64,000 nucleotides of DNA. It comes from Lama guanicoe. Its lineage: Eukaryota. Below, piece after piece: positions 1-64,000 of this stretch; within the stretch, counting starts at the first letter, position 1; each line of letters begins with the position of its first letter. Both the position numbers and the translations under genes were made by a program. The notes under the pieces were generated by a model. The model was not told the origin of the DNA. It ran no database searches and was given only the letters and a program-made list of their open reading frames with translations. The DNA lies in contig MU053881.1 in the NCBI GenBank assembly GCA_013239625.1, positions 15,926,373 through 15,990,372 on the forward strand. The letters are read 5' to 3'.

Positions 1-1250
1 TTAGGGAGTTCAAAAGTTCCCCAAAATGGCCATCAGTGTTCTAAATTATTTTGGGGTTAAGTCAGTCCATTTAGTTAGAAATGGGCATGAGTAGAGACTG
101 ATTGGGGAGTGGGGGGTAATTTGGTTTGTTTGTTTGTTTGTTTTTAGAGGAGATACTTGGAATTGAACCCAGGACCTTGAATATGCTAAGCATATGCTCT
201 ACAACTTGAGCTACACCCTCCCCAGGATTGTGATTTTTAAACATAAAGTTGACTGGGATCCCTAAAGGGGAGTGGAGGGGAACCCTCAAAACATTTAGAT
301 GACTGTAATCCCATTTCTTAGAGGTTTTTCTTTAGAGCGAAGGGAAGAAAAATCTTAAACAGCACAGTTCCCATAGAAACACCCAGGTGCCAAAAGGAAC
401 CAGACTGAGGACTAGTACAGTTTCAGTAGAAACAGCCTGGTTTCAAAAGTCAGGCCAAAGTGCCAAATGGGTAATCACAGAAAGGACAAAGCCTTAAAAA
501 AAAAAAAAAAAAAAGCAGGTCCTGAATAAAGTCTGGAGACTTTAAAAATGCAAAAAAAAAGCAGATTTTAAATCCAGGAGAAAATTTACCCTCAAACTTG
601 GGAAGAAAGGACTGGGCTCAGTGGGCTCTGTGGGTACCAGCACCTGTTTGCTTACCATCCTCAGTCTTATTAGGGGTCCTTTCTGGACCCCACTTCTCAG
701 ACATCAAGTAAAATTTACCTAAAACAATTAAACAATCAGTTATTTTACCGAAAAAAAAAAAAGAAGAAGAAGGAGGAGGGGTACTCGGGAAAACAATTGC
801 AATTTGGGATATGCAAATTATAGTGAACCACAGACAAGCCTGGAGAACGTAGGAGAGAAATGTTCTCTTATAGAGGAGAAGGGGGAGTTGGGAGGGGCTG
901 TTGTAAACAAAGAGTCCACTGGAGGAAACTGGGAGTTCAGAGTGTAGTGGCTTTTCATTGGCTGAGTTGTGACAGTCTCTAACTGGCTGGTCTGTTGCCG
1001 GGCAGGGAGGAATCCTTCCTTCCTCCTGCAGAGTAGCAAAGTAGTCATCTTCTTCCTGTTGGAGGTGCAAAAGTACCACCTCTGTCTGTTGCAGAATTGA
1101 CACTGAGAGGTAGGTCATAGGAGTTCACCCTTCTGGCCTCCCCACCCCATTTTAAATGAGGTTTCTGTTTATTCGTTTTCATGTTTCCCCGCTTTGATCA
1201 AAAGCTTTCTCTGAAAGCTGATCCAGAGTCAGGTTTGTTTTCCCAGGTCA
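1..1250 (-). mobile_element. Degenerate ERV (class I-like) LTR (~700-1250) plus 5' internal region (1-700), interrupted by a SINE
   Basis: The minus strand has CCAAT (tcagccaatg, ~955-965) and a TATA-like ctctataaga (~867-876). A PBS-like TGATGTCTGAGAAGTGGGG (~687-705) follows the LTR end. No intact ORF; boundaries approximate. Confidence 0.5.
110..223 (-). mobile_element. tRNA-derived SINE (camelid Vic-1-like)
   Basis: The reverse complement reads GGGGAGGGTGTAGCTCAAGTTGTAGAGCATATGCTTAGC...GGTCCTGGGTTCAATTCC (A/B boxes), followed by an (AAAC)n tail and the CCAAATTACCCCC 3' motif seen in the other copies. Confidence 0.85.
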
Positions 1251-1329
1251 GTGAGCTCAGCAGGCATGTATTCTCTCATCAGGAACACTTCCTGACTGGG
1301 GGCTGCCCCACCAGCTGGGTTTTTGGTTG

Positions 1330-2340
1330 CTGTGATTTGCTGTCCTTGGTATTAGGGGTCTGACAGCACAGGGTGCTTCATCCATTTCACCGTCAATCAC
1401 CTTAACATCCTCCCCTTCAGTCCCCTCACTTTCCCAGGGGTCCCACCTCTTAGTGGCTTTATCGCAGGTGCTCCAACCTTAATCTGAGGCGGCTTGCACC
1501 CTCCTAGCTTTGCAGAACAGCACACTCAGTTCTCCAACTTAATATCCTGCTTTCCCACCTTCTCCACTAGCCCCAAAGCTATCAGAGTAGTGAACAACTT
1601 CACATCTTTCTCTAACCTCAACTTTTCCTCCAATTTGCTAACTGAGCTTCAGCCTCTAGTTGGCATGGGTGGCCAGCTCCCTGTGACAGTCATTTATCTC
1701 CCTTCTTTGCTCAACTGCACTCTGCACAGTTCCTCAAACAGCACATTAGACCAGGTGATGTTTTCAGGGCATCTCTGTACTCATGTGGAGGTCCACAAGC
1801 ATCTAATATACAGGACACTCTTCCTCACACAGAGGTCGATGGCCATCCAGTAATTTCCCCCTCAGATGCCTCTTTCCCAAGGCCCATTCCTTCAGTCTCC
1901 TGGCTGGCTCACCAATTGTTGGCTCCCAACCTCCAGAACCAACCCAAGCTGGTATTCCCTGAGTGAAATCTGAAACTGGCCCCTGTAGACAGAGGGTAAG
2001 GAGTGACGGAAGAAGGAGGCAGAACACTCCATAATTATAGGTGGCAGGTTTAATAAGCAAGGAAACTTACTTAAAAGGCTTGTCTTGGGTGCCTGCAAGA
2101 TGAGTAGGTCTCAGCCCTCACCCACCATGATCTTACAAGTTTACACAGAGATCTTAACGGGGTTCAGTCAGATGTATCAACCAGATGGCTTCAAAAATGC
2201 ATTATTCTCTCAAGGTTGTGGCTTAAAGTGGCTTGAAGTGAGAAAAGTGGGCAGAACATATATTCTAGTATAGAGGAAGGGGGGTGGAAAAGGATAGAGG
2301 AAGAGATAAGGAGCCTCTAATTGCCCCGTTCAGCTCTCAG
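1330..2340 (-). mobile_element. Decayed ERVL-like internal fragment with adjacent LTR remnant
   Basis: The minus strand has stop-interrupted gag-like reading fragments (e.g. a W-D-P-W motif near 1430-1447) and an LTR-like segment ~2000-2340 with ATTAAA (tttaat ~2049). Pattern recognition only. Confidence 0.3.
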
Positions 2341-3019
2341 GTCAACTGGTCATCACATCCTCTCAATGACCTCTTCCAACAAGAAAACATGGTTTGGATG
2401 CCCACACTCAGTCCTGGGGCTGCTTCAGAGGCCCAAGACTGAGAAAGGGGTGCTGATTGAACTGCAGACCCAGGGAAATGTCCAATGTGGGTCGAGGGCA
2501 CTCTGGAGCTGGTGTGTATTATAGGAGAGGGAGAGGCTGCTGGAACGGGGATCAGGGAAGGAGCTGGAAGGAAAACAAGAACAACTGTGACACGACTGGA
2601 GAGATAAGAATCCACCCAGGGACAGGCAATGGATTAAATTCTAGACTCCTCTTTAGGGAAAGCAAGAGCCAGGGAGACACACATTCCCCTGGGACCCAGG
2701 AACCCCATTTTGGGGAGCTCCATCTAAGGAAAGGATTCAGTCAAATCCAAAACTTATCAACTGATGATAAGGATGAAGTCTCACAGGGTAGTGAGAATGC
2801 ACTAGGCATTGAGCCAAACATTTTTGATATATTGATGTATTTAATTCTCATAATGACTTGGGATGTAGCTGATATCACACTCATTCTATAAGAAAGCACT
2901 AAATAAATAAATAAGTAAAACTAATGAAAGAAACCACAGTGTCAGCAGGATGAAGTAGCTGGTCCAGAGCCAAGATGGAATTTGAGGGGAGGTCTGATTC
3001 CTAAGCTGCACCTAAGACC

Positions 3020-3230
3020 CTCCAGGGCAGTGCTTCTCACCCTCCACACTCCTGAGATGGAGCATTCTCTGTGGCGGTGGGACCACCGTCCTGTGCACTG
3101 TGGGAAGTTGAGCGTAAGCCCCGCCTCCACTCGCTAGCGGCCAGCACCCTTCCTCCTGCAGCTGTGAAAACCAAAACTGGCTCTAGCCATTGTCAAATGT
3201 CCCCCTGGGGGCAGAAATGCCCCTGGGCCA
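3020..3230. mobile_element. MER20-like hAT DNA transposon relic
   Basis: CAGTGCTTCTCA...CCTGTGCACTGTGGGAAGTTGAGC...CCATTGTCAAATGTCCCCCTGGGGGCAGAAATGCCCCTGG matches my recollection of the MER20 consensus. A similar copy lies at 11915-12140. Confidence 0.7.
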
Positions 3231-3374
3231 GCGGCTTTCTACAAGCATGGAGATGTCCCTCTGTCGCCCACACGGGGCTACTCACAACTAAAAACACTTC
3301 AATGTCCCAAAGTAAGGCATTCTGTCAATGCAATGAAATGTATGTGTAGTTTAATGAACAGAAATAAAACAGTT

Positions 3375-3600
3375 GAACAGATACACGTTACTGCACGTAA
3401 AATAGATAAACAACAAGGACCTACTGTATAGCAAAGGGAACTAGATTCAATTTCTTGTAATGAGCTGTAGTGGAAAAGAAACTGAAAAAACATATATGTA
3501 TGTAATTATGTGCATAACTGAATCACTTTGTTGTAGACCTAAAACTAACATTGTAAATTGACTACATGTTAATAAAAAATAAGAATTAAAGAAAAGAAGG
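3375..3600 (+). mobile_element. L1 3'-end fragment
   Basis: AAAATAGATAAACAACAAGGACCTACTGTATAGCAAAGGGAACTAG...ACTGAATCACTTTG...AATAAAAAATAA is typical of a laurasiatherian L1 3' UTR with an A-rich tail. Confidence 0.75.
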
Positions 3601-3851
3601 TGATGAGAGCTACACATAAAAGAACACACCCAGAAAATGAAAAAAAAAAAAAACCTAAAAAACAACAAAAAAAGAAAGAAAATAGTTGATGGAGGGAAGC
3701 AGGATGATTGGATCTTTGCGTCCTTTACGGACTTTTTTCTTCAATGTCTCTATGTTATTGTCTTAATATTAACCATGAAAAGAAAAACCTTTGTGTGTGC
3801 TCTCTGCTCCTAGAATCATGTCTCTTCCCTGCCTACCCCAACCTTCTCTCT

Positions 3852-4240
3852 CTTTTTTTTTTTTTTGAGAAGTATAGTCAGTTACAATGTGTCAGTTTCT
3901 GGTGTACAGCATCATGTTTCAGTCGTGCATATACATACATATATTTGTTTTCATATGCTTTATTATTATAGGTTACTACAAGATACAGAATATAGTTCCC
4001 TATGCTATTACAGAAGAAATTTGTTTTTTATCTATTTTATATATAGTAGTTAATATTTGCAAATCTTGAATTCCCAATTTGTCCCTTCCCATCCCCTTTA
4101 CCTCTGGTAACCATAAGATTGTTTACTATGTCTGTGAGTCTGTTTCTCTTTTGTAGGCAAGTTCATTAATGTCTTATTTTTCCTTTTTTTAGATTTCTCA
4201 TATGAGTGATATCATACGGTATTTTTCTTTCTGCCTGACC
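3852..4240 (-). mobile_element. L1 3'-end fragment
   Basis: Poly-T, then GAAGTATAGTCAGTTACAATGTG...TATAGTTCCCTATGCTA...TTTTTAGATTTCTCATATGAGTGATATCATACGGTATTT: an antisense L1 3' end. Confidence 0.75.
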
Positions 4241-4369
4241 TTCCCTTAACTGAGCCCCTTATAAACATTTGGTTTCTACTTGCCTACAAGGAATATTCCA
4301 GAACACTTCCTTGGAACTTAGTTTGTTAAAACAAAGAGTCAAAGCTGGAACTATTTGAATGACAAAATA

Positions 4370-5135
4370 AACAATGGAAAGTGTAAAAGAAATATCCCCG
4401 AGTCCACACTGATTTAAATAAATGATTGAATAAATAAATAAATGGGGGAGAAGAGACATCTCCCAGGCAGAAGAATCCCGAATAATTTATGCAGATGCTC
4501 TGCCCTCAAGGAGGTGGAGGGTGACACCTCATCCCTTAGGTTTGGGCTGTATATAGTGACTTCCTTCCAGAGGGTACAGCACAGAAAGAGGGGAAGAGAG
4601 TAACTCGACGGTGGAGACACCTGGTAGACACTTCAGCCAGGTGACTTCAACATTACAGTGATACGTTATATTGGTGGCATGTGCCCTGGACACGGTGTGA
4701 TGAGAAGGGGGCTTTGCCTCTGTGGTCCTCCCTAAACCCATCACCCCAGTTCAATCATGAGAAAAACACCAGACAAATCCTAGCTGAGGGCCATCCTTCA
4801 AAACACCTCAAAACTGTCAAGATCATCAAAACCAAGAAAGTCTCAGAAAGGATTCCAGTCCAGGGGAGCCTAAAGAGACATGACAACTAAATGTAACCTG
4901 GGGATCCCAGGACAGACATTAGGGAACATGAGGAGATCTGAATAATGCACGGACTCCAGTTAGCAATAATGTTCTCAGTCAGTACTGGTTCATTAATTTT
5001 AACACACGTCCCATATAGATGTAAAATGGTAAAAATAGGAGAAATGAGGTGTGGGGTACAGGCAACATTTTTGTATTATCTTTGCTATTTTTCTGCAAAT
5101 CAAAAGCTATTCCAAAATAAAATGCTTCTTTAAAA
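4370..5135 (+). mobile_element. Old L1M (L1MC/ME-like) 3' fragment
   Basis: Characteristic ...CCTAAAGAGACATGACAACTAAATGTAA...TATTATCTTTGCTATTTTTCTGCAAATCAAAAGCTATTCCAAAATAAAA terminus. Confidence 0.55.
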
Positions 5136-5148
5136 AAATAACAAATCT

Positions 5149-5285
5149 GGGGGGGAGCTTATAGGGTAGAGTGTGTGCTTTAGCATGCACAAGGTCCAGA
5201 GTTCGATCCCCAGTCCCTCCATTAAAACTAAGTAAATAAAAAAAAACAAACATAATTACCTCCCCCCCCAAAAAAACTTAAAAAT
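5149..5285 (+). mobile_element. tRNA-derived SINE (Vic-1-like)
   Basis: GGGGGGGAGCTTATAGGGTAGAGTGTGTGCTTTAGCATGCACAAGGTCCAGAGTTCGATCCCCAG plus A-rich tail and TAATTACCTCCCCC. Confidence 0.8.
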
Positions 5286-5681
5286 AACAAAGCTAAAAGC
5301 TGAGGAATGGTAGCACAACTATTTCTACTTGGAATTTTAGAGAGAAAAAAATCACAAACTTTCTGTTTGCAGAGCTAGGACTAGAGTGAGATGAATAAGG
5401 TACTTGCTTTGGCTGCAAAATATGGGGCAAGGGGCACCTAACAGTTCTATTATTGTTATCACCATCTTATAGCTATGGAAACTGAGACAGAGAGGAAATC
5501 GCTTGCCCACAGTCTCACAGAGAGGCAGGGCTGCTCACACACAATATTAGCCTCCACTGGAAATTGTGGTCCCGAGCTGACTCTCAGGTTTGAAACTAGC
5601 ACAGTGGGGCTCCCATAAGTCAGCTTTGCCAAGCGTTGTGCACCTGGAGTCCTGGCCTGGGAGGGAGGCCCCTGCTTATGG

Positions 5682-6283
5682 TGTTGCTGACAATTAGGTT
5701 CTTGTCTCATCCCTGGAAGAATTCGGAGACGACATGCGGAGGTTAAGAAAGTAAAGTGAGGATTTATTAAGGGATGGATAGTACACTGTCAAGGAGAGAG
5801 CAGGCAGGCTCGGGTGAGCAGCTGCACTGAGCTTCTTTGGCAAGTTGGTTACAGAGGGTAAAAATGAATGGGCGGAATATTCATTGGGGAGGGAAGGGTT
5901 TGGGATCGTATTCCCTGATCTCCATCCGAGCTCCACCTTCCCCAGGGGAGGAAGGATTTCTGTCCTTAGTATGAATTGGAAGTGTCACAGTGTCGGTGCA
6001 TGACAGATACTTCTAATCTGCAAGGCTAATATTATTGTAATGAGGCATAATGAGCAAATGGTTACATTCAGACACAGGAGATTCCTGCTTTTTCCCAGCT
6101 TTCTTTGCCTGCCTCTAGGACATTTGTCACCCCAAAATGTGTGATCTCTTATCAGGTCGGAGGTTCCTGCTTTTTTTCTGTCTGCCCAAGGACCCCCATT
6201 GTTCACAAGATGTATGGTTTCCTGCCATTTGGCCCGGGCCCCTTCTTTTTCTGCTCCTATCTAGCTATCTGCCTACTCTAACA
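5682..6283 (-). mobile_element. Solo ERV LTR ~1.6 kb upstream of BST2
   Basis: About 600 bp bounded by TGTT...AACA inverted termini, with a minus-strand AATAAA (tttatt 5763-5768). No clear TSD seen. Confidence 0.6.
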
Positions 6284-7476
6284 CTGCAAGGAGGCAAGAA
6301 CTTAATCTTTGGCAGGAGTGAGGCACACAAGCTCCCCCTGGGCCTCCTCCACAAGATTGTCTCTGATCCCATGTCATTTGGCTGCTGAGTGGCTTTAAGG
6401 GGTGGGGGGGCTTCTAGGCAGAGGAATGTCCAACTGGAGGCCAGGGCTTCTGGCCTTGGCCCTGACCACCATCTGACCCAGCTAACTGCAAACACTAGAA
6501 ATGGCTGACCCAAGAGAATCTGGGTTGTGGTCAGGCTGTGACTAAAAGAAGCCACTGGAAAAAGCACACAGCTGCCTTCCAGAGGTCACAGCCGGCAGCT
6601 GGTAATCAGGCTGATTTCCAGCAGCAAGCTCCAGCTCCCTTGGTCACATAGAGGAAAGGTCAGTATGGCCTAAGTTTCCTCAAACCTCCCTCCAGGGTCC
6701 AACCCCTTTTAGGGGCCTCTTCCCAGACAGCACCCCCCCCAGGCCCTTTGGGTTCAGCATGTCCCAAATGGACCTGATTGTCTTTCCTCAAAATGTGCTT
6801 CTCACTCTGTGGCCCTGTTTTCACATTATCCACCTCTCCTGCCCTGTGCCACAGGACCAGCCATACACCCACTGAGAGCCTGCTGGATGCCAAAGCGCTT
6901 TACTCAAAACTCCTCATTGGCCCTCCTAATGAGGCTGCTCCTGTTATTGCCCATTTTACAGATAAGGAAACTGAGGTTTAGAGGGTTTACATCGCACCCT
7001 GGAGTGGCAGGGGCAGATTCTGGAAGTAGGAGGCTGTTTCTGGCTGGAGCCAGACTAGTACCTGGGCGACCTTGTTCGTTGGCTGGGGCGGCCTCTGGTG
7101 GCCAAGTGGGGCAACTGCAGTCTTGGTCACAGGGCGTGGGGGTGTCCATCCAGATGACCCCCTTCCTTCCGCCAGGCTATGATCCTGCCTCTGACACCCT
7201 CTATGGCTCTCTGTAGTCCCCTTTGCGGGGTCAGGGATGCTAACTGAACCCCTGCTAGGTCTAGGTCACCACGGAGACCCGTGAACTCAAAACCCAGCCT
7301 CTTTGGTCAGATCCAGACCTGGCCCCCTGTCCACCACTCACCTCTCAACCTCACTTTTTTCATCTGGGGACTGGAACAAAAATGTCCTTCGCCTCTTCAG
7401 GTCATGGGACAGATGGAGACAAAGCTGACATACACTAGGCGCTCAGTAACTGCAGTTGTCACTCTCAGAAACATGT

Positions 7477-7600
7477 AGGAGAGGGTGTATAGCTCAGTGG
7501 TAGAGAGCATGTGTTCAATCCCCAGTACCTCCGTTAAAATAAATAAATAAATAAACCTAATTACCCCCTCCTCCTGGTCCTCCTGCAAAGAAAGAAACAT
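7477..7600 (+). mobile_element. tRNA-derived SINE (Vic-1-like, internally deleted) just upstream of the BST2 promoter
   Basis: GGAGAGGGTGTATAGCTCAGTGGTAGAGAGCATG..TTCAATCCCCAGTACCTCC plus (AAAT)n tail, flanked by AGAAACAT direct repeats (TSD). Confidence 0.85.
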
Positions 7601-7736
7601 TTAAGAGAAGGGCAGGGACTTGAGATGGGGTGTCGCAGGCAGTCCTAGCTGCCCCTCCAAAGGATCTCATTGGCCAGCATCCAGCCCAGAAATCCCCAAG
7701 GCTATAATTTGGCAGAAACAACTCACCTTTTTTCTT

Positions 7737-7765
7737 GGGAAAATGAAAAAGGAAACCGAAACCTA
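7737..7765 (+). promoter_or_regulatory. ISRE/IRF element of the BST2 promoter
   Basis: GGGAAAATGAAAAAGGAAACCGAAACC contains GAAACCGAAAC (GAAANNGAAA consensus) plus a second tandem GAAA pair, ~200 bp upstream of the CDS. BST2 is a known interferon-stimulated gene. Confidence 0.8.
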
Positions 7766-7862
7766 AAGCCTGGGCTGTCCTCTGCCTGCAGATTTCACAT
7801 TCAACACCTCCAAGTCAGAGGACCCTCCCAGAACTCGTCATTGGTCAGCACAGCTCCTATGC

Positions 7863-7870
7863 TTATAAGG
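7863..7870 (+). promoter_or_regulatory. TATA-like box of BST2
   Basis: CTTATAAGGGG about 80 bp upstream of the coding start, preceded by a reverse CCAAT (ATTGG ~7840). Confidence 0.55.
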
Positions 7871-7974
7871 GGGCAGCCCCAGTCCACAGAAGGTTCCAGC
7901 GCCCTTCTCTAACTCCCATCCAAACTCCCTACTGGCAGATCTAGTTGGCACCCACTTTTTATCACTACAGCCCT

Positions 7975-9825
7975 ATGCCCATGCTCGACTACTGTTGGAA
8001 GTGGATGCAGGAGGACTGCAAGATGCCGAGATGGCTGAGGATTCTGCTGTTCCTGGTGGTGGTGGTGGTGGTGGTGGTGCTTCTGCTTGTGCCCTTGATC
8101 ATCTTCGCTATCAGGGCCAACAGCAAGAGCTGCATGGATGGCCTCCAAGCAGAGCAGGAGTGTCAGAACTCCACCAACCTCCTGCAGCAGCAGCTAACCC
8201 AGACCCAGGAAGTCTTACAGGAGACCAAAGCCCAGGCCACCATCTGCAACCAAACTGTGGTAAGCCACTGCACCCTCTAGAGCGCCCTGTGCTTGGGGCG
8301 CTCTCACAGGGCCTACATGGAGATCCATCAAGATAGACTTTGAAACTGCCCCTGGATATCCACACCACGGTTTGGGAACCTCTAAATTCTTCAGGGTGCT
8401 GCTGTCAGGGGGCCTTAAAAGTCTCCAGAGCACCCTAATCGGGGGTTTCAGCAACCCTGCTAGGATGTGGGGGGACTCTCCAATTTCCAGGGCACTGATT
8501 TGGGGGAGCTAGAAACTGCTCTCAGGCCCCAGTGTTGGGGGAGAAGTCCCCTCAAGGGATTGGGATGGGGACTTCACCAGGTCCCAGAGAAAGAAAGGGC
8601 TCTTGATACTTCCACTGCGTCTAGACAGACTTTGAAACCTTCACTTGCGTCCTGATGCAGGGGACCTTGACACTCCCATTGGACATGTAACTTTGGCTCC
8701 AAAATCCCCCTGGGTTCTGGTTTGGGGAGAACCTCTCAAGCTCCCTGGGCAATAGCCCAGGGGATCTGGAAATTTCTCCTAGAGTTTAGGCATTGGGAGC
8801 CTCCAAAGTCTCTTGTGGGGGGCCTCAAAACTCCCATTTTGAGGATCACAGTCTTATGGGTGGCCCTGGGAAGATGGGAAGTTGTGGCCATTCTTCAAGG
8901 TGGGAGACTGAGGTGCAGGGAGGGTTGGAGAGGAAACTGAAGAAGGGGTTGGACCTGAGCTCCTCTGACCCCAGGACCTAGGGAGGGATCCAGGACCCAA
9001 GGACAGAAGCCCGGTTCCTGACCCTCCCCTCTATCCCAGGAGACCCTGAGGGATTCTCTGGAGAAGGAGAAGGCTCTGGGTCGGGAGCAGCTGGCACATG
9101 TGGAGGAGCTTCAGGGTGAGCAAAGCACAAGTCCAGGGTCCCACGGAGGGGGCTCAGAGGGGTGGGCCAGGTATTGAAAAGGACTGGGGAGGGAAGGTCC
9201 CAGGGTTGGGGTCAGGAGAGAGGGCCCGGGCCAGAATCCAGTTGGAGGGGTGGGTAAGAGAGTGGGCCAGCTTTCCAAGCTGGGGCTGGAGGAGGGCAGG
9301 GTTGGAGGGGGTGGGGTCAGGCAAGGGGGGTGGCCACCGTGTCGACAGGGCCCCTGATTCTGTCTCCCCGCCACTCTCCACCAGATGAGGTCCTGACATT
9401 GAAACAGAAGCTCAACACTTTGGAGGAGGCAGAGCGACAAAGGTCCGAGATGACGCCCCTCAGGCCACGCCCCTTTCACCCCACCCCCAAGACTCTGGAC
9501 CCCTTTGGTTCGGAGAAACTCATCGTTGCTCAGGGAGCAAAGTTTAAAAGCCTCAGCCTTGTCCCTTGTGTCACACAGCCATGGGTTGGCCACTGCCCAC
9601 TCTCCTCCCCAGTGACTTGGTGGTGGGTGGAGGAGTGGAGATTCTTAGGGGAGAAGCCTAGAGCTGCTGGAGCCATCCAGCAGCTGCCAGAGTTGTCCCT
9701 ATCTCTACTCCAGAGAAAGAAGTGAGGCCTCAGCAGCTAACAGCTCTTCCAGCTGCTGGAGCATCCTGGGCTTCCTGATCACTCTGAACATGTTGAGCCT
9801 ATGCCTCAAGTCTTGGCAGGGCTGA
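7975..9825 (+). CDS. BST2: Bone marrow stromal antigen 2 / tetherin (CD317); 176 aa from the first ATG, 186 aa if the TTG at 7945 is used
   Basis: Exons 7975(7945)-8259, 9040-9115, 9385-9442, 9714-9825, all GT-AG, phases 0/1/2. Product: short cytoplasmic tail, TM helix, coiled coil with three Cys (ANSKSC, EQEC, ATICN) and two N-glycan sequons (NST, NQT), then a GPI-type signal (..AANSSSSCWSILGFLITLNMLSLCLKSWQG*). Donor at 9844/9845 and a non-coding last exon from 10082. Syntenic with CCDC194 and PLVAP. Confidence 0.95.
8056..8079 (+). repeat. (GTG)8 coding microsatellite, poly-Val in the BST2 TM helix
   Basis: Eight perfect in-frame GTG codons in ILLFL-V8-LLLVPLIIFAI. Confidence 0.95.
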
Positions 9826-10598
9826 GGTCCCAGGAAGCCGGCTGGTAAGGAGGGGAGTAGCCAGGGGGAGACGCTGGGAAGGGCCGGGAGTCAGGGATGG
9901 GTCAGGGCCTGGGCAGGTGACCTGTCTGCTGAGGTAGAGGGCTGGGCACAGAGGAGAAGGATCTTGGAGCGGGACAGAGAGCTCCCTGAGGAGGGAGGGG
10001 GCCCTGGAGCCGGGCGGGGCTTCGGAGAGGGCAGAGCCCATGTTCTGTCCACCTCTGAGTCCCTGTTTTGATGTTTTTTAGGCCACAACCTGGACTGGTC
10101 CGGTTCCCACTCAGCTTTGTCCTTCGAGGCTTCCTGACCTAGCCAGTCCTGAGGGGACCACATGGCAACATGGTTGGGGGGGTGGGGAATGGGGTGGCAG
10201 CAGGGGGTCCATGGGGCAGCTCCCGAGGGATGCCTTGGGAATGGAGACGTAGTGGAGTGGGCCCAAGGCTGCCCCAGAGCTGGGGAGGGCATGCAGAGTG
10301 CTTCTTGCTGTTACGGTTTCTAGAAGGTCACTTCCTTCTGGGCTCTTTGGGCCCCATTGAGGGGGGGAAAAACCTTACTCTGAAGTTTTTGGAGTATTAT
10401 TGCGCCACCCCAAGCATCTGGGACCTGCCCTGTGGGCAAGGGTGGACACCCATTGACATCTACCCCCAGCCTTCCCTGTTCTAGAATGTCCCCAGGAATC
10501 CCTGGGGTTCCAGCAGGCACCACTCCACTGCCTCCCCAGCCCTTTCCTCTGCTGGGATCATCCTAAAGGACTCTACACCCAGGTCAGTGCTCCCTGTC

Positions 10599-11185
10599 TG
10601 AAGGGGAAATAACAAAATGGCCACACTTAGGCTAATTCCTGGCCCTATACTTGCCGTTTGCTTTTAAAATGGTCAGCAAATCTGATTAACCGGACACTGG
10701 CCCCAGCCCCAGGCCCATCATTAGAGTTAGAGTTCTTAACTTCCTTGTTTATTTTACCTTACTCTGGCAATTGAAGTTTACAATCATGTTTGGAATTTGA
10801 GTCATTCCCCCAGGAAGGGAGTCATGGGACAATAATCCTAGGAAAATGACCAGACCCCTAGAAGTTCCTTCTGGTGCCTGATGAATCTGATCAGATAAAG
10901 AAGGTCATGGGCGGACACACCAAGATTCAGACTACGGAATCCTCTGCTTCCAGGAGGAAGATTTAACAGAGACTTTTGTTAATTCATGTCCCCTTTTACA
11001 CCCTAATTTGTTCACTGTATAATCACTAAGCCCCAGCCCTAAAACGGGCTCACAGTTTTCAAGGCACTAGCCTACTGTGAGGCCCTCTTTGCCTGGCAAA
11101 GCAATAAAGCTACCTCTTCTAAACTCTAAGACCTGGTCTCTGAGTTATTTGCCTTGTCAGGGACAGAGCTGATCTTTCAGCAACA
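10599..11185 (+). mobile_element. Solo ERV1-like LTR downstream of / within the BST2 3' UTR
   Basis: TG...CA termini (TGAAGGGG...CAGCAACA), near-identical 4-bp flanks TGTC/TGCC, TATA-like CTGTATAATC (~11015-11024) and AATAAA at 11103-11108. Confidence 0.75.
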
Positions 11186-11914
11186 TGCCTGCAGAGTGGT
11201 CTACTCCCATCTCCTCACCAGATCTTCTCCTAATAACAGTGGTTCCAGGGGCAAACTGAGGCTTTGAAAGAGACACTTTGTCCTGGTTCCCAATCCCTTC
11301 CCACAGAAAGTTCAGGGCTCGGATTCAAATCTGGATCTGCAGACACATACAGACCAGGCCTGTGTCACAATGCCCCCCTCTTCTACATCCCCCAAACCCT
11401 TATTCATCCTGCAGTACCAAGCTCTGGGAGCTCCTCCTCCAGAGAGCCTCTCTGCTTCTCAAAATTGAGGGCTACGGTCTGACAGACCCTTTAACCCACT
11501 TTCTTGCATCCTCCCATGCCCCACAGTTCCCTCCTCTTCCTTCCTCTAAGTTCTCCTGGAATCCCAACTATTGTCCAGGCAGCTTCCTGTATGTGGCACT
11601 GGGGGTGGATGCTTGCATCTACCCAGAATTCCCAGAATTCTGCACTGCCCTCAGGTCCCATGGTCCCCACTCAGATGGTTGGTAGATTCCCCCTCTATGG
11701 CTTCTGCTGTCCTCCTAAGGACCCCCAAACACCATCCCTGCCACAGGCCCTCTGACCCCCTTGTCCCCTAACTTCCCCTTGCTCCAACCCCCCTCCTCCT
11801 GCCCCAATCATTTCTCTGGAACTTTGTCAAGTTCCCTCCTGCCTCACAGCCTTGACTAGTGAGCAGCTCCTCCTGCTAGGGACACCCATTCTTCACTCTG
11901 AAGTTTGAGGGCAA

Positions 11915-12140
11915 GGTTTCTCAGCCTCAGAATCCTTGACATTTGGGGTCGGATTGTTCTCTGCGTTGGGGGCCGTCCTGTGCACTGTAGGATGTTAGCA
12001 GCATCCCTGGCCCCCACCCTCTAGATGCCCATAACACCTTACCCCCAGGATGTGGCAACAACAACAAAAAATGACTCCAGACATTACCAAGTTCTCTTTT
12101 TCCCCGGGGAGGTGGGAGCAGAATCAATTCCAGTGAAAAC
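11915..12140. mobile_element. MER20-like DNA transposon relic
   Basis: GTTTCTCAGCCTCAG...GACATTTGGGGTCGGATTGTTCTCTG...CCTGTGCACTGTAGGATGTTAGCAGCATCCCTGGCC...AAAAATGACTCCAGACATTACCAA. Confidence 0.75.
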
Positions 12141-13973
12141 GTCAGCTATAGAGGGCAAGTCTTGGGTCCCCCTCACTTCTGTCGGAGCCCTCACAGAATC
12201 CCTTTACAATGACTGAGTCACTTCACATTCCCTTCAATAGCCCCATCTAACAGATGAGGAAACTGAGGTCCAGAGAAGTGATTGGACTTGCTCAGGGTTT
12301 CTCAGCTGCTCAGACTATGGAATCCTCTGCTTCCAGCAGGTTCTCTCAATTGCCAGTAAGCAAGCCATTCTCACATGACCTCAGTCCATTCCCACCCACA
12401 CCCAACATCCTCCACCCCAACTCCCAACTTGGGCTACTGGAATGTCCCCAAACAGCACTGCCCCACCACATCTGAGCTGTGTCTCGCTGATGGAGGGAGA
12501 CAGGTTTGCCAAAGATCATGGGTTCAACCTGCTCAGTTTCTCCCTCCACCCCGCACAAGGGCCGGGGTATAAACTTCTCTCTTTCCAAAAAATGCCCCTC
12601 TTCCCTGGCTGGCTGTGACTCAGCCAGGGGTTGAGAAGTCAGGACTAAGGGGTGCTACAGGTCTGGGGGGGTAGGGGGTGGTCCAGCTCCAATAGGAATC
12701 TGGCAGGGACCAGCAGCTGCTGTGTGTCCCTGGCCTGAGACTTGGCCTCTCTGGGCAGTTTCTTTATGTGACGTGGGAGGCAGGGAGGGACACAGATTCT
12801 AGTTCACATTTATTACATAACTGCTGTGCTCCAGGTCCATGCCATGGCAGAGGGAAGGAGGCTTTGCGGGCTTTGCCTTTTAGGGGCTCACCCAGTCTGA
12901 TGGGGGAGGTAGCCAGGAACCAAACACATAAGATATAAAACTACAGCAGAGCTGAGGAAACTGATCCAAAGCAGCCTGACTTAATGGGGAAGGGGGAGAG
13001 TTCTGGAGGAGGAGGTACTCTGGTAGACAGGGGAGAGCTGGTAAGGAAGAGTTAGCTGGGCAAAGAGAGAGGATAGGGCCCTCAGGCAGAGGGAACAACC
13101 AATGCAAAAGCCCTGGGGTAGGAATGCACTTGCCTGAAGACTGTTGAAGGCTGGAGGGAGTCGGCAGGAGGAAATGACATCAAATACTTGCTAGGGGCCT
13201 TGCAGGGGAAGGAGGAAGAGAAGGGGGAAGGATTAAGAAATGGGGAAGGGTAGAGGGAAAATGGGAAGATGGTGGGGAGACAAGGGGGAAAGTAGGGTGA
13301 GCGAAGAGGAGGAAGGGAGATGGCAATGGAGGAGGGCCAGGAGGAGATGAAGGGGGATGAGGGCCCAAGGGGAAGAGGAGGATTTGATTTGCCACAGGGA
13401 AGGGAAGTTAGGGGAAGGGGATAAGCTGGCCTAGATTCACGTTGTAAGTTTGCCCCCTGGTGGCCTAGTGGAGAACAGTCAGGGAGATGGGTCCTGTCCA
13501 TCCTTGCATCTACCCTCTGGCCCTCACAGCAGGTCACAAAAAGTGTGGCAGCTGGAGCCAGGCTGACTTCAGTTGCTCAAGTAGCCTCAGTTTCTTCATG
13601 AACAGAGTGGGGACAATATACCCCTAGACATTCGCAGAGCATCCTCCTGTGGAAGTGAGTGCTATGTGCAGATGTGCTCATGTGATTCCCAATAAACCCA
13701 GTAGGGGCAGGAGCTGCTGTCGTCTTAACTTCACAGAGAGGGAAACTGAGTCTCAGAGGACAGCACATGGGATGCAGAAGCGAGACTGGAACCCAGGACC
13801 CCCAAGTCCCGTCCTGGGCTCGAGTAGCCTGGACTTGCCCCTGGCGCAGGTCCAGCCCCTCCCAACAAACTAGAAGCCACCGCCAGGCGGGGCGGAACCG
13901 TGGGTGTCCCTGGCTCCCCAAGGTGCCAATTAAATGCTCGTGGCCGTCTGGGGTTGGAGCTGTGGACGGCGGC

Positions 13974-16644
13974 ATGGCCGAGCAGGGGCCGGAGCCGGGA
14001 CGCGCATGGCGGGTGTTTGCCCTCTGCGGGGCCGCTGTATTTCTGGCAGCGGTGGCCGCCGGAGCAGCCCTACTGGCCTGGAATCTGGCCGCCTCGGCCT
14101 CCCGGAAGCCTCGCTGCCCAGAACCAGGGACCAACACCACGGTGCCGCCTGGGGACCCGGCGCCCGAAGTCGAGGAGCTGCGGCGGCGGCTGGCAGAGGC
14201 GGCCCAGCGCGAGGAGGCCCTGACCAGGCAGCTGAACCAGGCCGAGAGTGTCCGTGGGCAGCTGGAGGAGGCCCTAAGGGCCTGTGAGGGCCGCCAGGTA
14301 CGTGGGTAGGGTGGGGTGCTGGGAAATTCAGGCTTTGGGGGAAGAGGGCTTACATACATCCCCAGGGTCCCTCCCCTGGGCCTTGGTTTCCTCAGTTCTT
14401 CAACTGAGGGAGGCAAATGAGAATAGCACCGTAATTCCTTCCAGCTCCTACATTGCCAGTTCATCCTTGAGTCTACCTTCTGACCAAGAAGGCTCCACTC
14501 TTCTCTGCTATTTGCCAGGTCAATGGTCGGTAGTTAGGGAAGCCCCAGACCCCTGAGCCCACCTGGGGAGGCCCTGAGCTAACCCTCCCCCCAGACACCC
14601 ACTCAACACTCCTCCCCAACCCTCCATTACCCTAGCCCGGCCCGTGTCCAGCAGCCCTATTTCAAGATAGGGACATTCAAGTCACCTGTAATTAAGAGGC
14701 TAAAGTTGGCCTCTTGGGGGAGGTACCAGCCAGGTCCTCCCTTTTCCTCTTGCCACCTCCTTCAGACTCTTTCTTAACCCTTCCCAGCCCTGGGCCTCAC
14801 AGAAAAACCATCCTCAAAGTCCCAACCATTCACATTTATTGAGTAACTACTGCATACCTCTGTGTACCCCGCCCAGTAGTGGTTGGGCAGTGTGTGAATT
14901 TTAGAAACTGAAACTTGCCTCTCCTGCCTGCCTAAGTGAAGTACCTGGGGCAGCCAAGTTAAAGGCAATCTGCCCTGGGTTCAAATTCTGGCTCTGCCCC
15001 TCTATTGAAGATTCTCTGAGGAAGTCAGGCCAGTTGGTTTGCAGAATGTCTCACAGAAGTGACTAAGGATACCCTAGAAACCCAACATTGTCAAACACCA
15101 AATTGGCTTGTGTTCGTTTAAAATCCATCGGCAAGTCTACAGCTAGGATTGGAACCAGTGTCTGTCGGCAGAGCTAAACCTTTTCTACATCCCGTTGATC
15201 TGGAGTGGGGATTGGTGGACCTGGGCAGAGATCTCCTTCCAGTCAGGCACCAGTCACCACTTCGTACCCCAGACTTCAGAGACCACTTCCGTGTTTTACA
15301 ATTACAGGACCTTCAAGGACATTGCAAATAAAGCTTAAGGAACATTAGTGTCGTCTCAGTCTCCCCTAGAAGGGGCGGGGCCAATTCACTCCTTCTCCCA
15401 TTCCCTCTACCCGCCTCATTTCCTCTCCACTCTGCAGAGTCGGCTTCAGACCCAACTGATGACACTGAAGACTGAGATGGACGAGGCCAAGGCACAGGGG
15501 ACCCAGATGGGGGCTGAGAACGGGGCGCTGACAGGTGTGTTGGGGTGCAAAGGAATGGGCAGGGTTAGAGGTGAGAGGAGCCTAGAAGGTTCCTACCTAC
15601 GCAAATGACTTGCACAGGTGCAATCGCACAGGTGCAAACATAAAGCAAATGAACACGGAAACTTGTGAAAGAAATGCACATAATATGCAAAGGTTCTGCA
15701 AATGTCACAAAACAATGCAAATGCAACAAAATACGCACACGCCATGTAAGGACTCCCCAAAGCAATGTAAACCTATGAAAAGCTATGCAAATGGCACGTG
15801 AAGGTCATGCAAACAGCACACAAACTTAATTCAAATAAAACAAATTACGCAAGTAGTTGGTAGACTATAAACTTGGAGCGGATGTGCGCGGGGCGAGAGC
15901 CTGATCTCCAACCTTATCGGGTTCCCTGCACCCGCAGAAGCCCTGGCGCGCTGGGAGGCGGCGGCCACCGAGTCTGCGCAACGGCTGGACGAGGCACAGC
16001 GGCGCGCACGCGCGGCCGAGGCCGAGGGTGAAGCCTGCGCAGCCCGGGAGGCGGCGCTGCGCGAACGCGTGTGAGTGAGGCCGGGGTCGGAAGGGGCGGG
16101 GGAGTGGGCCGTGTGGGCGGGGCCTTGGGAGGGGCGAAGTTAAGGTGCTGGAGTAGAACCTGGGGGTGGTGACGCAAGGCGGGCTCTTAGGGGGCGGGAA
16201 GCCCTGGTTGAGGCGGACACTCTGAAGGCTTGGTTTCCTGGAGTTGGGGGCATCGTGGGGGCTTCGGGGAGGGCGAGGAGTGAAGTGAGGGTGCAAGAAA
16301 AAGCGAATATCGAGGGAGGGGCTTGGGGCCTGGAGGCGGAGCTTCTGGGAAAAAGTTTGGGAGTCCCTGGGGAGGGGCCTGGAAATGGCCAGGGGTGGAG
16401 CATGGGATCTCTGAGGAGTGGGGTTCCCAGGAAGGGCGAAAGAATGCTGGAGAGTCTCCAGGTGCTGACAGGTCCCTTCCCCCTTCCCGGCAGTAACGCC
16501 CTGGAAGCCCAGATGGGCCCCCAGCGCAGACTGCCACACCCACGGACCCGCTCGGGGTCCCGACCCCGGCCGAGCCCCCGATCGCGCTCTCGCCCGGGAA
16601 CATCGGGAAGCTGCCGGCGACCAGCGAGGCGCGCACGAGGGTGA
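13974..16644 (+). CDS. CCDC194: Coiled-coil domain-containing protein 194 (TM-CC(aT), tetherin-adjacent), 234 aa
   Basis: Exons 13974-14297, 15438-15534, 15938-16070, 16494-16644 (705 nt, GT-AG, phases 0/1/2). MAEQGPEPGRAWRVFALCGAAVFLAAVAAGAALLAWNLA (TM), then a coiled coil and an Arg/Ser/Pro-rich tail. Lies between BST2 and PLVAP. Confidence 0.92.
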
Positions 16645-17099
16645 GTCAGCCCCCAGCAAGATTGGGGCTCCAGGCCAGGAGGACAGACACTGGGGGCCCT
16701 GCAGGGACACATATAGAGGTGCCCACGCTGGATGAGATACCCAGTCTACACCCAGCAGCGTTCAGCTTTTGACCCAGCAGTCGCCCTGAACGGAAAGTGT
16801 TCAGAAAGAAGACCCGACCCTCTCTCCCTGACCATCTAGTGCTTGTACTACAGACGGAAAAACTGAGTTCCATTTGGTCACAAGGTGAGACAGTGCAGAG
16901 CCAGGGCCTAAGTCCCCTCTAAGGAAAATTTTGTCCACATCCCACAGATATAAGGACTTAGGGCCCACCCTGGCTCCTGGCTTCAGGAGTAGGCTGAAAG
17001 AATCACTTCTCTCTGGTCCTCAGTTTACCTTGTCTGTAATTGTCGGAATAATGAGAGCCAGCAGATCCTGGACACCAAAAGCTGAGAAAGATGGCATAA

Positions 17100-18930
17100 T
17101 AGGAAAACTACAGACCCCTCTCCCTTTGAGGAGGGTAAAATTCCAAATGGAATTTTAGCAGAGAATCATGTAACATATTTTTAAAATACACCTTAACATA
17201 AAGACATGTGCCTGAGATGCAGAGATGGTTCAGTATTTGGAAGTCTGTTCAAAAAGTTCACCATACTGATGGATCAAATGAGAAAAATTCTGAAGAATTT
17301 ATCATAATAGCAACAATTTCATGTGAGATTATACAGTATTTGTCTTTCTCTGACTTATTTCAGTTAACATAATACCCTTCAGAAGCAACCATGTTGTTGC
17401 AAATGGCAATGCTCTTTTTCATGGCTTAGTAATATTCCATTGTATATGTATGCTACATCTTTAGCCATTCGCTGGACACTTAGGTTCTAATCGCTCAACC
17501 TTAATCTGATTTTGCCAACTGTTCTGATAATGTCCTTTTTAACAAAGAAGTTATAACAAGGAGTCCTGGTTTACACATTGTATTAATCTGGAATATTCCT
17601 CAGTCTGTCTTTGCCTTTCATGATGTTGGCATTTAAAAGCCCAGTCTGGTTATTTTGTCGTGTCTGAGTTTGGGTTTTTGTGATGATTCAACCTAATGAT
17701 ATTATCTGCTGTTGGTATGACTGTATATAGAAAACCCAAGAGAATTAGTGGAAACTCTCCTATATCTAAACAACTCTGTAGAAAATCTTTTGGAAGAAAA
17801 GAAAGATCCATTTCAGATAGTTTTTTTAATATCCAGGAATAAACTACTTTCTTTAGTATGTAAGGATCTCTTCTAAATTAATTTCTCAAAAAATAACTCA
17901 GTAGAAAATAGGCAAAGAACATCGGCAGCCAGTTCAAAGAGACACACAAAAATGTGCACAGTCTCGTTCCTCAAGAAGCAATGCGGACTGAAACTATATG
18001 GTACCACTTTCTACCCATTCATATGGCAAAGATAAAAATAAAAACCAATTAAAAGTTTGTGAATACACTGTGTTGGCACTGCTGTGGGGAAGCAAGCAAT
18101 CCCACACCGTGCTGGTGGGACTGCTCATGGGTGCAACCACTTAGGAGGGCAATTTTCTAGAATGTCTCAAATTAAAAGTGCATCTACTGTTTGCCCTATC
18201 AATTCCTCTTCAAGAATTTTTCTACAGTCATATTTAAATGCATACAAAATGATGGACTAAATGCAACGGTGAATCCTGGGTTGGATCCTGGAACAGAAAA
18301 ACACTTCATGAGGTAATTAAATAAAGTCTAGAGTTTAGTTCATAGTAATATACTAAGATTAATTTCTTAGTTTTGACAAATGAACCATGCTATACAAGAT
18401 GTTAACAATGAAATTAACTGGGTGAGAGGTATTCAGAGGCTCTCTGTATTATCTCTGCAAATTTTCTGTAAATCTAAACTTATTCCAAAATAAAAAGTTT
18501 ACTTTAAAAAAGGAGACAGGATTAGGGGAGAGAATGAGGGAATTCTTGGTAATTGCAAAAAAAAAATGGGACACAATCTCAATTTCCACCAATTGGGAAC
18601 TATTTAAAAGAGTGTCTGGCCATCCACACCATGGAATATTATACACCTGTTTAAAAGGCCAAAGCAGATCTTCTCTGAGACTCATTAATGTATAAAGCAG
18701 GAGAGCAATAATTTGTGTACGTCTTTTAAAATCTGCCACTGGGGAAAACTTCTATCCAAGTATCTCTGAAAGAAACTGGATGCAGCTGTGGCCTCTGGAA
18801 AAGGAATCAGAGATCTGGGGATTGGCAGGGGAGGGAGTCTTATGTTTCTCTGTATACCTTTTTGTAAAGCTTGCATTTTAAAAATCATGTGCATGTATTA
18901 CCTCTAAAATAATTAAAATTTGTTTTGAAA
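17100..18930. mobile_element. Cluster of old L1 fragments in both orientations
   Basis: AT-rich with L1 signatures, e.g. ATTATACAGTATTTGTCTTTCTCTGACTTATTTC (antisense 3' end), GCTGGTGGGA...CAACCACTTAGGAGGGCAAT (ORF2 end) and TATTATCTCTGCAAATTTTCTGTAAATCTAAACTTATTCCAAAATAAAAAG. Confidence 0.65.
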
Positions 18931-19458
18931 AAATTCTGAAGAGGCTGGTGTAAAGAGGGAAAGAGGAGCCCTTTGAAACTGTGATCCTGCCTCAGCCAGT
19001 CCTGCTCATTATCCACCCACCCACCTTGGAGGTGGCTTGGAGGTGTCTGGTCAGGGCCTTTATTGGGAGAGGGTCCACCTGGAAGGAGAACTGGAGGACT
19101 TCCCCCAAACCAACAACGGAGGCAGTGAGGCTGAAGGGAGGGAAGAGTCCAGCCTCTAGTTCCACTGCCGGCCACCAGGGGTCGCTCCAGTCTGCAGACC
19201 CGGTTGCTAGGGGCTGAGGGCCCAGAGCTTCAGAGGATGGGAGAATGGGTCTGAGACTTACCCTCCCCCACCACCAACACCCTCACCACCACCCCCGCGC
19301 CCCAACTCCGGCGTAAATCCGGAAGTGAGCAGGAAACGGCTTCTCCTTCTGGAGTCTGCTAGAGCTTGAGATTGGCCTCGCCTTATCTGGTGCCCCAGGG
19401 ACTTGAGACATCTCACTGTGCAGTTGTGGGATTTAGGGCTGAACCACGTAAAAGACTA

Positions 19459-19640
19459 TGGGGAGGGTAGAGCTCAGTGGTAGAGTGCTTATCCTGTATG
19501 AGGTCGTGGGTTCAATCCTCAGTCCCTCTGTTAAAAATAAACAAACCTAACCTATTTTTTTAAAAGATAAAGAAACCTAATCCCACCCCACCCCCCAGAA
19601 AAAAAACAACCAAAAAAAAAAAAAAAGAAAGAAAAAAGAG
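19459..19640 (+). mobile_element. tRNA-derived SINE (Vic-1-like)
   Basis: GGGGAGGGTAGAGCTCAGTGGTAGAGTGCTT...GAGGTCGTGGGTTCAATCCTCAG plus A-rich tail. Confidence 0.8.
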
Positions 19641-22600
19641 GGAGAGAGTATACACATAAAGGGCTGGGCTCAGGACTGCAAATGGGACCTAAAATATCAT
19701 TATTATTCACTTATTCTGCTGGCTTCACCTTAGACATACCTGCCAGGTTCCTGAAAATCAGCCCTGGGGGAAGTGGGGAGCCATGGCAGGTGTGTGAGCA
19801 GGAAGAGTACGATCAGATCTCGTATCAGGAGAAGAGAGGGAAGGGTGTGGGGGTGACTGAATCCTGAGGGGAGGTTGTATGGCAGGGAATGGGTGAGAAT
19901 TTGGAGCAATTTCGGGAGAACAGCTCTCAATCCCTGGCTGAGATTGAGAATCCCCTAGCTGCCCAGCCTCTCAGACCGCACCTGCCTCCCACCCCACAGG
20001 GCCAGCCCCTGGCCTGCCCTTGCTTTATTCTGCCTCCCTGTCTCCACCTGTCTCATTACCACTCAAAGCCTCTGTCTCTGCTCCTTTACCTCTGTGCCTC
20101 CACCTTGTCCCCAGCACACTCTCCCAGGTCCCTCCTCTGGCCTCCCCATTCATGGTCACCCTGGAGTCCCTCTGGGGCTGCAGAAACAGGAGTGGGGGAG
20201 GGGTGGAAACAGGAATTCTGGCACAAGCTGGGTGGAGGACATTGGAGACAGCCACAATCTGACCTTGTTGGTCCCCAGTCCCAAGCAAGAAAGTGGGTCA
20301 CCTTTTTTCAGCCAGGAACGTGAACCCCCAGGGAGGACAGGCTCTTCCCCTCCAAAGGGCTCTCTTTGTCTCTTCTGTCAACTCCAAAAGCAGAAAACTT
20401 CATTTCCTTTGCATTTAACCAAAAACCGAACACATTGGCATAAAGGTGGAGGGTTTTCTGAACTTTGCTGAAATTTTTCTTTGCCAGAAATATCACTTCC
20501 CCAAAAATCTTTCTGAAGTTCCGTGAGAGTTTTAAAAACCCTGTGTCTCCTTGAGAACTTCAGTGTCAGCTTTCAGAATGACACCAAGTATACTTCCCCA
20601 TGGCAGTTTTCCTTTCTATGCCCAAACGATCAAATGAAACCAACATGATTGTTTTTAATTTTTAAAAAAGTTTAAAATCGAAGCCAGATTTTATGATAAC
20701 CCTCCAAGGGAATACAGAAAGATTCATCCACAGAATTTCCTGTGACTATGACAAATTGTTTTCAGGAAAAAACCAAATGCTCATATCATTTGATGCATTT
20801 GACCTCATGTGAATCTGAGGACCAGTTGCTCACCTCCTCCCTCTGGAATTTTTTGGCCAGGGATGCAGGCAGAACATATTCAGAAAGTCTGTTTTTAGAA
20901 ATTTTAGACACTACTGGCAGGGGTGTCAATGGAAACAACCTCTTTGGAGGACAAATTGGTGACAGCTGCCCAAATATAAAATGTTACTGCTTTAGGACCC
21001 AGCAATTTCATTTGTGGAGATTTGATATCAAGTCTTATTTTGTTCACTGAAACAACAAATTTAGAAACGGTCTGAATGCCCATTGATAATGTATGTGGTG
21101 AAAAACCTAAACAACAGTCAAAAGGAATCAACAAATCTCAGCATCATAATGTAGAGCAAAAGAGGAAGTTCCATCATTATCATTATCTTTTCCATTTAAA
21201 AAAAATCTAGCTTTCAAAACAAGTTATTGGAAAAAGAAACATCACAAATCGAAGTTGTGAGATCAAATTGCCAAATAGAAAGGGAATGTTATTTTTGAGC
21301 TTGATATAAAAGACATTAGTGTGTATATTTAAAACTCTTGTTCTTATACTATGACAATTGCTCAAAACTGTAGCACATCCACATCATCAGGTTTAGAGTG
21401 GCTTTTTTGGTTTCTGGGAGTTTATGGTTGCCTTTCTTTTCCCTGGACAACAGACATTATGTTCATACATACACATATGCCACACCTTCAATATATCATG
21501 AAGGATCTTAAGTCCACACCAAGACTGTCACACCTCTTGGCATTGATCCAGGCACTGCCCCCTAGCCTGAGCTCCTCAACTGGACCCCTGTCACCCAGGC
21601 TCTTCCCCTGTCATACCCCCTTTCCCCTGGTGATCCCACGGGCCCAAGGCAACAGCACCTCAGCAGTGCCCCTCCCCTGTGTCTCAGTTCTTCAGCCCAA
21701 CATCAGAAGCTGGGCATGATCCAGCCCCTCCCACCTTAAAAAAATACCACTATTTATTAAGGCTGAGTGTGTGCCAGGCACTGTGACAAATCTTTCACAA
21801 CTGGCTATGTTGCCTCCACTTTAGACAGAAAAAAATCTGAGGCTCGAGGAGGAGAAGTCACTTGTCCCAGGTTACACAGCAGTTAGTGGTACAGCCAGAC
21901 GTTCACTCCAGAGGCCCTAAATTGAAACCATATATCCACTCTGCCCACATGGCCCCCTGCTGATGAAGATGGAAGATGCCCTCCCTGCTCAGGGGACTCT
22001 GGGGTGGGGGGTCTGACCAACCTACAGAAATAGCTGGTTGGGCACCACTTGCAGCCCCCAGCCCTCCTCCCTCCCAGTAGTGGCTGGGAAGGGTCCGGAA
22101 TCAGGAATTACTGGGTAGCAGCAAAGGCCAAAGGTCAGACAGGGGTTTCCTGCCCACCCCTGGGAACTTCCTCCTTCCCGACCCAACTCCCGCCTCCTGG
22201 ATGAACGCCACCCTGGAGGACCCCTCCACGCTCAACTTACCCGGGCTCCATTACCCTGGCTGTTAGGGGGCTGGGTCCCTATGCCAGCACTATCACCCTG
22301 GTATGTCCCCCACAGGCAGTGGACAGCAATTTTATTGTCCCACACCCATGGTCCAGCCTACTTTCCATTTCTTCACCCTCTTCCCCTCTGCCCTTTTCCC
22401 ACCCTCCTGCTCTCCTTGACCTTGTGAGGTTGGGGGCTGTGTCCCATTCTGACTCTCCAAGACTGAGGACCCTACATGGCCAGGCTTGTGACTTTTACAG
22501 GGGGCTTTGGCATCACCCAACATAGAGGATTTCCCTGGAGCTCCTGATTCTGAGGGGCTGGGCAGAAGGGCATACCCAGAATCCTTTGCTCCTTGGTCCC

Positions 22601-23379
22601 CAAATCCCCTCCATGCCCACCTGTGAGTGACCCACAGTGAAACTTGACCCCCATTATCTGGTTCTTCCCATTCCCCCTCTCTCGAAGCCCGAAAATGAGG
22701 TTTCCAGCAGGAAATAGTAGTGATAACAGCAACGGCAAATCCTTTCTCCCAGCCCCCTCCTGCTCCTGGACCTGGGAACCTTTTCATCTCACAGAAGGGG
22801 AAACTGAGACCCAGGTAGGAGAAGCCCCTCCTTCCAGCTAACACCGGCCCCAAGGTCACTGCTGCTTGCGCTGCTGCCCCGGGAGCACTTGCTAAGCGCC
22901 TACGTGAGCCGGGCATCAGGTGGGATGACAGCTCGGAGAAACTGCACCACCGCCATCCTCAGATCAGAACCTCCGCGAGGCCTTCAGGTGCCGGTTACCA
23001 AGCACCTAGTGTGCTGGCCCTCGGCCAAGCGCTCCTCCCAATTCAGCTCCAGTAATCGGCCCTGTCCCCTGAGGTGGGCTGTAGCCAGCCCGCCAGGAGT
23101 TAAGTCCAGCTCTGTGAACCGACAGAGTGAGACCCGGAGGCGGTCCCTTCTACTGCCCGTGCCTCAGTGTCCTCCTCCGCACTACGGGGATAATCCGCAG
23201 CAGAGAATAGCGCTGGGCACAGAGCAAGGGCAGGTGAGGAAACTGAGGCTCAGCAAGGCCAAGGCAGCCCAGTCACTTAGCTGGCGCCCCACCCGTGTTA
23301 ATCAGAGAGGCCCAGCTGTGCTTTGGTGCCCCCCTCCTCCTTCCCTTCACAGCCCGGGTGGGAGTGTTGTGATAACCCA

Positions 23380-23450
23380 CAGCCCCCGTTTCCTCCTGGC
23401 CAGGAAGGAGCCAGGCAGAGGAAGTATTAAGAAGAATAATATAAACACTC
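23380..23450 (+). promoter_or_regulatory. PLVAP proximal promoter (TATA-like and ETS cores)
   Basis: AATATAAA at ~23438-23445, ~110 bp before the ATG, with GGAA/TTCC ETS cores (CAGGAAG, GAGGAAGT) and a nearby TGATAA. Consistent with an endothelial gene. Confidence 0.5.
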
Positions 23451-23552
23451 CCCCCGCCAAGGTCTGGGAGGGGCAGCAGCCGCCACCCAGAGCAGACCAG
23501 CCAGCGGAGCAGTGCTGTGCACCGGGCGGCGGGCGGCAGACGCCAGGAAGAG

Positions 23553-26500
23553 ATGGGCTTGGCGATGGAGCATGGGGGGCCCTATTCACGGGCCGGGAGC
23601 AGCTCCAGGGGATGCTGGTATTATCTCCGCTACTTTTTCCTCTTTGTCTCGCTCATCCAGTTCCTCATCATCCTGGGCCTCGTCCTCTTCATGGTCTACG
23701 GCAACGTGCACGTGGGCACGGAGTCCAACCTCCAGGCCACCGAGCGCCGGGCGGACGGCCTGTACGGCCAAGTGATGGGGCTCACGGCCTCCCAGGCCAA
23801 CCTGTCCAAGGAGCTCAACCTCACTGCCCGAGCCAAGGATGCCATCATGCAGATGCTTCTGAACGCCCGGCGAGACCAGGACCGAATCAATGCCAGCTTC
23901 CGCCAGTGCCAGGCGGACCGGGTAAGGGCTGAACACTCGCCCTGGGGACTCTGGGTGGTCACCTCACCTCTCTGAGCTTCACTTTACTCATCCATGAGAC
24001 AGGGACAGTCACGAACTCTACAGTTTGCATGAGAAGCCCACATCACTAAGCAATGCATATTTTGTTTGTATAAGTATATCCCGTGCAATATTTGGGACAT
24101 ACTTAGACTCAAAAAAGTAATTTGTTGTCTACCTGGAATTCAAGTTTAACTGGGCATCTGGTCTGTTCACAGGCCTGGGTTCATGACTTAGTAGGCATAA
24201 AACACCCAGAATGTGCCAGCACACACCAGCTGCAAGTAAAAACTGGCTTAATAAATACTCAGAGCATTTGGTTCTTACTCTGTAATAACAAGTATGAATG
24301 GCTTAGATTTGCCTGATGCTGGGAGTCTGCTTTGGAAATGTTATCGCTTCACTGAATCCCAAGAGGTAGGGAGAGTCTCTAAACCCTTCTGTGGACAGGG
24401 AGATGGAGACCTGAGAGAGGAGGCTTTCGAGGGGAGTGGGAGGGCAGACACCAGTGGCCTTGGGTCTTGTAGAGACTGCCACCCTCTCCACCCCCAGATC
24501 CCGTCAGACTCACTCAACACTGTCCCCATGTTCTCACACACGCAATTCCTTTGGGAGATCCTGCTGCTGGGAGACACTGAGGAGAGGGGCCCCTCCTCAG
24601 GCCTTGGCTGGAATGGGGTGAAGGACAGAGAGGTCAAGGAAAGGGAAGTTTGGATGGGGGCAGTCTCGGTTTCGCCCACAGGAGGCATCTGGCTGGTTGG
24701 GGAGGGGGCAGTGGGAAGGAAAGGCATTTTCTGGGGCTTCAGACTACCCAGCCCCCGCCACCTGGCAGGAAGGGTGTGGAAGGGTGTGCAAGCGTCCCCT
24801 CAGACCTGCCCAGGGAAGGGAAGGATTGTGTCTCCCGCATTTAGATCCCCAGGGTGGGGCAGTTCCCTCTCAGACCCCCAGAATGGGGTAAGTCCCCTGC
24901 TCAGATCCTCAGGGAAGGGCAAGTCCCCCTTAGATCCTCAGAATGAGGTGAGTCCCCACCCAGCCCCACCCAAAGGAGGCAGCTCCCCCCTCAGATCCTC
25001 AGGGTAGAGGGTAGAGGGCCATGTACCCCCTCAAATCCCCCAAGGCTGGAGTAGAGGGGCTCGAACTTCTCAGTTTCCGGGAATTGGCCCATTTGGAGTT
25101 TTCAGGACACGCACGGCCTTCCGGTCCAGGAGCCATGAGGAATGCTAGGATCATAAAGTTTGAGACACTCCCATGCATCTTGGAATCCTGGACTCCCCCA
25201 TCTTAGAATATTAGAAATCTAAGATTCTGGGTCTTTACAACTTTATAATTTGAAAATTATAGGGTTTTTTTCCCCTCTCAAGTTGACAAATTCCTCTGGC
25301 CTGGAATCCCTAAGGGTTTTCTTCAGAAACCCCCAGGAAGGGGGCGCTGGTGCTGGGAAATAGCCTCAACCCCTGCCACCCCTTCCACAGGCAGCCCCAG
25401 GAGTCTGATGGTAGCAAGTACGAATCTTGGTCTTTCTCCAATCCTGGTGTTGTTATGAAACAGGATTTTTAAGTTCTCTACAAATGCAACGTCATTTCTG
25501 GCCCTGAGACCCTGGAAGAGAAAGGGGAGATTAACTCAGTGGGGGTTTTTTAGGGTATGCCCCACCCCTGCCTGTGTCAAGGCGCCAGGACCCCAACCTG
25601 GGGTTGCATACAGGAGAGCGAAGCAGCATTTGGGGGCCACTTTTTGTCACTTCCTCTGACTGGAAGAGAACTTCTTTCTTGCCCATCTTTGGATCCAGCT
25701 CACACCTGCAGATCTTTCCCTTCTGTAGTTAAGGCTTTTGAGAGCAGAAGTCACTGAAATTTTCAGAGCTAATTCTATCTTCTCCCAACCCCCAGTGGTT
25801 AGCACAGGGCCAGCTTCCAAAGAAATCAGGACAAGAAGCAACAGAAAGGCAAACCCTCTAGGCTCTTCACACCTTGACTTGCTCATTTTTTTTTAATTGA
25901 AGTGTAGTTGATTACAATGTTAGTTTCAGGTGTAAAGCAAAGTGATTCAGTTATACACATACATACTTTTTTTTTCTTTTCAGATTTTTTTCGTTATATG
26001 TTATTACAAGAAATTGAACATAATTCTCTTTGTTTATTTTATATATGTAATGTATGTCTGTTAATCCCCAACCCCTAACTTATCCTCCCCGCCCTTTCCC
26101 CTTTCGTAACCATAGTTTGTTCTCAATGTACATGAGTCTGTTTTCGGTTTATAAACAGAATTTGTATTTTTTTTAGATTCCACATATAAGTGATATCATA
26201 CATTTGTCTTTCTCTGTCTGACTTCACTCAATATGATCATCTCTAAGTCCATCTATGTTGCTGGAAATCACATCTTGACTTGTTATACTTCTGCAGCGGG
26301 TTCTGTTCCAAAGTTTGAAAGGCACAACCTTTGTTTGTAAAAACCTAATAAAACTTATAAAAATGCCATTCACATGCCATACAATTGGCCCATTTCAAGT
26401 GGACATAAAAATGATTTTTAGTACATTCACAGAGTTGTGCAACCACCATCACAGTTAATTTTAGAACCTTTCCATCACCCCAAAAAGAAACCCTGTGCCC

Positions 26501-29500
26501 GTTAGTAGCCATTTCCTGTCCTCCCCGCCCCCAGTCCCTGACAACCACTAATCTGCTTTCTGTTTCTACAGATTTGCTTATTCTAAATATTGAGTCTAAA
26601 CAGAATCATACGTTCTGTGATCTTTGGGTCTGGATTCTCGGACTCAGCATGTTGTTTTCAAGGTTCATCCACGTTGTCCTGTGCATCAGGGTTTCATTCC
26701 TTTTTGTGGCTGAATAATAGTCCACTCTATGGACTGTTTTATCCATTCATCTGCTGATGAAACACTTGGAGTGTTTCTACCTGTTGGCTCTGGTGACTCG
26801 TGCTGCTCTGCATGTTTGTGTGCAAGTTTTTGCGGGAACATACACTTCTGTTGCTCCTGGGTCTACACCTAGGAGTGGAATTGCTGGGTCATATTGTCAT
26901 TTTATGTTCAGCTTTTAGAAAAACTGCCAGACTGTTCTCCCAAGTGGTCCCACCATTACATTCCCGTCAGTACTGCCTGAGAATTCTGTTTCTCCACATC
27001 TTTCACCAATATTTTTACTATCTATTCTTATTTTTTGATAACCAATCGTTTTAAAATTTAGAAAATTTTTTTTTTCAGTGGAGGTACTGGAAATTGAACC
27101 CAGGACCTCATGCATGCTAAGCATGTGCTCTATCACTGAGCTGTACCCACTCCAAAAAATCAGTAATTTTTTTTAACTTAGGTTTTGGTTGTTGGTTTTT
27201 TTGTTTTTTGTTTTTTTGCTTTTGATAACAAATCCTTTTATTCTTATTTTTTGTTTTATTTATAGCCATCCTAAAGATCGTGAGGTAGTATCTCATGGTT
27301 TTCATTTGCATTTCCTGATGACTAAACATCTTTTGATGTGCTTCTGGACCTTCTGTATATGTTCTCGGGAGAAATGTCCAGTCAAACGTGTTTGTCCATT
27401 TCTCAATGGGATTGTCATTTTCTTATTGATTTGAAAAAGTTTGCCTTTATATATTCTGTTTACTAGTCTCATCATCAGATACATGAGTTGCAAACATGAG
27501 CTATGTGAGATTTTTCCCATCTATGGGTTGTTTTTTCCCTTTCTTGACGTTATCCTTTGAAGCACAGAAGTTTTTAATTTTCATGAAGTCCAATTTATCC
27601 GTTTTTTTGTCTTTTGTTGCTTGTGTTTTTGGTGTCATATCTAAGAAACCATTGCCAAATCCAAGGCCATGCAGACTGAACACTTATGTTTTCTTCTAAG
27701 GAGTTTTATAGTTCTAGCCTTTACATTTAGGTCTTAGATCCATTTGGAGCTAATTTTTGTATACGGCGTGAGGTAGAGGTCCAAATTCATTCCTTAGTAC
27801 ATGGCTGTCCCGCTGTGCCAGCATCATTTGTCCAAAAGACTCTTCCCTCCCATGAAATGATCTTGGCACCTGTGTATGTTTGCTAGAGCTGCCTTCACAA
27901 AGTACCACAGATCAGGTGGCTTAAATAACAGAAATTTATTTTTGCCCATACACGAGATCAAGATATTGGCAGAATTGTTTTGTTCCTGGGGCCATCAGGG
28001 AAGGATCTGTTCCAGGCCTCTCTCCTTGGCTTGTAGACGGCTGTCTTCTCCTCGTGTCTTTACATCATCTTCCCTCTGTGCATGTCTGGGTGTCCAGACT
28101 TCTTCTTATAAAGACACCAGTCATACTGGATTAGGGCCCACCCTAAGGACCTCCTCTTAACCACCCCTTTAAAGACTCTGTCTCCAAATACATTTACTTT
28201 CTGAGGTCCCGAGGGTTAGGGCTTCCACACAGGAATTTGAGGTGGGGGACACAATTCAGCCCATATCTGCATCCTTGTCAAAAGTCAGTTTTTGATTGGC
28301 TGTCAATGGGAATTAATGTTTTCAAGGTTCATCCAGGTTGTAGCATGTAGCTTTGTTCCTTTTTATGGCCAAATAGTATTCATCGTAACAACTTTTGAAG
28401 ATTGGCCCACCATCCCCTGCAAAGAAGCCATGTTCTTGGAAACTATGCCAACACAGACCACCCAGGTACCAGATCTGGGGCCCCAGCCCTAAGGGTCTGG
28501 GCAGCCCAGGGAGGCAGGAGGTCCTGCAGGAGCTGGTCACTGAGCTCTGTCCTGTGTCCCATCTGGGCAGGTGATCTACATGAACAACCAGCGGTACATG
28601 GCCGCCATCATCTTGAGTGAGAAACAATGCCAAGAACATTTCAAGGAGACTAACAAGTCCTGCGAAGGTGAGTGCTGTGGGCAGCAGAGAGCGGGTTAGC
28701 AGACACCCCGCCCAGTCTCTTGGCAACTCCCGCAACCTTCCTGAGTCTTATCGTCCTATACCCATAGCTTTGACCCTCATGCTGAACCAGAAAGCCAAGA
28801 CACTGGAGATGGAGCTGGCAAAGGAGAAGGTGATATGCACTAAAGACAAGGATGGCCTGGCACTGGGCAAGCGAGTGGTGGAGGAGCAGCTGGCCGAGTG
28901 CAGCAAAGCCCGGGAACAGCAGCAGCAGGAGCGACAGCTGGCCGAGAACCAGCTGCAGCGGGTGCAGACCCTCTGCCTCCCTCTGGATAAGGACAAGTTT
29001 GAGGCAGAGCTGTACAGACTCTGGAGGGACTCCATCATCCCACGCTCCCTTGATAACCTGGGCTACGGCATATTCCACCCCATCGGCTCAGAAGTGGCCT
29101 CCATCCGGAGAATCTGTGACCAGATGCCTGCCCTCATGAGCACCAAGGTGGAGGAGCTGGCCCGGAGCTTGCGGGCTGGCATTGATCGCGTGGCCCGAGA
29201 AAACTCGGATCTCCAGCGCCAGAAGCTGGAGGTCGAGCAGGCCCTGCGAGCCAGTCAGGAGGCCAAGGAGAAGGTGGAGAAGGAGGCCCAGGCCCGGGAG
29301 GCCAAGCTCCAGGCCGAATGTGCCCGGCAGACCCAGCTGGCCCTGGAGGAGAAGGCGACACTGCGGAAGGAGCGGGACAACCTGGCCAAAGAGCTAGAGG
29401 AGAAGAAACGAGAGGCTGAGCATCTCAAGATGCAACTGGCCGTCAGCAACTCGGCCCTGGACACATGCATCAAGGCCAAGGTGGGCTGACGGGCCCTGGA

Positions 29501-32500
29501 TTCAGGTTGCACTGAGGGGGAGGTGTCTAGAGGCCAAGTTGGGTTGGTGGTGATGTTGGACTTGGGTTTGAATTTAGTGGGGAGTGTTTATTGCTTTTTT
29601 TTAACTTGGTTTTGAGGTCGGCTTCCCAGTCTAGGTTGTGTAAGTTAGGACTCCCTCGAGACTTTCACTGACATTAAGGTTGGGGAGGAGTTGAGAATGG
29701 GGATCAACACTGAGAAAGGGTGTGGGGTTATGACTGGAGTTGAAGGTACGGTGGCTGTCGGGTCCAGGGTTGAGTGACGGGTGAATAAAATTGCAGTTAC
29801 TTTGGGAGTGGGTTGAGTTAAGGCACTGAATGTGGATTTAGAATAGATGCTAGAATCAAACACAGATGACTGGTGAGCCTCAAAATTGGCTTAGGATTTG
29901 AATTAGAGATTCACCGAGGGCTGGTTTTAGGGTTGGGATGCGTTTGAGTTGAGCTGAAGCATCGAGGGGCTCTGGGTTAGAGTTGGGAGTGACATTGGGG
30001 TTAGGGTAAAGGTTAAGGCAGATCTAGAGAAAGACTCGAAGCAGGTGCTAAATTTGTGTTTAGAACTGAGTGGACTTGAATTCTTGGCGACTCCTATATC
30101 TAGAGTTGGTTTGGGTTAAGATTAGGGGTTCCATTTAAGATTTCATTAGTCTTAGAACTGGGTTGAGTTTGGAGTTTGTATTATGAGGAAAAACTAATAG
30201 CTGGGTCAGGGGGTCGCTTGCAAGGTAGCCGTTGGGTCTAGGGTCGGGTGAGAAAGGAATCCAAAGTTTCAGTGGCTTTGGGATTGTGTTAAGTTGAGGC
30301 TCAGATGAGTGTAGGTGGCTGGTGGGTCTAGAGATGCTTGAAAGTTTGGGGCCAAGAGTAGATTCAGGATTACATGGGCATTAGGGTTGGGATTGGCATT
30401 GACTATGTTAGGAGTTGAGACTGGATTGGGTTTAGGGTGTCTGGTTGGGGGTTGAGTTGGGCTAGCTTTGGGATATATTTGAGGTGAAGGATTAGCTGAC
30501 CCTGACTTAGGAGAGGGATATACTGGGGTTCACATAAAGGTCAAGACTGGGTGTAGAGTAGAAGCTGTGTGGTTGGTAATCTTGGGCTGGAGCTGGGTTG
30601 GGGTTCCGGCTCAGGTAGAGGCTGAGTTCTAAGGCTGAGCTGGCCTTGAGCATGGTGTTGGGAAGGTATTTGTGGGTGGCCATAGTGGAGCCCAGGGCTG
30701 GGGCTGGGGGAACGGGATTGGGAGTAGATTTTTCATAGTGGCCGGGTCTAGGGGGATGAGTTAGATGAAAGAGAGTTAGATGAAAGTTATGGCCAAGTCA
30801 GGTTTGTCATTGGGACCAGATTTAGGTCAGGGTTTGATTCTGAGGAAGGTTCTGTTTTCATGTTGGGAACAGATTTTAGCTGATTGAGTTCAGAACTGGC
30901 CTTGGATTTCAGGCTTAGGGGGTTTAGTTCAGGGTTGTTCAAGGATGGCATTGAGGATGGAGGTCAGGTTGGTTTACAGAACAGGTTAGCATCAGTCCAG
31001 AGGGAAGCTGGTTTGGGTGAATGTACTCAGCTGGGGTCATGGATTGGAGTCAGGTTGGCCCTGAGGCTGTAATGGAGACCAAGGCAGGACCCCTGCAGAG
31101 AGGGGTCTCTGAGGCACAGCCAAGGGAAGCCCGTCCCTGGAGTCCCCAGTCATTTGAGGAAGGTGGCTACAGGTGATATCACATGTGTCCTTCTCCGTGG
31201 GTATCTGTCTGTTTCTCTGCCCTGGAGGGAACTCAGACCCAGGTCTCCAAGGGCGTGGAGGGGCAGGAGCCTCCCCGGGATGCATGTTCAAGGGCCTCCA
31301 CCAACCTCTTTTCATCCTTCTTTCCACAGTCGCAGCCGATACCCTTGCCAAGACCTGTGGTCCCTGTCCCCAACCCCCCACCCATCGGTGAGTGACAGAG
31401 GGCAGAACCAGGAAAGAGGGGCAGATTCCACATTGAATCCTGGGTTGCAGGCCCATCTCTAGCCCAGGAGCTGGAGCTACTAAGGCATTAGGTCGGAGCT
31501 GACCCCTCTCTCTTTTGGCAGACCCAGCTGGCCTGGAGGAATTCAAGAGGAGGATCCTGGAGTCCCAGAGGCCCTCTGCCGGTAGCTCCATAGCCTCATC
31601 CAGGTGAGGCTCTCGGGCAGGCTGAGACAGTTCAGTCTTAGGGCTTTGGATGAGGCTGCGTACAGGACTAGGGTGGAGCAATGCTCGTCTCACACTTGTT
31701 GCTTCCTTAATTGAGCACCTGCTGTATACTAGGCCCTATGCTGGGCCCAGGGGACACAACAGTGACCAAGACACACACAGTTCTGTTCATGAAACTCCCT
31801 GAATACTGGGCCAGAGAGACACTGAAGGAGGTAGGATAAGAAGGGTGTCCAAGAGTCTACCGTTATTGGGCGCTTACTGTGATCCTGGCACTGTCCTAAG
31901 CACCCTGCCCGACTAACTCATTTAATCTTCAGAAATCTGGAGGGAGGGTATAGCTCAGTGGTAGAGTGTGTGCTTAGCATGCACGAGGTCCTGGGTTCAA
32001 CCCCTAGTACCTCCGTCAAAATTAACAAATAAACCTAATAAGTCCCCCACCCCCCCAAAAAAAATCTTCAGAATTCCAATCAGTGGGAGAGCTACTGTTA
32101 TCCCCACTTTCTGGATGAAGCAAATGAGGCCCAGAGAGGGTAAACATTGTGCCCCAGGTCACACAGTCAGGAAGTGGCAGAGCTGAGACATAAACTCAGG
32201 TGCTGACTCCAGACAGCCAAAGGAGGGCCTCAGTGAGGAAGGGGCCCTTGAGCTGGAGGTTGGACAGGAGCCAACCTGGAGAAAGGCTGAGGGGACCAGC
32301 ACTCAGAGTGCCATGAACAGCCAGAGCAAAGGTCTTGGGGCCAGACTAGAGTGGCAGAAGGTGACAGGAGCCAAGGCAGGAGAGAAGGGAGAGCGGAGTT
32401 GGGGAGTGACCCTGGGCCTCTCATTCCACCCTTCTGAGTCTTACTTGTTTTGTTTTTCTTCTTTTTTTTTTTTATTTTGACCGGGGAGGTAATTAGGTTT

Positions 32501-35500
32501 ATTTATTTGCTTATTTAATGGAAGTACTGGGGATCGAACCCAGGACCTCGTGCATGCTAAGCACACACTCTAAACTGAGCTATACCCTCCCCCTGAGCCT
32601 CACTTTCCACCTCTACAAAAAGGGGGTCTCTGAAATGAAGGGCATGAAATGCTGTGCCAACTGTAAAGTGCTTTCCACAAATGGCCAGAGCAAGGGACCT
32701 GGGGTCTCTGCAGGAGCATCAAGGGTGGCTGGCACACGTTCAGGTCATAGCTCGATGCCTTTGTCCCCCTCACTGCCTCCTGGAACCCAGTCATCCGCTG
32801 GACAACACCCTGTGCGTCACGGGGAAGGTGACTCAGGCCACGGCCACAAGAACACCCTGTGCTCCCTCCAGGGCCCTTTCAGGACCACACTGCTGACATA
32901 GGAGTCCCAGATTGGCCCTCCCATTTGTGGATTAGGACCTGAGGCTCAAGGAGGCATCTGGGATTTTTTTCAGATCCCTTTGACCCCAAACCCTGTACCA
33001 TCCAAGGTTTTGCCACCAAGCTATTGTCAAAACCTGGGTCTGTTTCAGCCTGAGGGAGCTCAACAAAGTCCTTGGGGGCCAAAAAACCTTCCAGAGGTCT
33101 GTCACCAACTCCCCGGTGTTCTCCACTCAGTTCTGTCTTCACTATGCCTCTTCTTACATACCCCCTGTGACAGGGAGCTCACCCCCTTGCAGAACTGGTC
33201 CCTGCGCTCTGGATGGCTTGGCCTGGGAGAAATCCCTTAGCCTCAGGCAGCCCCCAGAGAGGGAAGCAAGTGGGTAGAGAAAAGACCCTGCTCCAAGCAA
33301 ACATAGTTTTCCTCACTCCATCTTGGCCTAAAGCCAGCAAGGCAAGGAAGGAGGTTCTATTATTATCCCCATTTCTCAGAGGAGGAAACTGAGGCCCCAG
33401 GGAAGTGATCAGCCCAGGGTCATGCGTCAGCAGGTCAGAATCGGAGCCAGGCGCCCAGCCCAGGCCTGTCCAGGTCCCAGCTGAGAACCGGGAAAGCTCT
33501 TGACATTGTTTACCCCAAGTGACATCCCCCTGTGGAGGAAACAATGCGTGCTTAAGCCCAGAGCCCCTCCTGCTCCTCTCTGCAGGGTCACAGGAAGGGC
33601 CTCTGGCCTGCGGGCTCCAACCTTGATTCGTCTTCCCCTGAGAAAGGGGCTGGGATGAACAGGCTGGGGTCTTCAGCTCTGGATGAGTCCCAGCTCGGCC
33701 AGGCACACACTGGGCAGCCAGGGAACGAGTAAATTGTAACATGCGAATTTTAGAGGCACCCGGTAGGGGACCAGATAGGAGGCCCAGCATCCCAGCATCA
33801 AATCATTCGCCCGTTGGAGGAATTGTTGATTTTTTTCCCCCACTCTTTTTCCTCCTGGGCTTCGAGAAAGTTTCCACTGGTGCTAACTCACCCTAACACC
33901 TCCCAGACCCCTTCAGCTCTCCCGTGTCCACATAGGGAGGGCAGACCCAGGGCCCGCACAAGTACAAGGTGTTGCTTTATTTTTTTTTTGGCAGGGGTAG
34001 GTTTTTAATGGAGGTACTGGGGCTTGAATCCAGGACCTTGTGCATGCTAAGCATGTGCTCTACTGCTGAGCTATACCCTCCCCTCGCAAGGTCTTGCTTT
34101 TTAATTGAACGTTTATAAGTTGTTCTTTATTCATGACAAGTGCACCAGCTTTCCTTTACTTGGTAAGACTGTCCTTTGGAGATCAGCTTATTTAAGTCAA
34201 AAAAAAAAAAAGTCATGGACACGACAAATATTAAGTGAACATTGGTTTAGAGGCTATGTGGCTTGAGGCGGCAAAAATCACAACGTGGAAGGTTGAAGAT
34301 GAGCTTTCAGCCCTGGCTCTGAGCTGGGTACACAGCAAGTGTCAATTCAGGTTCACTACTCCCCTCGCCTTGCTTTTTAATTGAACGTTTATAAGTTGTT
34401 CTTTATTCATGACAAGTGCACCAGCTTTCCTTTACTTGGTAAGACTGTCCTTTGGAGATCAGCTTATTTAAGTCAAAAAAAAAAAAGTCATGGACACGAC
34501 AAATATTAAGTGAACATTGGTTTAGAGGCTATGTGGCTTGAGGCGGCAAAAATCACAACGTGGAAGGTTGAAGATGAGCTTTCAGCCCTGGCTCTGAGCT
34601 GGGTACACAGCAAGTGTCAATTCAGGTTCACTGATTTATTTTTTCATTCAACCCATGTTTCTTGAGCAGCTGCTGGGTGCTGAGGACACAGGGAAGAATA
34701 AGGCACAGCAATCCAAATCCTTCCCCTTGTGCGGCTCACAGTCTAGTGAGGGAGATGGATAACAAATCAGATAAATGAGCCACTACAGGGCCCCTTGGTG
34801 ATGGGTGAGACAGGAATGAGGAAGCTTGAGGAGATGGGAATATTCCATGGGGGAGGCCAGGGCAGGCTTTACCAAGGAGGTGTCATTTGAGCAGAATCCT
34901 AAAGGAGGTGAGGGGATTCTGGGAAAGGTACACCAGACAGTGAGCACAGTCTGCAAAGGCCCCGCAGCAGGGCTGTCTGTGCCTGGTAAGTTGGAGTGAG
35001 GAGGCTAGTGTGGCTGGAACAGAGTGATGGAGGGAAGTGGGAGGAGGTGAGGTCGGGGAGATGACAGGAGCAGATCGGGCATGGCCTGGTGGCTGTGTGA
35101 GGAGTTTGGGAGCCCAGGGAGGGCTATAAACAGCAGAGGATGGACCCAACTCAGGTATAGTCACAGGCTCATTCTGATCGCTGCTATTGGGGGGGGCGGT
35201 GAAGGTGGGAACCTGGGACCAGGCTGAAGACAACTGCCTTGGTCAGGTAAGTGATGGGACTTAGGAGCCTCAGTCTCTGAAAATGGCCAGGGATCACCCT
35301 CCCTTGCAGGCTGGCAGGCAGGAGAGGGTAAGGAATGTCTCACTTGGAGCTGGTGAATCCTGGTAGAAGACAGAGGCTGGAGCTGAGAAAGGGGGACCAG
35401 AGCCAGCCAAGGAACGTGAGGCTGCAGGGGGTGGGGTGGTGGCCCAGGGAAGAGCCAGGGAAGGAAGGGAGGGGGCCAGCGGAAGCGGGAATTGGCTGAG

Positions 35501-36442
35501 GCCCCCACCTCCCCCACCAGGAAACAGCCTCTGCGCCAACCCCTGACCCCTGGGGAGAACTTTTGCCAGGCCAAGGAGGGGGAAGGGCATTCCAGACAGA
35601 GGGGTGGCTCCTGCAAAGGCAAGGGGGAGGGGCAGAAGTCAAGGAAAGGCTCTGATTAGTTTGAGGGGTACTTTGGCAGGTTTTGATTCCCTGATGGGGA
35701 GGCCGGATTAGGGGCTGAGTGAGTGGAGCCTTGAATGCCAGATACAGGTCTGGCTTTGTCCTGAGGGCACTGGGGAGCCAAAGAAGTGCAAGAGTAGGGG
35801 CAGGTTCTTTAGAAAAACCCTCCTGGGGGGCAGGGTATAGCTCCGTGGTAGAGTGCCTGCTTAGCATCCACGAGGTCCTGGGTTCAATCCCCAGAACTTC
35901 CACTATAAATAAATAAACCTAATTATCTTCCTCCCAAAACAAGCAAACAAAATAAACAAAAAGTCCAGCTCACAAATATAAATAAGGAAAAAAAAACCTG
36001 AAAAAAAAAAAAGAAAAGAAAAACCCTCCTGGGAATGAGTGAGGGGCCAGCTCTAAGTCAGTTCTTTGTAGACAAAAGAGGGAAACTGAGGCTCTGGCTG
36101 GAGGTAGGGGGGCCAGGGGCTTTGGGCAAACTCCCAGCATCCCCAGAACTTTAGGGAGCAAAAGGGAGAGTCAGACAGACTGCAGCAGAGGCCTGGAGCA
36201 CAGGAGGAGCTGGCCTCTCTGAACCTCGTCTTTTCATCTGTATAGTGGAGAAGCACACATCACAGTCACCGTCCCACAGACTCCTCCCACAGAGGTTCAA
36301 CAAGTAGCAGTCTAAGGGGAGGCTGAAACCTGAAGAGGCCTTAAGGTCTTGGGAGCAAGAAGGGGTCTAGGGTGGGGAGTTTGTCCTTACATTTGTCTGA
36401 CCGACTGTTGTATTCCCACCTCCTTCCTGCCCCAGTGGCTGA
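23553..36442 (+). CDS. PLVAP: Plasmalemma vesicle-associated protein (PV-1), 441 aa
   Basis: Exons 23553-23921, 28571-28667, 28768-29480, 31330-31387, 31522-31603, 36436-36442 (1326 nt, all GT-AG). N-terminus MGLAMEHGGPYSRAGSSSRGCWYYLRYFFLFVSLIQFLIILGLVLFMVYGN is diagnostic; a long coiled coil and Pro-rich C-terminus follow. Confidence 0.97.
24840..25045 (+). repeat. Degenerate ~29-bp minisatellite in PLVAP intron 1
   Basis: About 6 units of (T)CAGATCCTCAG-GGAAGGGCAAGTCCCCC / -AATGAGGTGAGTCCCC. Confidence 0.7.
25885..27870 (-). mobile_element. Nested antisense L1 fragments (with an inserted SINE)
   Basis: TTTTTTTAATTGAAGTGTAGTTGATTACAATG (young L1 3' end). An older L1M segment has minus-strand ORF2-like peptides, e.g. 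GLGFGNGFLDMTPKTQATKDKKTDKLDFMKIKNFCASKD (27501-27683). Confidence 0.85.
27065..27152 (-). mobile_element. tRNA-derived SINE (Vic-1-like)
   Basis: Reverse complement GGAGTGGGTACAGCTCAGTGATAGAGCACATGCTTAGCATGCATGAGGTCCTGGGTTCAATTTCCAGTACCTCC plus poly-A. Confidence 0.85.
27872..28268. mobile_element. MaLR (MLT1-like) solo LTR
   Basis: TGTATGTTTGCTAGAGCTGCC...CAAAGTACCACAGA..GGTGGCTTAAATAACAGAAATTTATT...GGATTAGGGCCCACCCTAAGGACCTC...GGGGACACAATTCAGCCCAT matches the MLT1 pattern. Confidence 0.8.
31939..32065 (+). mobile_element. tRNA-derived SINE (Vic-1-like) with TSD
   Basis: GGAGGGAGGGTATAGCTCAGTGGTAGAGTGTGTGCTTAGCATGCACGAGGTCCTGGGTTCAACCCC, flanked by AATCTTCAGAA direct repeats. Confidence 0.9.
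32460..32593 (-). mobile_element. tRNA-derived SINE (Vic-1-like)
   Basis: Reverse complement GGGGGAGGGTATAGCTCAGTTTAGAGTGTGTGCTTAGCATGCACGAGGTCCTGGGTTCGATCCCCAG plus tail. Confidence 0.9.
33980..34085 (-). mobile_element. tRNA-derived SINE (Vic-1-like) with TSD
   Basis: Antisense SINE flanked by CAAGGTGTTGCTTT / CAAGGTCTTGCTTT. Confidence 0.85.
34093..34632. repeat. Near-perfect 265-bp tandem duplication
   Basis: Copies 34093-34357 and 34369-34632 appear identical except for A13 vs A12, separated by the 11-bp spacer ACTCCCCTCGC. Confidence 0.95.
35825..36016 (+). mobile_element. tRNA-derived SINE (Vic-1-like) with TSD
   Basis: GGGGGGCAGGGTATAGCTCCGTGGTAGAGTGCCTGCTTAGCATCCACGAGGTCCTGGGTTCAATCCCC; TSD AGAAAAACCCTCCT at 35811-35824 and 36017-36030. 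Confidence 0.9.
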
Positions 36443-37011
36443 GGAGGCTCCAGGCCCTGAGGACAGAGGGGTGGCCCTGACTCATCTGTCTGGAGACAAG
36501 GTGCAGCGAGATGCCCACAGCACAGGACCAAGTCATATGATCTTCAGTCTACACACCAAAGTGGGCACCCTTGACCTGCGCCCTCTGCTCATCCTCCCCC
36601 ACCCCACACCCACACCTCCCAATACTCTTTCACAGGTCCACACCTGCACCACACAACCCCTTACCCACAAGCACCATGATGACATCACACAGGCATGGTG
36701 GTGACGTCACACCGAGACAAGGCAATGACATCACACAGATGCATGGTGAAATCACACACACACACACTTTCTGCCTAACCCTCGGCCAAAGTCATGCCCC
36801 TCTATGCTCATGGACCAAGGCGCTCCCAGCAAGATGGTTACCTTCATCCTCCCCTGACAGTTTCCAGGCCCTCCTCAAGAGGGAGCATCTGGTCAAGGGG
36901 TGAGTATGGCCCATTGGCCCCCTCCGCGCCCCAGGAGGGCAGCTGCCTTTTCACTCCCTCCCCCTCCACACTCCGCCTAGTCTGTGGCCTGTATAATTGT
37001 TAATGGCACAA

Positions 37012-37017
37012 AATAAA
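37012..37017 (+). terminator. PLVAP polyadenylation signal
   Basis: First AATAAA seen after the PLVAP stop, ~570 nt downstream. Confidence 0.75.
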
Positions 37018-40000
37018 TGTTATCAAATCCCTTCAAAGACTCCGAGTCATGATTTCTGCTTTGAAAAGTTACCACCTGGCTATGAATGAGAAAAGAACTA
37101 GAAATAAAAGGAAAGCTAGAGAACACCTTCCCCAACATCCCCAGGTCAGAAGACCCTTAAACCTGGAACAAACGTGGGCAGACACACCCCAACGCATAGG
37201 CATCTCCGTATGTGAAGAGAAATGGCAAAATCATAGTCAATAAGGGTTTCATGAAATGGCTAGAAACCCCCACAGTGGGACAATATTACTGTCAGTTTAA
37301 TGTTTCTTTAAAATAGCAGATATTTTAAAAGCAATTTCTTAAAACAAATAAATACACACATACAAATTAAATAATACAAATACACACAAATACAATAAAA
37401 ACAAATAAATATTTATGTATTATTCATAAATACAAACATACAAATAAAATAAATAAAACATAAATAAGCTCACACGTACAAATAAAAAACAGTTTCTTAA
37501 AAAGCAACTATGTTTGCAAAGATCCCCCCCAAGTACAGACAGCATTTGCTAAGGTACCAAAGCTTGTTGTGAACTGCAGGAACTCCTCCTCGCCAAGATG
37601 ACTCCAGAACAGAATCACGAAAGTCTCAGCCATTTGTTTTGTTTTGGGTTTTTTTTGTGGTGAGACAGGATGTTAGAAAAGGCACCAGTGTCCAGTTTGG
37701 GAGCAATTCAACTCACCAATCATTAAAGTAGCAGGAAGCCAGGGGAGTTTTGCACATTAGAGGAATACAGGGAAATCACATGGCACCCAATGGACTGGAA
37801 AAAAATGCTTAAAAGCTATAATACCTACTGCTGGTAAAGATGAAGAGAAAAGGGCATTTTTCTGCAGGACTGGTAGAAATGCACATCTCATCATGGCCCT
37901 TCTGGACATATTCAGTAAAAGTAAAGACAGACATATTTTTGACTCAGCAACCCCATTCCTGGGACTTTATCCCTGAGAAGTGAAAACTCTAGGAAACAAA
38001 GCAAATGCCCACCTGTAGAAAGAAGTCCTAAAACGTGTGGTCTACAATCTCAGCTTATCTGTCCTCGCTGCCTTGATTCCCTCCCAGCCTATCCCCTGGG
38101 ACCTTGGACAGGGAGGGGATGAGTCATGAGGAGCCGGGGCTGGCAACGCCACGCTTAGGGCAGGCTAGTCAAGAGGGACAATGGAGCGATATTTCCTGGA
38201 TACGGAAACCCCGGGCGAGAGACAGGCCGCTGCAGGAAACACTCGGCTGGGGCCCCGCCAAGCCGGGGCAGAAGGGTCAGCCAGGCCGGGCTGCCTAGAC
38301 AGGCCAGTCTGGAGGCCCCAGGGACACAGGGACGTCCCTGACCCTGAGCCTACTGCCTGAGCAGCCTGGAGTCCTGGAGAGGATGCAGATACCTCCCAGT
38401 CCCAGGAGCCACAGGACACCTGAATTTGGGTTCCAGAGCCTGACATTCTTGGTTTCGAATTCTGGCTCAGTCAACATTTTCTCACCTACAAGTTAGTGTA
38501 ATAATAATCATTCTAAACTGTCTGGACCCATGGACACAGGCCTCTGAACTTTGTTTGGTGTCTCCCATTCAGAGCATTCCCTGCCTGGCGTCATCTCAGT
38601 CCTCCAACACCTGGACCTCAGCCTCTGCCTCCAATATGGCCCCCAGATATAGAGGATCTTCTCATCATGGGATCTGACTGTGTATCTCTCCTGCTCATAC
38701 ACCTTCCATGGGAACAAGGCCCAGTTCCTGGGCTCTCTTGTGCCCTGCCTCCCCACGAACAAGGCAGTCTTTGCCTCCAACTGTCCTGGACATTTGATTC
38801 TTTGACTCACTGGCTCTTAACTTGTGCTGTGCCCTCAGACTAGAATGCCTTTTTCTTGCCTGCAGATTCTTCTTCCCCCAAGGCCCAGCCTTACAGATCC
38901 CTCCTCCAGGCAGCCCTCCTGGATGCCCCACTTATAGCTCATGATCCCTCTAGGTACGTCTTTGGCCCCATCCCGCCCTCTTTCTAGCCCTGATCTTGTA
39001 GCTCTGGCTTCCCCAGGCTGGTGGCCCCCTGGGGGCCAGGTGGGACTGAGTACCAGTCAAGGAGCAGTTGGCAGGCTCCCTCCCTGACCCTGTGATCCAG
39101 TTGCTGAGTGAGGTTCTATCTCTGGGGATTTCCTGTGACCTCTATAAATAATCCCCATGGCTGCTTCCTATAAGCCACCTCTCCTTTCTTGGGAAAAAGG
39201 GAATGTAGCCAAGGACCTCGGTCCAGCCATGTGCCAGGGACTAGGGTAGGCAGGCAGAGCCCAAGCATCCTTCCCCAAGAGTGTCTCCCTCCCCATGTAG
39301 GCCCCACTCACCCCTCCTGGGAGCCCTCCAGACCTTCCCCACTCAGAGGACATCTGGCTACCCACCCCGTCTAGCCCATTATTGCTGCTGCTTCTTTTTG
39401 TCTTTCTGCAAAATGGACATAATAGTAATAGCCATGGACTAAACTCACGGAGTGACCCTTTCCCTCCAGGAGCCCGGCCCCCCCATTCAAGGGGAACCCC
39501 CAGATGTTGAAGAAGGAAATAAATCAACAATTAGTGACATATTGCAATGAAGTCGTGAAGAAACGGGGTCAGAGGTTCCCTTTAATTGGGTGGTGGGAGC
39601 CTTCTGAAGCCCTGCTTCTCTGTGGGCCTTGGACGCCTCCCAGCCTCTGCTCATGTGTCCCCTGGAACTGGAGAGTTTGTATCTTCAACTACTGGAGCTG
39701 GAGATTTTTTTCTGATTCTGGAAAAGAGCCTGACCCCACAAGAGACTCAGTTTCTGCCTCTGGCAAGGGGACTTCACCATCTATATGCTGCCAGGTGGGT
39801 GTGGAAGCTGGGATCCCTGGGACTTTACAGGGCCGGAGCTTGGCTGGAGGGACTGTAAGGCACCTTCTTTGTTAGAGTAAAGCGCCCTCTGCTGGTTCAT
39901 CATAACCACAGCAGGTCTGCAGTAAGCCAAAATCAAAGGCCTCAGAATCAGGCCCTTCCTCTCCTCCTGGACCTCATTTTCCTCCTTTCCAGCCCTCACT

Positions 40001-41128
40001 CACTGTACTCCAGCCACACTGGCCACCTCGCTCGCTGTTCCTTGAACGTATCATGAGGCTTCCACCTCAGAGCCTTTGCATGTACTGTGCCCTCTGCCTG
40101 GGATGCTCTCGACAGCCTCTTCCACCTGGTTTCCTTCTCACCATTCAGATCTCTACCCAAACGTCACCTCTGCAGGGAAGCCTGCCTTCAAGTCCCTGAC
40201 CAGGTCAGGTCTCATCGAAAGTTTGTCCAGCAAACTCACTGTAAGGGATGCCTGCTTGTTCTCCTCTTGTGTTCCCAGCACCCTCCACTTGGCTTTTGCA
40301 TAGAAAGCCCACAGTCAAACAGACCTGTGTGCAAATCCCAAAGCTGGGGACCTCCAGTAACTAACTACTTCTCTGAGCCCTGGTTTCTTCATCTGTAAAA
40401 CTGTAACAAAATACCCACAGCATTGTGCTGTGATGAAGGTCCAATCAAATGATGTGCATGATTCTAGTATCTGGTAGGTGCTTGATCAATGTTCACTGAG
40501 TGAGTGAATGAATCAATGAATGAATGACTAAACTTAGAGAGGAAGGAGGGCTTGGGGTTTTGCAAATCACTTTTAAGACACAAGAGGCAAAGTTTCAAGA
40601 TGAATCCGAAAAAGGAGCAACAGCTTCCGGAGCAATAAACACCAATTTGTGTACAAAATACAAGAAAAACATATTTTAGAGGTGCATCCTCAAGTGTGCA
40701 AACATGCAGAGAAAATTCTGGAAGGATACCAGTTAAGCCGTGACCCCAGGGAATGGGGCTGTTTAAATGTTTCTGTATCATCTGAGTTTTTTATATTTCT
40801 TTGGTATTTGCAAAATAAATGAAAAACTATGAAACAAAGACCCCTGAGATCCTCCGACTTCCGTCCCAATCCTCCACTCCTACTCCCCCAGCACCAGGTG
40901 CCCAAAGGGACCTCCATTCAGCCCCACTCCAGGGCCTGAGCCCCCAGAAGTCCCTGCTAGGGAATCCAGTTGGCTGCAGCTTGGTCACCACCAGCATCAG
41001 AGGTACCACTGCTTTGGGTTCAAGTTCTTCCTTGAAGGGATAAGACTCTTACTTGGCCTAAGCTGTTCCCAGATGCCGCAAGGCTTCCTGATGTCCACTC
41101 TGCCTGCGTCCGAGCTTTGGCTGCCCCT

Positions 41129-43990
<2,862 letters not shown>

Positions 43991-45149
43991 GGATTTACAA
44001 GCAGCGACCCGCCTGCCTGCCCTGTTTGGAGAGTCGGCCAGTCTGGGCAAAAGGCCCCGCCCACTCCGCGGCGTGATTCTTACCGTGCTCAACAACTCTC
44101 GATTACTATTGGGCCCCTTAGAAGATGGTACTGCCTACCCCCTGAAGCTCTCCTCTTCTATTGGCTGAGGCCAGGGAAAGAGGCAAAGGGGCTGCTCGCC
44201 AGGGTGCAGCGAAATAATGTTCCTCCGGCAACATTAGACAGGATTTTCAGATCCTAGAGAGGCGGGGATCCTAGTCGTTGGAAATGAAGGGTAGAAGGAA
44301 GGGCTGGGCTTGGCACAGGGCCGTGGGAATTACAGAGGGGCGAGGGCTTGAGTCCCGTATTTTTCATCTGGCCATTACATAGCCTTAGGGGAAGCAAGAG
44401 CATCTCAGTAGCTGGGAGGGATGAGTTCCGGGGAACCCATGCACTGGCCCTGAGAAAATCTTGTCCAAACATCTGGGAAGACTCCTACTTGTTTTCCTGG
44501 AACGCTACAATTTCTCGCCCCTCCCCAGCTTTCCCTTCCGCCGTTCCCTCGGCCTCGGATACCCTTCCTCATCTGACAAACTCATCCTCAGTGCCTAGCT
44601 CCAAGGTCCCCTTCGCAAGGAAGACTTCCTGGAACACGCAGAACAGTCCTCTCTCCCTTCTGGACTACTCTGGCCCACGTCTGCTCCTGCAGAGTTGAGT
44701 GTCCAGGCTGTCTCTGGCTCCCCGAAAGCTGGAAAGGGGAATCTCAGAGATTACTTTCAGGTTAACCCAGGACAGCGCTGGCTCGCAGAATAAAGCGCTG
44801 ATGGTGGAATTCCAGGCGCTGGATGGGCGGGATCTCCGGGGGCGCTTTCGCACGGAAAATTCTCTGGTTCTTGGACAGAGCGGGCGGGCGGCGCGCCTAT
44901 ACTTTGGGAAGAATCGAACATTCTTTTTTAATCCACCCTGCGCCTCACCCTCCTCGATTTTGTGTTTTGTTTTGTTTGTTCTTCATTTGTAAAAGAGGGA
45001 TGAAAGATGACATCCGCATTCTCCAAGTTGTTCCATCTGTTAAAATCATACATCAAGCGCCTACTGTGAGAGCACCGAGAATCAGTCTGGGTCCCTACCC
45101 TTGCTGGGCCCTCAGTCTAACAGAGAAACTTACTCAGGATGGTCAGGGA

Positions 45150-45330
45150 GTCCGGGTGACAGGCAAAATACAGGACGCCAATTTAAATGTGAATTTCAGA
45201 TAAACAATGAGCAACGTTTTAGTATAGCTTTTCCCGTGTAATATTTGAGACATACTAAAAATATATTCGTTTATCTAAAATTCACACTCAACTAGGAGGG
45301 CTGTATTTTTATTTGCTAAACTTGGTAGTT
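45150..45330. mobile_element. MER53-like palindromic MITE
   Basis: AAAATACAGGACGCCAATTTAAATGTGAATTTCAGATAAACAATGA...TTCGTTTATCTAAAATTCACACTCAACT..CTGTATTTTTATTTGCTAAA shows an inverted-repeat structure. A partial related copy lies at ~24055-24160. Confidence 0.7.
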
Positions 45331-45955
45331 CTATCGGGTCCTCTCTGAGGGCGTTACATCCTGAAGGATGCAGGGGTTAACTAGACACAGACGGTGTAAA
45401 AACTGTCCTAGGCAGCTGAGCAGCATGTGCTAAGGCCCTAAGGCAGGACCTGATATAGTTATTCTCATGCCTGCTGTGGTGGTTGAAGTTATTGTTACCA
45501 GGAATCTCCTGCGCCCAGGCCTTCCCGGTCCCACGCCCATCTCAGATTCCAAACAGTTGGGGAAACCGTCTCCAAGGCGGAGAATCCAGGCCCAGGGCGG
45601 GCGGGGACGAGACCAGAATACAGAAAGGGCGGGGACCAGGAGGAGAATGCACGTTCGGTGCGGGCGGGGACGAACACCAGATTGCGAAGTGGGCGGGCGA
45701 GAACGAAACCCAGAAAACAACACGGGCGGAGTCGAGAACCAGAGAACGACGTGCGCGGGGCCGAGAAGGAGAATCGAGGTTCGGCGCGGGCGGGGACGAG
45801 AAGCAGCGCTCGGGCACGCGAGGACGGCGGCTGGCGCGGGCGGGCGCGGCCTTTGTCTCCTCCTCTGGCGCGCTCCGCCGCTGCACCGGCCCCATGAGCC
45901 CGCGGCCCCCCGGAGCCTGGGCCGCCCGCAGCCCCTGACCTGACCTGCCCTCGCC

Positions 45956-48900
45956 ATGACCGAAGCCGCCTCCGGCGCCGGGGGCACGTCCCTGGAGGGT
46001 GAGCGTGGCAAGAGGCCCCCGCCGGAGGGCGAGCCTGCAGCCCCGGCGTCTGGAGTTCTGGGTATGTGTGCGGCACCTGAATCTGACAGGGTTGCAGGTG
46101 CATGGGGTGTTCGCGGCGGCTGTACAGGGAAGGGGATCGAAGTCAGCAGTCCCGGGCCTGGAGTCCAGTGGAAGGGCCCGCTCCTTGGCACTGCGGCTGC
46201 AGCCGGGCGGGCGCGGCTGGGACGGTGCAGCGGGTGGTGGGTCCCAGCGCAGAGACCCGGACACGCCCCTCCTAGAGCCCCGGCCAGGGACTGAACCCAG
46301 TCACCCCTTGGGCTAACGGATTGCGGCCGGGCAGTGATGCACTTGAGAGAGCCTCTCCGCAGAGGATAAAGAATCATACAGTACTGGGTTCGAATCCTGC
46401 TCAACTATGTGACCTTGGGCGCATGACTTAAATGCTCTGGGCCTCAGTTGCCTCACCTGTGAAATGGGGGTAAGAACCGCACCCAGTTATGAGGACGCGC
46501 TGACATAATGTGGTGAGGCGCACAGAGCTGCTAGTGAGCGCCCCATCGATTGTGGTTTTGGAGGCGGAGCTGGGCCTCAAGAATGAGTAAGATTTGTAAG
46601 GGAGGACCTGGGGGAAGGGCATTCCTAGAGAAGGGCCTGGCTGGTGCAAGGATGTGAAGGGAAGGAAGCAAGCCAAACCCAGAGCTCACAGGGACTTAAA
46701 TGCCAGAGTGAGTGCCGAGGAGCCCTGGCGAGTGTGAGATCAGGTGTGAGGGCTGGAGGGACCAAAACTGAAGACCAGGGTCCTGATCCGGGAATGGCCT
46801 GACCCCAGCCTGCCCTGCCTGCTTCCCAGATAAGCTTTTTGGGAAGCGGCTCCTGCAGGTGGGTCGATATCTGGTGTCCCACAAGGCGTGGATGAAGACG
46901 GTGCCCACAGAGAATTGCGACGTATTGATGACCTTCCCAGGTACCTGTGCCACCCGCCTAGGACCCAGACTGAGCTCCCCTAAGCAGGGCTCCCCTGAGT
47001 CTGTAGGAGGCCTGGGACCATTAATGGCAAAAGCCATCGGTCCCTGTGCCCCTTGGCAGACACTACCGATGATCACACTCTGCTATGGCTGCTGAACCAC
47101 ATCCGCGTGGGCATCCCCGAGCTCATCGTGCAAGTCCGCCACCACCGCCACACGCGTGCCTACGCCTTCTTCGTCACCGCCACGTATGAGAGGCGAGTCC
47201 CTGGCCCTGGCCTCTCGCTGACCCTGCTCCTCAGCTCCCCGCCCTTCCAAGCGCCAACTGCGAGGTCCAGCCACCCTGCATTTGTCCCAGGCGGCTACCA
47301 GGTACACCATCCCTAGTTCCAGGATGGTGAGCCAGGGTCTCCCCGTGATCCCACCTCCCCTGCCCTTCCCGCAGCCTACTCAGAGGGGCCGACGAGCTGG
47401 GTCTGCGCAAAGCAGTGAAGGCTGAGTTTGGCGGGGGCACCCGCGGATTCTCCTGCGAGGAGGACTTCATCTACGAGAATGTGGAGAGTGAGCTGCGCTT
47501 CTTCACCTCCCAGGTGCGGCCGGCTCTGGCCCCCAGCGCACATTCCTAGCCCGTGGGCAGCTGCTCCCTGTGCTCACGCCCTATCCCCTGCAGGAGCGCC
47601 AGAGCATCATCCGCTTCTGGCTGCAGAACCTTCGTGCCAAGCAGGGCGAGGCACTGCACAACGTGCGCTTTCTGGAAGACCAGCCAATCAGTGAGTGAGG
47701 CGGGGCCAACCTTCCAATCATATGTGGGGTGTCGGCTGGGATCCTAAGAGGAGGTATCAAAGTAGGAAGGGCTGGAAGGCGGGGCCTATATGCAACCAAT
47801 CAAGGGCTACTGAAGAGTTGGGGGGGGCACCTGGAGATAGATCAATGAACTGATGGGATGTGGCCTCAGCAAAGGGGTGGGGTTTGTCCCTTCAGAGGCA
47901 GGTCCCAGAGAAATTCTTTTTTGGGTCTGGGATAAGGTAGGGGCAGGACCATAGACAGCACTAGGTGTATTGTGTGGTGCTGCCCTGAGCCTCAGTTTCC
48001 CCTCCAGGAAACCAGACACTGCAAGCTCACTTTCTAAAGCCAGCTTTGCACCATTCCCCAGACATTTTGAGCAAATAGCTCTATTTAAAAACATGGTTCC
48101 CCACTAGGGCCCCACCCTTCCAGGTTTCCTGCACACTTACCCCCAGCCCCTGCACCTCTCAAATTTTCAAGGAGAACCAAATATTCCTTCCACTCAGAAC
48201 TCCCCTGGGAAGAGGCTCTACAAGTTTAAGAGCAGACAAAAAGCTGTGACTTGGGTTTCAGCCAAGGAGGGGCTGGCCAAACCCAGCACAGACAGAAGGG
48301 TGGGGTCACCCATTCTTGTCCCCCAACAGTCCCTGAACTGGCGGCCCGAGGGATCATCCAGCAGGTGTTTCCAGTCCACGAGCAGCGCATCCTGAACCGC
48401 CTCATGAAGTCATGGGTGCAGGCTGTGTGTGAAAACCAGCCTCTAGGTGTGGCCCAGGCTGGGGGATGGGTGAGGGGGTCCCAGGAGGCAGGCAGGGCTA
48501 ACTGGGACCCCTCTATCCCTGGCAGATGAGATCTGCGACTACTTTGGAGTCAAGATTGCCATGTACTTCGCCTGGCTGGGTTTCTACACATCAGCAATGG
48601 TGTACCCGGCCGTCTTTGGCTCTGTCCTGTACACGTTCACGGAGGCTGATCAGGTGCCGTGTGTGGACTGGACAGGGATTGGGGCACCCAAGAGACTCCC
48701 CTCCTTGCGCCAGACATTTCAGCCCTCTTCTGCTACCCTCAGACAAGCCGGGATGTATCCTGTGTGGTCTTTGCCCTCTTCAACGTGGTCTGGTCAACGC
48801 TGTTCTTGGAGGAGTGGAAACGGAGGGGGGCGGAGCTGGCCTATAAGTGGGGAACATTGGACTCACCTGGGGAAGCCGTGGAGGAGCCACGACCCCAGTT

Positions 48901-51900
48901 CAGGGTCAGTTGGGGGAGGGTCTGAGAACGTCCAAAATTGGGTGAAGGGGAGAAAGCACACTGGTCGGGGGGTGGGGGTCCCTGCAGGAACAAAGGGAGG
49001 TATGAAATAGGGCTGCAGCATCCGAGAGGGTATGCCAAGTGGGGACTCTGCATGCTCAGAGGGAGAGGGGTGGGAAATTGGGTTTGAGGGACTGGGAAGG
49101 GTGCACTAGGTGGAGAGAGACAGAGGGAAGCTGAGTTCGAAGGACTGGGAAGGGTATGAGGCAGAGGCAGCCCCTCTGATCTCATGTTAGGACTGGGCTT
49201 CACCCTCTGGCAGGGCGTGCGACGCATCAGCCCTGTGACTCGGGCTGAAGAATTCTACTACCCTCCCTGGAAGCGGCTGCTCTTCCAGCTGCTCGTGAGT
49301 CTCCCCCTGTGCCTCACCTGCCTGGCCTGCGTGTTCCTGCTCATGCTCGGCTGCTTCCAGCTGCAGGTGACCTCCGGCCTCTAGCCCTGGCCTTGGCCCA
49401 CCCTGGCGACCACCTATCCAGGTGTACCCCAAGCCCAGCCCAGCTGCTGGGATGATCCATGAACCCCATATCCCTGCAGGAGCTGGTGCTGAGCGTGAAG
49501 GGACTGCCCCGTCTCGCCCGCTTCCTGCCAAAAGTCATGCTAGCCCTGCTGGTCAGTGCAAGTGCAGAGGGCTACAAGAAGCTGGCTGTCTGGCTCAATG
49601 ACATGGGTATGTCCCACTGCCCACCCCCCAGGAGGAAGGGCCCCACTGCCCTACGGGGTCCCAGCTGCCCAAGGCAGTCTGGGCCACCCCCTCACTCACC
49701 TCCTTGGCCCCTAGAGAATTACCGGCTGGAGAGCGCCTACGAGAAGCACCTCATTATCAAGGTTGTCCTGGTGAGTGGTGGTCAGCAGGCAGGCGGGGGC
49801 TCTGCAGGAGGCGTGTGGGGGCTCCTAGGGTCGTGGCCTCAGAGTGACCACCCACCTGCCTGCTTTCAACAGTTCCAGTTCGTCAACTCATACCTGAGCC
49901 TCTTCTATATTGGCTTCTACCTCAAAGACATGGAGCGCCTGAAAGAGGTGAGACCCTGGCTGGAGGCAGCGCCCTCTATGGCACCCTAGTGGGCCAGACC
50001 TGGCCCAAGGGGTCCACGGGCTCTCCAGCCCCTCCCCTCCTCCTCCATCCTTTTCTCCTCTCTGTCCATCCGTCTGTGTGTCCTCTCTGCCTGTTGCTCC
50101 CTCCATCTGTCCGTCCACCTGTCCATCCGTCCCTCCACAGCTCCTGATCGTCCTGTCCCTGTCCCAGAGCCTCGAGCGGCAGCTTTGGGCGGTGCTGGTC
50201 CCGCTCGTGGCCCTGCGGTTCCGCCTGTTCCTCCTCTCCCTCCGGGGTCTCCTGCTCGTGGCCCGGGCCAAAGTACGGGCAGATGGCGAACCCTTGGGGC
50301 CTCGCCAGGGTGGGCAGTGTGGCTGTGCTGGAGGCCTCATGCTGAGCTGAGGGTGCATGCTCTGAGGGGACGGGGCTCAGCTGATGAGGTGCAAGTGGCA
50401 GGGGCCCCTCCAGGCCCTGGGGACCAGCTAAGCTCCCAGGTGGTGATGCAAGCATGGAGGCCTGAGGCTTCCTAGGAGTTTGGCTAGGAGCGCTGTGGCC
50501 TGCTGGGCTGTGGTTTGGGGTTGCCTCCCTGTCCAGGGTCATCCAAATTGGGTTCAGGGTGTGTGTGCAAGCGTATGGTCCAGGAGGGTGGCCTGTCTCC
50601 GCACAGCCTGTCCGAGTGCCTGGGGCACCGCCTGCCCCCCACGTGGCCTTTCTCCATCCCCTTCCTACCCCCAGATGCTGGCCACCCTGCTGATCACCCG
50701 CCAGTTCCTCCAGAATGTTCGGGAGGTGCTGCAGCCCCATCTGTACCGCCGGCTGGGCCGTGGCGAGCTTGGCCTGCGGGCCGCTTGGGAGCTGGCCCGT
50801 GCCCTACTTGGCCTGCTGAGCCTCCGGCGCCCTGCACTCCACCACCTCGAACCCCAGGCTGAAGAGGGTGGTGGTGGCAGCAGCAGTGGTGGGGGCCGCA
50901 GGTGTCTCAGCGGGGGCTGTGGGGCTCCTGAGGAGGAGGAGGAAGCCACAGTGGAGCGGCGGCCCGCGGGGGAAGGTGGGGAAATAGGGGATGGGCCTCG
51001 GGGGGGCAAGGAGGAGGAGGAGGACGACGAGGATGAGGATGAGGAAGAGGAGGATGAGGATGAGGACGAAGGTGAAGAAGGCGGCCTCCTGGACTGCGGG
51101 CTCCGACTGAAGAAGGTCAGCTTTGCTGAGCGGGGATCCGGGCGGCATCGACCTGGCCCAAGCCCAGAGTCCCTCCTGGAGGAGGGGAGCCCTACCATGG
51201 TGGAGAAGGGGCTGGAACCAAGTGTGTTCACACTGGCTGAGGAAGATGATGAGGCCGAAGGGGCTCCCAGCAGCCCTGAGCGGGAACCCCCGGCTGTTCT
51301 GCTCCGCCGGGCCGGAGGCGAGGGCCGAGATCAGGGGCCTGATGGGGGCCCGGACCCAGAGCCAAGTTCGGGTGACTCAGCCCGGAGGCAGCGTCGGCAG
51401 AACAGGTCATCTTGGATCGACCCACCAGAGGAGGAACACTCACCCCAGCTCACCCAGGCCGAGCTGGAGAGCTGTATGAAGAAATATGAGGTGTGGAGGG
51501 CACCTGAGGGTGGAAGCAGGGCCCTCAGAGGGGCGCAGCACACAGTCTGAGGGTGGGGGTGGGGTTGGGGTGATGGGAAGGAGTCATGGGACCCTTGTTG
51601 TGGTCAGCAACCTGCCAAAGGGGGAGCTCTGGGTCCATGCAGGATAATCTGAGGGAAGTGGGCTTGTTGAGAGGAAGATGGTCTGAGGGAAGAGGTGGCC
51701 TGGTCGGAGGGAGAGCGCTAGGCCACGCCCAGGTGCCCGTCCACAGGACACGTTCCAGGACTACCAGGAGATGTTTGTGCAGTTTGGCTACGTCGTGCTC
51801 TTCTCGTCTGCCTTCCCGCTGGCCGCCCTCTGCGCTCTGGTCAACAACCTCATCGAGATCCGCAGCGACGCCCTCAAGCTGTGCACGGGGCTGCAGCGGC

Positions 51901-54900
51901 CCTTTGGGCAGCGGGTGGAGAGCATTGGCCAGTGGCAGGTGGGGAATTGGGCCGAGGGCTTGGAGCGGGGGTCCACTGAGGAGGAGAATGGGCTGGGGAG
52001 GGTGGCTGGACCCCACCTGAGCCCCAATGTTCCTCCTGCAGAAGGTGATGGAGGTCATGGGTGTCCTAGCAATCGTGGTCAACTGCTATCTCATTGGCCA
52101 GTGTGGGCAGCTGCAGCGCCTCTTCCCCTGGCTCAGCCCCGAGGCGGCCATCGTGTCTGTGGTGGTGCTTGAGGTGGGCCTGGCGGCCGGGCGGGGGAGC
52201 CAGGTGGTGGGTAGGCATCCCCGCGCCTGCAGCCTCCTCCTCTGTCACCTCAGCACTTCGCTCTGCTCCTCAAGTACCTCATCCACGTGGCCATCCCCGA
52301 CATCCCAGGCTGGGTGGCCGAGGAGATGGCCAAGCTGGAGTACCAGCGCCGGGAGGCATTTAAGGTACAGGGGCTGGGAAATGCTTTCCTTCTCCGCTAA
52401 GTGGGGCTTCTCCACCCCACCTGGCTGGCAGCCAAGTCCTTAGCAGGAGGGCAGATGTGCAGAGCTCAGTGTAGTAATTGGCGTTCCGAAGGGGCCCGGT
52501 CCCTTTTGGAATCCTGGTGGTATCCAGTCCAGCACCAGACTGGCGCTTGTGAACTGTCATCTGCCAGCTCACCCAGCATTGCCTGTTTGGGGCCAGGGAC
52601 ACAGCTGATGCTTCCTAGAAGCCCAGCCTCTGCCGCATTCCTCAGAAAGCTGCAGGGCGGGCCAAGGAGATCGTTGGCACTGACTGGCGGAGCTATCCAC
52701 GATGATGGAAATGTTCTAGATCTGCCCTGCCCATGTAGCCCCTCACTACAGATGGCCAATGAGGGCTTGAAATGGGGCTGGTGCAACTGAGAAACAGAAT
52801 TTTTCTTTTCTTTTCTTTTCTTTTCTTTCTTTTCACTGTTTTAATTGACATTGACAAAGGCACATGCGGCCATTGGACTGGCCAGTGTGGACCCTGTTCT
52901 GACCCAGTCACAGCTCTGTCTCACCAGTTCTCCAGAAAGCAGGGAATCATTGAAGCCCAATATTTGTTTATACTCTCCCAATTCCTAAAACAGTGTCTGG
53001 CATGTGACCAGGGACAGTTGGTGGCCAGTAAATGTTCATTCTCTTCTTGATTCTCAGAAAGTACTGGCATGGGTCCAGGGATGCAGTTGGTGCCCAATAA
53101 GTGTTTAGATCTCTCAGCACTTCTACAGAGCCCCAGGGTGGGTCTAGGGATGCAGCAAGCACCCAGGGAGTGTTTGGATTTCTCCCCACTTTGGTAGAGA
53201 GCACTGGCATGGGCCTGGGCGGGCACCCACTCACATACCCCCTCTTCCCAGTCTCCATAATGGCTCTGTTCTGCCCGCAGAGACATGAGCGCCAGGCCCA
53301 GCACCGCTATCAGCAGCAGCAGCGGCGGAGGCGGGAGGAGGAGGAGCGCCAGCGCCACGCGGAGCATCACGCCCGGAGGGAGCGCGACACCGGTGGACGG
53401 GAGGAGGCTCGGGCTGAGGGCTCCGGGCAGGACCCGGCTGCCCCTGAGAAGGCCTCAGCCAAGGCCAAGGGCAGTGGGGCAGGCGGTCATGGGCCAGAGC
53501 GGCCCAAGCGCCCAGGGTCCCTGCTGGCACCTAACAACGTCATGAAGCTGAAGCAGATCATCCCACTGCAGAGCAAGTTCCTGTCATCCGGGGCCACGTC
53601 CTCACTGGCTAGCGCAGGGGCTGGCCTCACCGCCCGGCCGCCCCCTGCCCAGTCGCCCACGGGTAGCGACACCCGTCTGCCGGCCTTCCTCAGCTTCAAA
53701 TTCCTCAAGTCACCTGAGACCCGGCGGGACCCTGAGCGTAGCCACTCGCCACCCAAGGCCTTCCACGCCGGCAAGCTCTTCCCCTTCGGCGGGGCCCGGG
53801 CTGAGGCCGGGTCCAACGGGGCGGGCGGGCAGGCCCGGCAGGACGGGACCCCCAGCGGTGGCAGTGGCCGGGCCCAGCGGAGTGGGCCGGCGGACGAGGC
53901 TACAGCTGAGGAGCCGGACACACCCCGGCCCGAAGAGGAAGGCTCAGGTCACAAGCTTTAACTCGGGGGTGGGGACTCCGGGCCAGGCTTTGGGGGTAGG
54001 GGTAGGGTGTCCAGGCCTGGGGAGAGGGGCTAAAGGGAAGAGAGGAGGCCCAGTCTCCAGTACCAGTTGAGGACCTGGGTATGTGGCACCTGGAGCGTCT
54101 CGGTCAAAGCCTACTGTCTTTCCGGGACCCCTGAGAGCCTGGAGCCCTGTGCCTGACCCTCCTCATCTCCAGGGAGGGATGCCAAAGTCCCCTGTCCCAG
54201 TGTCCGTCCCAGGGCACCTGCCTGCCATGCTCCGGTGCCAGGAGAGATGAGGGAGACCCCTTCACCATCTTGCCCTGCCTCTCCTGCCCCCCTGAGATCC
54301 CACAGCCAGCTCATTCTGGGGGGACTGGACCCCCCAGGCCTCTATGCAAGTCCCCAACCTGCAGCCCAGCTGTTGGAGGAGGCCTTCCTTGAAGGTGGGG
54401 CTAGGGCTGCTCACCCAGGGAGTTCAGGGCACTCAGCCACAGGCTGCACCCATATGTGTGCTGAGCAGAGCCATAGGCCTTGCTGCCACCCCTCCCACCT
54501 CATCCCAGCCTGGGGTCCAGCAGCCCATCCCAGGGAGCCCAAGAGGTGGCAGCTGTAGCACCAGGGACATAGGTCTGAAGTCAGAGGGACTTCCTCAGAC
54601 TCCTCTCTCCGTGAGGGGGAGGCGACCAGTGCCCAGAGGCGGGGAATGCACCCGAAGAAGCCTATCCCTTGTCTGATCAGAAGCAATAAGGCCCTCGATG
54701 TGCCTGAAAGCGCGGGAGGGAGCGCGGGCAGGGTCCCCAGCGGCGGGGGCGGCAACTCCCCGGAACGGCCCCTCTCGCCTCCGCAGGGACAGCGCTGGCC
54801 CCCATGGGCGCCCCCGCCCTCCGCACCCGCCGCAGCCGGAGCCCTGCGCCGCCGCCACAGCCTCCGCCAACACCGCTGCCCCGGCCCCCGACGCCACCCG

Positions 54901-55163
54901 CCGGCTGCTGGCAGTGGGACGGGCCGTGGGGCTGCGGGGGCGAGGGCACCGCCCCCCGCCAGGCTCCGGCCACCGCCGAGTGCCCGCCCTGCGCCCTCGC
55001 CGGGCCCCCGCCCGCCCCCCAGCCCCTGCCGGGGGACGCCAGCTTCTACAGCCTCCCACCGCCGCCTCCCTCCTCCGAGCCCTCAGAGCCCCCGGCGCTC
55101 TCGCCCAGCCCCAGCCCCAGCCCCAGCCCCCAGGCCGTGTGCTGGCCCAGCGGCTGGCATTAG
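45956..55163 (+). CDS. ANO8: Anoctamin-8 (TMEM16H), 1232 aa
   Basis: 18 exons: 45956-46061, 46830-46940, 47060-47192, 47375-47513, 47594-47690, 48330-48446, 48526-48653, 48743-48904, 49214-49366, 49480-49606, 49715-49770, 49873-49947, 50675-51490, 51747-51938, 52042-52173, 52254-52364, 53281-53947, 54787-55163 = 3699 nt in frame. Anoctamin motifs (DYFGVKIAMYFAWLGFYT, QFVNSYLSLFYIGF, EMFVQFGYVVLFSSAFPLAALCALVNNLIEIRSDA), an acidic loop and a Pro-rich tail ending VCWPSGWH. Confidence 0.96.
50141..50272 (+). CDS. ANO8: Putative in-frame alternative (cassette) exon of ANO8, 44 aa, hydrophobic
   Basis: Long polypyrimidine tract ending CCACAG|; 132 nt with no stop; donor AAA|GTACGG; phase 0/0 like the flanking exons. 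Confidence 0.6.
51008..51080 (+). repeat. (GAG/GAT)n low-complexity run encoding the ANO8 acidic stretch
   Basis: Encodes KEEEEDDEDEDEEEEDEDEDEGEE. Confidence 0.9.
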
Positions 55164-55445
55164 CTCCGCCCACCCTGCCTTCCTGTTTTCATATGCAATA
55201 TCAACCACGGACCCAGGCGGTGGCTGCCTTCCAGAAAACGCTTCCGCCCAGCCAGATGTACCCCAGTATTGGCTGTCCCCTCCTGGGACAGCCCCTCCAG
55301 GGGCCCCTCTATCTGCCGTTTCCCTTTCTACCAGGATGGGGGAAATGAAAGGAAATCCCAAAAACACAACAAAAAACACAGAATAGGCGATTATTTATTT
55401 GTTTTTAATTTATTTTGTCATATTTTTGTAAAACGGCAGAAATGC

Positions 55446-55451
55446 AATAAA
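55446..55451 (+). terminator. ANO8 polyadenylation signal
   Basis: AATAAA ~280 nt after the stop, following a U-rich tract. Confidence 0.8.
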
Positions 55452-57342
55452 AAGTATATTTCGACAGTGCCCAAGGATGTAGCAGTGGAAAGGGGACTCA
55501 AGGGGCCCAATGACTTGAGGTTGGTGCCAGCTCTCTGGGGGCCTGGCAGGCCCAGGGTGGGTTCCCCTCCTGTCTGTCCTGTGACCCTTGAGGAGCTCCT
55601 CCTAAGAACTAGGTCTCCAGGCCATGGATGGAAAACTCCAGACTGCTGCCTCTGAAACGGCCCAGATTTGAGGGCCAACTCCAGGCCCAGGGGCCCCTGG
55701 GAGGAGCTATAGAGCCTCAGGCCCTGTCTTCAACCTCCAAGAGAAAGGAAGAAATCTTAAAGTGTTGACAGGACTCAGCAGTTTGGGCCTCAGTCCTGCA
55801 GGGCCGCACTTTCTGGCACATCTACTTCCCAGGTCACCATCTTAAGAGTCAGGGGTGGTATGGAAAACCTGGGGTGTGGAAATCAGAAGGCACCTGGTGC
55901 CTGAGTCATGGTGTTGAGGGGATGGCATGTTTGGTGGTGGCACTGGGGAACTGCTGGATGCCCTACTGTGGGACAGCTGTCAGACCCGAGTCACTGGGAC
56001 TCTTCACTGTGTGATCAGGGATAGACGTGGCCTCTTCCGCTCTTAGGCATATCCACATCCAAAGGCTAGAACCTGATGGGCCCTACCCCAGGGCGGGGAG
56101 CCTGGGGGGAGCCAGTGTGAGGAACGGGCACTTTGAGGGGGTGCTGTGAAAGAAGTCAGAGTTCACTGGAGGCAGGACAGCAGCCTGTGCAAAGGCACAG
56201 AGGTGTGGGAAGGCAGAGTTTGGTGATTGGGGGAGCAGAGTAAGGGGAGCCCCAGAGACAGAAGGGGTGGGTGGAGGCCATTTGAGGGCCCTGTGCTAGG
56301 AGGCCACAGGGAAGCTGTGGGACCCCTGTCTACATCGTGGATGGCACTGGCAAGACAGAACCCAGCCCCTCAAAGGGGGAACTAGAGCCAGGGAGGTGTG
56401 AGTGAGTCTCCGGGAAGGACAGGCTACAGCTGGCTCCCACTCAGCCCCATGGCCTTTGAAGCTGAAGTCCTGCCCTCAACTCAGCCACCAACAAATGGTG
56501 ATGCCACACGCCTGCCCAGGGTCAGGCCAAGCCCTGGGACTGGGGGATTCCAAGCCAGTCTGCGAGCCTCTAGGGACTTAGCCCTCCCAGGCACAACCAC
56601 AGTCAAGCTTGCCTTTCCTGAGGACCTGCCTTGGGACCATAAGAACTGAATGGTGTAGACATGCCCAGAGCTGAGCACCCCCAGCATGGCTGGGTGGCCA
56701 GCCATGGACCCTTCCACCTGGGAGGTGCTGGGCAGCTGAGGTGGGGCCTGCCCCATGGCCCAACCCCTCACCACCCCCAACATCCCAGCACTCAGCTCCA
56801 AAACTCTGGCTTGCACTCAGGCCTTGAACCTTCTGCCCAGAGCCCAAATGACCCCTATGTGTCTGGGCTCAGCAGCAAACCCAGCCCAGCTGGCGGCCCA
56901 CGAGTGGCTGTAGAACCTGCGGACCAACGGTGGGCATTCCGCGGCGCTCTGGGTGCCTCCTCTCTGAGCCAGGAGTGCATGAGGCCGGGCCACCTGTGCG
57001 GTGTCCACAGTGGCTGGTGGGCATGCCACCCTGCTCACCAGGGTCCTGAGCGTGGGGTCCACCACAACTCCATCCTCGGCAGCATGGACCATCTCTCTGG
57101 GGGTGTCTTGGTCCTCAGGGACACCTTGACAGGTGAGGCAGAGGGGCGGGTCCAGGCAGGTCTTGGCTCTGAGCAAGACGGCCACAGCAGGCCCACGAGA
57201 GAATCCAGCTGGTCTTGGGGCCCCAGTGCCTGGGGGGCCCCCCTTGGCTCCTCTTGGTGATGATGGGATGACTCTCAGTGGCTCCGTCCTCTGGGGCTGA
57301 GGCACGCCGAGCAAAAACGCGAGATCGGGTAGGAAAGATCCT

Positions 57343-57348
57343 TTTATT
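57343..57348 (-). terminator. Probable DDA1 polyadenylation signal
   Basis: tttatt on plus = AATAAA on minus, ~570 nt past the DDA1 stop. Confidence 0.55.
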
Positions 57349-57916
57349 GGGGTGGACACGGAGCACGCACTAGTCCATGATAAAATGACTTAAGAGAAAG
57401 ATCCAGAAGGGCTGACTTCTCCCCCTTACGCATGCTCAGAGCAAGGTCTGGGCACAGAATAGGTCCCGGTGGAGCTCGAGACAAGGCAAAGTCTTTAAGG
57501 CCCAGACCGGCAGGTGGGAGCCGGGAGTAAGGCCTGCTTCCACCCCCGCCACCAGGCCACAGCAGGGCCCCGGCTCTAGACCCTCGCAGACTCACTCCAG
57601 TTTTCCAGAGGAGAACTGGGGAGCAAGAGGAGGGGGACTGGAGGTGGAGAGGTGAGTAACAGGTTGTTTTTTTAAAAAGCATCTACCAACATCACACTAC
57701 TACTGGGTCTGACGTCCCCTTTAACCATCGCTTGGTACATTTTACAGCATAAATAAAAACTCAGGGAAAATAAATACATCGGCTCCTATGAGGTTGGAAG
57801 TGGTGTGGACTGTGGGGCATGGGTGGGCCGGCGGCAGGAGTGGGTGGGGGCGCTTACACAAGGCGGGCGGGCGAGGAACAGACAAGACAAGAGGCGCCTG
57901 TGGGGGAGCGGGAGTC

Positions 57917-60300
<2,384 letters not shown>

Positions 60301-63300
60301 CTAGAAGACAGGGAAAACAGGAATTGAGAAACCAGGCAGCAGGCTGGGCCACCCCTGGAGCACCTGGAGGGGCGGGCCACCAGGCAACTTCTGGTTTCCT
60401 TCTTCTGTTCCCTTGAGAATGCACCCTTGAGCTGGCTGCCTGATGTGCACACTGTCATGGCCAAACCAATCTTTGGGTGAGGGTATGTTCTCCCACGGGG
60501 TTGTCACAACAGTCGTGTCACTGGGTGAGAAGTGAGGAAACTGAGGCTTGGAGAGGACAGGTCACTTGTTTAAAGTCAAAAGCAAGCAGTCGGGTGGGGA
60601 GTCGGAGCCGGGCCCATCTGACTGCGGACCTGCCCTCTGTGCTGTTGATTAATCAAATTCCTGGTCTTGCCTCTATTTATGCCCTGCAATAGCAACCGGG
60701 GATGGAGAAAGACTTGTCCACCCTAAGAAACCCCAAGGACCCATGTGACAATAAATGGGGCTGGGGGAGCAGGAGTCTGGGTGAAGGGGAAAGAGCAGCT
60801 GGGATACAAAGGCTGCCAGGACATAGGACCAGGAGTCCAGGGTCAACCGAGCCATGAGTCCCAAGAAAATTCGGAAATCCAAGTTCCAATGTGTCAGTGT
60901 CAGTCTTCCAAAACTGGCTGAGCTCTATAAAACGCTGTATGGACCAGGGTCAGCTTGAGGGCAGCTCCTGGGGTCCCCACACCCAAAGGCTGCCCTGAAA
61001 GGGGGGAATGCCCCCCGAGGAGAGGACCAGAAGCCTGAAGGGAGCAGGCTGGCTCCTCCCTGCCACCTGCTGCCTGGGGTAGTGGTTTGGGTGCTAGAGG
61101 TTTCAAGCCCACAAGATGCCAGGGAGCCAGGGACAGAATTCATTCACAGCCCTGACTCTTAGAAAGTCCTTTTTCCCAGACACTCTGGCATCAGCTGGGC
61201 AAGGAAGGGCAAGGGCTCTGTAAGGGTAGGACCCTGACTCTGGGTGGGGGGCAGGTCTCTGCCACAAGATGGGGGGAATAAAAGCCAATGGGAACTGAGT
61301 CTACCTCGGGAAACTGAAGCACAAGAGACTCCGGGGTGCTGGGGAGGGACGAGACTGACAGCTAGGGGCAAGAAGCGACTTCCCAGCAGAGCAGGAGGGC
61401 AACGCTGTGACAGGCCTGGAGCCTGGAGCGAGACAGCTGGGGAGGGGCTCCCCACATGGACCAGGGGCTCCCCAAGCTGGAGTCACCCCATCATCCAGAT
61501 GAGGAAACAGGCAGAAAGGTCATATAACACTTGTCAGAGGTCATCTAGCCCTCAACGAGAAAACAAGGAAGCTGACTGAACCCAGAGGCCAAGCTCCTGT
61601 GACTTCCCCCCTCTGAAAACAGAGGGCTCAGAGCCCCTGCAGGTTACATAAACCCTCCCTCAGGTGGTCCCTCGTCATGCCTGAGCCCAGCATTACACCA
61701 TCAGGGATGCTGCTGTTCAGGGGATCCCCAACCACCCTCCGTGGGACCTACCCCTCCTCTGCAAGGCCCCAGCAAGACCTCGATGGGGTGGGCCAGCCAG
61801 GGGAGCTAGATTATTTATGGGCCTCCTGCTCCCACCCAGGACGTGGCCCTCACACCTGGGGGTCATGCCCTGCAGTCAGCTCAGAGCCCCTCAAACCTGC
61901 CTCCCTGTCCCAGGACCCTTGCTTCAGCTCAGCCCCAGACTACGGAGCCAGCTTCATCCACCCAGCAAGGTCTTCTCAGGACCTGACTACGTGGCAGAAC
62001 CCATGCCAGGCACCAGGGCACCATGGGGACCCAGAGAAGACCTAGTCTGGGCCCTGGGAGCAGCCTGCACAGGGGTCACGGGTGTGGCTCAAAGAGCCGT
62101 TCAGTGAATGTACAGTGGCCATGAGGCCAGGGTGCCACAAAGTGCCATGTGAGGCCTGTTATGGCAGGGGGTGGGGGCAGGGAACGCTGGCTGGTCTAGG
62201 GGATTGGGAAGGACTGCCCAGATGCACTGACGCAGGCCTGAGACTTGTAGGGAGAGGAGAGGTCCCAGTCCTTGTCAAACCCCTCCTGGCTCAACCTGGC
62301 CCACTCTGGCCTCCTGCCACACCTCTTCAGCCAGTGCCACCCTCCAGGAATGCCCCTCCTTTCTCCATGTGGGAAACATCCGCCTTTCCAGCCAGCTCAA
62401 AATGCCCCCTGCCCCTTCCCTCTCCCCACACTTCAGGAGCCTCTGCCAGAGCCCTGCTCACACCCCAAAGAGGTCATCTGTTTACACATCCACTTCCCTC
62501 ACTGGGCTGCCCCCTCCCTGAGGCAGAGGGCAGGGCAGGGCTGGCTCAATCCGGGGCCCCTGGCAGGGCTTACATGGGGCCGGCAGCAGAGTGATGAGAA
62601 GTGTGGGAACCTCAGACCTGCACTCAATCCTGGAAGGGCCCCTTCCTGGCTGTGTGGCCGGGAGCCAGTGATCTCCCAGGCTGGCCACCCCCTCTGTGAA
62701 CTGGGGGTTACAGCAGCAGCAGGGACTCCCTCCGAGGGTTGTTCTGAGTCTCAATAAGACAACAAAGGGAAAAAGCTTTTCACAGAGATCCCTTGAGGGC
62801 ACCTGTTAGCATCAATGCATCTGTGCTGAATAAATGAATGAAGACAAGGTACGGCCAGTACTTCCTGTCAGCCAAGCAGGAAAACAAGGCCTCAGGTACA
62901 GGGGGAAATCTTCACCTCAGCCACACAAATCCTAGCTACAGCTGGGCCCAGAAGCCATCCTTTGCCTCAGCAAACACTGAATATCTGTGTGCCAGTCCCT
63001 GTGCAGGCAGCCTGCCAGTGACCCAACCAAAACAAGGTGAAATGGTATGCAGAGTGAGGAGAGACATGGGGGCCTCCTGCAGTCAGGAGGGGCCCTCTGA
63101 GAAGGGAGGTGATGTTCAGAGGAGGAAGAGCACTCCAGGCACAGAGAGTAACAGGTGCAAAGGCCCTGGGGAGGCAGGGACTTGGAGTGTGAAGATGTGA
63201 AAACAAGGCCACTGTGGCTGGAGCTTGTGGAAGGAGGGGTGAAGAGGCAGGGAGCTGAGGTCACGGAGGGAGGCAAGGACCATGGAGGCCAAGGAGCTGG

Positions 63301-64000
63301 GGTTGCATTGGGGTTACAAAAGGAAACCCCTGAGTGTTTTGTAAGTTAGAAAGTGGTATAACCCAATTTACATCTTTAAAGGCTCCCTCTGGTTTTGGGT
63401 GAATTACAGACTGCCAGTGGGGTGAGATGAAGTCAAGAAGACCCAGGAGGAAGCTGGAGCAGGTGTTCAGATGGGAGATGGCAGTGCCTGGACCAGGGTG
63501 GGAGGCATGAATGGATTCAGAATCCATTCTGGAGACAGAGCCAACAGAATCCTCAAATGGACTGGGCATGGGTGATGAGGCTGCAGCCAGGAATGCAGGA
63601 CAATACCCAGGCATGGGGACCCACATACTAGGAACTCACCACTTTCCCATATTCTTCCTGACAAGAGGTCTTTTGCCCAATCCCCACCACATCCCAAGCA
63701 CTACGGATTGGGGGCTGAGACCCTGGGTGTGGGGACAATGGCGTTTGACTTACCCTGACCAAAGCTTCCATCGCCCCTATCAGCCTTGGGGATGCCAAAT
63801 AGTAGAGGATGGAAGGGGCTTCAGCCCATCTGAGGCTGTCCTACTTCACAAGTGGGGAGACCGAACTTCAAGAACCATAAGACCCAAATCCCAGGATGAA
63901 TGGGTGGTCCAAGGGGGATTTTAACCTCCCAACAATCAGTTGGCATTATCCCCTCTGCAAGATGAGGAGGCAGCTGGGAGGGGATGTCACCAGCCCAGAG

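Follow-up and report, generated by a model that had tools for sequence, protein, structure and literature searches.

The question raised by this locus is whether camelid tetherin, the product of BST2, could still be made in its long form when the codon at the ancestral start position no longer reads ATG. In the window, that is, the whole 64,000-nucleotide stretch of Lama guanicoe DNA analysed here, the plus strand carries an in-frame TAG (7942-7944), preceded by the letters cagatc and followed directly by TTG (7945-7947), after which the frame continues as APTFYHYSPMPM (stop-L-APTFYHYSPMPM) through the codons GCA CCC ACT TTT TAT CAC TAC AGC CCT ATG CCC ATG. The initial annotation had placed the start codon of tetherin at this TTG with an in-frame TAG upstream, and both its letters and its frame were confirmed in every detail; the TAG, which lies in the 5′UTR directly 5′ of the former start codon and is also found in the DNA run X6, does block extension from an upstream ATG, as had been claimed. 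When 13 BST2 proteins were compared with the window by tblastn, position 7945 was the partner of residue 1 (Met) for eight of them, among them two deer, the pig and warthog models, a hamster and a bat, and TTG is therefore at the Met1 position of tetherin. Three cetacean models starting MVDHLNES aligned to 7981, one further protein aligned from 7957 and the alpaca model from 8134; judging from the alignment, 7981 is the equivalent of Met13. We consider it likely that a single-copy camelid BST2 underwent an ATG-to-TTG change before the Old and New World camelids split and that its main products are short-tailed proteins without the YxY motif. The choice of start codons, and all that follows from it functionally, we infer from the sequence.

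An error of assembly or sequencing at the T of 7945 is extremely improbable, since the same letters at 7942-7947 occur in a contig of X6, an independent DNA run under another organism label, which spans 7561-8041 and whose complete set of differences from the window (7845, 7901, 7982 and a 9-base deletion at 7569) leaves 7942-7947 untouched. A second DNA run, X2, spans 7561-8041 as well, with 9 differences, and is not counted as support here. The alpaca NCBI model likewise has no start at 7945, and the comparison of exon 1 across camelids, which had been proposed as a check, places Leu at the Met1 position in all three Camelus species (C. ferus P0014, C. bactrianus P0029 and C. dromedarius P0028), the Camelus codon being known as Leu from NCBI protein models. 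The earlier claim that the long-isoform AUG has been lost thus holds, with TTG at the residue that is Met1 in eight of the 13 homologues and Leu in the three Camelus species. The Camelus read-through models read ...QTPY(W/R)QIW-L-APTFYHYSPMPM, with Trp where the window has TAG 7942-7944, and Trp is found at this position in the cetacean and rhinoceros read-through models as well; the TAG is therefore likely to be a derived state of New World camelids and to have arisen after the start codon was lost. The difference table of the RNA run X15, which has no entry at 7943 or 7945 although the Camelus proteins imply a difference at 7943, was treated as incomplete at this point and left aside. Because Leu is common to the three Camelus species, the start-codon loss should be older than the divergence of the Old World and New World camelids, which has been dated to 11-25 million years ago (PMC4884201). 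As far as protein models and genomic letters can tell, it is camelid-wide and old rather than a quirk of one species, the state being seen in four camelid species.

Whether an AUG further upstream could reach the reading frame depends on where the mRNA begins. Pattern scans of the plus strand located an ISRE-like motif, GAAACCGAAAC, at 7752-7762 in the BST2 promoter and a TATA box, TATAAG, at 7864-7869, 81 nt 5′ of the ancestral start position. In the 5′-capture RNA run X15, the loose end of one contig reads TTTCTTATATGGGG directly before 7891, and summed depth rises from 349 (7731-7815) through 8,556 (7816-7900) to 170,275 (7901-7985). The oligo used for template switching in 5′ single-cell libraries is TTTCTTATATGGG, and capped RNA is recognised by an additional, unencoded G (bioRxiv 10.1101/2021.04.04.438388). 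The 13 bases 5′ of 7891 are unlike the oligo, so that strand invasion is unlikely. The cap site lies at about 7891, 27 nt past TATAAG and 54 nt before 7945, a position taken from the loose end of one contig and from the step in depth, both in contigs assembled from the Old World orthologue. Human tetherin has a transcription start site 51 nt and a TATA-like box 81 nt before the start codon (PMC3989765). Scanned in every frame, the stretch between 7880 and 7975 contains no ATG; with no AUG from the cap site to 7975, translation should therefore start at 7975 or 7981.

An in-frame AUG, spliced in after the TAG, might nevertheless come from an exon further upstream or from an alternative promoter there, and one candidate for the joint is the acceptor-like ...tttttatcactacAG at 7969-7970. 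In P0027, an old ab initio model of Camelus ferus, promoter sequence is joined to ...C-PMPMLD at exactly this AG, and a low-depth contig of X15 (349) runs from 7578 through the promoter into exon 1, which therefore reflects either rare upstream transcripts or DNA carry-over in that run. Against this, two RNA runs show neither a joint nor a loose end between 7891 and 8096 despite very high depth there, and frame 0 of the window is closed by TAG 7942 and TGA 7744. Moreover, a splice at 7969-7970 would remove the YxY codons (7960-7968) and could not restore the long isoform in any case. We hold this explanation to be highly improbable; the spliced upstream exon that the initial annotation had named as fatal to its proposal was not seen between 7891 and 8096 in Camelus-type RNA.

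Four in-frame ATGs lie downstream on the plus strand, and the contexts attributed to them earlier agreed with the letters. The first AUG of the mRNA, at codon 11 (7975-7977; agccctATGc, a weak context), is the proposed main start and would give 176 amino acids, whereas the second (7981-7983; atgcccATGc), the conserved Met13 equivalent from which s-tetherin starts, would give 174. The third (8005-8007; aagtggATGc), which is Met in Camelus too (KLMQ), would give 166 amino acids if used, and the fourth (8023-8025; tgcaagATGc), which is Leu in Camelus, would give 160; among the four, only 8023 has a purine, A, at -3. In the alignment, codon 11, which deer and cetaceans have as Val and pig as Leu, is Met in camelids, and AUG 7975 is in this comparison a camelid novelty. 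In X6, the change 7982 T>G turns the Met13 codon into AGG, which leaves 7975 as the start there.

The course of events that we favour would begin with a point change from ATG to TTG at the ancestral start, before the Old and New World camelids split. The TATA/ISRE promoter would still drive transcription from about 54 nt 5′ of the lost start position, and the scanning ribosome would pass UUG 7945 and meet its first AUGs at 7975 and 7981; the context of both is weak, and some initiation would leak on to 8005 and 8023. The main products would be short-tailed tetherins of 176 and 174 amino acids in which the N-terminal YxY clathrin-adaptor motif is gone, while the transmembrane helix, the coiled-coil ectodomain with its cysteine links and the C-terminal anchor signal remain. 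The codons specific to the long isoform, APTFYHYSP (7948-7974, plus strand, with YHY at 7960-7968), would then be a relic and are now most likely 5′UTR. By analogy with the NZW mouse, the cat and human s-tetherin, camelid short tetherin should stay longer on the cell surface.

The long isoform could alternatively still be made in relevant amounts from UUG 7945, so that a YxY form would persist at a low or stress-regulated level. As a start codon the site is near-cognate, and its +4 base is G (base 7948; tagTTGg); no upstream AUG competes with it, and the 10 codons from the UUG to the first AUG are open, with residues identical in Old and New World camelids. The flanking leader, which is untranslated, is however conserved equally well, and the structure predicted 3′ of the UUG has a stability within the range of shuffled sequence (z -1.42). 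As near-cognate start codons go, UUG is one of the weaker. With its T at -3, the site stands in a context through which ribosomes leak in human tetherin even when the codon is AUG (PMC3460627). On balance, production of the long isoform in relevant amounts seems unlikely. A narrower version, in which use of UUG 7945 is low and rises as start-codon stringency drops in infected, interferon-exposed cells, is in our view quite unlikely; if true, YxY tetherin would appear only under stress, through a near-cognate-codon switch kept for more than 11 million years. Two candidate lines of evidence for translation from the UUG were discarded. A downstream hairpin favouring it (7958-8040, -24.7 kcal/mol) was set aside, as 20 of 200 shuffles folded as well, and the conservation of the relic codons, with 0 changes against 0.87 expected and P(0) = 0.42, had no power.

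BST2 consists of four exons on the plus strand, with all three introns GT..AG and 186 open codons from the TTG. Exon 1 (7891-8259, with a GT donor at 8260) contains the 5′UTR, the relic codons, the cytoplasmic tail, the transmembrane helix and the first part of the ectodomain; exons 2 (9040-9115) and 3 (9385-9442) both have AG/GT borders; and the coding part of exon 4 (9714-9825) holds a Ser-rich stretch and a hydrophobic C-terminus and ends with the stop codon TGA (9823-9825). All three GT..AG joints, including 8259/9040 and 9115/9385, appear in the RNA runs X15 and X18, which carry Camelus-type alleles (8135 T>A, changing Met to Lys; 8189 A>G; 8206 C>G; and a one-base deletion at 7746), the splices and the 5′ end being mapped in this way on the Old World orthologue. 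The closest model is BST2 of Vicugna pacos (P0013), which is 100% identical wherever it covers exon 1 and has one different residue in exon 4, in line with the earlier suggestion of a probable camelid gene; the Camelus models show 74-75% identity over exon 1.

The protein would have a type II layout, in which a 22-residue tail is followed by 24 consecutive hydrophobic residues aligned with the transmembrane segment of the homologues. This segment, ILLFLVVVVVVVVLLLVPLIIFAI (8041-8112, plus strand), contains an eight-unit trinucleotide repeat (8054-8077) coding Val8 and exceeds that of Camelus by two residues. Every DNA contig breaks within the transmembrane-coding region, at 8042-8094. Exon 1 read from 7975 matches the Pfam family PF16716 (BST2) with 64.7 bits (E 1.3e-17, cutoff 27), and the alpaca model P0013 matches it with 93.7 bits. 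Three cysteines align with the invariant columns C58, C68 and C96 of the alignment, the sequons NST and NQT are present, and the Ser-rich stretch followed by a hydrophobic C-terminus (..NSSSSCWSILGFLITLNMLSLCLKSWQG) makes a putative GPI-anchor signal. Downstream, at 11.4-16 kb on the same strand, lies CCDC194, as in the fused Camelus models.

Another possibility that was considered and rejected is that, as in ruminants, a further BST2 copy carries an intact ATG. Tblastn against the window gave one locus, and a six-frame search of the 2.05 Gb assembly, with 13 scored candidates, gave a single exon-1 match, this search having been made exon by exon over 55,231 contigs, where a copy could lie in a gap. 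Within that search BST2 is single-copy, and it is otherwise intact.

Loss of the start codon might also be the first step of pseudogenisation, with the divergent tail reflecting relaxed constraint. Compared with Camelus, the window differs at 1-2 of 18 residues in the 5′UTR read as codons, at 0 of 10 in the relic codons, at 8-9 of 22 in the retained tail, at 5 of 24 in the membrane segment (plus a 2-residue gap), at 5-6 of 49 in the exon-1 ectodomain and at 4-5 of 81 in exons 2-4. The strong differences in the tail and transmembrane region, together with public models that are inconsistent and show four different N-termini, could be taken as signs of decay. Nevertheless, 176 codons have remained open in both camelid lineages after 11-25 million years apart (PMC4884201), every splice site is intact and used, the gene is covered by RNA at very high depth, cysteines and sequons are retained, and exons 2-4 differ at only those 4-5 residues. 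The tail changes also exceed the neutral expectation and go beyond what relaxed constraint alone would give: the intron and promoter contigs diverge at 2.9% of sites, which would put about 1.9 changes into the 66 nt of the retained tail, where at least 8 are seen (Poisson P about 8e-4), a count that is a lower bound taken from proteins and set against an intron and promoter rate with local rate variation uncontrolled. We regard a decaying gene as very unlikely. The excess in the tail beside an unremarkable relic fits a functional protein with a tail that may be under diversifying selection. The zero changes in the 10 relic codons would also fit purifying selection on a UUG-started peptide, and an excess such as that of the tail is the pattern of a translated tail in an arms race.

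Short tetherin by start-codon loss had been named in the initial annotation for NZW mice and cats, and two papers agree with it (PMC3310811, PMC3989765). According to the former, the NZW/LacJ mouse carries an ATG>GTG polymorphism and shows a higher surface level of tetherin and stronger restriction of Friend virus (PMC3310811); the latter, a review, describes short-only tetherin for cats, guinea-pigs, horses and elephants (PMC3989765). The statement that the YxY motif confers NF-kB signalling, on the other hand, should not be applied to camelids, as a review limits virus sensing to human and, less so, chimpanzee tetherin. The camelid gene resembles the mouse case in the single-base loss of Met1, the presence of downstream ATGs, the deletion of the dual-tyrosine motif and an otherwise intact gene, whereas the mouse allele is a GTG strain polymorphism with measured effects and the camelid state is TTG, fixed family-wide and known from sequence. 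Feline tetherin, reported by Celestino et al. 2012 to exist as the short isoform only (as described in PMC3989765), is alike in that a lineage-wide mutation of the upstream start codon leaves the short form alone to be expected. The cat differs in representing an independent event in Carnivora, with a much shorter tail, and in having been studied with FIV Env and HIV-1 Vpu.

The bat Taphozous melanopogon, predicted to be short-only, likewise has a near-cognate Leu codon (ATG>CTG) and a nearby in-frame TAG. In the bat, however, the TAG lies between the two start sites and blocks near-cognate initiation, whereas the camelid TAG stands before the TTG and the frame from the UUG to the tail is open. 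In humans, Met13 is used by leaky scanning and gives s-tetherin (PMC3460627). The camelid gene shares with it the same downstream Met (7981 here), a product without YxY and a pyrimidine at -3 of the upstream site; human mRNA gives both forms, whereas the camelid gene is without a long-form AUG and has an extra AUG two codons earlier (7975).

A profile search returned 151 proteins at E <= 1e-5, and N-termini were compared for 131 proteins. At least seven cetacean models, from both toothed and baleen whales, begin MVDHLNES, and Arg stands at the Met1 position in at least three read-through models, including those of Kogia and Physeter. A rhinoceros read-through model has Val there, and the felid models begin past the YxY position. 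MAPxxYxY is kept in pigs, deer, seals, bears, most bats and rodents. The comparison suggests that cetaceans and a rhinoceros may have lost the long isoform too, by different mutations. With Leu in camelids, Arg in cetaceans and Val in a rhinoceros at the Met1 position, the pattern fits independent loss. The part of the initial annotation that proposed independent loss in camelids therefore stands, while its reach is widened from this one gene to the whole family, before the Old/New World split. The camelid loss is another independent case of a recurrent and already known short-only state. A literature search by title gave no paper on camelid tetherin, and a 2026 review of camelid immunity names neither BST2 nor tetherin.

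Tetherin restricts many enveloped viruses, and its N-terminal tail is the site of action of viral antagonists and of the endocytic machinery. Since camelids are reservoirs or hosts of viruses of concern, a constitutively short, surface-retained tetherin would bear on virus-host work in this group. A whole family would be added to the lineages without the long isoform, which would strengthen the view that loss of the YxY tail is recurrent and possibly adaptive. For practical purposes, cloning of camelid tetherin needs a start at 7975/7981, and the camelid BST2 models now in public use err or disagree in this respect. The Camelus read-through models P0014, P0029 and P0028 begin at an ATG inside the ISRE region and translate the promoter, so that the TATA box appears in them as ...YAYKG...; the upstream frame that they follow is created in Camelus by the one-base deletion at 7746. 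Other Camelus models, P0015 and P0016, start at MPMLDC, and the alpaca model starts past the membrane helix.

Met1, the ancestral start of the long isoform and a TTG at 7945-7947 in the window, seems to be absent from cetacean BST2 as well, according to aligned protein models. In the cetacean and rhinoceros set (P0008-P0010, P0018-P0020, P0033, P0035, P0037, P0098 and P0045, aligned to window 7945-7983), seven cetacean models begin at the equivalent of Met13, the s-tetherin start, with MVDHLNES, and three cetacean read-through models carry Arg at the Met1 position. Met13 is replaced as well, by Thr, in Kogia and Physeter BST2, and a black rhinoceros read-through model has Val at the Met1 position. 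A literature search found no paper on Met1 loss in cetacean BST2; in one article (PMC8949644), BST2 is named once, as a rapidly evolving gene.

The DNA run X6, an independent run under another organism label, carries a T>G change at 7982 that converts the Met13-equivalent ATG into AGG, leaving the camelid-specific AUG at 7975 as the only one near the start in that animal. An out-of-frame ATG at 8031-8033 (gccgagATGg) has a better Kozak context than any other ATG in the region, and from it a Gly- and Pro-rich frame of 102 codons runs on the spliced mRNA; ribosomes leaking past the four weak in-frame AUGs (7975, 7981, 8005 and 8023) could end at this codon.

Protein comparison of New and Old World camelids over window 7975-8112 showed that 8-9 of the 22 residues of the retained cytoplasmic tail differ, as do 5 of 24 in the membrane segment, which also has two gaps, a divergence far above that predicted from the intron and promoter rate. 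The charge of the tail is altered between the lineages (QEDCK in New World versus QRGRK in Old World camelids), and the sequence pattern suggests that tail and membrane segment have been under positive selection. Of tetherin's two N-glycosylation sequons, the second (NQT, 8249-8257) appears, from the predicted proteins, to have disappeared in Old World camels: the window and other mammals read ICNQTV there, and all Camelus models ICIQSV.

The transmembrane helix is two residues longer in the window than in Camelus and contains a trinucleotide repeat of eight units (8054-8077) encoding Val8. All DNA contigs covering the repeat region break at 8042-8094; the repeat may be polymorphic in length and may have caused the truncation of the alpaca model.

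Camelid BST2 models in public databases disagree, as seen on comparison with window 7744-7975. The three Camelus models P0014, P0028 and P0029 (246-251 aa) take an ATG within the ISRE region as their first codon and read promoter and TATA box as coding sequence; one old model (P0027) splices promoter sequence onto the AG at 7969-7970; and the 123-aa alpaca model (P0013) has the N-terminus MDGLQ, downstream of the membrane helix. The Camelus-type upstream frame is shut in the window, where frame 0 holds a TGA at 7744, owing to an extra A near 7746, and a TAG at 7942. Two further Camelus models (P0016, P0017) are BST2-CCDC194 fusions; the CCDC194 exons (11416-15990) lie directly downstream of BST2 on the same strand.

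Camelus-type RNA contigs in two runs skip 238 bases at 9843-10080, across which New World DNA runs are colinear. The skip has non-canonical ends (TG..TA, with one C between) and is probably a 3'UTR insertion or deletion between the two camelid lineages rather than an intron. Upstream, a SINE-like, tRNA-derived element with a terminal (AAAT)n tail occupies 7480-7556, about 340 bp from the cap site.
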